A stretch of 64,000 nt of DNA from Vicinamibacteria bacterium (GCA_963579735.1 CAUZIB010000009.1:13491-77490), one strand, 5' to 3'; positions 1 through 64,000 are shown, counted from the stretch's first letter. Notes: generated by a model from the sequence alone, not told the origin. Program-made: numbers and translations.

Positions 1-216
1 ACTCGGCACGACATCTCCCGACGCAAACGCGGCATGTATGACGCGTTCGTGGCCAAAGACATCGATAACGATGGCGATATCGACTTCTTTGGCACCCGTG
101 GCAATAGCGCGCCCTACGACGGCGTGTACTGGCTCGAACAAGTGCGCTCGACGACACCCCGTCCGGCGTTTGAGAGGGCCCGCGACGAGGACAGCCCGGA
201 GATGCCTCTTCCGTAG
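1..216 (+). CDS. C-terminal end of an FG-GAP/VCBS-repeat protein (5' end lies outside the window)
   Basis: Frame open from base 1. DIDNDGDIDFFGTRGN is a typical FG-GAP Ca-binding repeat. Stop codon at 214-216. Confidence 0.5.
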   Translation, partial: TRHDISRRKRGMYDAFVAKDIDNDGDIDFFGTRGNSAPYDGVYWLEQVRSTTPRPAFERARDEDSPEMPLP

Positions 217-248
217 GCGCATCGTTCGGCGTCACGCAGGCAGGGAAC

Positions 249-512
249 CATGAAACGAAGAGGATTCCGTCGGGTAAAGACCCAGAGGACCAGCGGCAAC
301 GTCACGAGGGCATGGATGGCAAGCCCCGCCAGCACCGTGGAAAAGTAGGCGCCCGTCTGTCTCAGGACCATCATCGTCAGCAACCGCAGAAAAATCTCGC
401 CGCCGACCTCAAAGGCGATCGCGAGCTCTGGCCGCACGAAGGCCAACCCGACAGCGGCCACGATGGCGACGAGGATGAATAGCGTGAGGTTTCCAGCCGA
501 CTTTGTTGACAT
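249..512 (-). pseudogene. Remnant of a dicarboxylate/amino acid:cation symporter (DAACS, GltP/DctA family)
   Basis: The first ~48 aa (LTLFILVAIVAAVGLAFVRPELAIAFEVGGEIFLRLLTMMV) match the DAACS N-terminus. The sequence then jumps directly to a mid-protein segment (AYFSTVLAGLAIHALVTLPLVLWVFTRRNPLRFM) and runs into the converging gene. About 300 aa of a normal transporter are missing. Confidence 0.45.
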
Positions 513-767
513 GGTCGCGTCAGAACCCTTTCCACCGCAATACCGTCCGACTCACAGCCGCCGCCGTCCTGGCCCACCGCGCGGGTTCGCGTCGACACGA
601 CGGTGGGCTGATGGGTGTGTCATGATCGGGCGAGTTTGCAAACATCGCCGTCGTCGTCAGGAGACCATAGGACCTTACGTCACCTTCCTCACGACGGCAA
701 AAAGACTCACGCGACGGGAATTCCCGTTATCGAACGAGTGCCCCGTCGCCGAGGAGGGAGAAACCCG

Positions 768-1772
768 ATGCGTGTCGCGTCTCCAGCAGTCGCCCTGGTA
801 AGTATGTTCGTCGCCCTGCTCTTGCCGGGCGGCGCCGGTGCCACGTCCCCCGCCCCGGGCGCCACGGCACAGAACACCACCGATACGGCCCGCGTCACAA
901 TCCTGTCTTCAAACCTCGCGAACGGGTCGACAGTTGGGGAGTGGGGTCTTTCTGCCTTCGTTGAGGTGGACGGACAGTGTGTCCTCTTTGACGCGGGCCG
1001 ACATCCAGACACCGTGATCCGCAACGCGGATGCCCTGGATGTCGACTTGTCGTGCGTCACGGATGTGGTGCTCAGCCACTATCACTTTGACCACACGACA
1101 GGCCTGCTCCCTTTGCTAAGGACGCTCCGCACCGAGAATCCGGACGCGATCCGGCGTGTCCATGTCGCTCGCGGGTTCTTTCTGCCCCGCCGCGTGCTCG
1201 GGGCGACGTCGCCCGCCGAGCGAAACCAGATGATTGCGGTGAAAGAGACATTGGAAGCCGCCGGGGTAGAAATCATCGAGCACGCCGAACCTGCGGAGAT
1301 CGCGCCAGCCGTCTGGGTCAGTGGCCCGGTCGAACGTGCCCACGCCGAAAAGAACTACTCGAACACGGTCGAGGTGCTCATCGACGACGCGTGGGTCGAA
1401 GACTATGTTCCGGAGAGTCAAGCCCTCACGGTCGTGACGTCGCGTGGGCACATTGTGCTGCTCGGCTGCGGACACGCCGGCGTGGTGAATGTGTTGGAAC
1501 ATATTCGCGCCACTATTGAGGACCGACCGGTCCATGCCCTGATGGGCGGTCTGCACCTGTTTGCCGCAAACGACGAAACCCTCGGTTGGACCGGTGACCA
1601 GCTCCGGCGAATAGGGGTCGAACACCTCATGGCGGGACACTGCACCGGGATCGAGCCGCTCATCCGGTTGCGAGCCGGTCTCAACCTGACGCGTCGCACA
1701 GCGGTCGTCGGCGCCGTGGGGTCCCAGTTTGTCTATGGCGAGGGTATCCGTCCGACACGAATCGCCCAGTAG
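768..1772 (+). CDS. Secreted MBL-fold metallo-hydrolase
   Basis: HYHFDHTTG (HxHxDH) motif. ATG at 768 is preceded by GAGGAGGGAG. N-terminal signal-like peptide [25 protein letters not shown]. Confidence 0.8.
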
Positions 1773-1800
1773 TCGGCTCGCCCCGTACACTGTGACCTCG

Positions 1801-3126
1801 ATGAGCTATCGCGCCTATTTCCGTTGTATCGCAGGGTGCCCGGGCGAGCACTCGCTGCTCGACCCGTTGTATCGGTGCCCAACTTGCGACAACCTCCTCG
1901 AGGTCGCGCACGACCTCGACGCACTCCACAGCAAAGCGCCTGGCGCCTGGATGCGCCTGTTTGACGAACGGTACAAACGCACGACCTGGCCGTATGGCTC
2001 TTCTGTCTGGGGCAAAAAGGAATGGGTCTGCCCCACCGTCAGCGACGAGAACATCGTCTCGATGGATGAGGGTGGCACCAATCTGTTTTGGGCGGATCGA
2101 TTTGGCCGGGAACTCGGACTCCCAGAGCTCTGGGTCAAATTGTGCGGAAACTCGCACACCGGGTCTTTCAAGGACCTCGGCATGACGGTGTTGGTCTCGG
2201 TGGTAAAACAGATAATGGCGGAAGGCCGGACGATCCGAGCGGTGGCCTGTGCCTCCACCGGCGATACCTCGGCGTCGCTCGCGGCCTATGCCGCGGCGGG
2301 AGGAATCCCGGCCATCGTGATTCTTCCCCGAGGCAAGGTCTCCACCGCCCAGCTCGTGCAGCCGTTGGCAAACGGCGCGCGCGTCCTGGCGCTTGATACC
2401 GACTTTGACGGCTGTATGACCATTGTCAAACGATTGGCCACAGAGGATGGCGTATATCTCGCCAACTCCATGAACAGCCTCCGATTGGAGGGTCAAAAGA
2501 CCGTCGCTATCGAGATCGTCCAGCAGTTCGACTGGGATGTCCCGGATGTCGTGGTGATTCCCGGTGGCAACCTCGGCAATGTCAGCGCGCTCGGCGCCGG
2601 TTTCGACATCATGCACGATCTTGGACTGATTGCGCGCCGGCCCCGCATCGTCGTGGCACAGGCGGCGTCAGCCAACCCGCTGTATCTGGCCTATCAGAAC
2701 GACTGGGATTTTCACCCCGTCACCGCGCAGCCCACGCAAGCCTCCGCGATCCAGATTGGAAACCCGGTGTCGATCCGAAAAGCGATCCGCACCTTGAAGC
2801 GCTACCGCGGTATCGTCGAACAGGCGAGCGAAGCCGAACTCGCAGACGCCACCGATCGGGCCGACCGAACTGGCATGTTCAATTGCCCCCACACGGGGGT
2901 CGCTCTCGCCGTCCTCGTCAAGATTCGAGCGCGCGGTTTGGTCGACCCCTCCGAACGCGTCGTTGTCATCTCGACCGCGAGCGGGCTGAAATTCACGGAC
3001 TTCAAGCTCGGATATCACGAGAATCGTCTGCCCGGGGTGACGGCCCGACGGCCGAACCGTCCCGTCGAGCTACCAAATGATTACGACTCGGTACGAGCGG
3101 CGGTATCCGAGGTCGTCGAGAGCTAG
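1801..3126 (+). CDS. thrC: Threonine synthase
   Basis: N-terminal Cys-rich zinc-ribbon-like motif (CPGEH...CPTC). PLP-lysine motif GSFKDLGMT. Length fits the long ThrC class. ATG at 1801 follows the upstream stop. Confidence 0.9.
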
Positions 3127-3205
3127 TGGACGGTCGCGAGTCTTTGCCCTCTGGCGGCGGGATGGGTCGGCAGCCACTGGGGAGCCACGTGCTATCATTC
3201 GAGCG

Positions 3206-3574
3206 ATGGCAGTTCCGAGGATAAGTAAAGAGGATCTCAGCGCAAAACTCGAAGGCGACACGCCACCCGTGCTCATTGACGTGCGGCTCAAGTATCCCTA
3301 CGAACACAGCACCGTCTCGCTCCCCGGGTCCGTTCGTCTCGAACCACCCGACTTCGATGTCTCATCCGTGCCTCACGACCGAGAAGTCGTCGTCTATGAC
3401 TCAGACCCCGAGGAAATCATCAGCAGTCGGGTGACGGCGCAGCTGATACGCGCGGGATGTCAGGCTTCGGCGTTGGCCGGAGGCATAGCCGATTGGGTGA
3501 CCGCCAAGCTTCCGACCGAAGCCAAAGAGGCCCCCAAGCAAAAGCCGCCGGTGGCTGGTGCCCTGAAGGGGTGA
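3206..3574 (+). CDS. Single-domain rhodanese-like protein, apparently lacking the catalytic Cys
   Basis: Rhodanese fold signature (PVLIDVR...YEHS...VVVYD...GGIADW). Asp sits where the active-site Cys normally follows the VVVY strand. Confidence 0.7.
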   Translation: MAVPRISKEDLSAKLEGDTPPVLIDVRLKYPYEHSTVSLPGSVRLEPPDFDVSSVPHDREVVVYDSDPEEIISSRVTAQLIRAGCQASALAGGIADWVTAKLPTEAKEAPKQKPPVAGALKG

Positions 3575-4260
3575 GACTCCTCGCAGCCTGTCTGGTTCTG
3601 CTGGTCTTCCCCACGCACGCCGGCTCCCACCCTCCGCCGTCTACCGCCCAATCGCCGACGCGCCCCGCTATCGAGGCGCTCGTGCGGGATCTGCAAGCCA
3701 ATTATGACGCGGTCACAGACTTCACTGCGAGCTTTGAGCACGAGTACCAGGGCGGGCTGATTCGAACATCCATCGTCGAGCACGGAACCGTTGTGATCAA
3801 GAAGCCGGGCAAAATGCTCTGGCGTTACACCTCAGCCGAAGACAAGCTCTACGTCTCGGATGGCTCGACCTTCTACGCGTATTTTCCCTTTGATCGACAG
3901 GTCATCGCGACCCCGGTCCCTTCTGGCGACCAGGCGTCGATGCCGGTACTTTTTTTGGCGGGCAGCGGAAATCTGCTCGAGGACTTTTCGGCGGCATACG
4001 ACGAGGGACCAACGGACCCAGGCACGTGGGCCATCCGTTTGACTCCCACCCGACCCGAAGCCGACTACGAGTGGCTAGTCCTACGGGTTGACCAGACCAC
4101 GCTTACGTTGGCGGGTCTCTCGACGATCGACGGCCAAGGCGGGCGGTCGACGTATCGGTTTACCGACCTCGTCGAGAACCAGAATCCACCGGATAGCGTA
4201 TTCGTGTTCGAGATTCCAGACGGCGTCGACGTCATGGCCGACGATGGCGCGATCCGGTAG
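3571..4260 (+). CDS. lolA: LolA-like outer-membrane lipoprotein carrier protein
   Basis: LolA-type motifs (FTASFEHEY...GTVVIKKPGKMLWRY...LYVSDGSTFYAY). GTG at 3571 overlaps the rhodanese stop (GTGA). A signal peptide follows. Confidence 0.7.
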   Translation: MRLLAACLVLLVFPTHAGSHPPPSTAQSPTRPAIEALVRDLQANYDAVTDFTASFEHEYQGGLIRTSIVEHGTVVIKKPGKMLWRYTSAEDKLYVSDGSTFYAYFPFDRQVIATPVPSGDQASMPVLFLAGSGNLLEDFSAAYDEGPTDPGTWAIRLTPTRPEADYEWLVLRVDQTTLTLAGLSTIDGQGGRSTYRFTDLVENQNPPDSVFVFEIPDGVDVMADDGAIR

Positions 4261-4286
4261 CCGCTGAGCCGGTCTCGCGTTCTTTT

Positions 4287-5564
4287 TCAGCTACCCTCGA
4301 TCGAGACCTGAGCACCCAGCCGACGGAGCCGGGCGACAACATGGGCATATCCGCGCTCGACGGTTTCCAGGGGTCCGACGCGGCTTGTGCCGTGGGCCGC
4401 GAGCGCAGCGGCAATTAGGGCCATCCCGGAACGTAAGTCGCGGGTGTCGAGATGACGTCCCCGAAGTGACTGTGGCCCGTTCACGATCATCCGGTGCGGG
4501 TCGCACAAGAACAAATCGGCGCCCATCCCGCTGAGCTGCTCGAGGGCAAACAAACGCAACTCATACATCCAGTCGTGAATGAGCGTGCGTCCGGTCGCCT
4601 GGGTGGCCAGCACACTCACGAGACTGACCATGTCGCTGGGAAAGCCGGGCCAGGGTGCGGTCGTAATTTGTCGGATACCCGTGAGACGTGACGGACGCAC
4701 CAGCAGGCGTCCATGTTCAAAACCGCAATCGACGCGCATCCGCGTCAAGATCGCCAGTATCGGCTCGAGGTCTTCCTCTTCGACCCCACCAATCGTGATA
4801 TCGCCACTCGTGACCGCGGTCATCACCGCCCAGCTACCGGCTTCGATATAGTCGCCGCGGAGGCGATGGGTCGCCCCACTGAGCCGCGAGTTCCCGTGAA
4901 TTCGAATTGTCGACGTGCCAGCTCCTGAGACCGCGGCGCCCATAGCCTCGAGAAAACGGCACAGCTCGACGACGTGTGGCTCGCATGCCGCGTGTCGCAA
5001 TTCGGTCGGCCCTTCAGCGGCAGCAGCAGCGAGCAAGGCGGTCTCGGTCCCGGTCACGGACGCTTCTTCCAGATAGAACGAGGCCGATTTGAGTCCGTCC
5101 GGCGCGGTGATCTCATGAGCGTCTTCACCGGGGTCGCCGGCGTTCTCGAACGCCCCCATCTGTCGCAAGGCATCAAGGTGAGAGGTCAGCGTGCGACGTC
5201 CCGGAAAGTCACCCCCCGGGGGCGGAAGACGCACTGACCCCGTCCGCGCCAACAATGGGCCCACCAGCAGCACGGAACCGCGTAGACGCCCCACGAGTCG
5301 AGCATCTGGCTCCGTGCCACTCACCTCGGCACATCGAACGGTCACGGTGGTGCTGCCCGCACCCGTGACCTCCGCCCCGAGGCTTTCGAGCAGTTCGATC
5401 ATGACCCCGACGTCTCGAATGCGGGGCACGTTGGTCAACTCACACACTTCATCCGTCAAGAGGCAGGCCGCCAGCATAGGCAGCGCGGCATTCTTGTTGC
5501 CTTCGACGTCAATCCGGCCGCGCAGTACGTGACCGCCCTCGACGAGCAACGTTCGCGACTCGAC
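4287..5564 (-). CDS. murA: UDP-N-acetylglucosamine 1-carboxyvinyltransferase
   Basis: GNKNAALPMLAACLL, the LPPPGGD loop and C-terminal IDRGYxxxxxxLxxLGA-like motifs. The start is uncertain: GTG at 5564 is chosen so the gene begins after the murB stop, but the ORF extends to 5675. Confidence 0.9.
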   Translation of the reverse strand, partial: VESRTLLVEGGHVLRGRIDVEGNKNAALPMLAACLLTDEVCELTNVPRIRDVGVMIELLESLGAEVTGAGSTTVTVRCAEVSGTEPDARLVGRLRGSVLLVGPLLARTGSVRLPPPGGDFPGRRTLTSHLDALRQMGAFENAGDPGEDAHEITAPDGLKSASFYLEEASVTGTETALLAAAAAEGPTELRHAACEPHVVELCRFLEAMGAAVSGAGTSTIRIHGNSRLSGATHRLRGDYIEAGSWAVMTAVTSGDITIGGVEEEDLEPILAILTRMRVDCGFEHGRLLVRPSRLTGIRQITTAPWPGFPSDMVSLVSVLATQATGRTLIHDWMYELRLFALEQLSGMGADLFLCDPHRMIVNGPQSLRGRHLDTRDLRSGMALIAAALAAHGTSRVGPLETVERGYAHVVARLRRLGAQVSIEGS

Positions 5565-5602
5565 GTCACCGCCGCTCGACGCTGGCGAGCCTGATTGCTG
5601 TG

Positions 5603-6544
5603 TCAAAACTCCCCCAAATAAATAACTTCGTCGCAAAGCGTGATGTCGAAACGCTGTCGTACCGTGACGCGGCAATGCTCGATAAGCTCGCGTATGTCGT
5701 GCGCACTCGCCGCGCCATCACTCACGATGAAGTTTCCATGTATCGGCGAGACGGACGCACCACCGATAGCCACGCCTTTCAGACCCGCCCGCTCGATGAG
5801 GGCCCCGGCCGACGCAGGGAGACCATCTCGTAGCCCCTCGTGGTCAGCCGGCGGATTCTGAAAGACACACCCGGCGCTCGCATGGGTCAGAGGTTGGGTC
5901 TGTTTTCGATACACCAGCGAACCCCGAGCCGTCGCTCGTAGCGTCTCGGGGTCGCCTTCGGTCACCACGAATTCAGCCCAGAGCACTACCTCGTGGGTGA
6001 CCTGTAGTCGGCTCCGGTCATACCCAAACCGCATCTCGGAAGCGGTCACGACCGCCTCTCGACCGCGTCGGTCCACGAGCCCCACCGCGACAACCTGGGT
6101 TCCGATGAGGTGGCCGTCAAAATGTGCGTTGCCATGGATGGCCCCCCCGACGGTGCCCGGCGTTCCGGCCCACCGTTCCAGGCCAGCCAGACCGCGACCG
6201 ACGGTCCACCGGACCAGCCCGTTCAAGGACACGCCTCCCCCGGCTAGGACACAGCCTGGTCGGGAACGAGAGATGGTACCGTGTCGGAAGCGGATGACCA
6301 GGCCGCGAACGCCATTCTCAGCGACGAGCACATTCGAGCCACCGCCCAGAATCGTAACCGGGAGCTGCAGGTCGTCGGCGGTTGTAAGGGCCAGGAGCAC
6401 CTCCTCACGATCGGACGTTTCCAGATACCACTCCGCGGGACCGCCCGTCCGAAACGTCGTGAGAGACGACAAACTCACCTGGGCTCCGAGGCGACCTGGC
6501 CCCAGGGCTTCACAAAACGCGGCCTCGACCGCCCGTGTCATCAC
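5603..6544 (-). CDS. murB: UDP-N-acetylenolpyruvoylglucosamine reductase
   Basis: TFRTGGPAEW and LGGGSNVLV FAD-binding motifs. 4-nt overlap with pxpC. Confidence 0.9.
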   Translation of the reverse strand: MMTRAVEAAFCEALGPGRLGAQVSLSSLTTFRTGGPAEWYLETSDREEVLLALTTADDLQLPVTILGGGSNVLVAENGVRGLVIRFRHGTISRSRPGCVLAGGGVSLNGLVRWTVGRGLAGLERWAGTPGTVGGAIHGNAHFDGHLIGTQVVAVGLVDRRGREAVVTASEMRFGYDRSRLQVTHEVVLWAEFVVTEGDPETLRATARGSLVYRKQTQPLTHASAGCVFQNPPADHEGLRDGLPASAGALIERAGLKGVAIGGASVSPIHGNFIVSDGAASAHDIRELIEHCRVTVRQRFDITLCDEVIYLGEF

Positions 6545-7470
6545 GGCAGCAGACGTCGCTCCTGCGCGATATGCGCCGTCAAAGCGTCCGCCTCGGTGCA
6601 GGCCTCGAACTCAACCCAGTCGGACGGGGTCAATTGCGCGGCAAGCGGAACATCAGCCGTGATGACCGTGGCCACCCGGGGATACCCGCCAGAGGTTTGA
6701 TGGTCGGCCATCAAGAGAATCGGCTGCCCATCGCCGGGTATCTGCACTGAACCTACCGGAACCGCGGTAGAGATGCGCGCCAGAGACGGAGAGATCTCCA
6801 ACGGTGGTCCTTCCAAACGATACCCCATTCGATTCGAACGGGGTGAGATGACAAACCGGCTGGTGAAAAACCTCTCCAGCTGACGGGCGTCAAAGGCGTC
6901 GCGATCGGGTCCCGGAATCGCACGCAGGGTCGCCCCGCCGCGCGGAAGGCGAAAAATAGGTCGGCGGCGGCTGGGCACGATCGAAAGGTCTTTACCAGTT
7001 CGCCCGACCGGCAATCTGTCGCCGGCCTCCAAAGCACGGCCGCGCAGGCCTCCGGTGCCGCTCGCGATATGGGTGGACCGACTCCCGAGTACGACAGGCG
7101 TTTCAAATCCTCCGGCCACCGCCAGGTAGGCGCGTCGGCCCTGGCGACATCGACCAAACGACAACGTCTGGTCGGCACCGACTGGCACGCTCTGGCGTGT
7201 ATTGACGCGTATTCCGTCAAGCCACACATCGAACCGCGCGCCGGCGACCGCCACCACGCCGGCCCCGTCGAAGCGTATCGTTGGCCCCGTCACCGTCACT
7301 TCGAGCGTCGCGGCATTGGAATGGTTACCGACCAGAAGATTTGCTAGGCGATGAGACGGGAGGTCCATCGCGCCCGCCACCGCCACGCCGAACCGCTGAT
7401 ATCCCCATCTGCCCGTATCCTGGACTGTCGTGAGCAAACCCGGACTGAGAACGACGACGCTGCGCATCAC
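6541..7470 (-). CDS. pxpC: 5-oxoprolinase subunit C / biotin-dependent carboxyltransferase family (allophanate hydrolase subunit 2, KipA-like)
   Basis: N-terminal LLTTVQDTGRWGYQRFGVAVAGAMD and C-terminal SGGYPRVATVI motifs. Confidence 0.85.
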   Translation of the reverse strand: MMRSVVVLSPGLLTTVQDTGRWGYQRFGVAVAGAMDLPSHRLANLLVGNHSNAATLEVTVTGPTIRFDGAGVVAVAGARFDVWLDGIRVNTRQSVPVGADQTLSFGRCRQGRRAYLAVAGGFETPVVLGSRSTHIASGTGGLRGRALEAGDRLPVGRTGKDLSIVPSRRRPIFRLPRGGATLRAIPGPDRDAFDARQLERFFTSRFVISPRSNRMGYRLEGPPLEISPSLARISTAVPVGSVQIPGDGQPILLMADHQTSGGYPRVATVITADVPLAAQLTPSDWVEFEACTEADALTAHIAQERRLLP

Positions 7471-8243
7471 CCGTGATGTTCGCCGCCCCGCTCAGCCGTC
7501 TCCAAGGCGTCGAACCGGGCGGCATCGATCGGCTCAAAGCGGACCCGGTCTCCGGCCTGAAACAAAAACGCCTCCGCCCGGGCCGGCGAGAACGGTCGGA
7601 GCGGAGTTCGTCCGATCAGCTGCCATCCGCCCGGTGCCGCCATCGGGTAGATTCCGGTTTGTCTCCCCGCGACACCAACCGACCCAGCCGGCACGTGCAG
7701 CCGGGGGGTGCGACGTCGGTCTACCGCGAGCTCAGCGCTCAGCGACCCCATGTAGGCGAATCCGGGGAGGAATCCCAACATGTACACGCGATACGTTACG
7801 GCGACATGACGGCGAACAACCTCGTCCGGAGTCAGCCCGACCAGAACGGCGACCTCATCCAAATCGGCGCCATATCCGTCACCGTAGCAAACGGGGACAG
7901 TATGCAGACGTGGAGGGCGATCCCCGAGCCGATGACTCGCCACAGCTGGCCCCCGCGGAGACTCGTCCACGGCGGGTGTCTCCCGCGCGGTGCAGACCCG
8001 CGCGATCGAGCGCTCGAAACTCTCCGCCACCGCCTGCACATTCGTGCGAAGCGGATCGAAGTGCGCCGTCACCGCACAATAACTTTCCACGACGTCACGC
8101 ACCCCAATATACCGCTCGTCGCGCATCGACGCCGCGACCTGCAGCACGGCATCATTGACCAGAGGGTCGATCCGTTGCTCGAACGATGCGACAAGCGTCG
8201 CGTCCCCGACGCGCGACAGCACCCATGTGTTCACTCCCTTCAT
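7467..8243 (-). CDS. pxpB: 5-oxoprolinase subunit B (allophanate hydrolase subunit 1, KipI-like)
   Basis: GFLPGFAYMG and AGRQTGIYP motifs. Overlaps pxpC by 4 nt and abuts the mpl stop. Confidence 0.85.
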   Translation of the reverse strand: MKGVNTWVLSRVGDATLVASFEQRIDPLVNDAVLQVAASMRDERYIGVRDVVESYCAVTAHFDPLRTNVQAVAESFERSIARVCTARETPAVDESPRGPAVASHRLGDRPPRLHTVPVCYGDGYGADLDEVAVLVGLTPDEVVRRHVAVTYRVYMLGFLPGFAYMGSLSAELAVDRRRTPRLHVPAGSVGVAGRQTGIYPMAAPGGWQLIGRTPLRPFSPARAEAFLFQAGDRVRFEPIDAARFDALETAERGGEHHG

Positions 8244-9641
8244 TCAGACCGGGCGCTCCAGACTGGATAGCAGTTTCTCGTGGATACCCCCGAAACCGCC
8301 GTTTGACATCACGACGATCTGGTCGAGAGGAGTCGCCCGTCGCGCGACCGCGGAAACGATGTCGTCGACGGTCGGCAGGAACTGAGCGGAGACACCGACG
8401 GCGGTGAGATCTTCCACGAGCGTGGTCTCCGACAACCGGTCAGCCTTGGGTATCTCTTGCCGCGGGACGGCGGCGACCACCACCTCATCCGCGATCCGAA
8501 GAGACCGTGCAAAGTCAGACTGAAACACCCGACGACACGCCGTCGCGGACCGCGGCTCAAAGATCGCCCACAATCTCCCGCCACTCGCGCGCGCTCGGAG
8601 CGCTTCCAGGGTCTCGCGCACCGCCGTGGGATGATGCGCGAAATCGTCGTAGACGGTGATCCCGCGGACGACACCGCGTGTTTCCAGGCGGCGCTTCACG
8701 CCGGTAAACACTGCCAGCGCAGGAGCGGTGCGGACCGGTGGCGCCCCCAGCGCAGACGCGGCGGCAATCGCCCCGACGGCGTTTCGCACGTTGAAGCGCC
8801 CAATGAGCGGCATCGTCATCGCCGCTGTCCCGTCAGGCCCGGAGACCTCGAAGGCCGTGCCATCTATGGTCTCGACCAGATCCTGCGCCCGCCAATCCGC
8901 CGTATCGGCAAACCCGAATGTCTCCACGGGACAGAGTGCCTCATCGGCCAAGGCACGGGTCTCCACATCGTCGGCATTGACGAGGAGTCGACCGCTCCGC
9001 GGAATCGTCCGCACCAACCGGCGGAAGGCCAGACGAAGTTCATCAAGACCGCGATAGATGTCGGCGTGGTCAAACTCCAAGTTGTTGACAATGACGACTT
9101 CGGGCAGGTACTTGAGAAACTTTGCAGTCTTGTCAAAGAACGCGCTGTCGTACTCATCCCCCTCGATGACGAACATATCGTCGGAACCCAGGTGGCCACT
9201 CGTATCGAAGTCACGCGACATCCCGCCTATCAAGAACGACGGATCGCCGCCGGCACCACGCAGCATCCACGCAAGCATGAACGCGGCGGTGGTCTTGCCG
9301 TGGGTCCCGCTGACCACCGCGGTCCTCGCGCCCCACAGGAGCTCGTTGCGCACGACCTCTGGCAAAGACGCGTAGCGAAGTTTGCGGTCCAGGACGGCCT
9401 CGACCTCCGGGTTACCGCGTGACACGGCGTTCCCGATGACGACCAGATCGAGGTCGGGGCTGATGTGGTCCTCCTGATATCCCGACTGCAACGAAATGCC
9501 GTGTCGCTCCAGCAGATCACTCATCGGCGGGTACACATGCTGGTCAGAACCTCCGACGTTGAAACCACGCTGGCGGAGGAGTATGGCGAGCGTTGCCATC
9601 CCGGTACCGCAAATGCCAATGAAGTGCACGCGTTTCACCAC
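8244..9641 (-). CDS. mpl: UDP-N-acetylmuramate:L-alanyl-gamma-D-glutamyl-meso-diaminopimelate ligase
   Basis: VHFIGICGTGMATLA...GSDQHVYPPMS is Mpl-specific. Mur ligase P-loop GTHGKTT. GTG at 9641 (or 9638) overlaps the ldcA stop. Confidence 0.85.
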   Translation of the reverse strand: MVKRVHFIGICGTGMATLAILLRQRGFNVGGSDQHVYPPMSDLLERHGISLQSGYQEDHISPDLDLVVIGNAVSRGNPEVEAVLDRKLRYASLPEVVRNELLWGARTAVVSGTHGKTTAAFMLAWMLRGAGGDPSFLIGGMSRDFDTSGHLGSDDMFVIEGDEYDSAFFDKTAKFLKYLPEVVIVNNLEFDHADIYRGLDELRLAFRRLVRTIPRSGRLLVNADDVETRALADEALCPVETFGFADTADWRAQDLVETIDGTAFEVSGPDGTAAMTMPLIGRFNVRNAVGAIAAASALGAPPVRTAPALAVFTGVKRRLETRGVVRGITVYDDFAHHPTAVRETLEALRARASGGRLWAIFEPRSATACRRVFQSDFARSLRIADEVVVAAVPRQEIPKADRLSETTLVEDLTAVGVSAQFLPTVDDIVSAVARRATPLDQIVVMSNGGFGGIHEKLLSSLERPV

Positions 9642-10558
9642 ACCGCCCCTTCCTGAACAATCACGCGAGGCACCGGCTGAGTGGTCACGGCAACCGTGAC
9701 GCCCACCGGGACGGTCCACAACGGCCCCGCCGTATGACCAGTCGGAAACCCGTGGACGATCGGGCCGTCGAAGTCACGAAGCAGGTCCGTCACCACCGAG
9801 CGTGCATCACGACCTTCGGTGTCCCGACACTGGGGAAACTCTCCGCAGACAACCGCCGACGCCCGAGCCACCAACCCGGCGTGTATCAACTGGGTAAGCA
9901 TCCGGTCTATGCGGTAGGGGCGCTCGGCGACATCCTCGAGTAGCAGCACATAGCCCGACGGAGGAGAAAACGCATAGGGCGTCGAGAGCGACGCGGTGAG
10001 CTGGGTCAGCGTGCCCCCGAGCAGCGGACCGCTCGCCTGGCCGTCTCGAACCGTCTCCAGACCGTCGGGTTCCAAGGGGCCAAACGGCGCGCCGCTCGTC
10101 AGCGCGCCGAGCAGCGACGCCCGGTCGTATCCGGCTTCTCCGTCCGCCAGATTGACCATCATCGGTCCGTGGAAACCGACGGTCTCACAGCACGTCGTGA
10201 GAAACACCAGGAGCGTCGTGAGGTCTGAACAGCCGATCAGCGGCTTTGTTGTCGCTCGAAACACCGAGGCATCGAGCCACGGAAGAAGCTGGGCGCTTCC
10301 GTATCCGCCGCGCACGGCGAAAATTGCGGCGATACTCGGATCGGACCACGCCGCCGTGAGTATTTCCGCGCGCACCGCGGCTGACCCGGCCACGTATCCC
10401 GTCTTGTCAAACACCCGTTGGTCCCACGACGGTTGGAACCCGAGCACCGAGAGTTCAGCCGCGCCACGCTCTAGTATCAATGGGTCAAAGGGACTCGCCG
10501 GGGCGACGATGGCCACGCGGTCTCCCGACCGTAACGCCCTCGGCTTTCTCATCGTCAC
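9635..10558 (-). CDS. ldcA: LD-carboxypeptidase (muramoyltetrapeptide carboxypeptidase, peptidase S66)
   Basis: LRSGDRVAIVAPASPF N-terminus and the nucleophile motif GCSDLT. Confidence 0.8.
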   Translation of the reverse strand: MTMRKPRALRSGDRVAIVAPASPFDPLILERGAAELSVLGFQPSWDQRVFDKTGYVAGSAAVRAEILTAAWSDPSIAAIFAVRGGYGSAQLLPWLDASVFRATTKPLIGCSDLTTLLVFLTTCCETVGFHGPMMVNLADGEAGYDRASLLGALTSGAPFGPLEPDGLETVRDGQASGPLLGGTLTQLTASLSTPYAFSPPSGYVLLLEDVAERPYRIDRMLTQLIHAGLVARASAVVCGEFPQCRDTEGRDARSVVTDLLRDFDGPIVHGFPTGHTAGPLWTVPVGVTVAVTTQPVPRVIVQEGAVW

Positions 10559-10576
10559 AACTTCGCGAGTGGCCGG

Positions 10577-11671
10577 TTACGCAAACCGGCGTATCTCGTC
10601 CGCAATGGCCTCGTGCTCAGAACTCCCAAGATCGCGACGGAGCTCGCGAGCCGACGGCGGCCGCCACTCCGCCGGGGCAGCAAGAAAGCGTTCCTTCGCT
10701 CGTCGACCTCGCTTCAGTGCATCCTCGACCCGGGCGACCAAGAGCGTTCCGTCTTCGACGGCTCGAATGATCGCTTCGAGGGTCGCGACCTGACTGTCTG
10801 CATCTGGGGTGCACAGTAGCGCCAGGTCGCATCCGGCAGTCAACGCTTGCACGGTAGCGGTCTCCACCGACCGCTCATTCGCGATCGCTTCCATGCTCAT
10901 GTCGTCGGTCACAATGACGCCCGTAAAGCCCAGATCTTCCCGGAGCAGCTCCTGAACGATACGGCGTGACAGGGTGCCCGGTGACTCCTCATCGACGGCG
11001 GGATACAAGACGTGCGCGGTCATCAGCATGGCAACGCCGGCCCTGATCGCCGCTCGAAACGGCGCGAGCTCGACGGCCCGCAGGCGGTCGAGAGGATGCT
11101 CGACGATGGGCAGCTCGTGATGCGAGTCAGTGCTGGTATCCCCGTGCCCCGGGAAGTGCTTCCCGCAGGCGGCCACGCCGGCGGTCTGAACCAAGGTGAC
11201 AATTTCAGCGCCGAGAGTGGCAACCAGCTCGGGGTCAGCAGAGAGCGCGCGATCGCCAATGGCCGGGTTACCCGGATTGGTGCCAACGTCAAGCACCGGG
11301 ACGTAGTCTAGCGAGATCCCGACCGCACGCATCTCGCGGGCCAACGCGACGGCAAAGCGGCGCGTCAGTTCGACCGTGCCGTTGTTACCGAGCGCGCGCA
11401 TCGGCGGCCACTTGGTAAATCCCTCGCGTAGCCGGGCGACACGCCCCCCTTCTTGGTCAATACTGACCCACAGTGGCAACTCCGACGCAAGACCTTGCGC
11501 GTCATGGGACAGCTCTGCCACTTGGGCCGGCTCCTCGACATTGCGAGCAAACAGGATGACTCCCCCGAGATCGAAGTCACGGGCGACCCGGCGCAAGTCA
11601 TCTGGAATCGTGGGGCCGTCAAAGCCAGCAACAACAAGCTGACCAACGTGGCGTCTAATATACGTGGACAT
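10577..11671 (-). CDS. nagZ: Beta-N-acetylhexosaminidase (GH3)
   Basis: GGVILFARN and KHFPGHGDTSTDSH motifs. Confidence 0.85.
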   Translation of the reverse strand: MSTYIRRHVGQLVVAGFDGPTIPDDLRRVARDFDLGGVILFARNVEEPAQVAELSHDAQGLASELPLWVSIDQEGGRVARLREGFTKWPPMRALGNNGTVELTRRFAVALAREMRAVGISLDYVPVLDVGTNPGNPAIGDRALSADPELVATLGAEIVTLVQTAGVAACGKHFPGHGDTSTDSHHELPIVEHPLDRLRAVELAPFRAAIRAGVAMLMTAHVLYPAVDEESPGTLSRRIVQELLREDLGFTGVIVTDDMSMEAIANERSVETATVQALTAGCDLALLCTPDADSQVATLEAIIRAVEDGTLLVARVEDALKRGRRAKERFLAAPAEWRPPSARELRRDLGSSEHEAIADEIRRFA

Positions 11672-11854
11672 CGCTGTGGTCTCTGGAGCGCGTGGTTCAC
11701 CTGTCTCGGACGCCGCCCCCCCGGCGCAGGGTCAACGGCGGAAGCGCGGCCCGCCCGGGAGCACCACACGTCCTGGAGACGACACGTACGGCCTCAGCCC
11801 TCACGCCTGGTGTCCGGTGAACAGCACCATGGAGCCGCCCATTATAATGCGCAA

Positions 11855-12850
11855 GTGCGAGTCGATTCTTCTGCGCCCACACGACTCGATCTGGCCGGTG
11901 GCACGCTCGACATCTGGCCACTCTATCTGTTTCACGAGGGCGCGGTCACAGTGAATGCCGCCACCACGTTGCGAGCCAACTGCACGCTGTCTGAGAGCGA
12001 AGACGACGCGTGGCACCTGCGCTCCATCGACACCGGAACGGCACTCACGATCACGGACCTCTCCACCGCCGCCCCGCGCGAGCACCGCTTGGCGGTGCAG
12101 CTGCTCCGGTTCTTTGCCCCGTCACCTCTGGTGCTCGTGACCCAATCCGAATCGCCGCTCGGCGCCGGACTCGCCGGGTCGTCGGCGTTGGCGGTTGCCG
12201 TTTCTGCCGCGTTGGCTTCTTGGGTGGATATCCAGTACGAGCCCGAGCGATTCATGGACATCGTGATGAATCTGGAGGCGCAAGTGCTGGGGGTGCCGAC
12301 CGGCACGCAGGACTACCGGCCCGCGGTCTACGGCGGCGTGTCCGCGATCGATATGGGTCCCGGTGGCGTCGTCCGACGGCAGCTTGCGGTCGACGTCGAA
12401 GAGCTGTCCCGCCGAGCGCTGGTGATATATACCGGAGAGTCACGAAATTCTGGACTGAACAATTGGGAGGTCACCAAGCTCAGGCTCGACGGCGATGCAC
12501 GGGTCACGTCAATATTTGGGGAAATCACGGCGGTGGCTCAAGCCATGGCCCAGGCGGTCGAAACCGCGGCATGGCGCGACGTGGAACAACTGTTGTCCCG
12601 AGAATGGGAACTACGCAAGCAGCTGGCACCCGGGGTCACGACACCGCAGATCGACGCGCTCGTCGCGTGCGGTGATGAAGCTGGTGCCAGGGCCGCGAAA
12701 ATCTGCGGCGCCGGGGGCGGCGGCTGCCTTCTTTTCTTGGCCGATCCTCCGGATGTTCCAGCACTACGGATGGCGCTCACCGCCGCCGGGGGGCGCCCGC
12801 TGGAGACCGATATCGACCGCGAAGGGCTGCGGGTCACCGTAACGCAGTGA
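11855..12850 (+). CDS. GHMP-family sugar kinase (HddA/fucokinase-like branch)
   Basis: APTRLDLAGGTLDIWPLY N-terminal motif, GHMP motif II PLGAGLAGSSALAVAV, C-terminal KICGAGGGGCLLF. GTG at 11855 is chosen; GTG at 11810 is also possible. Confidence 0.7.
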   Translation: MRVDSSAPTRLDLAGGTLDIWPLYLFHEGAVTVNAATTLRANCTLSESEDDAWHLRSIDTGTALTITDLSTAAPREHRLAVQLLRFFAPSPLVLVTQSESPLGAGLAGSSALAVAVSAALASWVDIQYEPERFMDIVMNLEAQVLGVPTGTQDYRPAVYGGVSAIDMGPGGVVRRQLAVDVEELSRRALVIYTGESRNSGLNNWEVTKLRLDGDARVTSIFGEITAVAQAMAQAVETAAWRDVEQLLSREWELRKQLAPGVTTPQIDALVACGDEAGARAAKICGAGGGGCLLFLADPPDVPALRMALTAAGGRPLETDIDREGLRVTVTQ

Positions 12851-12869
12851 CGCGGCGAGGCACTGCCCC

Positions 12870-14606
12870 ATGACGTCTGCCCAGATAGAGAACCAGGAGA
12901 TCGCGCGCGTCTTCGAAGAAATCGCGGCGTTGCTCGAGATCTCCGGAGCCAATCCCTTCAAAATCCGGGCATATCGGAACGCATCCGAAGTCATCTCCAC
13001 CATGGCCGAGCGCGTGAGCGGGCTCGGCGCCGTGGACCTCCGGGCGATCCCCGGCATAGGGAAAGACCTGGCCGCAAAAATCCAGGAGCTCACCACAACG
13101 GGCGGGCTGGCGTTCCATCGTCAGCTCACGACAGAGTACCCGGCTTCCCTCCTCGAGTTATTGAGTCTGCAGGGCCTGGGCCCAAAGACGGTCGCGTTGC
13201 TGTATGAGAAACTGCACATCGCCACGATCGATGATCTCGAGCACGCCGCGAGCGAGGGTCGGCTCGACGGCCTCCGAGGTCTTGGGCAGAAGAAGCAGCA
13301 ACTGATGCTGCGGGCGATTGAAGAACGACGACGGCGACACGGCCGGCACCTCATCCGCGCCGCGCGCACCGCCGCCGAATCCGTCATCGCTCATCTTCAG
13401 TCGACGCATCCCGAAGGTCGGTTCCAACCAGTCGGGAGTCTCCGCCGGGGATGCGAGACGTGTGGCGACGTCGACATTCTGGCGGTCGGGGTCGCGCTCG
13501 AGGTTCACGACCAATTCACTGCGTTTCCGGGGACGACACGGATTCTTGGTCACGGTCAGACCAAGTCGAGCATCCTGCTTCGGGACGGAATTCAGGTAGA
13601 TCTCCGGGTGGTTCCTCCCGAAAGTGAAGGCGCCGCACTGCAATATTTCACCGGCTCAAAAGCCCACAACATCGCGTTGCGGGACCGAGCCTTGCAGCGC
13701 GACTTGAGACTGAATGAATATGGTCTGTTCCACATCAGCGACGACCGCCGAGTCGCGGGTCGGACAGAACAAGAGATTTACGAAGCGCTCGACCTCGCCT
13801 ATGTGCCGCCCGAGCTCAGGGAAAACCGGGGCGAGCTTGCTGCAGCCGCGAGCGACGCACTTCCCCAACTTGTCGACCACACTCAGATCCGCGGGGATCT
13901 ACACAGCCACACCACCGCGACCGACGGACGAGCCGACATCGAAACCATGGCACGGGCGGCCATTGATCGAGGACTCGAGTACTTGGCGATCACCGACCAC
14001 AGTCAAGCCCTCGCCATGGCCAATGGCCTCGATGAGACCGGCGCGCTAGCCCACGCCCGCCGTATCAGAGAAATCGACGCGACGTTGCCCGGCATCACGC
14101 TCTTGGCGGGTATTGAGTGCGACATCCTGCCGGATGGCACGTTGGACTTGGCCGAGGACTGCCTGGCCCAACTCGACCTCGTCATCGCGTCGGTCCACTC
14201 CGCATTCGGACAAGAAGAAGCCCAAATGACCGAGCGCGTGCTGCGAGCGATGGAGTCACCGCTCGTCGACATCATCGGTCATCCCACCGGTCGTTTGCTG
14301 CTACGACGCGAGCCGTATCGGCTTGACGTCGAACAACTGATTGATGCCGCCGCGAACTGCGGCGTGGCCCTCGAAATCAACTCGCAGGTGCACAGACTGG
14401 ATCTGAATGACGCCCACGCCAAGCTCGCCCGGGAGCGCGGTGTCAGCCTCGTCGTGTCGACCGATGCCCACGCGCCAGAGGATCTCGCCTTGATCGAATG
14501 GGGCACAATGGTCGCGCGCCGAGCCTGGCTGGAACCATCACACGTGCTCAACACCCTGCCCGTCGACGAATTTCGCGCGCGTCTCCGACGCGCATCTCAG
14601 ACCTGA
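12870..14606 (+). CDS. polX: Family X DNA polymerase with C-terminal PHP domain
   Basis: NQEIARVFEEIAALLEISGANPFKIRAYRNA, GDVDIL and the PHP motif HSHTTATDG. Confidence 0.9.
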   Translation: MTSAQIENQEIARVFEEIAALLEISGANPFKIRAYRNASEVISTMAERVSGLGAVDLRAIPGIGKDLAAKIQELTTTGGLAFHRQLTTEYPASLLELLSLQGLGPKTVALLYEKLHIATIDDLEHAASEGRLDGLRGLGQKKQQLMLRAIEERRRRHGRHLIRAARTAAESVIAHLQSTHPEGRFQPVGSLRRGCETCGDVDILAVGVALEVHDQFTAFPGTTRILGHGQTKSSILLRDGIQVDLRVVPPESEGAALQYFTGSKAHNIALRDRALQRDLRLNEYGLFHISDDRRVAGRTEQEIYEALDLAYVPPELRENRGELAAAASDALPQLVDHTQIRGDLHSHTTATDGRADIETMARAAIDRGLEYLAITDHSQALAMANGLDETGALAHARRIREIDATLPGITLLAGIECDILPDGTLDLAEDCLAQLDLVIASVHSAFGQEEAQMTERVLRAMESPLVDIIGHPTGRLLLRREPYRLDVEQLIDAAANCGVALEINSQVHRLDLNDAHAKLARERGVSLVVSTDAHAPEDLALIEWGTMVARRAWLEPSHVLNTLPVDEFRARLRRASQT

Positions 14607-14670
14607 GAGTGCGCCCAATCGGTGCGTTCTGAGCCCGCCCTGTTTGTCCAGAATCCGGTATTGTCTTCGC

Positions 14671-15741
14671 CTAATGTGTGGCCGATAGCGCTTTGAGTCG
14701 ATCTGCCGCGAGTTGCCGCGTCAACGTCCCAGGGCCGACCTCGCGGCAAAGTGGTGCGGCTTGCCCAGACCAGAGCGAAGAGAAATCGGTCGCCCCGGTC
14801 GTTTCCGCCTTCGCTTTCAGTGGGGCGAGGCTCCTCCCCGCGGTTGGAAACGCGGGCACTTGGTCTGACATCGGACCGATCTCCTTCATAACCCGATTCA
14901 TCAGCCCACGCGCAGGCCGTCCAGAAAAAACATTCGTCAACGCTGTGTGGTCGCCCCGTGCGCCACGTACCGCCAGACGGTGCTGGTCGGATATCAGTGA
15001 TTCTGGCGTAAATAGATACGCCGTGCCGATTTGCGCACCCGTGGCACCAAGCGCAAACGCCGCGGCCATTCCTCGTCCATCCGCAATCGCGCCGGCAGCG
15101 ATCACCGGCACGTGCACGGCATCGACAATTTGCGGGACCAGAGCCAGGGTCCCCGGCTGGGTCGCGATATCGTCCGTGAGAAACATTCCGCGGTGGCCGC
15201 CCGCCTCCGCCCCCTGTGCAACGATTGCATCGCATCCGCGTTCTTCGAGCCACCTGGCTTCCGCGACCGTGGTCGCGGAGCTAATGACCAGATAGCCTGC
15301 GGCTTTGACGCGGCTCAGGAGCGCGTTCGTCGGGAGTCCGAAATGAAAGCTCACCACCTCTGGGCCGAACGCTTCGACAATTTCGCACATTGGCTCATCA
15401 AATGGCGTGCGGTTCACGGCAGGTGTTGAAACGGCGTCAACGCCAAGCTCGTGATAATACGGAGCAAGCCGCTCTTTCCAGCGCGCATCCCTGTCGGCGT
15501 CCAGACGCGACGGGGTATGGCAGAAAAAATTGATATTGCCGGGCTTGCTTGTCTGTTTTCGGATGGCCGCGATTTCCTCACCCGCTTGGGCTGGGGCGAG
15601 CATGCCACAGGGGAGCGACCCGAGTCCGCCAGCCTCGCTGACTGCAATGGCCATCGCGGCCCCGTTGGCACCAGCCATCGGAGCCTGCACAACCGGGAGC
15701 GCAATCCTGAACAGATCGAGCAGTCTGCGATCCGGCCACAT
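14671..15741 (-). CDS. Nitronate monooxygenase (NMO, FMN-dependent)
   Basis: VVQAPMAGA and IAAGAIADGRG motifs. Confidence 0.85.
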   Translation of the reverse strand: MWPDRRLLDLFRIALPVVQAPMAGANGAAMAIAVSEAGGLGSLPCGMLAPAQAGEEIAAIRKQTSKPGNINFFCHTPSRLDADRDARWKERLAPYYHELGVDAVSTPAVNRTPFDEPMCEIVEAFGPEVVSFHFGLPTNALLSRVKAAGYLVISSATTVAEARWLEERGCDAIVAQGAEAGGHRGMFLTDDIATQPGTLALVPQIVDAVHVPVIAAGAIADGRGMAAAFALGATGAQIGTAYLFTPESLISDQHRLAVRGARGDHTALTNVFSGRPARGLMNRVMKEIGPMSDQVPAFPTAGRSLAPLKAKAETTGATDFSSLWSGQAAPLCREVGPGTLTRQLAADRLKALSATH

Positions 15742-15771
15742 CGTTGCTTCTCCTTGTGCTTAGCGAATCCC

Positions 15772-18201
15772 TCAAAATCGGAACTGCCGGGTCAATTTGA
15801 CGACGAAGGCCCGGTTCTCGAGTAGTGGAAAGCCGCGTCCCATCTGGGTGTCTCGCTGATCGTTGTACACGATGAACAGTTCACTGCCCGGTTGATACTC
15901 CCAACGCATGCGAACGTTGGTGCTGAGCAGCTCCCCGGTGGAGTTGTATTGAAGGAGCCCGCCGACAAACATGCGGGGAGTGAAGGTGTAGGTGATCCGC
16001 ATGATGGCGACCTTTGCCGTGAACTGTCCTTGCGGCAACGTGATGCGATTGAGCGACACGCCCGGTTCCAGCGAGAACTGTCGGGTGATTTCGACTCGGC
16101 CGCGTGAATAGCCAACCGCCGTAATGTCTCCATCAAAAAACGCACCGCGCTGAAACGAGAAGGACCCTGCAACTCGACGTTGCGGCCCCATTCGGTATGA
16201 CAGCATGTAGTCTTGAAACTCGTATCCGCCGACCGGGATCGTGACGTCGGTGGAAATCTCGAAGGGTTCGGCTAGAAGCTCGTAGCTCTTCTGGATGTCT
16301 GCCGTCAGGCTGTCGCTGTTCTCGAAGTCCGTGCGGAAACTTGCCCGCGACACTCGCGTCTCAAGCTGACCGGCGCCGTTCAGGATGTAGTCGAAGCTCC
16401 CACCCCAGGTAAACTGCCGGACCGCCTCGAGGCCACGCGGGCGTGGACTGAACTGGGCGTAGGCGAATGTTCGCCGGAAGTCATCGCGACGCACGAACCC
16501 CACTTCCGGATTGAAATTTTCGCCGACGAGCAAGTGGTCAACCTGGAGTCCGTATAGATCGCCCTCGTAGGAGAATGCCGCTTGGTAGCTCTCGTTCTTA
16601 TCCTTGAGACCGGGGGTCTCGGTGCGAGCGTAGTAGCCATAGACATTCACGTCGTCATGAAAGGAAAACGCCCCATCGAGACCATAGGCTTGGTTCGAAC
16701 CCTCACCGGACAGGGATACGGATCGATTCGTGAAAATCGCTCCGATCCGACTTCGTCTCAGAATGTCGCGCTTGACTCGGAGCACCGTAAAATTTGTCGA
16801 ACGCGTATTCGCATCGGACACGTCATCAGTTTGAATATTGATGGCTCCAACACTGAAATCCCCCACCTTACCGGTCAACCGTCCGCCACCGAGGATTGAG
16901 ACCGCCTGGCCCTGGTCCAAACCGATACGCCGGCTAAAGAAAATCGTCGGCGCGTCGCCCCCACCGAAGACTCCGGGCGCGGCGGTTGCATTGCCCCGAC
17001 CGGTCGGCAACCCGCCAAAACCTGGCACGGTCCCAAAGTCGAAAATCCCTTGTCCTTCGAGGAAGAACTCGCGCTTTTCCGGGAAAAACAAATTGAATCG
17101 CGTCAGATTGATCTGTTGCTCGTCAACCTCCACTTGGGCGAAGTCGGTGTTGTAGGTAAAGTCAGCCGTCAGATTCTCGGTCAGCCCGTATTTCACATCA
17201 ACGCCAACGTCGCCATCCACGTCGTTCACGACGGGCGGCACGGCATTCCGATCCGTCGCCAGTGACCCAATCACATAGGGTTTGATTTCGAATGTCCGGT
17301 TCCCTTGCGGCACTTCCAGACCAGTCAGCGTGGCCGCAGCAGATACGCGGAATTGCCCTGGCCCTGCGGAAATCGGCACCGCGGTCAGATACGCCTCTTC
17401 GAAGCTCGACCGAATATCACGTCCAAGCTGAACGCCCCACAGCTGTGCCGGCCCGGGGCTAAAACGGAGAGACTTGAAGGGAATAGCCATCTCAACGGTC
17501 CAGCCTTCCGCAAACCGACCGGTGCGGACATCCCACACGGGGTTCCAATCGGCATTGGGGTTTCCCTCGTCGGTAATCTGTTGGTCGCTGAATCCCCCGA
17601 TCGGATTGACTCTGAACGCAAACCCATTTCGCCGGTCATGGAACGTATCAAACACGACAATGAACCCGTCGTTATTGATGAGCTGAAACGAATCGCGCTG
17701 CATCTCATTGGCAATCCACTGTGACTCAGGCGCGGATTCCCACAAGCGCGCGGCCACATAGATGGATCGGTCGTCATAGAAGATCCAGGCCTCAGTCGGC
17801 TCTGATGCCGGAGCCCCTTCATCGGGCGCCTGCTGGATAAAGTCGCCGATAGGCTCCACTTCCGCATAAAACGCCTCGTCCAGAATGCCGTCCAACTGCC
17901 ACGGGCCTTCGAGTCTGACCGCCCGGACTGTCGCGCCGCCATTGGCATCGCGAGCAATCGTCGCAGGGGCTACTGGTGCGGGTGGCCCATCGATCGCCGG
18001 CGCGTCAGCCAGGTCAAGAGGCGAAGGCTGAGACTGCCGCCCGGGCGCGGTTGACGCGACGGTCTCGCCGGCGAGCCAGGGCTGCGGTTCGCGGCTGGCG
18101 GATTGTCGGGGCGCAGCGCCGAGCTGCGTCGTCGCTGCACTGGACACAACCCACAGGACAAACACAGCGGCCGCACGGACCAGGACGATAGAGTTTGACA
18201 C
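15772..18201 (-). CDS. Outer-membrane protein with N-terminal CBM9-like domain (DUF5916 family)
   Basis: Signal peptide. DGILDEAFY...IGDFIQQAPDEG...WIFYDDRSIYVAARL resembles CBM9/DUF5916. Long beta-rich C-terminal part ending ...KLTRQFRF (terminal aromatic residue typical of barrel proteins). Confidence 0.65.
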   Translation of the reverse strand: MSNSIVLVRAAAVFVLWVVSSAATTQLGAAPRQSASREPQPWLAGETVASTAPGRQSQPSPLDLADAPAIDGPPAPVAPATIARDANGGATVRAVRLEGPWQLDGILDEAFYAEVEPIGDFIQQAPDEGAPASEPTEAWIFYDDRSIYVAARLWESAPESQWIANEMQRDSFQLINNDGFIVVFDTFHDRRNGFAFRVNPIGGFSDQQITDEGNPNADWNPVWDVRTGRFAEGWTVEMAIPFKSLRFSPGPAQLWGVQLGRDIRSSFEEAYLTAVPISAGPGQFRVSAAATLTGLEVPQGNRTFEIKPYVIGSLATDRNAVPPVVNDVDGDVGVDVKYGLTENLTADFTYNTDFAQVEVDEQQINLTRFNLFFPEKREFFLEGQGIFDFGTVPGFGGLPTGRGNATAAPGVFGGGDAPTIFFSRRIGLDQGQAVSILGGGRLTGKVGDFSVGAINIQTDDVSDANTRSTNFTVLRVKRDILRRSRIGAIFTNRSVSLSGEGSNQAYGLDGAFSFHDDVNVYGYYARTETPGLKDKNESYQAAFSYEGDLYGLQVDHLLVGENFNPEVGFVRRDDFRRTFAYAQFSPRPRGLEAVRQFTWGGSFDYILNGAGQLETRVSRASFRTDFENSDSLTADIQKSYELLAEPFEISTDVTIPVGGYEFQDYMLSYRMGPQRRVAGSFSFQRGAFFDGDITAVGYSRGRVEITRQFSLEPGVSLNRITLPQGQFTAKVAIMRITYTFTPRMFVGGLLQYNSTGELLSTNVRMRWEYQPGSELFIVYNDQRDTQMGRGFPLLENRAFVVKLTRQFRF

Positions 18202-18284
18202 TCTTCCCTTCTGAGCACTGGAGGGACACCCGGGATCTGGGACGCTGCGGGCGAAGGGTCCGCGCGCAAAGGGCCCCGGTCCAA

Positions 18285-19037
18285 CTATGGTATCTGTTCG
18301 ATGATGACCTGGGCGAGACTCGCCGGATCGGGTCGCAGTTCAGCGTCACCCGCCGGCATTCCGCCGACGCTGAGCATGTAGGCGATAACATCGACATACT
18401 CTTCGTCGGTTAGCGATCCCGGGTTGCTTTCTGGCATCGTCGCCCGCGTGTATTCGAATAGCGTGGCCAAGGACCGTCCGGCCCAATTCCGGAGAAATCT
18501 CGCGCGCGCCAGTGGTGGCGTCGAGCGCATATCGGGATCATCCGCGGCGCCGTTCAATCTACGGCCATGACAGGTGCCACAAGGTCCCGGGTATATCGCT
18601 CGGCCCCTGCTGACCTGGTCGTCCGAAAACACGCCGTCCCAGACCGACACCGTCGGGACAACGGCCTCGAGCTCAGCCAGTACGGCTGTCGTCTCGCTGG
18701 TCGTCACCACACCACGATCGTTCGCCCACGCGTTGCGCACGTAGGTCGCCACCGCGGAAATGTCCTCCGCGGTCAATTCAGAAAACGGTGGCATACGTCC
18801 TGTGCCCTGACGGATGGTCCTGACAATCCCCTCCGTGTTCCCGAGCTGTTCGTTGCCATTCAGCGCGGGAAACGTAGGCGGGGTTCCTTCGCCGGATTCT
18901 TGGTGACACAACGCGCAGCGGTCCTGATAGATCTGCTGCCCTTGCTCATACCCGACGGTCGTGGTCACTGGCTGAGCGATCGCCATGGGGGCAAAAAGAC
19001 AGACGGGACCGAGCCCAGCCACCATGATCTTCCACAT
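18285..19037 (-). CDS. Diheme c-type cytochrome, periplasmic
   Basis: Two CxxCH motifs (CALCH, CGTCH). ATG at 19037 gives the signal peptide MWKIMVAGLGPVCLFAPMAIA. Confidence 0.8.
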   Translation of the reverse strand: MWKIMVAGLGPVCLFAPMAIAQPVTTTVGYEQGQQIYQDRCALCHQESGEGTPPTFPALNGNEQLGNTEGIVRTIRQGTGRMPPFSELTAEDISAVATYVRNAWANDRGVVTTSETTAVLAELEAVVPTVSVWDGVFSDDQVSRGRAIYPGPCGTCHGRRLNGAADDPDMRSTPPLARARFLRNWAGRSLATLFEYTRATMPESNPGSLTDEEYVDVIAYMLSVGGMPAGDAELRPDPASLAQVIIEQIP

Positions 19038-19074
19038 CAGCGCTTCTCTCCCATTCTCGTCGGGGCGTAAAGAG

Positions 19075-20016
19075 TCAAGACCAGATGTCCGCATCCGAGA
19101 GTCCGCGGTCCAACGCAAGCTCTGCCGCAATCGTTACGTCTGCTTGCATGTCGCCGTCGTGGCGAAACGGAGCGTAGTTCTGCCCCGAGACAAAGAGTCG
19201 GTAGGCACCCCGCGGTAGGCGTATCTCCGCCACGCCCTGCTCGTCAGTCAGGGCGCGATACGGGTGGACAGTGACCTTGGCACCGCGGACCGGAGTGTGG
19301 CGGACCGCATCCAACGCAACAACCGTCAAGCGGCAAGCCGGAGCCGGGACCACGCGGACGCCAAATCCGACGGCCCCATCCGCGTGTGGGACCTCTCGGC
19401 GATGGGCTAGAACCCTGGCTTCCCACGCATAGAGGCCAGACGTGGCGGGAGCTGTCAGCTCCACCTGGGTGCTGTAGAGCGCCGTCGTACCCGGCCAGGG
19501 AGCGTCACCGAGCGTGGCGGTCGCCTGCGGCCGTCCGTCGTGGTCGTGCACCGCCACCGACCACCCCTGGGTTTGGCACTCGGAGGCGCACGTGACGCCA
19601 AGCTGAGCGTGAAAGCGCTCCCCGCCTTCGACGGCTGGCGGCACATCCCACACAAGGACGCGCGTGGCGTGTGGTTTCACGACAAACGAAAACGGTGCCT
19701 CGGCCCCGCTGGACTCGGCGTCGGTATCGGTCGGCGCCGGATATACCGCGCGCCACATGTGCTTCCCCGGCATACGCGGCGCTTTCACCACGACGTCACC
19801 GGTGTGGTTCGCCTCACCGTCGAATTCGGAGAGTTCGATGTTCTCCACCACGCTGCCGTTTCGGTCCTCGATCTGAAGGCCAGTGCCCCGTAGATCACCG
19901 ACCGGAGACACTACGACCGTCACCCTGATCGTGAGGTCATGACCCGCGTCGACCTCTCGCGACACGACATCCACCCGACACGAGACGGTCTGTGTCAGTT
20001 CCTCTGCCGCGGCCAC
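19075..20016 (-). CDS. Hypothetical beta-sandwich protein with a C-terminal CarboxypepD_reg-like module
   Basis: Three Ig-like-looking segments. The last one (RLTVVALDAVRHTPVRGAKVTVHPYRALTDEQGVAEIRLPRGAYRLFVSG) resembles carboxypeptidase-regulatory-like domains. No signal peptide is seen. Confidence 0.5.
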   Translation of the reverse strand: MAAAEELTQTVSCRVDVVSREVDAGHDLTIRVTVVVSPVGDLRGTGLQIEDRNGSVVENIELSEFDGEANHTGDVVVKAPRMPGKHMWRAVYPAPTDTDAESSGAEAPFSFVVKPHATRVLVWDVPPAVEGGERFHAQLGVTCASECQTQGWSVAVHDHDGRPQATATLGDAPWPGTTALYSTQVELTAPATSGLYAWEARVLAHRREVPHADGAVGFGVRVVPAPACRLTVVALDAVRHTPVRGAKVTVHPYRALTDEQGVAEIRLPRGAYRLFVSGQNYAPFRHDGDMQADVTIAAELALDRGLSDADIWS

Positions 20017-20061
20017 CCGTGCGCTCCTCGCTCGCCGATGTGTGCCATCGCCATCCCCGTG

Positions 20062-22146
20062 TTAGATCGCAGGGTCCTCCGCCGCATGCGTGCCAGCGAT
20101 GTAGCCATGCACATGTCCCTTGCCCAGGCCATGCTTGTTGAACCCACCGACTGCCTCACCGCCGGCAAAGAGACCAGGAATAACCTCGCCTTGCATATCC
20201 ACGACTTGCTGCCGTCCGTTGACACGCAGCCCACCGTAGGAATCGTGCCAAATCACCATAATCGAGAGGGCATAAAAGGGAGGTGTGGCGATGGGACTCA
20301 TTGGCGCGTCAGCCTCCCGTTCAAATTCAGGGTCGACGCCGGCATCGGCATAGCCGTTCCACGTGGCCACCGTACGGGCCAAATGCTTCAATGGGACTCG
20401 CTGAAATTCGTGACCCGCCACGATCTTTTTGGCCAGCTCCTCAATGGTATCGGCTTTAAAAAAGTAGCCGTTGTCCGCGACATACGGATACCAGAGCTCC
20501 CACCCCGTCCGCTCGACCGCGTCCTGGTCAAAGATCGCCCACAACGGCCCTGAGTAATAGTCCGGAGGCTTCGACCCCTCGTTGATCGCCAGCGCGGCAT
20601 CGAGGCCGTGATCGTAGCTATACATCTCCCTGACCCACTCCTTCCGGCAGTTACGCCAGTCGAGCGGTGTATGCGCGAGCCCTTGGCCCGGAGCGCCGCC
20701 ATCACCGGGATACCGGTTCCCGCGGGGACGGGAAGGCAAACGGACCTCGTTGAAAAAGCGCTTCCCTACTTGGTTTACCGCGATGAACTCTTCAAAACCG
20801 GCGCTCCCGACATTGACCCCAGCGGACCCGCGGAATCCAAACGTCGGATGACCGGGCATCATGGTGGTATAGGCGTCTCGCGTACCGAGACGAGTCGAGA
20901 TGTGAAACGTCGTGGGATAGGAGACATTCTGTTGCATGCCAGCCAGGTTCGCGCCAACCCGCAATCCGGCGGTGAGTGCGCTGGCGTCTTGACCATGCGG
21001 TCCCTGCAGCGCATGACCGCTGGTCGGAAACGCGGGCTCGCGTAGCGCCGGGTAGAACATGCTCCGAACCTGCGGGTTACCGGCATGGCCACCACTGGCC
21101 AGGATGACCGCACGACGAGCTCCGATGCTTACCGTCTCCCGCTGTTCCTCGACATTGCCGTTCTGCCAGTAGCTCTCGAGACGCTCCCCCGTCTCAGGAT
21201 GGTGCCGTGGTGAGTAGTGAGCCCGAATCCCCAGCACCCGACCCGAAAACGGCTGTTCACGCACCAACTCGTCAAAATGGCGATGGAACATGAACTCGAC
21301 CCCCTTCTCTCGCGCCGAGAACTCCAGTGGCCGGGAGAGGGCCACGCCGTTACTGACGGCGTTGGGTGCCACAAAGCGGCTCGCGTCGTTCATCTGCACT
21401 GGCGCAAACGCGCTCGTGCGCTCGGGATCGGCGACACCCGCATCCTCTGCGGTGATCGTGCCTGCTTTGATATCAGTCTTGTCGCCAAGCATGAGGAAGC
21501 ATCGCGCCCCCCTGGCGCGCGAAAGGCCTCCACCGCCATGCGTACCATTGACCCGGGTAAATCGGACATAGTTGTCCATCAGAAACTGTCGGGTGGCCGG
21601 GCAGTTCTCCGCCCACGCCCGAACGAGCTCCCGTTCGTTGTACCGATAGGGGCTCTGGGCCTTCGTATCCAGGACCGACCAGTCCGTCAGATCCGTGAAC
21701 AGAAGGTCGACACTGTCGTCCAGCTCTTCCGGCGCTTCGGCCGGGTCGACCGTGATAAAGCCCTCGTCGTCACTCTCGCCTTTCATGTCCCGCCGCTGGA
21801 CGGGGTCCCCTCCGCCCAGCGACAAGAACGCACCGCTGTGCAACATCCGTCCGCCTGGGTCAAAATTCTGGTCGACCACCAACACGCTGGCGCCAAGGTC
21901 CCGCGCCCGTATCGCCGCCGTCAGACCCGCACACCCGCCCCCCGCAATGACGACATCCACTTCGTAGTCCCAGACAATGTCGTCGGTCGTCGCTTCGCGG
22001 CCCTGCGCGTGAGCCCCATCCGGCCTCAGCAAGGCGCCCGCACCGAGACCGGCCGCGGCTCCGGTTCTGACAAAATCTCGGCGACTCAGACCGTTTACTT
22101 TTTTGGGTTCGTGATCATTCCGCGTTGTGTCGGATGTCTTGGCCAT
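20062..22146 (-). CDS. Tat-exported FAD-dependent oxidoreductase (FAD_binding_2, fumarate reductase/KstD-like)
   Basis: Twin-arginine motif SRRDFVRTGAAAGLGAGAL. Dinucleotide fold VDVVIAGGGCAGLTAA. C-terminal GLFAGGEA motif. Confidence 0.8.
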   Translation of the reverse strand: MAKTSDTTRNDHEPKKVNGLSRRDFVRTGAAAGLGAGALLRPDGAHAQGREATTDDIVWDYEVDVVIAGGGCAGLTAAIRARDLGASVLVVDQNFDPGGRMLHSGAFLSLGGGDPVQRRDMKGESDDEGFITVDPAEAPEELDDSVDLLFTDLTDWSVLDTKAQSPYRYNERELVRAWAENCPATRQFLMDNYVRFTRVNGTHGGGGLSRARGARCFLMLGDKTDIKAGTITAEDAGVADPERTSAFAPVQMNDASRFVAPNAVSNGVALSRPLEFSAREKGVEFMFHRHFDELVREQPFSGRVLGIRAHYSPRHHPETGERLESYWQNGNVEEQRETVSIGARRAVILASGGHAGNPQVRSMFYPALREPAFPTSGHALQGPHGQDASALTAGLRVGANLAGMQQNVSYPTTFHISTRLGTRDAYTTMMPGHPTFGFRGSAGVNVGSAGFEEFIAVNQVGKRFFNEVRLPSRPRGNRYPGDGGAPGQGLAHTPLDWRNCRKEWVREMYSYDHGLDAALAINEGSKPPDYYSGPLWAIFDQDAVERTGWELWYPYVADNGYFFKADTIEELAKKIVAGHEFQRVPLKHLARTVATWNGYADAGVDPEFEREADAPMSPIATPPFYALSIMVIWHDSYGGLRVNGRQQVVDMQGEVIPGLFAGGEAVGGFNKHGLGKGHVHGYIAGTHAAEDPAI

Positions 22147-22361
22147 GACTCGTCCTCAAATGTCGGCAGCGGTGACTGTGCTCGCGGTTTGGAGCCCCGG
22201 GGCACTCGAAACGACCGTGGACCGTATCTGACGGTGCTCACGAGCGGCCGGGCGCCCTGGGCATGACCACGGTAACAGGGGATTCGGCGTCGCACAACTC
22301 TCGGGTCGTTCTAGGGCGCGAGTGATTTTTTGGAAAGTGTTCTCCCGCTTCGCGGGACCGG

Positions 22362-23111
22362 TTAGTGGACAAGAAAACGGCGGTAGTTATCTCGGTCAAT
22401 CACCAACGTGACATCGTCACCCGGTGCGCCCAATGGCTGCCCGCGTTGTCGATTGATCGAAAAGGCGAACGCCGCGGCGTCACCGGCCTCAATGACCATG
22501 CGTTGGTGCACCTCGTGGACCTCGCGTTCCCCCGCGCGCACGAGTCGGGAGAGTACTCTCATTCCGTCGACGGTAAGCGACACATGACAGTCCGCCGTTG
22601 GATGGATTTCGACCATGAGAGGCCGCGCGATGGGATCAGTGTCGGCCCAGTTCGGCAGACCAACCGCCACCTCTGCCCCTCGACCCGAGGGGGCGTTGCC
22701 ACTCAACGGGAAACCATTTCGCAACGTGAGGACAACCCAGCCGACACCGAGTGCAACGCTGAGAAGCATCAATCCTACTCCCAGAGCGATCAACCGTCGG
22801 CGACCATCGGACACGGCCGTATCGATGTCGTCTCGTGTTCGACGGAAAGTCGCGCTCTGGGTTGCTGGCAACGCGTCAAAAAACGCTTCAACCGTCTTCT
22901 CTGGGTCAAGACCTACCTCGCGAGCGTAAGTCCGTACAAACGAACGGCCGAAAATACCGCCGGGCACGTGTGAGACATCGTTCCGCTCCAATGCCTCCAA
23001 CACGGTGAACGGAATCTTCGTCGTCAATGCGAGCCGACGGAGCGTCACCCCGTCGCGCTCTCGTGCTCCACGCAACAGGGCGCCAACATCAGGAGGATTG
23101 AAGTCAGACAC
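22362..23111 (-). CDS. rodZ: RodZ-like cytoskeleton protein (HTH, TM segment, DUF4115)
   Basis: XRE-type HTH with GGIFGRSFVRTYAREVGLDP, a single TM segment, and a C-terminal DUF4115-like beta domain. Confidence 0.7.
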   Translation of the reverse strand: MSDFNPPDVGALLRGARERDGVTLRRLALTTKIPFTVLEALERNDVSHVPGGIFGRSFVRTYAREVGLDPEKTVEAFFDALPATQSATFRRTRDDIDTAVSDGRRRLIALGVGLMLLSVALGVGWVVLTLRNGFPLSGNAPSGRGAEVAVGLPNWADTDPIARPLMVEIHPTADCHVSLTVDGMRVLSRLVRAGEREVHEVHQRMVIEAGDAAAFAFSINRQRGQPLGAPGDDVTLVIDRDNYRRFLVH

Positions 23112-23122
23112 GGCTAGGTTAC

Positions 23123-23824
23123 CTATAGGCGCCTGGGGGGCGCGCTGTCAAACGACCTACGCAATCCTTCCACGAGCTGCGCAAATGCGCCCGGCTTTGC
23201 CCCCGCGGCCGTCGCCAGTGTTCCCACCACGGCCACACCGGCCGCGCCCGCGCGAGCGACCAATGCCGCGCGCTCGATTGTGATGCCGCCAATGGCCAAG
23301 ATGGGCAGTGACACCCGCCGCGCAACGTCTTCCAATACGGCCAATCCGACCGGCTGGCCGCCGGGCTTGGAGTCGGTCTCGAACACAGCACCCACCGTCA
23401 GCGTGTCGACGTGCTCGATGACACGACTGCCGACAAGCCGTTCCACGTCGTGGATACCGTGGACGGACTGACCAACCCACCAGCGCGGCGGTGCCATCGA
23501 CCTCACGCGAGCGGCGGATATCGACGTCCCTTTGAGATGAATACCGTGGGCTCCCGCGACCACCGCCACATCAACTCGGTCGTTGACAATGATCTTGGTG
23601 TGGGTCGACATGGCTGCCGCCACCGCGCGCTGGACGAGCGCGATGAGTGGACGGGCAGGCAGGTCGGGTTCACGAATATGCACGAGATCGACACCGGCCT
23701 GCACGGCCGACAGAATGAACGCGGAAAGCGGCTCGATGTCATCAGGACGAGCCGCCGGTGCCAGGCGGCGACGATCGGAAACCATGCATACCAGCGGGCG
23801 GGACCGTGCGACAGCCGCGGTCAC
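23123..23824 (-). CDS. thiE: Thiamine-phosphate synthase
   Basis: VHIREPDL, GIHL and ILAIGGI motifs. Confidence 0.8.
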   Translation of the reverse strand: MTAAVARSRPLVCMVSDRRRLAPAARPDDIEPLSAFILSAVQAGVDLVHIREPDLPARPLIALVQRAVAAAMSTHTKIIVNDRVDVAVVAGAHGIHLKGTSISAARVRSMAPPRWWVGQSVHGIHDVERLVGSRVIEHVDTLTVGAVFETDSKPGGQPVGLAVLEDVARRVSLPILAIGGITIERAALVARAGAAGVAVVGTLATAAGAKPGAFAQLVEGLRRSFDSAPPRRL

Positions 23825-24180
23825 ACCTCCTCACCCACGTCGGGGGTTCGCAGCGCCGGATAGCGCCGAGCCCCGCCACTTCGGGCGCGGTGCCACGCGA
23901 CAACCAGGCTCCATGCCTCACATCCGCCCGCCACAAAGCTCACCACGCCCAACGCACTGATCGCACCACGAGTCGCTCCGCTGGTCAGTACGACTTCGAG
24001 CCATGGCCACGCTTCCACAAAGTAGTTGCGGTCCCAGAACTTTGTCCACGGGGCAACCGACAGCACAAGTCCCGCTTCGAGCAGATAGACGATGAGCAGG
24101 GTGAGGCTAAAACGCGAGATGGCAGTTGCCTCAGATTTGTCGCGCGAGTCACTTTCCCAACGGGCCCTCAATCCTATCAA
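23821..24180 (-). CDS. Small hypothetical membrane protein
   Basis: Hydrophobic segments FSLTLLIVYLLEAGLVLSV and AISALGVVSFVAGG. 4-nt overlap with the thiE start. The start is uncertain: TTG at 24180 or 24171, with the ORF open to 24282. Confidence 0.35.
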   Translation of the reverse strand: MIGLRARWESDSRDKSEATAISRFSLTLLIVYLLEAGLVLSVAPWTKFWDRNYFVEAWPWLEVVLTSGATRGAISALGVVSFVAGGCEAWSLVVAWHRARSGGARRYPALRTPDVGEEV

Positions 24181-24793
24181 ACAGCGCGGACGGTCGAAAC
24201 GAACGACGATGAGACGGGGAGTATCCGAACCGGGCGAGCGCGTCAAGATGCCGCGCGGTCCCGTATCCCTTGTGCCGGTCAAACCCGTATCGAGGGTCAG
24301 TCTCGTGGAGCGCGCACATCGCGGCGTCGCGGGTCACCTTCGCGATGATCGAAGCAGCGGCGATCGCCGAGCACCGACGATCACCCCTCACAATAGCCTG
24401 CTGGGCGATGCTCAACTCGGGAATCTCGAAACCGTCGACAAGGGCAAAGTCGGGCAGTGGATCCAGCGCCTCGATCGCGCGACGCATGGCATGGAGCGAG
24501 GCGTGGTAAATGTTGATTCGATCGATCTCGAACGGGTCGGCCGACGCCACACTCCAGGCTTCGGCGCGGTGCTTGATCTCCTCCGCGAGCCGCTCTCGAG
24601 CGCGTGGGGTGAGGAGCTTCGAATCGCGGAGCCCGACAATGGCGCGGGTAGGACACAGCACCACGGCCGCAGCGACCACCGGTCCCGCCAAGCAGCCCCG
24701 TCCGACCTCATCGACCCCGGCGACAGAGCCGAATCCTCGTCGCCGGACCGCATTCTCGACCGCGCGGGACGCTGATCGACGGGACGATGCCAC
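24149..24793 (-). CDS. rnhB: Ribonuclease HII
   Basis: VAGVDEVGRGCLAGPVV and DSKLL motifs. GTG start. Confidence 0.9.
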   Translation of the reverse strand: MASSRRSASRAVENAVRRRGFGSVAGVDEVGRGCLAGPVVAAAVVLCPTRAIVGLRDSKLLTPRARERLAEEIKHRAEAWSVASADPFEIDRINIYHASLHAMRRAIEALDPLPDFALVDGFEIPELSIAQQAIVRGDRRCSAIAAASIIAKVTRDAAMCALHETDPRYGFDRHKGYGTARHLDALARFGYSPSHRRSFRPSALFDRIEGPLGK

Positions 24794-24993
24794 AGCGGAA
24801 ACTAGTGTCCCGCCTCAGTGATTCGTTGCATACGTCGCGGCACGCGGCGCCCGGCGGGCCAGGCACGACGAGGGAGAATATTTGGCATATTCGACCGAGG
24901 AGCAACGCCGCCAGACGGGACGCCCCGCCCGGGACTTGGGCAAGGAATCACTGACGGGGGACACTCGTCGCCCGTGTGACTGCAACGGCGAAG

Positions 24994-25338
24994 CTACCGA
25001 CGGCGCAGCTCTTTCATCCGGGCGGCCTTGCCGCGCAGATTTCGCAGGTAATACAGCTTGGCGCGTCGAACCCGGGCCGAACGGACCACTTCGATCTTGT
25101 CGATGATTGGCGAGTGCAGCGGAAAGATGCGTTCGACGCCCTGTCCGAACGACACCTTTCGCACCGTAAACGTAGCACGACACCCGCCCCGATGCTGCCC
25201 GATGATGATGCCTTCAAAGATCTGGATACGCTCTTTCTCGCCCTCTCGTACCTTCACGTGGACGCGAACGGTATCCCCTGGCCGCATGTCCGGACGCTCA
25301 CGCAGATGCGTGGCTTCGATTGCTTCGATTGCCTTCAT
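24994..25338 (-). CDS. rplS: 50S ribosomal protein L19
   Basis: [29 protein letters not shown]...FTVRK. ATG at 25338. Confidence 0.95.
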
Positions 25339-25354
25339 GTTCCTGTCCTTGTCC

Positions 25355-26101
25355 TCACGAGTGCCGCCGATCTCGGAGATCACGCAGCACCTGACGTTCC
25401 TCGTCGTCCAAAACCAAATCCGGCTGCTCGAGCAGCTCGGGTCGTCGTTCGAGCGTTCGTTCAAGCGCGCGCCGCATACGCCAGCTCCGAATGTTCCCGT
25501 GGTTCCCCGACCGCAACACCTCGGGGACCACCCGTCCATTTACCTCCGGGGGACGCGTATAGTGGGGATAATCGAGCAACCCCCTGGCAAACGAGTCGGT
25601 TTCCACCGACGCCGCGTCCCCCACCACTCCTGGTATCAATCGGCCCACCGCGTCCAGAATCACCAAAGCGGGCAATTCACCACCACTCAGCACGTAATCC
25701 CCGATCGAAATCTCCTCCGAGACCACGTCCTCTCGGACGCGCTCGTCGACCGCTTCATACCGGCCACACAGCAATACGAGATGGGAAAGTTGACTGAGGC
25801 GATGTGCATGCGCATGAGTCAACGGTGTCCCCTGCGGTGATGTCAGCACCACCGTGCCCCCCTCGCCACGACTACGCCGGACATGTTCCACGGCGCGCAG
25901 AAACGGCTCCGGCTTCATCACCATCCCGGGACCGCCGCCATACGGACCATCGTCCACCGTACGATGCGTATCCGTCGCGAAATCGCGAAGGTCATGCACC
26001 GCGACGTCCAGCAGCCCTCGCTCGGCGGCGCGGCCCACAACGCCTCCGGTCAAACCCGCCTCGATCATCGCGGGAAAAATCGTGATGACGTCAAACTTCA
26101 C
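25355..26101 (-). CDS. trmD: tRNA (guanine37-N1)-methyltransferase
   Basis: [18 protein letters not shown] and LLCGRYE motifs. GTG at 26101 is preceded by GAAGGGGG; ATG at 26146 is an alternative. Confidence 0.9.
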
Positions 26102-26228
26102 GCCCCCCCTTCGCCCCACCTTGACGCTCGCGGTGGATGAATACACCCCTCGGTCACCGAGGCCGCCACACTTCCAATCGCCAGGTCGCCGTGCGGACGT
26201 ACTTCAAGACACGGCGTCTGACCGGCTG

Positions 26229-26819
26229 CTAGCGCCGATTCAATTCCAACAGTCCCTCGGGCGGGTCGACCACCACGACCTTCGCCGCCGTATCCACTTG
26301 CACGCAAATCGGGTCGACGAGAGGAATGTCAATCTCGTCGTCTCCTCCAGCTTGGCGCACCAGCAAGCGACTGATTCCGCCGGCGTGCTCAACATCAGTC
26401 ACGATACCCACCACCACGTCGTCATCGCGGGTGCGCACCTCACATCCCAAGAGCGCGTGAGTGTAGTACGACCCGCCTGGCAGCGACTGCTGTTCCGCAC
26501 GTGGAATCCGGAGCTCTTTGCCCGCGAGCGACTGCGCGTCGGTGATGCTCTCGAACCCCGCGATACCGACGATCGGCCGGCCTCGCTGGATGCGCGCCGA
26601 AGTAATACGGAGCGCGGTCACCCCGTTCGCGACGGCAACGTAGACATCGCCGCCCGGTCGAAAGCGCCGTTCGGGAAAGTCCGTATCCGAGTCGATGACA
26701 ACCTCACCGCGCCGTCCGTGGGTGCGGGCAATCCTCCCGATGGCGATCATGGCTCGCCAATCATGGCATTCGCTCGAGGCGTCACCCGGCACGTCGTCAA
26801 TGGTCAGTGGGGCGCTCAT
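26229..26819 (-). CDS. rimM: 16S rRNA processing protein RimM
   Basis: IAIGRIARTHGRRGEV and PRC-barrel C-terminus. ATG at 26750 is an alternative start. Confidence 0.85.
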   Translation of the reverse strand: MSAPLTIDDVPGDASSECHDWRAMIAIGRIARTHGRRGEVVIDSDTDFPERRFRPGGDVYVAVANGVTALRITSARIQRGRPIVGIAGFESITDAQSLAGKELRIPRAEQQSLPGGSYYTHALLGCEVRTRDDDVVVGIVTDVEHAGGISRLLVRQAGGDDEIDIPLVDPICVQVDTAAKVVVVDPPEGLLELNRR

Positions 26820-26846
26820 TGTTCTTCAGTCGCCAGTCGTTGCTCT

Positions 26847-27092
26847 TCAGTCGTCACTGACAAATTCGACCGAGGCCTCGGAACCTTCCAGCTCTGCCGT
26901 GATGCTCACCAGCGTGCGCACCGCGGCCGCGGTCCGGCCCTGACGACCAATCATTTTCCCGAGGTCGCCATCGGCGGTTCGGACTTCGACACACACGCCA
27001 CTCCGTCGCTCGGTCGTTGTAACTTCGACCTCCTCCGGGTGGTCGACGAGTTGCCGGGCGACGGCGTCGACGACCTCCGCGACCCGGCTCAC
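26847..27092 (-). CDS. KH-domain RNA-binding protein (YlqC/UPF0109)
   Basis: GKMIGRQGRTAAAVRTLV KH motif. GTG at 27092 overlaps the rpsP stop (GTGA). Confidence 0.8.
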   Translation of the reverse strand: MSRVAEVVDAVARQLVDHPEEVEVTTTERRSGVCVEVRTADGDLGKMIGRQGRTAAAVRTLVSITAELEGSEASVEFVSDD

Positions 27093-27373
27093 GACTCGCT
27101 GACTTCGGGGCTGGCCGCGACGTCGGCGCCGACCACCACGTTGGGGTGTCGACCAAGCAACGTGCGCACCGTGTCGGTCGGCTGAGCACCCCGCGCCACC
27201 CAATGATCCAACCGTTCGCGGTTCACCTCGAACGCCTCGGGTTGCGAGGTCGGATTGTAGTGACCAAGCACCTCAACCGACCTGCCATCCCGGGCGGTAT
27301 GCGAGTCGACCACCACGACTCGAAAGAACGGACGCTTCTTCGCGCCAAGTCGCCGCATTCTGATTGCTAGCAT
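27089..27373 (-). CDS. rpsP: 30S ribosomal protein S16
   Basis: MLAIRMRRLGAKKRPFFRVVVVDSHTARDGR. Confidence 0.95.
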   Translation of the reverse strand: MLAIRMRRLGAKKRPFFRVVVVDSHTARDGRSVEVLGHYNPTSQPEAFEVNRERLDHWVARGAQPTDTVRTLLGRHPNVVVGADVAASPEVSES

Positions 27374-27470
27374 CTAATGCTCCCTGCTCCCTATATTCGC
27401 CTGCTCTACAGTGTTCCTCGGACAAAACGAGTGACCCGCACCTCACGGCCATCTGTGCGCGCATGCCGCT

Positions 27471-28841
27471 TTAGGACGGCAAGCGGCGAGGGCGCGCGAG
27501 ACCGAGTCGACCCGCCCGGCGCCGGCCTTTCACTTTTTTCTTGGTCAGACCGGTGACCGCCTTCATCATCTTCCGCATCTGTGCGAATTGTTTGAGCAAC
27601 TGGTTCACGTCCGACACCGAAGACCCGCTGCCCTGTGCGATCCGTTTTCGCCGACTGCCGTTGATCACTCCTGCGTTTCGACGTTCGGCAGGCGTCATCG
27701 AATCGATGAGGGCCGCGGTGCGGGTAATGTGCTTCGGATCGACATCCCCGGCCTGGGCCATAGCGCGTGCCCTGCCAAGCCCGGGAATCATACCCATCAA
27801 CTGGTCCAACGGGCCCATTTTACGTATGGCGTCCATCTGTCCCCGCAGATCCTCGAGCGTGAACTCCTGACGCCGCAACTTGTCCGTCAGTCGTTCGGCG
27901 TCCTCCTTGTCAACCGCCTGCTCGGCGCGCTCGACCAAGGTCAGGATATCGCCCATGCCCAGCATCCGAGACACGAGGCGGTCCGGCTGGAACAGCTCGA
28001 AGTCCTCGAGCTTCTCTCCCACGCCAGAAAACGCGATGGGCACGCCCACGACTGAAGCCACCGACAGGGCGGCGCCGCCGCGGGCGTCGCCATCCATCTT
28101 TGTCAGAACCAACCCGGTCACCGCGGTTTGGCGATGAAACTCTCCGGCGCTCTTGATTGCGTCCTGCCCCGTCATGGCGTCTGCGACGTAGAGCAGATCA
28201 GAGGGCGACACCGCCGACTTGATCGCGGCCAGCTCGGACATGAGTTCAGCATCGATATGGAGTCGTCCCGCGGTATCCACGATGACGGTGTCAAATCCAA
28301 GCTCTTTCGCAGCGCTCACCGCCGTTTTGGCTCGCCGTACCGGGTCCATCTCGCGCTCGGGATCGTGGACCCGCAGACCAGCCTGCTCGGCGAGCACCGT
28401 CAGCTGAGCGATGGCAGCCGGGCGTCGGACGTCGGTCGAGACCAAAATCGGATGGCGGCCCTGTCCGACCAGCCAGCGCCCCAATTTGGCCGAGGTGGTG
28501 GTCTTCCCCGAACCTTGGAGCCCAAGGACGAGCACGACCTGAGGTGTCGTGGATGCCTGTTGCAGCCCGTGGCCGCCCGCGCCCAACAACCCCAGCATCT
28601 CGTCGCGGACGATCCCCACGATCTGTTGGGATGGCGTGAGGCTTTCCAGCACCACCCGGTCAATCGCCCGGTCCCTGACTCGGTCGACAAACGCCTTGAC
28701 GACTTTGAAGTTGACGTCGGCTTCTAGCAGCGCCATCCGAATCTGACGGAGCGCCACCTCGACCACTTCCGGGGTGAGCCGCACTTCACGCCGAAGCGAC
28801 TCGAACACGTCTTGAAATCGGCCCGAAAGTGCGTCGAACAT
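27471..28841 (-). CDS. ffh: Signal recognition particle protein
   Basis: GLQGSGKTTT, DTAGRL and a C-terminal M-domain rich in Met. Confidence 0.95.
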   Translation of the reverse strand: MFDALSGRFQDVFESLRREVRLTPEVVEVALRQIRMALLEADVNFKVVKAFVDRVRDRAIDRVVLESLTPSQQIVGIVRDEMLGLLGAGGHGLQQASTTPQVVLVLGLQGSGKTTTSAKLGRWLVGQGRHPILVSTDVRRPAAIAQLTVLAEQAGLRVHDPEREMDPVRRAKTAVSAAKELGFDTVIVDTAGRLHIDAELMSELAAIKSAVSPSDLLYVADAMTGQDAIKSAGEFHRQTAVTGLVLTKMDGDARGGAALSVASVVGVPIAFSGVGEKLEDFELFQPDRLVSRMLGMGDILTLVERAEQAVDKEDAERLTDKLRRQEFTLEDLRGQMDAIRKMGPLDQLMGMIPGLGRARAMAQAGDVDPKHITRTAALIDSMTPAERRNAGVINGSRRKRIAQGSGSSVSDVNQLLKQFAQMRKMMKAVTGLTKKKVKGRRRAGRLGLARPRRLPS

Positions 28842-29072
28842 CGTTATCGCGTCTTCGTGTACGGGGCAGGAAGGCTAGTAAGCCGTGCGACTGATTCGTT
28901 GGGCGAACTCGTGGCGCGGCGCTCGGCCGACAATGCGCGAGGAGCGAGCACGTTGGATGTTTGTGACCGACGGGCAGAGATGTCGCGCCGGGAATTCCGT
29001 GAACGAATTAGTCACACAGTCCACTAGACAGGCAAAGCTATAGGCGTAAGCGCTTGAAGCACAATCGCTTAT

Positions 29073-29100
29073 CGTATATTCGGCTAGCGCCGGCTGTCAA
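29073..29100 (-). promoter_or_regulatory. Candidate sigma-70 promoter about 225 nt upstream of ffh
   Basis: The minus strand reads TTGACA-N16-TATACG (or N18-TACGAT) in a locally AT-richer spacer. Compare the validated-looking groES promoter in this window. Confidence 0.35.
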
Positions 29101-29102
29101 CG

Positions 29103-29134
29103 AAAAGCCGCCCTCCGCGGCCGCTAGGGGAGGC
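29103..29134 (-). terminator. Candidate intrinsic terminator after ribBA
   Basis: The minus strand reads GCCGC-GGAGG-GCGGC followed by TTTTCG. An alternative longer CCCTCC/GGAGGG stem is possible. Confidence 0.45.
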
Positions 29135-29136
29135 TC

Positions 29137-30396
29137 TCAGACGGTGGAGATGGTGTGACCGAGTTTGTCTTTCTTAGCCCGCAGATACGCCCGCGAAAAC
29201 TCCGACACGGGCACTTCGAGTGACACCGATTCGGCGACCGACAGACCGTAGCCTTCCAACCCGACGAATTTCCGCGGGTTGTTTGTCAGGAGCCGCATGG
29301 TCCCGACCCCCAGGTCGCCCAGAATCTGAGCCCCGATGCCGTAATCCCGCTGGTCTGGCTTGAACCCGAGGCGCTCGTTCGCCTCCACCGTGTCGAGTCC
29401 CTGGTCCTGCAGCTCATACGCGCGAATCTTGTTCGCGATCCCGATCCCACGGCCTTCTTGATTGAGATACAGCAGCACACCACGGCCTTCGTCCGCAATC
29501 CGCTTCATGGCCGCCGAGAGCTGCAATCCGCAATCGCAGCGCTGCGAGTGAAACACATCCCCGGTCAGACATCGAGAATGGACTCGGACCAGAATGTCCT
29601 CACCGTCCCCGACCTCGCCACACACGAGCGCGGTGTGAGCCTCACCGTCGAGAATACTCTCATACACATACACCTCGAACGGTCCGTGCTCGGTGGGTAG
29701 CTTTGCTTTCGCAACCTGCCTCACCAATCGCTCGTTGCGCATCCGATACTTGATCAGATCTGCGATGGTGATCATCACGAGATCGTGTCGCGCCGCGAAA
29801 AGACTCAGCTCCTTGACACGCGCCATCGTGCCGTCATCGTTCATGATTTCGCAGATGACGCCCGCGGGATACAACCCGGCGAGCCGAGCCAGATCAACTG
29901 CGGCTTCGGTCTGACCCGCGCGCACCAGGACCCCGCCCTCGCGGGCCCGAAGAGGAAACATGTGACCGGGTCGGGCGAGGTCCGCCGCCTTTGTATTCTT
30001 GTCAATCGCGGCACGCACGGTGGCCGACCGATCGGCAGCGGAGATACCGGTGCTGGTTCCCTGCTTGGCTTCAATCGGCACCGTAAAGGCGGTCTCAAAG
30101 CGAGCGGTGTTCTTCTCGACCATCATGGGAATGTCGAGCTCGTCCAACCGTTCGCTGGTCATTGGCAAGCAGATGAGCCCGCGCCCCTCGCGCGCCATGA
30201 AATTGATGGCATCCGGGGTGATCTTCTCGGCCGCTATCGTGAGGTCGCCCTCATTCTCACGATCCTCGTCGTCGACGACGATGAGCATTCGCCCCTCTCG
30301 AAACGCGTCGACCGCCTCCGCGATCGGCGTGAACGGACTCGAGGCACTCACAGGTCGAAGACCGGCGCTCTTTCCGGGGGCTTTCGTTTGAGGCAT
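29137..30396 (-). CDS. ribBA: Bifunctional 3,4-dihydroxy-2-butanone-4-phosphate synthase / GTP cyclohydrolase II
   Basis: [11 protein letters not shown] (DHBP synthase) and [18 protein letters not shown] (GCH II zinc site). Confidence 0.95.
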
Positions 30397-30429
30397 CGCG
30401 TCTCCTGACGTGCGGGTGTGTGAACGCCC

Positions 30430-31020
30430 TTACCCGCGCGCGTGCAGGGCGTTCACGACGTATTTCCCGATGATATCGCATTCCAGGTTGACGCCATCTC
30501 CCGGTGTGGATGCGTGCAAGGCCGTATGTTCCAACGTGTAGGGCACGATCTGCAGGTCAAATGAGTCATCGCGCAAGGTCGCCACCGTTAGGCTTGTTCC
30601 GTCGACGGCGATAGAGCCTTTCGCGACGATCCACGCTGTAAGGTCCGGTGAAAAACTCACTGTTACCAAGGAAAAATCAGCCTGACCCGTGATGGCAGTA
30701 ATATGACCGACTCCATCCACATGACCCAACACGAAGTGCCCGCCCAACCGACCGTCAGTACGAAGTGGCCGCTCCAGATTAACGAGCGAGCCGACATCGA
30801 TCCGACCGAGCGTCGTCACCTGAGAGGTCTGAGGCGAGATCTCGGCGGTGAAGGCAGCTGCGGTCTTGTCCACAACGGTCAGGCAGACGCCGCTGACCGC
30901 CACGCTGTCGCCAAGCGTCAGCTCCGGGGCGAGCGAGGTATTCACCGTCAGACGCGCTCCCTCAGGTATGGCGCGTATGGCACTGACCCGACCGATAGAC
31001 TCAATCAACCCGCTGAACAT
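30430..31020 (-). CDS. ribE: Riboflavin synthase
   Basis: MFSGLIESIGRV start and duplicated lumazine-binding repeats. Confidence 0.9.
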   Translation of the reverse strand: MFSGLIESIGRVSAIRAIPEGARLTVNTSLAPELTLGDSVAVSGVCLTVVDKTAAAFTAEISPQTSQVTTLGRIDVGSLVNLERPLRTDGRLGGHFVLGHVDGVGHITAITGQADFSLVTVSFSPDLTAWIVAKGSIAVDGTSLTVATLRDDSFDLQIVPYTLEHTALHASTPGDGVNLECDIIGKYVVNALHARG

Positions 31021-32155
31021 ACCCCTCCGTCAGAACGTCTGGACCGTAGATCACGTCACGGCGGTCTTGCAGGTCTTCGACGCTCAGCTCATCGTCAATC
31101 CATGTGACACCTTCGGGCCCGAGCACATTTGGTGTCCCGATCCGAAGCACCTTGTCGACAACGCCGGCGCGCCACGCAGCCCGATGTATAACGGCGCCTC
31201 CCTCTAGCAACAACGAGTTGATGCCCAGCTCCGCCAGTCGTGTCAGGGCGGCTTCGATCGTCTCGCCGCTGACGAACTCCACCCGAGCGCCCTTACCCTG
31301 CAGCGCATCGGCTCTTGCGCTCTTATCTGTCGACGCGTCTGTCGTCGTCAGGATCACGATCGGCCCGGCCGCAGTCGTCGTGAACATCCGAGCCGTCGAA
31401 GGAGTACGGAGCCGCCGGTCGAAAATGACGCGCGTCAGAGGCGACAACCGAGGCACCTCCCGCACGGTAAGTAATGGGTCATCGACAATCATCGTGCTCG
31501 ACCCCACCCCGATCGCGTCGACTTCCGAACGCCATCCGTGCCCGGCGCGATTCATCGGGTCAGACGTCAGCGCCGTCCGAGCGCCGGCGCTGGCGGCGAT
31601 CTTCCCGTCGCGGCTGAGCGCGACCTTGATTGTGACAAACGGTCGCCCGTGGGTCACCCTCGTAATAAACGCCTCGTTCAGTCGGGCTGCGGCTTGGCCA
31701 CGAACCCCGACGTCGACCGTGATCCCTTGCCCACGCAACCGCTCAATGCCCGCGCCGCTGACACGGGGGTCCGGGTCAACACCGCCGACCACGACCCGCG
31801 CGACGCCCGCGTCGATGATGCGAGTGGTGCAAGGACCGGTGCGGCCGGTGTGATTGCATGGCTCGAGATTGCAGTAGAGCGTGCTTCCGGCGGCGAGCGC
31901 TCCGGCGGCGTCCAGGGCGTGAGATTCGGCGTGTGGCGTCCCGTCCCGCTCGTGAAAACCGCGTCCAACCAACTGACCGCTTGCCGACACGACGACGGCG
32001 CCCACCATGGGGTTGGGACTGGTCCAACCGCGCCCACGTTCCGCCAACCTGAGCGCGTCGTCCATCCATCGACCATCGTCGTCAGAGAAAGGCCGAGGCG
32101 GCGGGCTATTCGTCGAATCACGCTGAACGTCGGCTGGGTGCGCCTGTCTCACCAC
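31001..32155 (-). CDS. ribD: Bifunctional riboflavin deaminase/reductase
   Basis: HAESHAL...CNLEPCNHTGRTGPC deaminase zinc motif plus a C-terminal reductase domain. The start overlaps the ftsY 3' end. Confidence 0.9.
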   Translation of the reverse strand: MVRQAHPADVQRDSTNSPPPRPFSDDDGRWMDDALRLAERGRGWTSPNPMVGAVVVSASGQLVGRGFHERDGTPHAESHALDAAGALAAGSTLYCNLEPCNHTGRTGPCTTRIIDAGVARVVVGGVDPDPRVSGAGIERLRGQGITVDVGVRGQAAARLNEAFITRVTHGRPFVTIKVALSRDGKIAASAGARTALTSDPMNRAGHGWRSEVDAIGVGSSTMIVDDPLLTVREVPRLSPLTRVIFDRRLRTPSTARMFTTTAAGPIVILTTTDASTDKSARADALQGKGARVEFVSGETIEAALTRLAELGINSLLLEGGAVIHRAAWRAGVVDKVLRIGTPNVLGPEGVTWIDDELSVEDLQDRRDVIYGPDVLTEGYVQRVD

Positions 32156-33087
32156 TGGCTCGCAAACAACCCGTCGGCGTAGGCCTCCGCATCGAACGGG
32201 AGAAGATCGCCGATACCCTCTCCAACCCCAACATACTGAATGGGAAGTCCGAGCTCGGCCGCGATCGCGAGCGCGATCCCGCCCTTGGCCGTGCCGTCGA
32301 GCTTTGTGAGGACGATGCCCGTCACACCCGCGCTTTCAAGAAATACCTTTGCCTGCGCCAATCCATTTTGCCCGACAGTCGCATCGATAATCAGCAATAC
32401 CTCATGCGGTGCGCCGTTAATGGCCCGCGCGGCGACGCGACGCATTTTTTCGAGTTCTGTCATGAGGTTGACGCGCGTGTGGAGTCGCCCAGCAGTATCG
32501 ACGAGCACCACGTCGCAATCACGCGCGCGTCCGGCCTCGACGGCGTCGAACACGACGGACGCTGGATCAGCTTGAGGACCAGCCTTGACGATATCGACAT
32601 CTGCTCTTGACGCCCACACCTCGAGCTGCTGGACGGCGGCCGCCCGAAATGTATCGGCGGCGCACACCAGTGGCCGCTGCCCATCAGTGCGCAGGAGGTG
32701 GGCGAGTTTCCCTACGGTCGTGGTCTTGCCGGTGCCATTGACACCGACGACCAACACGACCCGGGGGCGAGTACGTTCGGTCGGGACTTTGTGAACCGAC
32801 GCGAGAACGGCCAATATTTCCTGCCGTAGAGCGTCACGTAAGGTCGGCGTGTCGGGGGTGACGGACGTCGAGTGATCTCTCCGCAGCGTTTCGATAATCC
32901 GGTCGGTCGCCGTCACCCCAACGTCTGCCTCCAGCAATAACTCTTCGAGGGCATCAAGCGTGTCCGCTTTGACTGGCCCGGGCGTGTCTTGCTTGTCCTC
33001 CCGGCCAAGGATCTCATCAAATCGGTCGCCCATTCGCTGGGCGGTCCGGCGCAGACCTGTGCGCAAACGGTCAAACACGCTCGGCAT
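32149..33087 (-). CDS. ftsY: Signal recognition particle receptor
   Basis: GVNGTGKTTT, DTAGRLH and TKLDGTAKGG motifs. Confidence 0.95.
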   Translation of the reverse strand: MPSVFDRLRTGLRRTAQRMGDRFDEILGREDKQDTPGPVKADTLDALEELLLEADVGVTATDRIIETLRRDHSTSVTPDTPTLRDALRQEILAVLASVHKVPTERTRPRVVLVVGVNGTGKTTTVGKLAHLLRTDGQRPLVCAADTFRAAAVQQLEVWASRADVDIVKAGPQADPASVVFDAVEAGRARDCDVVLVDTAGRLHTRVNLMTELEKMRRVAARAINGAPHEVLLIIDATVGQNGLAQAKVFLESAGVTGIVLTKLDGTAKGGIALAIAAELGLPIQYVGVGEGIGDLLPFDAEAYADGLFASQW

Positions 33088-33137
33088 CGTCTCTATGTCC
33101 CGGGTGTGATGAAATCCTCGTCTAGCCGCCTCGTCCC

Positions 33138-34163
33138 CTAGCGACCGGACTCGATCTCGGCGCGTTGGCGGCGCAGCATCAGCCCTTCGACCGCTGCTAA
33201 CGGTGTCTGCCTTCCGTCCAACACCTCAGCCATCTGAGAAGTAATAGGCAGATCAACCGCATGACGCGTGCCGAGCTCCAACGCCGCCGCCGTCGTGCGG
33301 ACGCCTTCGGCCACGGAAGACATATCACCCAGCACCGCGTCAAGCGACCGGCCGCGGCCAAGCTCGACCCCGACGTGACGGTTCCGACTGAGATTGCCAG
33401 TGCACGTGAGCACCAAGTCGCCGAGACCACTCAGTCCCGCCAATGTATCGCGGCGTCCGCCGAGGGCTGACGCGAGCCGCGAGATTTCGGCCAGCCCCCG
33501 GGTGATCAACGCCGACAGCGCGTTGTGACCAAGCTCGAGCGACTCGACCGCGCCCGCCGCGATTGCGATCACGTTCTTCATCGCGCCGCCTATCTCGACC
33601 CCGACGACATCGCCCGTTCCGTAGAGCCGAAAGTTCTGAGAGCGAAACTCCTGCTGGACCGTTTCTACGACCTTGGCGTCATATCCAGCCACGGCGACCG
33701 CGGTGGGCAATCCGAGCGCGACCTCCGGCGAAAAGCTGGGACCAGACAGCACCGTGATCGGATGCGACGGTCCAAGCTCTTCTGCAATCACCTCGGAGAT
33801 ACGTAACAGTGTGCCAACCTCGAGACCTTTCGTCGCACTCACGACGACGGCATCGGGCCGCATGATCCCGGCCGCGCGATGCATTACCTCTCTGGTGCCG
33901 TGCGACGGCACAGCGGCTACCACACACTGTGCATCAGCCAGCGCCTCGGCGATTGAGGCTGTTGGCTGTACCGCGTCCGGAAGCTCGATACCTTTGAGAT
34001 ACTTTGAATTCTCGCGAGTGGCACGCATTGCCTCAACCATCTCGACATTGCGTCCCCAAAGACGAACCTGACGTGTCTCGCGCCCCAAGTGGACGGCCAA
34101 CGCCGTCCCCCATCCCCCGCTCCCCAAAACGGCGACACGCTGTGTCAACGTAAGTGTGCCCAT
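33138..34163 (-). CDS. gpsA: NAD(P)H-dependent glycerol-3-phosphate dehydrogenase
   Basis: VLGSGGWGTALA and GAMKNVIAIAAG motifs. Confidence 0.9.
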   Translation of the reverse strand: MGTLTLTQRVAVLGSGGWGTALAVHLGRETRQVRLWGRNVEMVEAMRATRENSKYLKGIELPDAVQPTASIAEALADAQCVVAAVPSHGTREVMHRAAGIMRPDAVVVSATKGLEVGTLLRISEVIAEELGPSHPITVLSGPSFSPEVALGLPTAVAVAGYDAKVVETVQQEFRSQNFRLYGTGDVVGVEIGGAMKNVIAIAAGAVESLELGHNALSALITRGLAEISRLASALGGRRDTLAGLSGLGDLVLTCTGNLSRNRHVGVELGRGRSLDAVLGDMSSVAEGVRTTAAALELGTRHAVDLPITSQMAEVLDGRQTPLAAVEGLMLRRQRAEIESGR

Positions 34164-34197
34164 ACCAATCTTTGCGACCCAATCGTGAGGACGACGA

Positions 34198-34791
34198 CTA
34201 CAAGACCTGGCGTTCCCCGAGACGCCGCTCCTGACCGGCGTAGAGACGCACGATGTTTGACCGGTGTCGGTAGCCGATGAGACCAGAAACGCCCACCGCC
34301 GCCCACACCGTCACTGCGGGCTCGCCGCCAGCGTAGCTGCATACTATGAGCGTCAACGCCCCGGCGAGCGAACCGAGCGATATGTAGCGAGTCATCCAGA
34401 CAACTGCCGTGAACACGACCAGCGCGAGGAGCGTGGCCCAGGGCGCCAACGACAGGAAAGCTCCGCACGCGGTGGCCACGCCTTTTCCGCCCCGGAACTC
34501 TAGCCACGCGGGGAACACATGCCCACACACCACCGCCACGGCCACCGCCGCCGCGAGACCTGTCGATGCGCCCAGCCGTTCGGCGAAGAACACGGCCGTG
34601 GTGCCTTTGCTCACGTCGAGGGCAAGCGCCAATGCGGCCATCGAGGGCCCGGCGGCCCGCAGCACATTGGCGGTGCCCATATTGCCGCTTCCAACACGTC
34701 GTAAATCCGCGCCACTAGCCATCCGCCCGACCCATAGCGCAAACGGAATCGTCCCGACCAGATACGCCATGAGAAGAAGTCCGACAATCAT
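34198..34791 (-). CDS. plsY: Glycerol-3-phosphate acyltransferase
   Basis: GSGNMGTANVLR and FRGGKGVAT motifs. Multi-pass membrane protein. Confidence 0.9.
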   Translation of the reverse strand: MIVGLLLMAYLVGTIPFALWVGRMASGADLRRVGSGNMGTANVLRAAGPSMAALALALDVSKGTTAVFFAERLGASTGLAAAVAVAVVCGHVFPAWLEFRGGKGVATACGAFLSLAPWATLLALVVFTAVVWMTRYISLGSLAGALTLIVCSYAGGEPAVTVWAAVGVSGLIGYRHRSNIVRLYAGQERRLGERQVL

Positions 34792-35020
34792 TGCATTCGT
34801 GTTCCGCTACAAAAGACACCGCATGATGTCGCCCACGCAGCGAACTCGACCCAACGTAGGCCCTACCGGGTCGGCGATACAGCCGCGCGGGGCGTGGGTC
34901 GTGAGTACCAAGGACCCGGTGCTAAGTATGACCTACTGGCGCCGGACCCTCGTATGGAGCGCCGGAAAAGACACCGATACCGGGTGGTCCGATGGCCCGC
35001 CCGCTGATGGCGACCGTCCA

Positions 35021-36322
35021 CTATGCGCGCGGAAGGAGGGCGCGCCGCAACATGTCGAGTGCGACCTGCGAGGCTTGGAATTTGACCCTGTCCCGCTCTC
35101 CGGGGAAGCGAAACGTTCGCACTCGGACCGCCCCCTCGGGTCCGGCGAGCGCGACGCACACGGTCCCGACCGGCTTCTCTTCGGTTCCGCCGCCGGGCCC
35201 GGCGATCCCGGTTACCCCGATACCGTAGTCGGCGACCGCCAGCCGTTTGGCGTGTACTGCCATCGACTCGGCAACCTCCTCGCTCACGGCTCCATGGGAT
35301 GCCAACAACGCCGGATCCACACCGAGGTTGCTGACTTTCGCATCGTTTCCATAGGTGACCCAGGCCGCCTCCAGATACGATGAGCTCCCCGGGACATCGG
35401 TGAGTCGTGACGCGATAAGCCCTCCGGTACACGATTCAGCGACGGCAACGCGTTGGCCCGCGCGCCTGAGCAGCCGTCCCACGGTCTCCTCCAGGGACGC
35501 GCCGTCCACGCTGACCAGGCTCCGGCCTAGCACCAGTGAGAGCTCGCCGGTCGCTTGCGCGAGCACGCTCTCGGCGACCGATGGCTCGACACCTTGTGTC
35601 GCCAAGTGCAGCTCGATCTGGCCGAGCGTCGACAGTACCGTCGTCGTGACGACGGGCTCACGAGCGAGCCATTGGGAGTACAACGGTTGAGTGAGCTCCT
35701 CGACATATGTCTCGGTGCGTCCAGCGATCGTCAGAACTTGTCGATAGATTCGGGTTCCGGTCCATCTGGCGCCCAAGTGAACCGCACAGACCTCCTCAAA
35801 CATAGGCCGCAGCTCCCGAGGAGGACCTGGGAGCAGCACGCACGTCACATCATCCCTATCAAGCAAGAGGCCAGGCGCTGTCCCCCGAGGATTGCGCAAG
35901 ACGACGGCGCCCCGCGGGACAAGTGCCTGGCGCCGGTTGATCTCGGGCATCTCCATGCCTCGTGTCTCGAACCGCTTGCGGATGTGAGCCACAACGCTAG
36001 CATCTTCTTCCAGATCGAGCTTGAACAAGGCCGCCACGGTGTCGCGGGTTACATCGTCGTCAGTCGCCCCGAGACCACCGGTCAGCACAATGAGATCGGC
36101 CCGCGGGATAGCCTCCCGGACCAGGTCGGCCAGCTGCGCCGGGTCATCCCCGACAACTGCCTTATATTGGACGACCACGCCTTCGGTGTTGAGACGCTCG
36201 GTGAGAAACAGAGAATTCGTATCGACCTTGTGTGGCGTGAGGAGCTCAGACCCAACCGCCACGATGACGGCCCGGCGAACCGGCCGCACCGAGGCGTTCA
36301 GAACCACAGAGCCAGCCCCCAC
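35021..36322 (-). CDS. cinA: CinA family protein (MoCF-like domain plus nicotinamide-nucleotide amidase)
   Basis: AVIVAVGSELL N-terminus and C-terminal ESCTGG and GIGVTGIAGPGGG motifs. GTG at 36289 is an alternative start. Confidence 0.85.
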   Translation of the reverse strand: MGAGSVVLNASVRPVRRAVIVAVGSELLTPHKVDTNSLFLTERLNTEGVVVQYKAVVGDDPAQLADLVREAIPRADLIVLTGGLGATDDDVTRDTVAALFKLDLEEDASVVAHIRKRFETRGMEMPEINRRQALVPRGAVVLRNPRGTAPGLLLDRDDVTCVLLPGPPRELRPMFEEVCAVHLGARWTGTRIYRQVLTIAGRTETYVEELTQPLYSQWLAREPVVTTTVLSTLGQIELHLATQGVEPSVAESVLAQATGELSLVLGRSLVSVDGASLEETVGRLLRRAGQRVAVAESCTGGLIASRLTDVPGSSSYLEAAWVTYGNDAKVSNLGVDPALLASHGAVSEEVAESMAVHAKRLAVADYGIGVTGIAGPGGGTEEKPVGTVCVALAGPEGAVRVRTFRFPGERDRVKFQASQVALDMLRRALLPRA

Positions 36323-36780
36323 AGACTGAGCCGCACAACGATGGCCGCATACACGCCGGCGACGAGATCATCCGTCATGACCCCGATGCCGCCCGGTAGC
36401 CGCTCGGCCCGGCCGGCCGGAAACGGCTTCACGATGTCGAACCCGCGAAACGCGAGAAATCCGACGATCCCCGCCCACCACGTCAGCGGGAGAAAGAGCA
36501 TGGTGAGAAGCATGCCGGCGACCTCGTCCACGACAACGATCCCTGGATCTTCGCGCCCCTCGTCCGCCTCGACGTGATCGGCGGCCCAAGTGCCGACCAT
36601 GATCACGACCACCAGTACCGCCGGCTCCAGCCATAGGGTGTCGATCTGTCGCACGGCGGCCAGAAGGATCAACCCCACCAACGACCCTACGGTGCCGGGC
36701 GCGACCGGCGCATAGCCGGTATATGCCGCCGTGGCGACAAACCTCGCGAGCCCTCTCATTCGTGGTTGACGCCCGGCCAC
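36298..36780 (-). CDS. pgpA: Phosphatidylglycerophosphatase A
   Basis: YTGYAPVAPGTVGSLVG and FRGFDIVKPFP motifs. ATG at 36759 is an alternative start. Confidence 0.8.
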   Translation of the reverse strand: MAGRQPRMRGLARFVATAAYTGYAPVAPGTVGSLVGLILLAAVRQIDTLWLEPAVLVVVIMVGTWAADHVEADEGREDPGIVVVDEVAGMLLTMLFLPLTWWAGIVGFLAFRGFDIVKPFPAGRAERLPGGIGVMTDDLVAGVYAAIVVRLSLWGLALWF

Positions 36781-36790
36781 CGGGGGCCTG

Positions 36791-36934
36791 TCTCAGTCAT
36801 GTGCAGACTGGTCCCGGAGCCGGGACGGGCCCGGGCGGCGTTCCTCATCGGTGACAAAAACCAAATTGATTCCCCCGGCGTGCCTTGCCCGGCGGCGTAT
36901 CGCGGCTCCGCGGCCAGTCCGCACATGACTGTGA
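36791..36934. repeat. Inverted repeat (18 bp, 17/18; 21 bp with 2 mismatches) enclosing about 102 nt
   Basis: 36794-36811 cagtcatgtgcagactgg versus 36914-36931 ccagtccgcacatgactg. Lies in the spacer between the RDD gene and pgpA. Confidence 0.8.
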
Positions 36935-36949
36935 CAGTCCAATAGCGGA

Positions 36950-37759
36950 CTAGTCAACGACCACGCGTGTGCCGGCGAGCCGGTCCTGCAGCGCCCGCCG
37001 CGATACGGTCAACACGCCGAGAAACCCCACGCCGGCCGGGACCACGCACACCACGCAGGCCGCGGCGCGCGCAAGCGAGCGACTGACAGACATCTGTTCC
37101 CCGTCCCGGCCCTCGACCCGAAGGCGGGTTGCCATCTTCCCGACGGTCTGCCCGCCAAAGGCGGTAAGCAGCACGAGGTAACCAAGGTTGAATATTCCCA
37201 AGAACGACACAGTGGGTATCACCGGAAGCCGCCAGACTTCCTCAACCAGGAGATCGAGCACCCGTAGGGTCAGATACACGACCGCCACATTGATTCCGGC
37301 GAGAATACACGCATCCAAGCCAGCTGCGACTAGACGCCGCACCAGGAGCGACATACCCGCGACCGCCGTTGACGGCGGGGGCCGGTCCTCTCCGGTCCGA
37401 GGTGATGCAGATCCCCGGGGGGCTTCTTGACGGCGGGAGGCGGTGTGTCCGGCGCGCGCGCGGCCGGCCGCATGGTCGCCGGCGCCGCTTGACCACGCGT
37501 GGGGCGTGTCGAAACGAAGGGAATCCGTGAAGGCAGGCATGGTTCCAGCTCCACCATCCGCCCGAGCAGCCGTGTCCCCGCGACCTGCAAAATCACCCGG
37601 GGGCCGGGTCGGCGGTGTCACACGGGCACAACGTTGATACCGTGGAGCCGGTTGATCCGGCGACGGGCCTTCAGGAAAAAGACCCGTCAGAGCCCAACCG
37701 CAACGAGGACACGCCGTGAGCCGCGCGCGCACAAGATATCGGCACTGCTGACACCTCAT
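36950..37759 (-). CDS. RDD-family membrane protein with N-terminal zinc ribbon
   Basis: CQQC...CPRC ribbon, a long low-complexity linker and a C-terminal RDD-type TM domain (RRLVAAGLDACILAGINVAVVYL). Confidence 0.65.
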   Translation of the reverse strand: MRCQQCRYLVRARLTACPRCGWALTGLFPEGPSPDQPAPRYQRCARVTPPTRPPGDFAGRGDTAARADGGAGTMPAFTDSLRFDTPHAWSSGAGDHAAGRARAGHTASRRQEAPRGSASPRTGEDRPPPSTAVAGMSLLVRRLVAAGLDACILAGINVAVVYLTLRVLDLLVEEVWRLPVIPTVSFLGIFNLGYLVLLTAFGGQTVGKMATRLRVEGRDGEQMSVSRSLARAAACVVCVVPAGVGFLGVLTVSRRALQDRLAGTRVVVD

Positions 37760-38011
37760 CAGCGGCCGGCGCGAACTCGGTGAGCACGCCGCGACGACGT
37801 ATACCCGTCGACGACCTGAGTGGCCCGTGGCAAGAGTCCCGCGGGTCCGTGAGCGCGATGCTGGGCCGTCGCAACGCCGGGAGCCCGGACAGAGAGAGAT
37901 CGCATCGCATGAGACGTATCACGCATGACGCCGTGCGATTATCGGGCAAACGCGGTAAACGAGTCAATGCCGCCCGCGCGTAACCCCCTTTCTGCCGTAC
38001 AATTTGCCGCG

Positions 38012-38944
38012 ATGTGCGACGTGATCGAGTGTGTTGTCAACATCTCGGAGGGGCGGCGCGCAGATGTCATCGACGAGTTGGCCGAAGCCATCCAGGCGGT
38101 GAGTGGCCTGTCGCTTGTGGATCGGTCTACTGACGCCTCGCACAACCGGTCGGTGTTCACCGTGATCGGCAACGCCCCGGCGCTGCGGACCGCGGTCGTG
38201 GCCCTCTATCGCGTAGCCATCGACCGTATCGACCTGCGACAACATCAGGGGGTCCATCCGCGTATGGGCGCGGTTGACGTCGTGCCTTTTGTCCCGCTTG
38301 CGAACACGACGATGGAAACATGCGTCGAGTTGGCAACAGATGTCGCCGAAGAGCTCGCCGTGCGCTTTTCGATACCCATCTATTTATACGGCGAAGCGGC
38401 CCGCCGGGCGGAATGTCGCGCGCTCGAAGCCGTCCGAGGCAAGGGGCTCGAAGACCTCGCGGAGCGTATGGCAGGTGACGAGTGGCATCCGGACTTTGGG
38501 CCGCCGGCACCTCACCCCACTGCCGGTGCCTCAGCGGTCGGGGCTCGACCGGTGCTCATCGCGTTCAACGTCAGCTTGGATACGACGGATATCGACATCG
38601 CCCGTCAAGTGGCCCGAGCCATACGCGAGCGAGACGGCGGGCTACGCGCGGTAAAAGCGTTGGGACTCCGGCTAGAGACGCGAGGCCTGGTCCAGGTGTC
38701 CATGAACCTTGTCGACTACCGCACGACACCACTCCACACCGTGTACGAACGGGTCCGCGCCGAAGCCGCGTTGCGCGGCGTCCGCGTGGCGGAGAGCGAG
38801 CTGATTGGTCTGGCGCCCGCCGACGCACTCCTTGCCGCCGCAGGCCACGCACTCAATCTAGCACGCGTTGCGCCGAGCCAGGTGATCGAGGCTCACCTTG
38901 ATCGAGCGTCCGGTCGGGGACCTCGACCCGCCGAGGAGACATGA
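38012..38944 (+). CDS. Glutamate formimidoyltransferase (FtcD N-terminal domain type)
   Basis: IECVVNISEGRR and HPRMGAVDVVPFVP motifs. ATG at 38012. Confidence 0.8.
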   Translation: MCDVIECVVNISEGRRADVIDELAEAIQAVSGLSLVDRSTDASHNRSVFTVIGNAPALRTAVVALYRVAIDRIDLRQHQGVHPRMGAVDVVPFVPLANTTMETCVELATDVAEELAVRFSIPIYLYGEAARRAECRALEAVRGKGLEDLAERMAGDEWHPDFGPPAPHPTAGASAVGARPVLIAFNVSLDTTDIDIARQVARAIRERDGGLRAVKALGLRLETRGLVQVSMNLVDYRTTPLHTVYERVRAEAALRGVRVAESELIGLAPADALLAAAGHALNLARVAPSQVIEAHLDRASGRGPRPAEET

Positions 38945-40283
38945 TCCCAAACGCCCGCATTTTCTTGTAGAGATTGCTTCGCTCGACCCCCAGCGCCTTG
39001 GCAGCACGGGAGATGTTGCCACGCTGGGCAACCAGCGCCGCGACGATGTAGTCTCGCTCGAAGCGCTCTCGCGCTTGATAGAGAGGCAGCGCATCGTCGG
39101 TCTGCGGCGGCACCACTGCCCGCGCCCCAGCCAAAAACTCAAGATCAGAAGCGGCAATGGTATCCCCCGGCACCATGATCGCCAATCGTTCCAGGACGTT
39201 GCGCAACTCGCGCACATTCCCGGGCCAGGGGTGGGCCTTGAGGACGGTCAACGCCGCATCGTCGAGCCGCTTGGCGCGGTGTCCGTATTCGTGCGCGAAC
39301 TCCGCGAAAAAATGACTCGCCAGCAGCGGAATGTCCTTGCGACGGTCCCGCAGCGGCGGGACGAAAATCGGGATGACGTTGAGCCGAAAATACAAATCTT
39401 CGCGAAACGTCCCGGCGCCAATCGATCCCCGGAGATCTTTGTTGGTTGCCGCCAGTACCCGCACGTCGACTCTTATTCCTTGCCGTCCGCCCAGCCGCTC
39501 CACGACCTGCTCTTGAAGCACTCGCAGCACCTTGGCCTGGGTCCTCAGACTCATGTCGGCGACCTCGTCAAGAAACAGCGTGCCACCGTCGGCGGCCTCG
39601 AACTTCCCCTCTCGGTCCGCAAACGCGCCGGTAAAGGCTCCCCTGGTGTAGCCAAACAGCTCGCTCTCGATCAGCTCTTCCGGAATGGCGGCACAGTTCA
39701 CTTCGACAAACGGTCCCGACGCGCGCCGACTCATGGCGTGTACGCTCCGCGCGACCAGCTCTTTTCCAGTGCCACTTTCGCCATGCACGAGCACTCTTCC
39801 ATTGGAGGGCGCCGCTTTCGCAATCTGTCCGCGCAGATATTCCATTGTCGGACTCTCGCCCACCATCACAAGACGACGGTCCATGTGAGCACGGAGCGCG
39901 CGATTCTCCGCTTCGAGACGGTGCTGCCGAAGAGCGTTTCGCGCGACAAGGAGCGTCTTTTCGAGCGACAACGGCTTCTCAACAAAGTCGAACGCGCCCA
40001 TCTTGATCGCGCGAACGGCTGATTCGACATTGCCGTGGCCGGAAATCATCACGACTTGCGCCTCCACACGACGATCTCGCAGTTTTTGGAGCGTCGCGAG
40101 TCCGTCGAGACAGGGCAACCAAATGTCGAGCACGATGACGTCGTAGTCACGGCGAATGACGCGTTCCAGGCAGGCCTCGCCACTGGCCACGGCATCGACC
40201 TGATAGCCCTCGTCCTGCAGAACGCCCGAAAGGGCCGACCGGACGCCGGCCTCGTCATCAACGATCAGAAACGACGCTTTCAT
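38853..40283 (-). CDS. Sigma-54-dependent response regulator (NtrC family)
   Basis: Receiver domain (LIVDDE...D...K), AAA+ domain with GESGTGKE and GAFTGA, and a C-terminal Fis-type HTH. Confidence 0.9.
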
Positions 40284-42765
40284 CTTGTACTCTCACGTGG
40301 GAGCCCTCAGACAGCACGGGCAGCTCTATCGTGAAGGCCGTACCGCGCGGCGCATTGTCGCCGACATCGATACGACCTCCGTGTTCGGCGACGATCCTCC
40401 GCACGATCGCCAAGCCCAACCCGCTGCCCCGGGCTTTTGTCGAAAAATACGGCATGAACAACTTCTCGTGGTCAGTTTCCGCAATCCCCGGGCCGTTGTC
40501 TCGGACCGTGACGCGAACAACACCGGCCGGCGCATCGTGAATCGTTGAGACGCCGATCACACCGCGGTGTCCGTTTGTGCTGAACTGAAGATACTGCTGC
40601 AACGCATCCACCGCGTTGTCTACCAAATTCACGACAACCCGCCGGAGTTGCTCGGGGTCGATGAGAACACGCGGCAGGCTCGGGGACAACATGCACTCAA
40701 AGGCGATCCGGTCAAACCGCCCGTCGTAGCGCCCCAACGTTTCACCGAGCAACGTGTTCAAATCAGCCGCCACCATGCGCGGCGTCGGCATCCGCGCGAA
40801 TTGCGAAAACTCATCAACAAGCGTCTTGAGCGATTCGACCTCTGCCACAATAGTCTTTGTGCACTCGTCGACGAGCGCACGGGATTGTGGCGGCGCCGTC
40901 GCGAAGTGTCGTCGCACCCGTTCGGCACAGAGCTGGATTGGCGTCAACGGATTCTTGATCTCGTGAGCAAGGCGCCGAGCGACGTCCCGCCAGGTGGCCA
41001 CCCGTTGGGCTCGAATCAGCGGGGTCACATCATCAAACACCATCACGGTGCCATCCACCTCGCCGTGATCGCTGGGCAGCGTCGTCGCCGCCACCGCGAG
41101 GTGCACCTTACGTCCATTTTGGTCGAGCGCGACCTCTTGCGCGGTCTGGTGACCGGACTCCGCATGGGCCCCCACCAGGATCTCCGACAGTGAGTGAAGG
41201 TCGCCTTTGGAAAAAACGGTCGCGGCCGCCTGCCCGACGGCGGAATCGTCGAGCGACAACAATCGGCGTGCCGCTCGGTTTACCGTATTCACCCGTCCAT
41301 CGCTATCGGTCGAAACGACCCCCGTGGCGATCCGCTCGAGAATCGTTTCCATGTACTGGCGACGCTGGTCGATCTCCCGGCTCTTGCGCTCGAGGTCGTG
41401 ACGCGACCGCTCGAGTCGTCGTCGGCTCGTCGACAGCTCACTGGCCATCGTGTTGAACGCATCCACCAAGGTACCAAACTCGTCGGCGCTCTGAGGCTGA
41501 ATCCGGTAGTCCAAATGACCCGCACCGATCTCCCGCGCGCCGGCTGCCAACAGTTGTACCGGATGGGTGATCCGTTTGGCGACGTAGACCCCAAGCCAGG
41601 TCGCGCTGATGAGAATCATGAGGGTCAGCATCACAAAGAAGGACAGGTAGACGCCAGCCAGAGGCTGCCGGAGCACCTGCAGCTGGTTGTAGGCCTCGTA
41701 AGCGCCGCTGACCCGGCGAGAATGAAAAGCCACGCTTCCGGTCATCGCATCGCTGACCACGACGACGCCGATAGTCTCGCGACTGGAGGAATGACGAACA
41801 CTGGCGGCCACGCGGACGACCTCCGCCCCACCCGCCAGTATCTCGACTTGCCGCGCGTCCTCGCTCCCGGCGGCAACCCGAGCCGCCAAACGTTCCGCCG
41901 CCGCCTGCGAATAGCCCCCCGGTCCGCTGGCCATCGCCACTTCGACCAATGGCGCGACCTGGACCAGACCGGAACCGCCTGCGTCGCCTGGGACTGGGAG
42001 CGTCACGATATACACATCGACGCTTCCGACCAACCCCGCGGTCACCTCTGGCGTGATCACCTCACGCACCCGCGCGAGGTCGCGGTCGTCCAAACGCGGC
42101 CCCTGCAACGCATCGGCGATCCGTTGCGCGTGGTCACCGACCACACGCTCACGGCTCTGGTAGTAGTTGCGCGCAATCTCGTTCGCCGACGTCAACACGT
42201 CGTCGATCGGCGACGAAAACCATCGCTCAGCACTATTCCGAATCAACTCGCTCCCTACGATGAGTACGAGCACGGCCGGAATGACCGTCATGCCCAGTAA
42301 TGCGGCCACCAGTTTTGCGCGAAAACCCGCAAACGGCGCCGCCCGACGTCGTTCGACCCAGAGCTTGATGATGTTGCGGGCCAGGATGAACCCGAGAACG
42401 ACCAGCATCGTCAGGCAGCCGGCGGACAACGCGTATAGGACGACCTCGCCAAGATAGTCAGGGGACAGCTCCGTGGAGCGTTCGGCGACCCTGAGCAGTC
42501 CAAACAGAGCCGCGAGAAAGAGCATTATCCCCAGGAGAATCAGAATGGGGTTGTCCCGAAATGGACGACGGGACCGCGGCGCCATCGACGACGGGACCGC
42601 TCCTGGGTCGCCGCCCACGGCCTCCGGTGGGCCCGGCGTCTCGGTCGACGGCGGTACTCGTTGCTCGAAAATGTCCACTGTGCCCTCGTCGCCGCTATCG
42701 TGGCTGGCCGTCGGGGTCAGGACAAGCCCACTGCGCGACTCAGCCCAGCCGGGCGTGTTTCCCAC
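40258..42765 (-). CDS. NtrY-like sensor histidine kinase (TM, HAMP, PAS, HisKA, HATPase)
   Basis: H-box RLAHEIKNPLTPI, N/G boxes (DNGPGI, GSGLGLAIV), and N-terminal TM segments plus HAMP. ATG at 42585 is a possible alternative start. Confidence 0.85.
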   Translation of the reverse strand: MGNTPGWAESRSGLVLTPTASHDSGDEGTVDIFEQRVPPSTETPGPPEAVGGDPGAVPSSMAPRSRRPFRDNPILILLGIMLFLAALFGLLRVAERSTELSPDYLGEVVLYALSAGCLTMLVVLGFILARNIIKLWVERRRAAPFAGFRAKLVAALLGMTVIPAVLVLIVGSELIRNSAERWFSSPIDDVLTSANEIARNYYQSRERVVGDHAQRIADALQGPRLDDRDLARVREVITPEVTAGLVGSVDVYIVTLPVPGDAGGSGLVQVAPLVEVAMASGPGGYSQAAAERLAARVAAGSEDARQVEILAGGAEVVRVAASVRHSSSRETIGVVVVSDAMTGSVAFHSRRVSGAYEAYNQLQVLRQPLAGVYLSFFVMLTLMILISATWLGVYVAKRITHPVQLLAAGAREIGAGHLDYRIQPQSADEFGTLVDAFNTMASELSTSRRRLERSRHDLERKSREIDQRRQYMETILERIATGVVSTDSDGRVNTVNRAARRLLSLDDSAVGQAAATVFSKGDLHSLSEILVGAHAESGHQTAQEVALDQNGRKVHLAVAATTLPSDHGEVDGTVMVFDDVTPLIRAQRVATWRDVARRLAHEIKNPLTPIQLCAERVRRHFATAPPQSRALVDECTKTIVAEVESLKTLVDEFSQFARMPTPRMVAADLNTLLGETLGRYDGRFDRIAFECMLSPSLPRVLIDPEQLRRVVVNLVDNAVDALQQYLQFSTNGHRGVIGVSTIHDAPAGVVRVTVRDNGPGIAETDHEKLFMPYFSTKARGSGLGLAIVRRIVAEHGGRIDVGDNAPRGTAFTIELPVLSEGSHVRVQDESVVSDR

Positions 42766-42799
42766 CGTCTGTTTCTGACCCGTCGACGACGACTCGCGT

Positions 42800-43261
42800 T
42801 CACTTCTCTGTGACGTCGAGCAACCCCCGCAGCTCGGTCATGAACTCGCCGATATCTCGAAAGTGGCGATACACGGATGCAAACCGCACATAGGCGACTT
42901 TGTCCAGCGCCTTGAGCTCCGACATCAGAAATTCTCCGACCTCATCCGTGGAAATTTCTTTCTCTGCGCGGTCCTGGAGTGTCACTTCGATGCGGTCACC
43001 GATCTGCTCCAGGGTCGCCACGCTGACGGGACGCTTCTCACACGCTTTGAGCATGCCCGCGATAACTTTTTGGCGCTCGAACCGCTCGCGCGTTCCGTCC
43101 TTCTTGACCACCATGTACGGGATTTCATCCATCCGTTCGTAGCTGGTGAATCGACGTTCGCACGCGAGGCACTGACGGCGCCGGCGAATGACCTCTCCCT
43201 CCTTGCTCTCTCGGGAGTCGACCACCTTGTCCTTCAGGTGCCCACAAAACGGACACTTCAC
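42800..43261 (-). CDS. nrdR: Transcriptional repressor NrdR
   Basis: [22 protein letters not shown] zinc ribbon plus an ATP-cone. Confidence 0.95.
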
Positions 43262-44295
43262 GAGGAACTCCGAGAGATCTCGGGAGAAGGGGCCGGTGTA
43301 TCAGACAAAGCGAACACGGTGTTCATGCGGATCCCTTCTTGCGCCATCAACACCACACCCACCAGCGTCACCGGAACGAACGCGATGGCATGATTGATGA
43401 GCCCGGCGGCTACTGCCTGGCCCGCGCTGGCCCCGTACAGCGCGGTGGCCCCCAGCTGAAACGCCGCGTGGTAGCCTCCTGCGCCGCCGGGCGTCGGAAC
43501 CGACACGCCCAACGCGATCAACCCGGTCAACACGACGGCGCCGGCAACAGATACTTCGATCCCGAAAGCCACCGTTGCCGCCCAAATCCCGCTCGCAATC
43601 CCCAGCCACAGCACGATCGACAGCCCCATCGCCACAACCAACGTGCGCGGTTGTCGCACGACCGCCAGTCCGGAAAAGAACCGTTCCGAGAGTTCCAAGA
43701 CGACGCGCCGAGCGCGAAACGGCAGGATGCGAACGGCCCAGGCCACCCCGCGCATGGCCTGAGCCGGATTCTGAGCAACGAAGACCAGCGCCGCGGAGCC
43801 GATGACGCCGACAGTGCCGCTCAGCACGGCGGCCAGCCGGAGGGTGCTGAACATGTCGACGTCAGACATCGGGGGATGAAACAGTAGGACCGCAATGGCC
43901 AGCATGATCACAATAGCCAGCAAATCCAACACGCGCTCCACGACGATGGTCGCCAGTCCCGCCGAGGTGCTGATCGGGGCATGTCTCGCCAGGACCATAG
44001 GACGTAGCACTTCTCCTACCCGACCCGGGAGCAGCGTGTTGGCCGCGAACCCCATCACGGTGGCACGCCCCGCCGTGGTAAAACCCACACCTACCAACGG
44101 GCGCAACAGCCACCGCCACCGCTCGACTCGGATGCCATACGTGAGGATCGAGATTGAGACCGACGCTCCCAACAGACCAAGACGCGCCTGTCTAAAGGCG
44201 TCTCCAATCAGGTCGAGCTCCGCGTTTCGGAGGAAGAAAGCCATCAAGCCGACAGTTACACCCAGGATGAGGACGGTTTGAATGTAGCGCTTCAT
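43258..44295 (-). CDS. Flippase-like (UPF0104 / lysylphosphatidylglycerol-synthase TM region) membrane protein
   Basis: Eight or so TM segments. Family-typical [12 protein letters not shown] motif. 4-nt overlap with nrdR. Confidence 0.75.
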
Positions 44296-44331
44296 CGGTT
44301 ACGCGAGCACCGTGCGACGCGCGCTCGTCCG

Positions 44332-44390
44332 CTCGTGGACTGTCGCGAAGAAAAGTTACGCATGGTTCGAGCCGCAACGCCGCGCCGGCC
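44332..44390 (-). repeat. Dispersed conserved intergenic element, copy A
   Basis: 53/65 identity with copy B by hand alignment. 28-nt core GTAACTTTTCTTCGCGACAGTCCACGAG on the minus strand. Embedded in a 10-bp perfect stem (44335-44344 / 44405-44414). Confidence 0.8.
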
Positions 44391-44628
44391 AAACCGCTCT
44401 CCAAGACAGTCCACTCGTGCGGGCAGACCGACCGGGTGCCAGTCGAGTCACGAAGGACAATGTACTACAATGAACCCGCTGGACCCCGACCCAGCGGCTA
44501 CGGCGCGCGCTTGCGACGAGCCGGGTCACCCGGTAAGCTGTCTCGGTTCTGGTGGTCTGACTTTCTCGGAAGACCACTCGCCACCAACTACGACGACCTG
44601 CAACGACGTTCCGCGACGACCATCCGCC

Positions 44629-45549
44629 ATGACAACAGCCAAGCCAGTTCTCGAGACATTTCTAGACGGAGTGTCTGCCCATCGACGGGGAAAAGTTCGC
44701 GATTTGTACGAGGTCGACGAACACCTACTCATGATCGCGACGGATCGGATTTCGGCCTATGACTGTGTGCTGGGCTCGGCAATCCCGGACAAAGGTCGCG
44801 TCCTGAATCAGTTGTCGGCCTTCTGGTTCGACCGGACACGCGACATCGTGCCCAACCATATGGTGTCGATCGATTCGGCGACCTATCCAGCGTCGTTGCA
44901 GCCTCACGCGTCGCTGCTCGCCGGCCGGTCCATGCTCGTCCGCCGCACCGATCCGATCTTAATCGAGTGTGTCGCCCGCGGATATCTCGCCGGGTCGGGT
45001 TGGAAAGAGTATCGGGAAACCGGTGAGGTCTGCGGAATCGCGCTACCGGCCGGTCTCCGAGAGTCAGACCGCCTTCCCGAGCCCATCTTCACACCCGCCA
45101 CCAAGGCAGAAGACGGTCACGACATAAATATTAGCGAGGCGCAGGCGGCCGACCTGATAGGCGCCGACCTCGTCAAGACGTTGCGGACACTGACGCTCGC
45201 GCTGTATCGGCATGGCGCGGAGCACGCCGAATCGTGCGGCATCATCGTCGCCGACACGAAATTTGAGTTTGGTGTGTGTTCCGACGCGGAGACGAGCGCC
45301 GACGGTATCCTGTTGATCGACGAAGTCCTGACACCGGATTCATCGCGATTCTGGCCGGAGGACACCTATACGCCGGGTCGTGGCCAGGCGAGCTTTGACA
45401 AGCAGTTTGTTCGTGACTACCTCGACGATGTGACGTGGAACCGGCGCCCACCCGTGCCAGAACTCCCTCCGGCCGTGATCGAAAAAACGCGAGAAAAGTA
45501 TCTCGAGGCATTTCGACTGCTCTCCGGCCGGGAGCTCGCGACCGGTTGA
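44629..45549 (+). CDS. purC: Phosphoribosylaminoimidazole-succinocarboxamide synthase
   Basis: GKVRDLYEV...LLMIATDRISAYD and long-form PurC motifs. ATG at 44629; the longer ORF from 44278 is Arg/Pro-rich junk. Confidence 0.9.
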   Translation: MTTAKPVLETFLDGVSAHRRGKVRDLYEVDEHLLMIATDRISAYDCVLGSAIPDKGRVLNQLSAFWFDRTRDIVPNHMVSIDSATYPASLQPHASLLAGRSMLVRRTDPILIECVARGYLAGSGWKEYRETGEVCGIALPAGLRESDRLPEPIFTPATKAEDGHDINISEAQAADLIGADLVKTLRTLTLALYRHGAEHAESCGIIVADTKFEFGVCSDAETSADGILLIDEVLTPDSSRFWPEDTYTPGRGQASFDKQFVRDYLDDVTWNRRPPVPELPPAVIEKTREKYLEAFRLLSGRELATG

Positions 45550-45755
45550 ATAGAGAAAAAACTGCTCGATACCAGGCTTGCTCTAGCAAACAACTGAGCG
45601 TCCGCCGCGGTGGCCCAAATACGGCGACCGATGAAGTCACTACAGTAGGGCTCTCTCATCCGGCCGTCAGCCACGACCCGCCACTCAACTGGATGGCTTC
45701 TTACCTGTTTTCTTGGCCTGTTCGCCAAATTAGTCTTTCATCAACGTGACTTTTT

Positions 45756-45784
45756 TTGACGCGCCGTGACCTTATTAGTATACT
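45756..45784 (+). promoter_or_regulatory. Sigma-70 promoter of groES-groEL
   Basis: TTGACG (45756-45761), 17-nt spacer, TATACT (45779-45784). Confidence 0.75.
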
Positions 45785-45810
45785 TAGCAGTCATTCGGCC
45801 AGACTGCTAG
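45784..45810 (+). promoter_or_regulatory. CIRCE operator (HrcA binding site)
   Basis: TTAGCAGTC-N9-GACTGCTAG, a perfect 8-bp inverted repeat with CIRCE spacing (consensus TTAGCACTC-N9-GAGTGCTAA). It overlaps the -10 element. Confidence 0.8.
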
Positions 45811-45898
45811 TGCCCCGCAGTACCTATCAGAGTGGCCGCGGGACCCTTTTCGCGTCCCGTTTCTTGGTTGTATCTACTTCGAAGGGAGTTTGAGCTTC

Positions 45899-46198
45899 AT
45901 GGCTGTTAAGGTTCGCCCACTCCACGACCGCATCATCGTCGAGCGTCTCGAGGACTCATCGGAACAGGTCGTCGGCGGCATCATCATTCCGGACACCGCC
46001 AAAGAAAAACCACAGCAGGGAAAGGTTATCGCGGTTGGCAAAGGGAAGGTCAAGGAAGACGGCTCGGTCACGCCGCTAGACGTCCAAGCCGGCGACACCG
46101 TCCTGTTCGGGAAATATTCCGGTCAAGAGATCAAACTCGACGGTACCGAGTTCCTCATCATGCGCGAGGACGAGATCCTAGGCGTCGTCCAAGACTAA
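45899..46198 (+). CDS. groES: Co-chaperonin GroES
   Basis: [17 protein letters not shown]...[33 protein letters not shown] lies 10 nt upstream. Confidence 0.95.
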
Positions 46199-46264
46199 CC
46201 GTCAACAACCCTCATCACGGACATAGCGTCGTAAGGCGCGGGCGCGCATCGCGCACTGGAGTAG

Positions 46265-47905
<1,641 letters not shown>

Positions 47906-47943
47906 AAAAGGAACGCACCCTTCACAAATAGGTGTGCTCTCAT

Positions 47944-47976
47944 GCCCGGTGGGTCTCGGCCCGCCGGGCATTTTTT
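47944..47976 (+). terminator. Intrinsic terminator after groEL
   Basis: GCCCGGTGGG-TCTCGG-CCCGCCGGGC (10-bp stem with one G-U pair) followed by ATTTTTTGTGT. Confidence 0.8.
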
Positions 47977-47985
47977 GTGTGAGAG

Positions 47986-49047
47986 CTACCGCAGGTTAAA
48001 AGACACCGCGATCTGTACGACGACGGCGACCGGCTCCCCGAACCGCGTGCCTGGCACCCATCGCCACAATCTAGCCGACTTGACCGCCTCTTCATCGAGG
48101 CCGAACACCGGGTCGAGAGACCTCGTCACGGTGATATCGCCGATCGACCCATCGGGAAGCACGACAACAGAAAGCCAGACTTCGCCCTGCACCTGCGCTC
48201 GCATCGCTTCGGCGGTGTACTGCGGGTCAACCATACGCAGGGGCTGCGGATTCTCGATGCCGGCGCCGGGACGATACACACCGCCCCCGACGCCGCCGCC
48301 CTCGCCTGGTCCAAGACCGGCCCCATCACCTGGCCCTATCCCGGTGCCGGTCCCCGTCCCGCCGCCACCGCCCGACCCGCTACCCTGCGACAGCATTTCC
48401 CGCGCTGCGTCGATGTGATCCATGACTCCCGGGAGGGACTCGAGAGCGGACGCCATCGTCACGGCCGGAATGTTCATGGCCTGTATCTCTTCCGGTTCCT
48501 GCTCCGGTTCCGGCTCAACAAAATCGGGCTCCACCTCGACTGGCACGCTGAGTTCCGATTCGTCAGAACCTTCAATTTCGACGGGTCTGGGCACTTCCAA
48601 GGACTCGTTCCCGCCGCCCCCTCCACCACCACCCGGTCCTTCTTCCGGAATCCAGACGATGCCATAGTTCTCGCGGTTCGGCTGCACGAGCTCGATCACG
48701 CGTTCGGGGGCCAGACTAATCAGCACGGCGACGATGAGAACAAACAAGACGTGGCTTGCCAAAGCCGCCGCCGCGGAGCGCCCCATCCGCTCTCGCGTCG
48801 CGCCGAGCGAGAACGCGATGTCTCGAGGCGCCAAGGTGTCAGGCAAAATCGAGAGCTCAGCAATCTGGGAGGGAGTGTCACCGGGAGCGAGGCGCGCGAC
48901 GGTTTCGGTTCGGCCGGGAGGGCGGGATGAGGGAGAGGGCTTGACCCGTTGCGTCGGCGGCGCCCGGCGTTGCCGCCGGCGCTGTTCGGCCGAGGCGTAC
49001 GTGCCGCGCTTTCCGTCGAATCGAACGTGACCCAGGTCGAGACTCAT
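47986..49047 (-). CDS. tonB: Energy transducer TonB
   Basis: Single N-terminal TM segment, Glu/Pro- and unusually Gly-rich linker, and a TonB C-terminal domain (YTAEAMRAQVQGEVWLSVVVLPDGSIGDITV...LDEEAVKSARLWRW). Confidence 0.8.
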   Translation of the reverse strand: MSLDLGHVRFDGKRGTYASAEQRRRQRRAPPTQRVKPSPSSRPPGRTETVARLAPGDTPSQIAELSILPDTLAPRDIAFSLGATRERMGRSAAAALASHVLFVLIVAVLISLAPERVIELVQPNRENYGIVWIPEEGPGGGGGGGGNESLEVPRPVEIEGSDESELSVPVEVEPDFVEPEPEQEPEEIQAMNIPAVTMASALESLPGVMDHIDAAREMLSQGSGSGGGGGTGTGTGIGPGDGAGLGPGEGGGVGGGVYRPGAGIENPQPLRMVDPQYTAEAMRAQVQGEVWLSVVVLPDGSIGDITVTRSLDPVFGLDEEAVKSARLWRWVPGTRFGEPVAVVVQIAVSFNLR

Positions 49048-49090
49048 AGCCGGTTACGGTAACGGCGATTCAACGCCAGCTCCTGTCCCT

Positions 49091-49555
49091 TTAGACGCGT
49101 CCAGCCCATGCCCCAATCGCAGCGTTTCCGCCGCCATACGAATGAAAGAGCGCAAGCGCGTCAGCGGCTCTCGATTCGCTGTCGACCGCAACGAGCACAC
49201 CGCCTCGCTCCGTCAAGGTTTGAAAAATGAAGCCGTCATGTTTCTGGAACCCTACGCGATTGATCGTCGCGGCGACGCCAGTTTTGCCGAGACCATCATC
49301 AATCCCTTGCAGGGCGCTCACCAATGGCCCTAAAGCAATCACCGTACCAAGTCCACGACTCTCAAACACCGACGGGTCTGTGTCGAATGTGCTCGTGATC
49401 AGGGACTCGACATCATCGGCCTTCTTCGCCAGGACGGAGACCTGGCCGCTATCGAACCGCTGTCCCTGAAGCGCTTCTAGACCACGTGTCGCCCAATCGA
49501 CATCCTGAAACACGCAGATCGTAAAGCAGCGAGGTTCGGCATCAGCAACGTCCAT
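49091..49555 (-). CDS. Hypothetical protein, general-stress-protein-17M-like
   Basis: ATG at 49555 is preceded by GAGAGGA. Two repeated alpha/beta modules (VFQDVDWATRGLEALQ..., GGVLVAVDSESRAADALALF). ATG at 49720 is the alternative start. Confidence 0.5.
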   Translation of the reverse strand: MDVADAEPRCFTICVFQDVDWATRGLEALQGQRFDSGQVSVLAKKADDVESLITSTFDTDPSVFESRGLGTVIALGPLVSALQGIDDGLGKTGVAATINRVGFQKHDGFIFQTLTERGGVLVAVDSESRAADALALFHSYGGGNAAIGAWAGRV

Positions 49556-49735
49556 CACGTGTCCTCTCGTCCGGTCATCTGAAAATTGTTCACTGTCCAC
49601 AGCACGGGACAGTTGTGGTCTTGCGTAGCCCGCGCATGCGCCGCAACCGGGTTTCGCAGTATGTAGGCAGTCTACCGGCTGCTTGCGTCGCTTGGCAAAA
49701 AGTTGACTTGGCGACGCCATTCTGGGGCGAGTCTG

Positions 49736-49795
49736 CTAGCGGACGGTCGCGGAGAAAAGTTACCCATGATTCGAGCGGCAAACGCCACACCAGCC
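49736..49795 (-). repeat. Dispersed conserved intergenic element, copy B
   Basis: See copy A. The core GTAACTTTTCTCCGCGACCGTCCGCTAG ends 15 nt before the ATG at 49720. Confidence 0.8.
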
Positions 49796-49903
49796 GGGCA
49801 ATACGCGGTGCCTCGGCCAAGCGCATGGGGTGTCATCAGCGTTATGGTGCTCTTCTCGATATACGGATTTTTCGAAGGTCTTGGACGTTGTGACAAAGCA
49901 GTA

Positions 49904-51826
49904 CTAGAGCACGATCCGGATATTGCCCACCCGTCTCGTGACGCGCTCCCGGTCGAGATAGCCCAAAAGTGGAATCGCAAATTTTCGCGTGACACCGTAT
50001 CGCTGCTTGAATCCCGCAACATCGATCTCGACCGGCACGTCGCGGGCTTCCGTTTTCAACCCACGAACCTGGTCTTTGAGCGTCTGGAGGGCCGTTCCAT
50101 GAAACACGAGAGACTCGACCCGGACGACCGCTCCTTGTCGGACCAGCAACTTCAACATCCGATCGGCTGTGGTGGCTGGGAATCCGGCCTCTGCGGCGAC
50201 CGCCGCGAGCTCGGGGGGGGCCAAACCGCCGACCTCCAGAGAGGCGGCGAGGTGGTCGCGTACCCGCTCTTCCTCGTCCGACAGTGCGATGCGATGCGAC
50301 GCCAGCGACAGATGCTCCTGTGCAGTCAGCACGCCATCGCTGACCAGTCGCTCCACGAGCGGGTCAAAGAGGCTCGCATCCGCCAGACGACCAACGCGCT
50401 CTCTGGCTTCTTCTCGGGGAAGACCCGGTTCCAGCGGTTGGGCGGTGTGGTAGGCCGTGACCCAGCGTCTCAGCGTCTGTTGGAGCTCAGCGAGTCGTTC
50501 CGTACTGACCAGGACCGTGCCAACCGCCGCGACTCGTCCCGCCGCCACCAGCCTTCCCACGAGGGCAGATGCATCGGCAAGACTCAACCCAACTCGGGGT
50601 GCTAGCGCATCGCGGGCGAGCCCCCGACCCGCGCCGTCATCGATCATGGCGAGCACGGCTTCGTCCGGAGTCTGCCACCGGTCGAGACGACGGAGACGTG
50701 CCAGACCGGCGGCGGAGCGAAAGCGTCCTTTCCCGGGCGACGGATCGAGCACACGACCCCCAGCGATCGTTATCGGCGGCGAATAGGCGCGGAGCACGAA
50801 TCGATCGCCCCGGGTGACCACTACCGGCTGTTCGAGTCGAAGGCGAACATACGCCGTCCCGCCAGGCTCCAGGGCGGCCAGCCCCACCTGCGATCCCCCG
50901 AGCTCTCCGCCGAGCGATAGCCGTGCCATCACCTCGCTCGTGCCTGTGTGAAAGCGGACCCGGGCCGCATGCTTCAGGGGTCGAGCGCTGGCCAGCGCCG
51001 TCACGGTCGCATCGAGACGACGGGTAACAATGAACCCACCGGGCTCAACCAGGACATCGCCTCGCGTCAAATCGCCGACCTCGAGACCGGCGAGGTTGAC
51101 CGCGACTCGCTGACCCGCCCGCGCCGTGTCGCACGAGGCCCCATGCACCTGTAGTCCCCGAACTTTCGCTCGCCGACCGGTCGGCAGCACATCGAGCTCT
51201 TTCCCCGTGGTGACCTCGCCCGACACCTGGGTGCCGGTCACGACCGTACCAAACCCCTTCACGGTGAACGCCCGGTCCACAGGAATCCTGGTGGCGCCAT
51301 CGCTACTACGGCGCTCGATGGCGCCCACAACCCGCGCCAACGCCGCCTTGAGCTCGTCGAGCCCCACTCCCGTTCGAGCAGACACCGACACGACCGGGGC
51401 GTGTTCGAGAAATGACGACTCGACAAGCTCCGCGGCCTCGAGACGAACGATCTCTACAGTCTCGTCGTCAACGAGATCGCACTTTGTCAAGACAACGACA
51501 CCGGTGGTCACGCCAAGGAGCCGACAAATGTCGAAGTGTTCGCGAGTCTGGGGCATGACCGACTCGTCGGCCGCAATCACGAGCACGACACAGTCGATTC
51601 CGCTTGCCCCGGCCAACATATTTCGGACAAAACGTTCGTGACCGGGCACGTCCACGAACGCAACCTGGACTTGCCCATCTTCATAGTGCGCGAACCCAAG
51701 ATCAATCGTGATCCCGCGGGACTTCTCTTCTTGGAGACGGTCGGGGTCTGACCCCGTAAGTGCTTGTACGAGCGCGCTCTTCCCGTGGTCAATATGCCCG
51801 GCCGTGCCCACCACCAGGCTCTTCAT
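49904..51826 (-). CDS. selB: Selenocysteine-specific elongation factor
   Basis: [31 protein letters not shown] and a long C-terminal winged-helix extension (640 aa). 4-nt overlap with the rnr stop. Confidence 0.9.
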
Positions 51827-54090
51827 CGCGCGCTAGGCCCCTTTGCGGAGCGGGGCCGACCCTTTACCCGACTCCGGGGCGAAAAGGGGAGCCGGGGGGC
51901 GGTCTCACGCACTCGCTCGAGTACCTCCGTCAACGCCAGCTCGAGTTGCCGGTGCTCTCGGTCGACCCGTACCAGCTGGACGCGGACGCGGGCGCCAAGC
52001 TTGTAGACCGTGCCAAAATTCTCGCCACGCAGCTCGTGCTGTCGCTCGACAAACCGGTAGTAATCGTCAGCCATGCTCGAGATGTGGACAAGCCCCTCGA
52101 CAAACTGTTCGATCAACTCGACAAACAGCCCAAACGCGGTCACGCCCGTCACCCAACCCGTGAATTCATCACCGACCTTGTCGGCCATGAACCGCACCTT
52201 CTTCCACTGGACGCACTCGCGCTCCGCGGCTTCGGCGCGACGTTCCATCTGCGACGTGTGATGGGCCATTTTGTCGATGGCCAGGAGCTGTTCGGGGCTG
52301 GGGCGCAGCTTCCCCGGCGGAAGGGCAGCGTGGCGCGTCTGCCGGACCGCCCGATGCACGACAAGGTCGGGATACCTTCGAATCGGAGAAGTGAAATGCG
52401 CGTAGGACGGAGTGGCCAGCCCAAAGTGGCCGAGATTGGAGGGGTCGTAGCGAGCTTGCTGCATCGTGCGAAGCATCAGAAACGCGACGGCGCGCGCTTC
52501 GGTACGGTCCCGGAGACGGTGCAGAAGTTTTTGAAAGAGCGCCGGAGTGACCTCGGCGACGGCACCCAAGCTGTAGCCGAGTGACGTGATGAAATCTTCA
52601 AACTCTTCCACCTTTTTGGGGTCGGGGGACTCGTGGACCCGAAACAGCGTGGCCACGCCGTGCTCCTCCAGATGCGTGGCGACCGTCTCATTGGCGACCA
52701 GCATAAATTCCTCGATCAGTCGGTGCGCGACATTTCGTTCGGCGGCCACAATAGCCTCCACACGACCGGCGTCATCGAGCAGAAACTTCGCGGCTGGCAA
52801 GTCAAAATCGATCGACCCGCGCCGTCGTCGGCGCCGGTTCAGCGCCTGAAACACCTCCGCCATGAGTTCGAGCATCGGGAGAAACCCGGTATGGCGGGAC
52901 GACGCGCGCTCCTCCGCCGACACGTCGTTGTCGACGGTCCGCTCTGTTTCGGGGTCGAGAATCGCGTTGACCTCCGTGTAGGTCAACCGCGCATCGCTGT
53001 GGACAACTCCGTCGTGCAGCTCGTAGCGAAGCACCGCCCCATGGCGGTCGATCTCCATCAAGCACGACTGCACGAGACGGTCCACGTGGGGGTTGAGACT
53101 GCACAACCCGGTCGCCAGCGCCTCGGGAAACATGTGCACGGCCCGCTCCGGAAAGTAGACCGATGTCCCTCGCTCCAACGCGGCGGTATCAAGTGCTCCC
53201 CCTTCCGCCACATAGTGACTCACGTCCGCAATGTGCACACCCAACCACACATTGCCGTTGGCGAGGCGTTCGACAGTGATTGCGTCGTCAAAATCTCTGG
53301 CGGTCTCGCCGTCGATCGTGACGGTGCGCCACGCACGAAAATCTTGGCGCTCTTCGAAGTCCCGCGGGTCGACGGTCACACCCACGGTCTCGGCCTCCCG
53401 AACGGCCTCGGGTGAATGGGCGTCGGGGATCCCGTGTTTGCGGATGATGAGTTGTGTGTCGACCCCAGGGCTTTCGATATCCCCGAGGACCTCGACGACG
53501 CGACCGACGGGGCTCCGGGTCGCGCTGGGCCAGCGCGTGATCTGAACCATCACCATCTCGCCCGCTTCGGCCCCGCCCGTCTCACCGCGTGGAACGTGCA
53601 CATCCATCACCATCCGCCGATCGAACGGCACGACATAGCCAAGTCCTGACTCGTCGATTTCAAACCGCCCTACGAGGGTGTCAGACGCTCGTTCGAGGAT
53701 CCGAATGATGCGACCCTCCGCCCGCCCGGGGTCCTTGCGATGTTCAACGCGGGCGACGACGCGATCGCCGTGCATCGCTTGGTTGAGATTTGCCCCAGCG
53801 ATGAAGAGGTCGCCGTCCAACCCGTCCACCGATTGGTCCGGGGTGACAAAGCCAAAGCCTCGGGGATGGACGTGGACCGCCCCGGTGACCAGCCGCATCC
53901 GTTCCGGGACGCCATACCGGTTGCCGCGAACTTTGATGAGGGCTCCGGACTCGACGAGCGCGGCGAGGCGACGACGCAGCGTGGCGCGTTGTTCTCGAGG
54001 CAATCGCAACCGCTGCAGGAGCTCGCGCACCGTCGACGGGTGGTCGACCTTGGCCCGGATCGCCGACAGAACTTGTTCAGCGCTGAGCAT
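51823..54090 (-). CDS. rnr: Ribonuclease R
   Basis: N-terminal HTH/cold-shock domains, RNB domain (DFDDA...HIADVSHYV) and a C-terminal S1 domain with a basic tail. Confidence 0.9.
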
Positions 54091-55456
54091 GCCCGACTAG
54101 CACCACCTGGAGATCGCCAACATTGGTGTCCGTGGGACCCGTCCGGACCAGGTCACCAAGCGTGTCAAAAAAAGCATATGAGTCGTTGTGCTCCAAATAC
54201 AAGGCCGGCGGCGCCATGCCGCGCTCTCGACTTCGCGCCAATGTTGTCCCGTCGACAATGGCGCCGGCGGCGTCAGTTGGCCCATCGACGCCATCGGTGC
54301 CGATGCTGGCCAAGACCAGCTCGTCGCCCACCTCGCCTATCATCCCGGCCAGTCCTTCGACGCACGCCAGGGCCAGCTCCTGGTTACGACCGCCACGTCC
54401 GGGGCCGCGGACTTTCACGGTGGTTTCGCCGGACGAGACGACACAGACCGATCCACGGCGTCCGCTCGCGAGCCGACGAACTCGCTCGAGAAAGGACGCG
54501 CCGACCAGACTGGCTTCACCAACCACGGGCTCGTGAACGATCTCCACCTGATAGCCCAAATCCTGTGCGGTCGCGGCCGCTGCTTTCATTGCATGGAGCC
54601 GGCTCCCGATCACCGTTGTCGTCGAACGCGCGAGCGATCGATCACCCGGCGGGGGGGTGTCGCGCCGTGCCCCAGCGACTCCCTCGACGAGCACCTGCCG
54701 GGCAGACACGGGAAACGACTCCGCCACGCCTGGTTGTTGGACGATCCGCAACGCGTCCCCGAACGTCGTGGGATCCGCCACTGTTGGGCCTGACCCGATC
54801 ACCGTCGGGTCGTCGGCGACTGGACCGACAACATCCGATATCGCCAGCGTCAGGACTGTGCCCGGCGTCGCCGCCGCAAGCCGTCCCCCCTTGATCGCAG
54901 ACAGGTGTTTCCGCACACAGTTCATGACATCAATCGGCACACCGGCACGCAGGAGGGCTTGGGTCGCCGCAATCTTATCGTCCAAAGTCAGCCCGTCAGC
55001 CGGCACGGCGAGCGCGGCCGATGCCCCGCCCGACAGTAGCACCAAGAGCAACCTGTCGCGGGTGACGGAGGTTGCGAAGTCAAGCGCGCGCCGACCCGCG
55101 ATCACACTGGCGTCGGTCGGCACAGGATGACCTACACGAAAGAAATCGAGTTGCGCGTCGGGAGACTCTCCCGCCGTCGCGGCGACGACACCGTGCGGCG
55201 ACGTCCATTGCGACGCCTCGAGAAATGCCTGGGTCATCGGCACCGCAGCCTTCCCGACGGAGATCAGCGTGAGGCGAGCATCGTTCAATGCCGGAACAAC
55301 ACGTGATTCGATAGCTGGATAGGCGTTCGATACGAGCCGCGCTCCCGAAACGCCCTCGATTCCGCGCCCAACGATCTGGGTCAGATGCTGACGGAGTTGC
55401 TGGGTAAGGATGTTCCGATGTCCCTGCGCTAGTGATGCTTCTTTGGGTCGGACCAC
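54077..55456 (-). CDS. Glycerate 2-kinase / hydroxypyruvate reductase family (DUF4147 plus MOFRL)
   Basis: LLSGGASA, SGETTVKVRG.GRGGRNQE and GTDGVDGPTDAAGA motifs. Confidence 0.8.
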   Translation of the reverse strand: MVRPKEASLAQGHRNILTQQLRQHLTQIVGRGIEGVSGARLVSNAYPAIESRVVPALNDARLTLISVGKAAVPMTQAFLEASQWTSPHGVVAATAGESPDAQLDFFRVGHPVPTDASVIAGRRALDFATSVTRDRLLLVLLSGGASAALAVPADGLTLDDKIAATQALLRAGVPIDVMNCVRKHLSAIKGGRLAAATPGTVLTLAISDVVGPVADDPTVIGSGPTVADPTTFGDALRIVQQPGVAESFPVSARQVLVEGVAGARRDTPPPGDRSLARSTTTVIGSRLHAMKAAAATAQDLGYQVEIVHEPVVGEASLVGASFLERVRRLASGRRGSVCVVSSGETTVKVRGPGRGGRNQELALACVEGLAGMIGEVGDELVLASIGTDGVDGPTDAAGAIVDGTTLARSRERGMAPPALYLEHNDSYAFFDTLGDLVRTGPTDTNVGDLQVVLVGHAQR

Positions 55457-55728
55457 GCGGAGAGGCGCGTGACGCCGTCAATCTGATGGAGGACGCGGCT
55501 GACGAGCTGTTCCCCATTCTTCCGGGCACACAACGTCTCGACCTCGGCCATGAGACGCATCAAGGCCATCTCGACGTCGCCGATCGCTTTCTCGGAGTAA
55601 TACTCGCGCTGCTGCTCGAGGCAATGCCAGTGCTTTTGTAGCTCTTCGCGATAGAAAGCAGTAAGGGGTGACGCGGAAGGCTGACTCGTGGGAGCGGTGA
55701 GTGAGCCGAGAGTGTTCCTAAGGGGCAT
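55429..55728 (-). CDS. Small hypothetical protein (99 aa)
   Basis: ATG at 55728 is preceded by GGAGG. Predicted helical; no family recognised. Confidence 0.4.
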   Translation of the reverse strand: MPLRNTLGSLTAPTSQPSASPLTAFYREELQKHWHCLEQQREYYSEKAIGDVEMALMRLMAEVETLCARKNGEQLVSRVLHQIDGVTRLSAWSDPKKHH

Positions 55729-55805
55729 CAACCTCCGAGCGACTTCTAAGTGTAACGGGGGACATCCGGGGGTGTCAATCGTGCGGACGGCGAACACGCA
55801 CGTTC

Positions 55806-57248
55806 CTACGACGACCCCAACGAAAGACGAAGCAGGTCATTGACAACTTTCGGATTCGCCCTTCCATGGCTCTCCCGCATGACCTGCCCTACCAGGAATC
55901 CGATCACTCCCGTCTTTCCCGCCCGGTAGTTGGCTACGACCTGGGGATGGGCCTCGAGCACCGACGCCACCACGCGACCAAGCGCGTCGGGGTCGTCCAT
56001 CTGCGCCAGACCCTCCGCGTCGATTGCCTGGGTCGCGGTCTCGCCGGTCGCGACCATACGTTCAAACACCTGCTTCGCGGCCGACCCGCTCACCGCGCCG
56101 CCGTCAATTTTCGCAATCAGGTCTGCCAAGGCGGGGGGACGAATCGCAAACGCAGCGATATGAACACCGGCGCTCTTTGTCGCCCGCGCGACCTCTCCCA
56201 TCACCCAGTTGCTCGCCGCCTTCGGATTGGCAGACGCCCGTGCCACTTCCTCGAAGTAGTCCGATATGGCGACGGATTGCGTCAACACGCCCGCGTCATA
56301 TTCAGGCAATCGGAACTCCTCGACAAAACGCCGGCGGCGATCGTCGGGAAGCTCTGGAAGGGCTTGCCGGACCTCGTCCACCCAAGCCTCCGACACTTCG
56401 ACCGGGGGCAGGTCGGGCTCCGGGAAATACCTGTAGTCGTGCGCATCTTCTTTGCTGCGCATCGACTCGGTCCGCCCCGACGACGAATCCCACAACCGTG
56501 TCTCCTGGATGACCTGGCCACCGCATCGAACGATGTCCACCTGGCGGGCAAACTCGTAGTCAATCGCGTCACGGAGGAACCGGAACGAGTTGATGTTCTT
56601 TACTTCGACCTTGACGCCCAACTCGACCTCACCGACCGGTCTCACCGACACATTGGCATCGCAGCGCAGGCTGCCCTCTTCCATGTTCCCGTCGTTGACC
56701 TCGACGGCCCGTAGGATCGCCCGCAGCCTGGCAAAGAAATCAGCCGCCTCAGCCCCGTAACGGAGGTCCGGATGGGTCACGATCTCGACCAGCGGTATGC
56801 CACTGCGATTGAGGTCGACATGGGTCACTCGCTCGGTGTCGGAGCCACCTGCGTGCAGCGACTTCCCCGCATCCTCCTCGAGATGGACGCGGATGATGCC
56901 TACTGCCGCCCGGTGTCCATCCGAGTCGTATTCCACCCGTCCATCAATGGCAAGTGGTTGGTCGTACTGTGAGATCTGATATCCCTTGGGGAGGTCGGGA
57001 TAGAAATAGTTCTTTCGCGCGAACACCGACAGTGGCTGCACGTCGCAATTCAACGCGAGCGCGGCGCGCACACCCAGCTCGACGGCGCGCCGATTGAGAA
57101 CAGGTAGCGCGCCGGGAAGCCCCAGGCAGACCGGACAGACGTGGGTATTGGGAGCCCCGCCAAACGCAGTGGGACACCCGCAGAAAATCTTTGTCTGAGT
57201 GAGTAATTGGGCGTGAATCTCCAGACCCACGACCGACTCGAACTCCAT
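55806..57248 (-). CDS. gatB: Asp/Glu-tRNA amidotransferase subunit B
   Basis: MEFESVVGLEIHAQL...KIFCGC N-terminus and family-typical C-terminal domain. Confidence 0.95.
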   Translation of the reverse strand: MEFESVVGLEIHAQLLTQTKIFCGCPTAFGGAPNTHVCPVCLGLPGALPVLNRRAVELGVRAALALNCDVQPLSVFARKNYFYPDLPKGYQISQYDQPLAIDGRVEYDSDGHRAAVGIIRVHLEEDAGKSLHAGGSDTERVTHVDLNRSGIPLVEIVTHPDLRYGAEAADFFARLRAILRAVEVNDGNMEEGSLRCDANVSVRPVGEVELGVKVEVKNINSFRFLRDAIDYEFARQVDIVRCGGQVIQETRLWDSSSGRTESMRSKEDAHDYRYFPEPDLPPVEVSEAWVDEVRQALPELPDDRRRRFVEEFRLPEYDAGVLTQSVAISDYFEEVARASANPKAASNWVMGEVARATKSAGVHIAAFAIRPPALADLIAKIDGGAVSGSAAKQVFERMVATGETATQAIDAEGLAQMDDPDALGRVVASVLEAHPQVVANYRAGKTGVIGFLVGQVMRESHGRANPKVVNDLLRLSLGSS

Positions 57249-57409
57249 CGCAGGCTAGCCCTTCACACGCGAGCCTGTGGGTCGTCGCTGATCCTCGTCG
57301 CCCCGTGCGGCATTGTGTATGGCCCGCCGCTCCTCTCGACTGATCGGGAGCCAGATGCGCGCCGACGACTCAGAGGTTGTTTGGTGAAGGGCCACTACGG
57401 GAAGGGCCA

Positions 57410-59005
57410 CTACGAGAAGTCCCGGGGCCCAGCCGCTGTAACCTCGGGGTCGGCATCCGCCTCAAACGCTCGAAAGTTCTCTACGAACATCGACGCCAGC
57501 TTGCGCGCCTGCCCGTCGTAGTCCTCGCCGTTCGCCCAGGTCTCGCGCGGTGTCAGCACGTTCGCCGGGACCCCGGCACAGGTGACTGGCACGTCGACGT
57601 TGAAGATCGGGTCGAGACGAAACGCGGTCTTGTCGTCATCCAATGCACCCGAGAGCGCCGCCGTGACCATCGCCCGCGTATGCGCGATCGACATCCGTTG
57701 CCCGACCCCGTGCGCCCCCCCGGTCCATCCCGTGTTGACAAGCCATACCCGACTTTTGTGCTCGGCGATTCGTTGACCGAGCAAACGCGCATAGACCGTC
57801 GGGTGCCACACCATGAATGGCGCGCCAAAGCAGGTGCTAAAGGTGGCCGTCGGGTCGGTCACGCCCTTTTCGGTACCCGCCACCTTTGCGGTGTATCCAG
57901 ACAGAAAGTGATACATCGCTCCCGCCGGACTCAAACGCGAAATCGGAGGAAGTACCCCAAACGCGTCAGCCGTCAGCATCACGATGTTTTTTGGATGTGC
58001 CCCCTGGCCTGACGGCACCCAGTTGTCGATAAACGAGATGGGATAGGCGCCACGCGAGTTTTCCGTCAGCCGGTCGTCATCGAAATCCATCGCTCGCGTA
58101 TCAGGGTCGAGCACCACGTTCTCCAGCACCGTGCCAAAACGTTGCGTCGTCCCATAAATTTGCGGCTCGGCCTCAGGGGACAGCCGGATCATCTTCGCGT
58201 AACATCCACCCTCGAAGTTAAAAATGCCCCGCTCGCTCCAGCCATGCTCGTCGTCCCCCACCAGCTGACGTGCCGGATCGCTGGACAGCGTCGTCTTTCC
58301 CGTTCCAGACAGACCGAAAAACAGCGCAGAATCACCACTGTCCCCGATATTCGCGGAGCAGTGCATCGGCAGAACGTCGCGGAGCGGTAGCAGGTAGTTC
58401 ATCACGCTAAAGATCGACTTCTTGATCTCGCCGGCATAGCTCGTGCCGCCGATGAGGACCAATCGCTTGGCGAAGTCCACGACGATAAAGACGGGCGAGT
58501 TCGTACCGTGCTGGGCAGGGTCAGCTGTCATCGACGGCATATCGATGACCGTGAACTCGGGCTGGTGGCCACCCGCCGGCGTACCGGGGGCGCTCGGTAA
58601 GAACATCGTGCGTGCAAATAGGCTATGCCACGCCTGCTCGGTAATGATCCGCACCGGAAGACGATAGGCGGGGTCGGTGCCGGCAAAGCAATCCTGGACA
58701 AAGAGCTCTTTTCCCGCAAGCGACTGCAACATCGCTCCACGCAGCAGACCGATCTGCTCCGCCTCCATCGGACGATTGACCGAGCCCCACCATACGTTGC
58801 CTTCGCTGGATGGCTCTCGAACCAAAAACTTGTCATTTGGCGAGCGGCCGGTATGCACGCCGGTCAGACACACCAGGGGGCCGCTCTCGGCTACGGTGCC
58901 TTCGTTCCGGCGGACAGCCGCCTCATAGAGCGCAGCCGTGCCCCAGTTCCAATGCACTGGCCCGGGGTCAATGATTCCATGAGTCTCAAGGTGGGACGCA
59001 GACAT
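57410..59005 (-). CDS. pckA: Phosphoenolpyruvate carboxykinase (ATP)
   Basis: GTSYAGEIKKS, FFGLSGTGKTTLS and DDEHGW motifs. Confidence 0.95.
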   Translation of the reverse strand: MSASHLETHGIIDPGPVHWNWGTAALYEAAVRRNEGTVAESGPLVCLTGVHTGRSPNDKFLVREPSSEGNVWWGSVNRPMEAEQIGLLRGAMLQSLAGKELFVQDCFAGTDPAYRLPVRIITEQAWHSLFARTMFLPSAPGTPAGGHQPEFTVIDMPSMTADPAQHGTNSPVFIVVDFAKRLVLIGGTSYAGEIKKSIFSVMNYLLPLRDVLPMHCSANIGDSGDSALFFGLSGTGKTTLSSDPARQLVGDDEHGWSERGIFNFEGGCYAKMIRLSPEAEPQIYGTTQRFGTVLENVVLDPDTRAMDFDDDRLTENSRGAYPISFIDNWVPSGQGAHPKNIVMLTADAFGVLPPISRLSPAGAMYHFLSGYTAKVAGTEKGVTDPTATFSTCFGAPFMVWHPTVYARLLGQRIAEHKSRVWLVNTGWTGGAHGVGQRMSIAHTRAMVTAALSGALDDDKTAFRLDPIFNVDVPVTCAGVPANVLTPRETWANGEDYDGQARKLASMFVENFRAFEADADPEVTAAGPRDFS

Positions 59006-59074
59006 TGTGGCTGATCGTAGAGGCGAGGCTCCGCTCAGTCAACAGAACAGAATCGTGATCGCAAAGGCGGTATC

Positions 59075-60091
59075 ATGCAGACCGTGAGCACCATCTGCAG
59101 ACACAATTCACAGGGCCGGATCGGCCGGCATATTCTCTGGCTCACAGCCACGATGTTCGGCACGGGATCGTGTGCTGGCCTGACGCCAAACATCGATCCG
59201 GGCGCGGCGGCGGAGACAACGGTCCGCGTGGAGCTCCAGACCGGGATGGTCGTGGACCTTTCGCTCGAGCGCTACGTCGCTGGGTCTGTTCTAGCAGAAG
59301 CAGACCTCCGCGGTCTCGACGACGACTCTGCCCTCCGGGTCGCAGAGACACAAGCCATCATCAGTCGGACCTATGCCCTCGCCAACCGGAACCGGCACGA
59401 CCATGAGGGCTTTTCGCTCTGCTCGACGACTCACTGCCAAGTCTATCGATCGCTGTCGACGTATCCACCGCCCGTGGCCGACCTTGGGATCCGGGCGACG
59501 TGGAACACGGCCGGGCAGATCATGACCTACGGGGGACAACCTATCAACGCCGTCTACCACGCTGACTGCGGGGGCAGGACGAGCGATGCGTCGGTCCCGT
59601 GGGGCGGCGTGACCCCGGCGTACTTGCGCGGCGGCGACGATACGCTGTGCCAGCTCGACGCTCCGACGGGTTGGCAGTTCGAGACCACCCGAGCCGAGCT
59701 ATCGCGCGCGCTGAACCTCGACGCGCGCACCGCGGTGGGTCATTCGCTGGCCGGTCTCGCCATCGCGCAACGTGACGAGGCTGGACGGGCGCTCAGCATC
59801 CTGGCCGACGGCGACGCTCCCGTCGAAATCCGCGGCGAGGTGTTCCGCGCCGTACTTGTCGCGACGTTTGGGATTCGCTCGATCAAGAGCACGCGCTTTA
59901 CGATTAACGCCCCACCCAACGAGAACGGTTCCGGCAAACCCAGCGACGTCTTTTCGTTCTCAGGACGCGGATTTGGACACGGCGTCGGACTCTGCCAACG
60001 CGGTGCCGTCGCTCGCGCCAGACGTGGTGACGAGCCCGCCGAGATACTCAGTCACTATTACCCGGGAGCCACGCCGACGCAGTATCATTAG
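59075..60091 (+). CDS. SpoIID/LytB-domain protein
   Basis: ISRTYAL...CSTTHCQVY, YHADCGGRT and GHGVGLCQ motifs. Signal or lipoprotein-like N-terminus. Confidence 0.8.
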   Translation: MQTVSTICRHNSQGRIGRHILWLTATMFGTGSCAGLTPNIDPGAAAETTVRVELQTGMVVDLSLERYVAGSVLAEADLRGLDDDSALRVAETQAIISRTYALANRNRHDHEGFSLCSTTHCQVYRSLSTYPPPVADLGIRATWNTAGQIMTYGGQPINAVYHADCGGRTSDASVPWGGVTPAYLRGGDDTLCQLDAPTGWQFETTRAELSRALNLDARTAVGHSLAGLAIAQRDEAGRALSILADGDAPVEIRGEVFRAVLVATFGIRSIKSTRFTINAPPNENGSGKPSDVFSFSGRGFGHGVGLCQRGAVARARRGDEPAEILSHYYPGATPTQYH

Positions 60092-60148
60092 AGAGCTTGA
60101 AAAGCCTGGACACCCTGGAGACGTTGGACACCCGGTGAAGAGCGACCG

Positions 60149-60175
60149 GTAAACGGATTGGCTGCCCGGGCGTAT
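60149..60175 (+). promoter_or_regulatory. ECF-type promoter (probable autoregulation of the sigma gene)
   Basis: GTAAAC (60149-60154), N16, CGTAT (60171-60175). The same GTAAACG/CGTAT pair is repeated three times at 62811-62910. Confidence 0.55.
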
Positions 60176-60190
60176 TTGCTAGAGACAAAA

Positions 60191-60859
60191 GTGACAGCCC
60201 AACTTCAGCACGGTGCCTCGCCCCGGTCACTCGCGGACTCAGAACTCGCGGGTGCGATCAAGAGCCTGCTCGCGCAAGGAAAGCACCAATGCGCCGGCAA
60301 GCGCTTCGAGGAGCTCGTCGTTCGTCATCAGCATCGAGCTACCCGGATCGCGTTTTACTATCTTCGTGAGGCCGCCGAGGTCGATGAGGTAGTTCAAGAC
60401 GCCTTCCTCAAGGCGTTCACCCATCTTTCATCGTTTCGCGAAGAGCTTCTCTTCGGACTCTGGTTCACAAAGATTCTTGTCAACGCGTGTCTGGACCGTA
60501 TCAAGTCTCGAAATCGTCGGGCCCGGTGGTTACTCCCGTCGCCCAGCGACGAATTCGACCTCATCGAACGTTGTCCATCCAGCGCTCCCTCCCCAGAAAC
60601 GTCTCTTCTGGCCGCGGAGCGCCGCACCCGACTACGCGCCGCGATCGACACGCTTCCGGACCGACAGCGAACAGTGGTCGTGCTCAGCCAGTTTGAAGGA
60701 CACTCGGCCCGTGATATCGGTTCGCTTCTTGGTCTGAACGAAACGACAGTCCGCGTACACCTGTTTCGGGCGATTCGCTCGCTTCGCAAGAAGTTGAGCG
60801 ACGCCCCGTGGCTCCTGCCGCACGAGTCCGCGGCACCCCGTCCCCAGGAGGCGAGCTAG
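60191..60859 (+). CDS. ECF (group 4) RNA polymerase sigma factor
   Basis: Region 2 (VVQDAFLKAF) and region 4 (LPDRQRTVVVLSQFEGHSARDIGSLLGLNETTVRVHLFRA). GTG at 60191 is chosen because it lies downstream of the predicted promoter; the ORF opens with TTG at 60158. Confidence 0.85.
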   Translation: MTAQLQHGASPRSLADSELAGAIKSLLAQGKHQCAGKRFEELVVRHQHRATRIAFYYLREAAEVDEVVQDAFLKAFTHLSSFREELLFGLWFTKILVNACLDRIKSRNRRARWLLPSPSDEFDLIERCPSSAPSPETSLLAAERRTRLRAAIDTLPDRQRTVVVLSQFEGHSARDIGSLLGLNETTVRVHLFRAIRSLRKKLSDAPWLLPHESAAPRPQEAS

Positions 60860-60861
60860 TG

Positions 60862-61488
60862 ATGATGTGGCGACGTCACGCAGACGATGCAGCGCTCCTC
60901 GAAATGGTGGTACCAAACTCCAACGCGACCACTCGGGAAACATCGACCTCAGCGCATATCCGTGCCTGCGAGACGTGTCAAGCACGTGCTGCTCGATGGC
61001 GCCAGATGCTTGATGGCTTGGCTGACGCCGGACCGTCTTCGTTTGACGAGCTCGTGTCGCCCCACCATCTCGACACGCAACGTCGACGGGTGATGGGTCG
61101 AATCGAACGGCTGTATGCGCCACCCGAATCCGCGCACGTGCTGAGATTCCCCGCGGCGACGCGTCCAGCCCTCAGCAAGGTGCGCCTGGTGACGCGATGG
61201 ATGAGCGCGGCTGCCGCGGCCGGTCTTCTGGTGGGGATCACGATCGGGCAGTTTGTTCACCTCCACCCAGAGTGGCCAACCCTCGGTTCCGCGCGTGACG
61301 CGTCGGTCGAGAGTGTGGAGGAGGAGGGACGTCAAGGGACCACGGTGACGGTGGCGCCCGCCCGCACCCCGACCGCATCGTTACTGGATCGGCTCGACCT
61401 GGTCCTGACCACACCCCAGATCCCCGCGTTGACCTCGCTCGACGAGTTCACACCCCGTATTCGTGAAATCGCGATCAACCCCTGGTAA
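60862..61488 (+). CDS. Anti-sigma factor (zinc-finger type, single TM)
   Basis: Start overlaps the sigma stop (TAGTGATGATG). HIRACETCQARAARW motif. TM segment WMSAAAAAGLLVGITIGQFV. Confidence 0.6.
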   Translation: MMWRRHADDAALLEMVVPNSNATTRETSTSAHIRACETCQARAARWRQMLDGLADAGPSSFDELVSPHHLDTQRRRVMGRIERLYAPPESAHVLRFPAATRPALSKVRLVTRWMSAAAAAGLLVGITIGQFVHLHPEWPTLGSARDASVESVEEEGRQGTTVTVAPARTPTASLLDRLDLVLTTPQIPALTSLDEFTPRIREIAINPW

Positions 61489-62728
61489 GACCCTGGACGA
61501 AGCCGTGCCACGCGTTGACGTCGACGCCGGAGTGACAGCCGCGCCGGTCACGATCTTTCGGAAGGGGCTCGACCTCAAAGATGCGGTAGCCGGTTCGCTC
61601 GCGCGGGACTATCACAGCCAGCTCGTTGCAGAAATTCGACGGACGGGTGAGGGCTGGCGGCGCGGTCGACTGCACGTTCATCTCGCAAAAGAATTTGGTT
61701 TCTGCTACGGCGTCGACCGAGCCGTCGATTATGCCTATCAAGCGCGGAAAAGATTCCCTGATCAAAACGTGTATTTGACAGGCGAGATCATCCACAACCC
61801 CCAGGTGAATACACGCCTACGCGAATCCGGAATTCGTTTCCTGAGTGATCCCGGAGAGTCGATCGGGCAGGTCCGACAACACGACGTGGTCATCCTGCCC
61901 GCATTTGGTGTCACGATCGACCAGCTGTCGCAGCTGGAACGCCAAGGATGCACGCTTGTCGACACGACCTGTGGGTCGGTACTCAACGTGTGGAAAAACG
62001 TTCGCCAATATACGAAGGCCGGACTCACGGCGGTCATCCACGGCAAGGTCCGTCATGAGGAGACGCAGGCGACAGCGTCGCAGGCGCTCTCGGGACAGTA
62101 TCTGGTAATTCTCGACCGGGATGAAGCCAACGTTCTGTGTGGCTTCATTCGCGGTCTGGTAAGCGCGAAGGAGCTTCTCAATCGGTTCAAAAACGCCCAC
62201 TCGCCTGGATTTGAACCTGACCGCGACCTCCAACGAATCGGCCTGGCGAACCAGACCACCATGCTCATGTCGGAATCCCTGGAAATCGGAGATATGATCC
62301 GCGGCGCCCTGTCCGATCGATATGGTAGCGACGCTCTGGCTGGCAACTATCGAGCGTTCGAAACCATCTGTAGCGCGACGCAGGACCGGCAGGATGCCGT
62401 ACACGCGCTCCTCGCAAAGCGTATATTCGATCTCGCCGTCGTCATCGGCGGTTACAACAGCAGCAACACTCGCAACCTTGCGCGTATCTGCGCCGATGCT
62501 GTGCCGTCGTTTCACATCGCCGACGCCAACTGCCTGAGATCGTCAGCAGAGATTCTGTATCGTCCCACCACGGCCTCGCCGAGCGCGCCCGCCCAAGGTC
62601 AAGAAATTGCCCACGACTGGTTTCCGGTTCGCGATAAGGTCACCGTCGCGGTGACCGCCGGCGCATCAACGCCTGACAGCATCGTGGGCGATGTCATCGA
62701 CCGCCTCGGCGTCATCGCGCAGGGCTGA
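61463..62728 (+). CDS. ispH: 4-hydroxy-3-methylbut-2-enyl diphosphate reductase (long form)
   Basis: FGFCYGVDRAV, TCGSVLNVW and SSNT motifs. The N-terminal extension resembles the cyanobacterial/plant-type enzyme. Start is GTG at 61463 or 61505. Confidence 0.9.
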   Translation: MKSRSTPGKTLDEAVPRVDVDAGVTAAPVTIFRKGLDLKDAVAGSLARDYHSQLVAEIRRTGEGWRRGRLHVHLAKEFGFCYGVDRAVDYAYQARKRFPDQNVYLTGEIIHNPQVNTRLRESGIRFLSDPGESIGQVRQHDVVILPAFGVTIDQLSQLERQGCTLVDTTCGSVLNVWKNVRQYTKAGLTAVIHGKVRHEETQATASQALSGQYLVILDRDEANVLCGFIRGLVSAKELLNRFKNAHSPGFEPDRDLQRIGLANQTTMLMSESLEIGDMIRGALSDRYGSDALAGNYRAFETICSATQDRQDAVHALLAKRIFDLAVVIGGYNSSNTRNLARICADAVPSFHIADANCLRSSAEILYRPTTASPSAPAQGQEIAHDWFPVRDKVTVAVTAGASTPDSIVGDVIDRLGVIAQG

Positions 62729-62803
62729 TCGGCCGCTCCGGTCTGCTCCCCTTGCCAAGCGGCTGTCCATGAGACAGGATGACGCCTCGATCGAGCGTCG
62801 AAC

Positions 62804-62920
62804 GTCGGATGTAAACGGTGCCAGGCGAGGTGCCGTATGGTCGGATGTAAACGATGCCAGGCGAGGTGCCGTATGGTCGGATGTAAACGATGCCAGGCTA
62901 GGCGCCGTATGTCGGATGAG
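62804..62920 (+). repeat. 36-bp tandem repeat, 3.25 copies, each carrying GTAAAC-N17-CGTAT
   Basis: Units at 62804-62839, 62840-62875 and 62876-62911 differ by 1-2 nt. A partial fourth unit follows. Confidence 0.95.
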
Positions 62921-62935
62921 AGGAGCAAATCTTTG

Positions 62936-63427
62936 GTGAGACTGTGCAGCCCAGCAACGTTAATCACGCGGGTGCTCGTGATCAGTCTGACGCTGGCCGT
63001 ATTCTGGGTCGCGCCGCCACAAGCGGAGGGTGGCCAGCGACATCCACACCGCTGGTGGCAATCTGGCGAGATCAAGGCCGCGCTTCAGATCACAGACAAG
63101 CAGTCGACTGCGATCGAAGACATCTTTGCCTCGACCATTCCGGCATTGCGAGGCCTTGCGAACACGCTGGAACTCGAGGAGCACGAATTGTCCCAGCATA
63201 TCGCCGACATGAACGTCGCCGAATGGGAGTTGACGCTCCAGATCGACAAGGTCGAAGCAGCCCGAAGCGCGTTGAGCAAGAAACGCATTCTGATGCTCTA
63301 TCACATGCGGAAAGAGCTGACCCCACAGCAACTGTCTGAGCTAAGAGTTATCGAAAAACGTCGGCGGGAAGAACGGGACCAACAAGAGCGCGATCAAAAG
63401 AACAACGGCGCGTCCCCTTGCCGCTAG
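62936..63427 (+). CDS. Periplasmic Spy/CpxP-family (LTXXQ) protein
   Basis: GTG at 62936 lies 10 nt after AGGAG. Signal peptide VRLCSPATLITRVLVISLTLAVFWVAPPQAEG. ELTPQQLSEL motif. Helical, with a charged tail. Confidence 0.7.
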   Translation: MRLCSPATLITRVLVISLTLAVFWVAPPQAEGGQRHPHRWWQSGEIKAALQITDKQSTAIEDIFASTIPALRGLANTLELEEHELSQHIADMNVAEWELTLQIDKVEAARSALSKKRILMLYHMRKELTPQQLSELRVIEKRRREERDQQERDQKNNGASPCR

Positions 63428-63571
63428 TCGGCGGTCGCAGAGCAATGCTGACCAGCCTGTGACCGCGGCCCATGGCTCAGCGGCCCTGCTCTGCGCCACA
63501 GATGGCGAAACTTGAACTTCCGTTTACGCAGCGACGCCGGCTGTCCTCCGTCAGGACACCGCCATCAGTCC

Positions 63572-63680
63572 TCCGAGGCGCGAGCCGGAGTAGCCGGTGC
63601 CACGGGCTTCCGAGGCGCGAGCCGGAGTAGCCGCTGCCCCGGCTTCCGAGCCGCGAGCCGGAGCGTTCCGCGGCCCCCGG
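63572..63680. repeat. GC-rich 36/37-nt tandem repeat, about 3 copies
   Basis: Units at 63572-63608 (37 nt), 63609-63644 (36 nt) and a degenerate third at 63645-63680. The unequal unit length argues against coding. Confidence 0.85.
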
Positions 63681-63917
63681 ACCGGTTTGACGGTCGCGAT
63701 CTCGATGACCTCCGAACTGTTTGAACCGTTCCGTCGTCTGCTATTGGTGAGTCGCCGACATGCTTTACCTGCGGGAGCGCCGCGGAGAAGGGTCATCCAA
63801 TGGTCCGGCATGCTCCGGACGAGGCGACGGGCCGACCTAGACGCGATGAGCGAGCGAATTTTGGCATATGCCTATAAGACCAACGCCGCCGACGCGGACG
63901 TGCGAGCCAAAGCCTCG

Positions 63918-63945
63918 GTGACTCTTGTCTGCGACAGTCCACGAG
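63918..63945 (+). repeat. Dispersed conserved intergenic element, copy C (core only)
   Basis: GTGACTCTTGTCTGCGACAGTCCACGAG matches 23/28 with copy A, and the last 15 nt are identical. It ends 16 nt before the ATG at 63962. Confidence 0.7.
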
Positions 63946-63961
63946 TGTGGGTGAGGAATAT

Positions 63962-64000
63962 ATGAAACACCGTCGGGGTCTTCAGTATCATGATGCGGGC
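63962..64000 (+). CDS. Start of an unidentified gene running off the window
   Basis: ATG at 63962 is preceded by GAGGA (63953-63957). Only 13 codons are visible. Confidence 0.25.
   Translation, partial: MKHRRGLQYHDAG

Follow-up and report, generated by a model that had tools for sequence, protein, structure and literature searches.

Tandem copies of a predicted ECF sigma factor promoter, variable in number among close strains, upstream of an LTXXQ-type gene in Vicinamibacteria

The locus described here raises the question of whether a complete promoter can be held as a tandem array in front of a bacterial gene, and whether the number of copies in that array sets the output of the gene. It lies in a 64,000-nucleotide stretch of DNA from a Vicinamibacteria bacterium (GCA_963579735.1, CAUZIB010000009.1:13491-77490), which was analyzed as a whole and is referred to below as the window; all positions are counted from its first letter. 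The top-scoring tandem array detected by Tandem Repeats Finder in the whole 64-kb window occupies positions 62804-62918 (period 36, 3.2 copies, 95% matches, score 202). The consensus of its 36-bp unit is GTCGGATGTAAACGATGCCAGGCGAGGTGCCGTATG, from which unit 1 differs at one position, unit 2 at none and unit 3 at two (chance expectation, none). The units and the translation signals and gene that follow them are:

62804..62839 (+), repeat unit 1 (type A), putative distal promoter copy; -35 at 62811-62816, -10 at 62834-62838
62840..62875 (+), repeat unit 2 (type B), putative middle promoter copy; -35 at 62847-62852, -10 at 62870-62874
62876..62911 (+), repeat unit 3 (type C), putative proximal promoter copy, whose geometry is the ancestral one; -35 at 62883-62888, -10 at 62906-62910
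62912..62918 (+), partial fourth unit TCGGATG, a 7-bp direct repeat that bounds every unit
62920..62925 (+), Shine-Dalgarno sequence GAGGAG, conserved as GAGAGGAGC in the related loci L004 and L007
62933..63427 (+), gene for a putative periplasmic LTXXQ/Metal_resist-family protein of 163-164 aa; start codon TTG 62933 or GTG 62936

An initial annotation, made from the sequence alone, had described three 36-bp units (62804-62911) followed by a partial fourth, and every coordinate that it gave proved correct. It had also noted that each unit contains the pair GTAAAC-N17-CGTAT. In the window alone this pair was found at 62811-62838, 62847-62874 and 62883-62910, exactly as described and with 0 sites expected by chance; in total, the two-block motif had 4 matches in the window against 0.00 expected from dinucleotide shuffles. 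Unit 3 ends 8 nt before the Shine-Dalgarno sequence. Unit 2 is a mosaic of its neighbors, with A at position 15 as in unit 3, and G24 and T28 as in unit 1.

A candidate for the factor that would recognize these sequences is encoded upstream of the array, in the following gene neighborhood:

57410-59005 (-), pckA
59075-60091, gene for a SpoIID-domain protein
60149..60175 (+), putative autoregulatory ECF promoter; -35 GTAAAC at 60149-60154, 16-nt spacer, -10 CGTAT at 60171-60175
60191..60859 (+), gene for an ECF (group 4) sigma factor of 222 aa (Pfam Sigma70_r2 and r4_2)
60862..61488 (+), gene for a membrane anti-sigma factor of 208 aa
61505..62728 (+), ispH (LytB), assigned by Pfam LYTB (E = 1e-70) and by synteny in relatives
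63962..64000 (+), start of a gene for an outer-membrane efflux protein (OEP/TolC-like), placed by the gene calls in L001, L055 and L056 and by alignment

That the neighboring gene encodes an ECF sigma factor, as had been proposed, was confirmed by a score of 110 bits against NCBIfam TIGR02937 (cut-off 42.9); a membrane anti-sigma gene with an HxxxCxxC motif comes next. The gene call in L055 gave an identical 222-aa product. Within NCBIfam the protein could be placed in the ECF superfamily only, with every equivalog and subfamily model under its cut-off, and no matching context for it was found in the ECF reclassification paper. In some relatives (L051 and L058) the sigma gene was not called. 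A sigma pseudogene in these two contigs was considered and rejected, since tblastn found the gene intact and the discrepancy is one of gene calling only.

The second gene of the pair lies immediately 3' of the sigma gene in all relatives. Its product carries the HxxxCxxC motif of the zinc anti-sigma type (AHIRACETC, residues 30-38) and a single hydrophobic span, WMSAAAAAGLLVGITIGQFV; its match to the NCBIfam anti-sigma model was weak (28.5 bits, under the cut-off of 100). Based on this motif and on the adjacency to the sigma gene, it is predicted to be a ZAS-type anti-sigma factor. ispH then sits between the anti-sigma gene and the LTXXQ gene. In relatives the OEP gene is followed on its 3' side by pump genes, first MFP and then a MacB-type ABC transporter, which fall beyond the window. 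The sigma gene is itself preceded by GTAAAC-N16-CGTAT at 60149-60175, in agreement with the earlier remark that the pair recurs there. From this -10 element to the GTG at 60191 there are 15 nt, and the distance is likewise 15 nt in L009 and L012.

We scanned 42 related Vicinamibacterales loci (730 kb counting both strands) with the strict pattern GTAAAC-N15-18-CGT. These loci, whose LTXXQ proteins are 33-80% identical to that of the window, were collected through exact-protein look-ups and a profile search. The scan yielded 54 matches, distributed among the regions upstream of the LTXXQ gene (32), the sigma gene (19) and the pump MFP gene (3), and there were 0 matches on the opposite strand or at other positions in the 42 loci (730 kb). 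Counted by locus, the strict motif was present upstream of the LTXXQ gene in 32/42 loci and upstream of the sigma gene in 19/37. At the LTXXQ gene it lies 33-123 nt before the start codon, with a spacer of 17 nt at 31 of the 32 sites; the sequence of this spacer is unconserved. The base after CGT is A or C by lineage and covaries between the sigma and the LTXXQ sites (CC 9, AA 5, AC 2, CA 0, counts that are not phylogenetically independent).

A two-block motif with -35 AAC and -10 CGT, shared by a sigma operon and its targets, is accepted logic for the assignment of ECF regulons (PMC3817407). Judged by these comparisons, the sequence that this ECF sigma factor recognizes is, with high confidence, GTAAACG-N16/17-CGT(A/C)T. 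The conserved local regulon predicted from the motif consists of the sigma/anti-sigma/ispH operon, the LTXXQ gene and the MacB-type tripartite pump. As far as sequence comparison goes, the motif set is the signature of an autoregulated ECF regulon promoter. The suggestion that the AAC...CGT architecture marks an ECF-type promoter thus fits the conservation of both blocks across the order, the free spacer, the covarying base and the location of 54/54 matches at regulon positions. No terminator-like sites were found in the region 59900-64000, which includes the interval from ispH to the LTXXQ gene. The sole sigma-70-like site in this region is inside the OEP gene, with none between ispH and the LTXXQ gene. 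Rfam gave one match at E <=1, isrD (E = 0.5; 21.7 bits, gathering score 37), which lies inside ispH and on the opposite strand. Neither a sigma-70-like promoter nor a terminator nor an Rfam family accounts for the region.

The GTAAACG and CGTAT blocks are short, and they might be read as sites for a transcription factor, such as a response regulator, so that the array would multiply operators. We consider this very improbable. Operators would have to explain a fixed spacing of 16-17 nt and a single orientation, always at 33-123 nt before start codons. Moreover, the blocks fit the ECF AAC/CGT architecture and are found before the very gene that encodes the ECF sigma factor, there is covariation of one base between the sigma and the LTXXQ sites, and the sigma/anti-sigma pair represents the sole regulators found conserved in the cluster among the relatives.

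Turning to the gene behind the array, its product scored under the gathering cut-offs of both Pfam families in question, LTXXQ (PF07813) and Metal_resist (PF13801); one score was 26.5 bits (cut-off 29.2) and the other 18.8 bits (cut-off 24.3). In comparison, 28/28 aligned homologues matched both families at E < 0.01 (best 1.9e-10). The best match in a sequence-profile search of the PDB was Spy (E = 0.05). An AlphaFold (AF2) model built on the alignment of homologues had a mean pLDDT of 80.6, with 87-96 in 10-residue blocks over the helical core (residues 41-150). In this model, an N-terminal hydrophobic helix is followed by three long helices (54-91, 96-126 and 130-156). PQA/EGG comes after the hydrophobic helix (residues 7-22), which homologues share and which is a candidate signal peptide or membrane anchor for export to the periplasm. 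When the model was compared with the PDB using Foldseek, the top matches were CnrX, NccX, STV and ZraP, with probabilities of 0.97-1.00 and E-values of only ~0.007-0.5; the target-normalised TM-score reached 0.72 for CnrX and was 0.81 for ZraP (3lay_A). These data suggest that the protein adopts the all-alpha hooked hairpin of the Spy/CpxP/ZraP/CnrX superfamily. The initial description as a Spy/CpxP-like LTXXQ protein therefore holds at the level of the superfamily, with the qualifications that the closest structures are those of CnrX rather than Spy and that the protein itself falls under the Pfam gathering scores. The proposed placement of AGGAG and GTG was also correct: GAGGAG is at 62920-62925, and TTG 62933 and GTG 62936 open the 163/164-aa reading frame that ends at 63427.

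It should be noted that gene callers vary on the length of this product (163, 164, 172 or 184 aa). The repeat leads them to choose four different start codons, which calls for caution with annotation of such loci. The two longer versions (172 and 184 aa) correspond to a reading in which the repeat is coding and its 12-codon units lengthen the LTXXQ pre-protein at the N-terminal end. A period of 36 bp is divisible by 3, an in-frame ATG follows GAGGTG in each unit, and an open frame from ATG 62837 to 63427 crosses the array. Even so, we give this reading only the slightest chance, as 27/27 aligned homologues begin at the short N-terminus just before the hydrophobic segment. In L004, which has a single copy, the ATG in the -10 element is out of frame; conservation is of nucleotide blocks and not of codons; and the ATG within the -10 element of a given copy would sit upstream of the start site of that copy. 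Given the common start of the homologues, an N-terminal extension through the repeat was rejected, and the repeat is regarded as non-coding.

The motif is single-copy in each of the 42 more distant loci, as it is in the sister species L004/L005 (protein 78% identical) and L007 (71%). The single promoter of L004/L005 reads ...ATCGATGTAAACGA-N-CGTATGGTTGATGAGAGGAG, and in L004 it is flanked by ATCGATG ... GTTGATG, 35 bp apart. In L004, an imperfect version of TCGGATG thus flanks the promoter on either side. Within the lineage of the window, defined as its 90%-identity protein cluster, we recovered 17 distinct contigs, and the number of units differs among them. Two units are present in L002, L003, L050, L052-55 and L058-61. 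Three are present in the window, in L056 (100% identical to it over 3.4 kb) and in L057. Eight are present in L051, a 2.94-Mb contig; this allele was seen in one contig only, which was reported from two samples. L006 contains at least 2.4 units, and the Logan contig L001 breaks exactly inside the array. The flanks of the 2-, 3- and 8-copy strains are 93-100% identical, and no single-copy allele was found among the 17 lineage contigs (~93-100% identity). The tandem array is confined to the species-level lineage of the window. One of the close contigs derives from a TARA ocean sample.

The idea that copy number at this array could change is borne out by one copy in sister species and 2, 3 or 8 in close strains. 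Across all units of all alleles, the spacing between -35 and -10 is 17 nt and the -10 is intact; GTAAAC is present in all but one unit, and the exception, GGAAAC, would still retain an ECF-like -35. An alignment of L055 with the window (5,001 columns) showed 99.28% identity, and the shortfall amounts to ~36 columns. As this matches one unit, a missing 36-bp unit is read as essentially the only difference between the two. L055 carries the 2-unit allele A+C, and unit 2 of the window corresponds to the exact C/A chimera that a two-unit A-C array like this one would be expected to yield on unequal crossover. The paired units of 2-copy alleles differ at 2-3 sites. The last-unit variants T24 and C24 were both seen in 2-unit and in 3-unit arrays, which implies recurrent gain or loss of copies. 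The 7-bp direct repeat TCGGATG is the likely substrate of slippage or recombination.

Tandem repeats are error-prone in metagenome assemblies, and the break of L001 inside the array shows that an assembler may stop there, so that a duplication invented by the assembler has to be considered. We find this hardly credible. At least 2 units occur in 17 contigs from several assemblers and samples, including two megabase contigs; the arrays of two NCBI MAGs are identical or nearly identical to that of the window; and the same 3-unit array was recovered in two other independent assemblies (L056 and L057). Individual counts should be read with more care, because short-read assembly may collapse repeats and some of the 2-copy counts are possibly too low. 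L001, L002 and L003 are Logan contigs assembled at k=31, for which a 3-unit array would branch exactly where L001 begins; L002 and L003 both run through that break point, and their 2-unit state is probably real. In general, short-read assemblies break or may collapse at this array, a point to be kept in mind when assemblies of such loci are used.

A second, unrelated tandem repeat is present nearby:

63572..63663 (+), 37-bp tandem repeat, 2.5 copies, between the LTXXQ and OEP genes, without the ECF motif

It lies ~650 bp downstream of the array, and its copy number also varies among strains of the same lineage.

Taken together, these data lead us to favor, on balance, a mechanism in which each unit is a complete ECF core promoter and copy number tunes the output of the LTXXQ gene. 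Each 36-bp unit would cover about -38 to -3 of a core promoter that is read by the sigma factor whose gene lies 2.7 kb upstream, and the predicted start sites would lie near 62845, 62881 and 62917, that is, 36 bp apart. In the ancestral state, one promoter would have been located between short direct repeats of TCGGATG. Slippage or unequal recombination between these repeats would then have generated the tandem array, whose size may shift within a range of 2 to 8 copies at a rate well above that at which point mutations arise. On release of the sigma factor by its anti-sigma factor, RNA polymerase could load at any copy. Holoenzyme binding is usually the limiting step at ECF promoters, so that additional copies would raise the induced LTXXQ output relative to the single-copy sigma and pump promoters. 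Output of the co-directional OEP gene would probably be raised as well, since neither a terminator nor an ECF motif is present between the LTXXQ and OEP genes. The gain per added copy should shrink as occupancy rises. Copy-number change would thus act as a graded, heritable and reversible gain control on one arm of an envelope/metal stress regulon.

Activity of all copies, and a higher output with more of them, is the part of this scheme that we infer by analogy. The full footprint of RNA polymerase (about -55 to +20) is longer than 36 bp, so that exclusion or collision of polymerases at adjacent copies is possible and the gain could be small or even negative. In a model of native tandem promoters in E. 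coli, mutual occlusion gave way to mere collision at a distance of 35/36 bp between start sites, and starts separated by 36 bp or more escaped occlusion (PMC8830795). A spacing of 36 bp would accordingly be about the tightest packing of core promoters with joint occupancy allowed by that model. In support of a rise with copy number, transcription from synthetic tandem arrays of core-tac promoters increased stepwise up to 5 copies and then reached a plateau (PMC3293061). The leaders from the three predicted starts had no special RNA structure compared with shuffles (z +0.35 to +0.69), and folding of the array alone gave z -2.0 against shuffles.

The main alternative is a neutral minisatellite, in which the proximal copy works while the upstream copies are by-products of slippage that have little or no effect on expression and drift in number. 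We regard it as unlikely, albeit as the alternative with the most to be said for it. The 37-bp VNTR, only 650 bp away, varies in the same strains and carries no promoter motif; this counts against tuning by copy number, in that repeat formation at this locus need not be driven by function. Moreover, the ancestral distance to the start codon is kept in the proximal copy only (25 nt from -10 to start codon, compared with 29 nt in L009), and the 36-bp spacing risks polymerase interference. On the other hand, a neutral array should lose units as easily as it gains them, and the lack of a single-copy allele in 17 contigs of ~93-100% identity argues mildly against neutrality and for the tuning mechanism. 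Units that diverge at 2-3 sites and still have every -10 intact point, again mildly, in the same direction. Differences between units spare the -10 and, for the most part, the -35: one of the 6 between-unit variable sites falls within the motif positions, which make up 12 of 36 (P ~0.35). This is not significant and is uninformative on selection. The units are too young for decay to inform. Finally, core promoters that are identical in sequence would be expected to bind the same holoenzyme.

If promoter copy number does tune the LTXXQ gene, it is possible, and we put this forward tentatively, that the array is a true contingency locus, in which complete ECF promoters are gained and lost by slippage (2 to 8 seen) and the induced gain of one arm of the regulon is thereby set heritably and reversibly. 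Under this reading, the affected arm would comprise a CnrX/Spy-like periplasmic protein and probably a TolC-like channel, in a free-living oligotrophic marine bacterium, and a further layer would come from the second VNTR, which lies in the intercistronic region downstream. It would then be the first sigma-factor-specific promoter VNTR and a natural counterpart of synthetic tandem-promoter amplifiers. If, in addition, the LTXXQ protein acts back on the anti-sigma factor, in the way that CpxP and CnrX influence their signalling partners, copy number would retune the sensitivity of the whole circuit. Should all copies be active, the locus would offer a natural system to relate the number of core promoters to output from an alternative sigma factor, for which 1-, 2-, 3- and 8-copy alleles exist, and ECF signalling and uncultivated environmental bacteria would join M. 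tuberculosis and synthetic biology as settings of promoter-copy tuning. Independent of how the array works, the motif and core regulon of an uncharacterised ECF system have been defined by comparative genomics and can be used for annotation of Vicinamibacterales genomes.

With regard to known systems, classical phase-variable loci, such as those of Neisseria and Haemophilus, have repeats of 1-9 bp that alter promoter spacing or reading frame and act as ON/OFF switches. If the array is functional, it would resemble these contingency loci in repeat-number slippage, in its effect on expression of an envelope gene and in heritable heterogeneity. It differs in that the element gained or lost is an entire predicted promoter, so that output should be graded, with no OFF state. 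The definition of simple-sequence phase variation does not apply, given a 36-bp unit, a constant 17-nt spacing and a location outside the conserved coding region.

The gene cluster is similar in outline to cnrYXH-cnrCBA of Cupriavidus metallidurans (structures 3epv and 2y3b). That system consists of an ECF sigma factor, a membrane anti-sigma factor, a periplasmic protein of the Metal_resist fold and a tripartite pump, with a promoter before the regulator genes and another before the pump genes. The same four types of component are predicted here, with a putative sigma-type promoter before regulators and pump. However, the pump is of the MacB/ABC type here and of the RND type there, the anti-sigma factor is of the HxxxCxxC type, and ispH is inserted. 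The likeness between the LTXXQ protein and CnrX is at the level of the fold only (~20% identity, E ~0.007).

ECF regulons were reportedly defined through a shared -35/-10 motif by Staron in 2009 and Rhodius in 2013. As in other autoregulated ECF regulons, the motif is shared by the sigma operon and its targets and a gene for a membrane anti-sigma factor is adjacent (PMC3817407). What sets the present locus apart is the tandem amplification of the target promoter, of which we found no report for an ECF promoter. Like the MCPtac clusters constructed in E. coli, the array places identical core promoters head to tail; those clusters, however, are engineered, depend on sigma-70 and have no natural copy-number dynamics (PMC3293061).

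We class the array as a copy-number-variable tandem repeat of a predicted promoter, and the closest precedent that we found is in M. tuberculosis, where copy-variable promoter repeats are located at dop (57 bp), lpdA/VNTR3690 (58 bp) and cysG/QUB15 (54-56 bp) (PMC12817950). In both cases units of ~35-60 bp are arranged head to tail, with a promoter reported or predicted in each unit, and the array directly precedes a stress-related gene; very close strains differ in their number of copies; and tuning of expression by slippage or recombination was proposed there too (PMC12817950). The M. tuberculosis promoters are taken as housekeeping-type, the genes are leaderless and the host is a pathogen (PMC12817950). 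In contrast, the unit described here would be a minimal core promoter of 36 bp that serves an ECF sigma factor under anti-sigma control in a free-living marine acidobacterium, it occurs in 1-8 copies, and only the induced gain should change.

The view that a whole promoter amplified as a tandem array is unusual is therefore only partly upheld: we found no other ECF case, and precedents exist both in M. tuberculosis (PMC12817950) and among synthetic arrays (PMC3293061). Our literature search found no reports of tandemly repeated ECF promoters. In the genomes of 185,579 species, a search for tandem GTAAAC-N16/17-CGTAT pairs gave 6 matches, all in unrelated coding or generic repeats, and an exact 33-nt repeat search gave none. 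No match to the unit junction was detected in JGI metagenome contigs, and locus searches seeded with a single protein returned nothing from the genome and metagenome collections, from both of which the lineage is absent. Seen against these systems, the array is a neat natural example rather than a new principle, and what distinguishes it is that the repeated element is a predicted anti-sigma-gated ECF promoter.

In the sigma operon, exactly 15 nt separate the -10 element of the putative promoter from the conserved GTG start of the ECF sigma gene downstream, and this gap contains TAGAG. Such a short distance implies a predicted sigma mRNA leader of only about 8 nt, which would make the transcript nearly leaderless. 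The positions of this stretch and of the other features considered here are as follows.

Candidate promoter sites and repeats (window positions unless a related locus is named; L004 is a single-copy sister species, and L051, L055 and L056 are strains with 8, 2 and 3 units)
60171-60193; L009, about 5297-5320; L012, about 5359-5380: sigma -10 element to GTG
37954-37983: ECF-like pair GGTAAACG-N18-CGTAA, intergenic, about 30 nt 5' of ATG 38012
62752-62780: weak sigma-70-like pair TTGCCA-N17-CAGGAT, directly 5' of the main array
63572-63663: second tandem repeat (2.5 copies of a 37-bp unit), located after the stop codon of LTXXQ and before the start of OEP
L055:6943, L051:7009, L056:5303, L058:6912, L004:4798, L014:7834, L016:7859: third ECF-type site, upstream of the MFP gene, past the window's 3' end

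The ispH gene (61505-62728) was located between the anti-sigma and LTXXQ genes in every Vicinamibacterales locus with gene calls examined, and it overlapped or abutted the anti-sigma gene in the window and in related loci. Thus, an essential housekeeping gene of isoprenoid synthesis seems to be embedded in the ECF operon. The weak sigma-70-like pair scored under the scan threshold and was partly kept in sister species L004 (TTGCCA-N18-GAGGAT); it could support basal, sigma-independent expression.

Each unit of the main array carries an ATG within CGTATG (62837, 62873 and 62909) that is in frame with the LTXXQ ORF and is preceded, 6 nt before, by SD-like GAGGTG. Therefore, public gene calls for the LTXXQ gene differ (163, 164, 172 and 184 aa). 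In the 8-unit allele (L051:3716-4003), the six internal units were identical to unit 1 of the window (type A). Its first and last units matched the allele with two units found in the sub-lineage to which L051 belongs (L052-54); that 2-unit allele is without any type-A unit. This arrangement suggests that the array may have undergone internal amplification followed by loss, or may have imported units via recombination between sub-lineages.

Across the 64-kb window, no more than two arrays reached a TRF score >100, and they flank the same small gene, LTXXQ, one on either side. The unit of the second, 37-bp repeat has no ECF motif. Its copy number differed between close strains (none detected, 2, 3 or 4 by motif count), and the repeat was not present in sister species L004. 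Some assemblies annotate a 122-aa ORF (63597-63965) across it; this ORF matched no family and is probably a spurious call. Separately, the Logan contig L003 starts with Illumina adapter sequence (positions 1-22, cagacgtgtgctcttccgatct), which is an assembly contaminant and not biology.

ATG 38012 opens a gene for glutamate formiminotransferase (FTCD_N, E = 4e-65). The ECF-like pair upstream of this ATG has a spacing 1 base longer than that of the conserved ECF sites; it may mark an additional member of the regulon or may have arisen by chance. The third ECF-type site, GTAAACG-N17-CGTAG or CGTCA, occurs in single copy upstream of the membrane-fusion-protein (MFP) gene of the MacB-type pump. With this gene preceded by such a site, the MacB-type efflux pump appears to belong to the same predicted ECF regulon.
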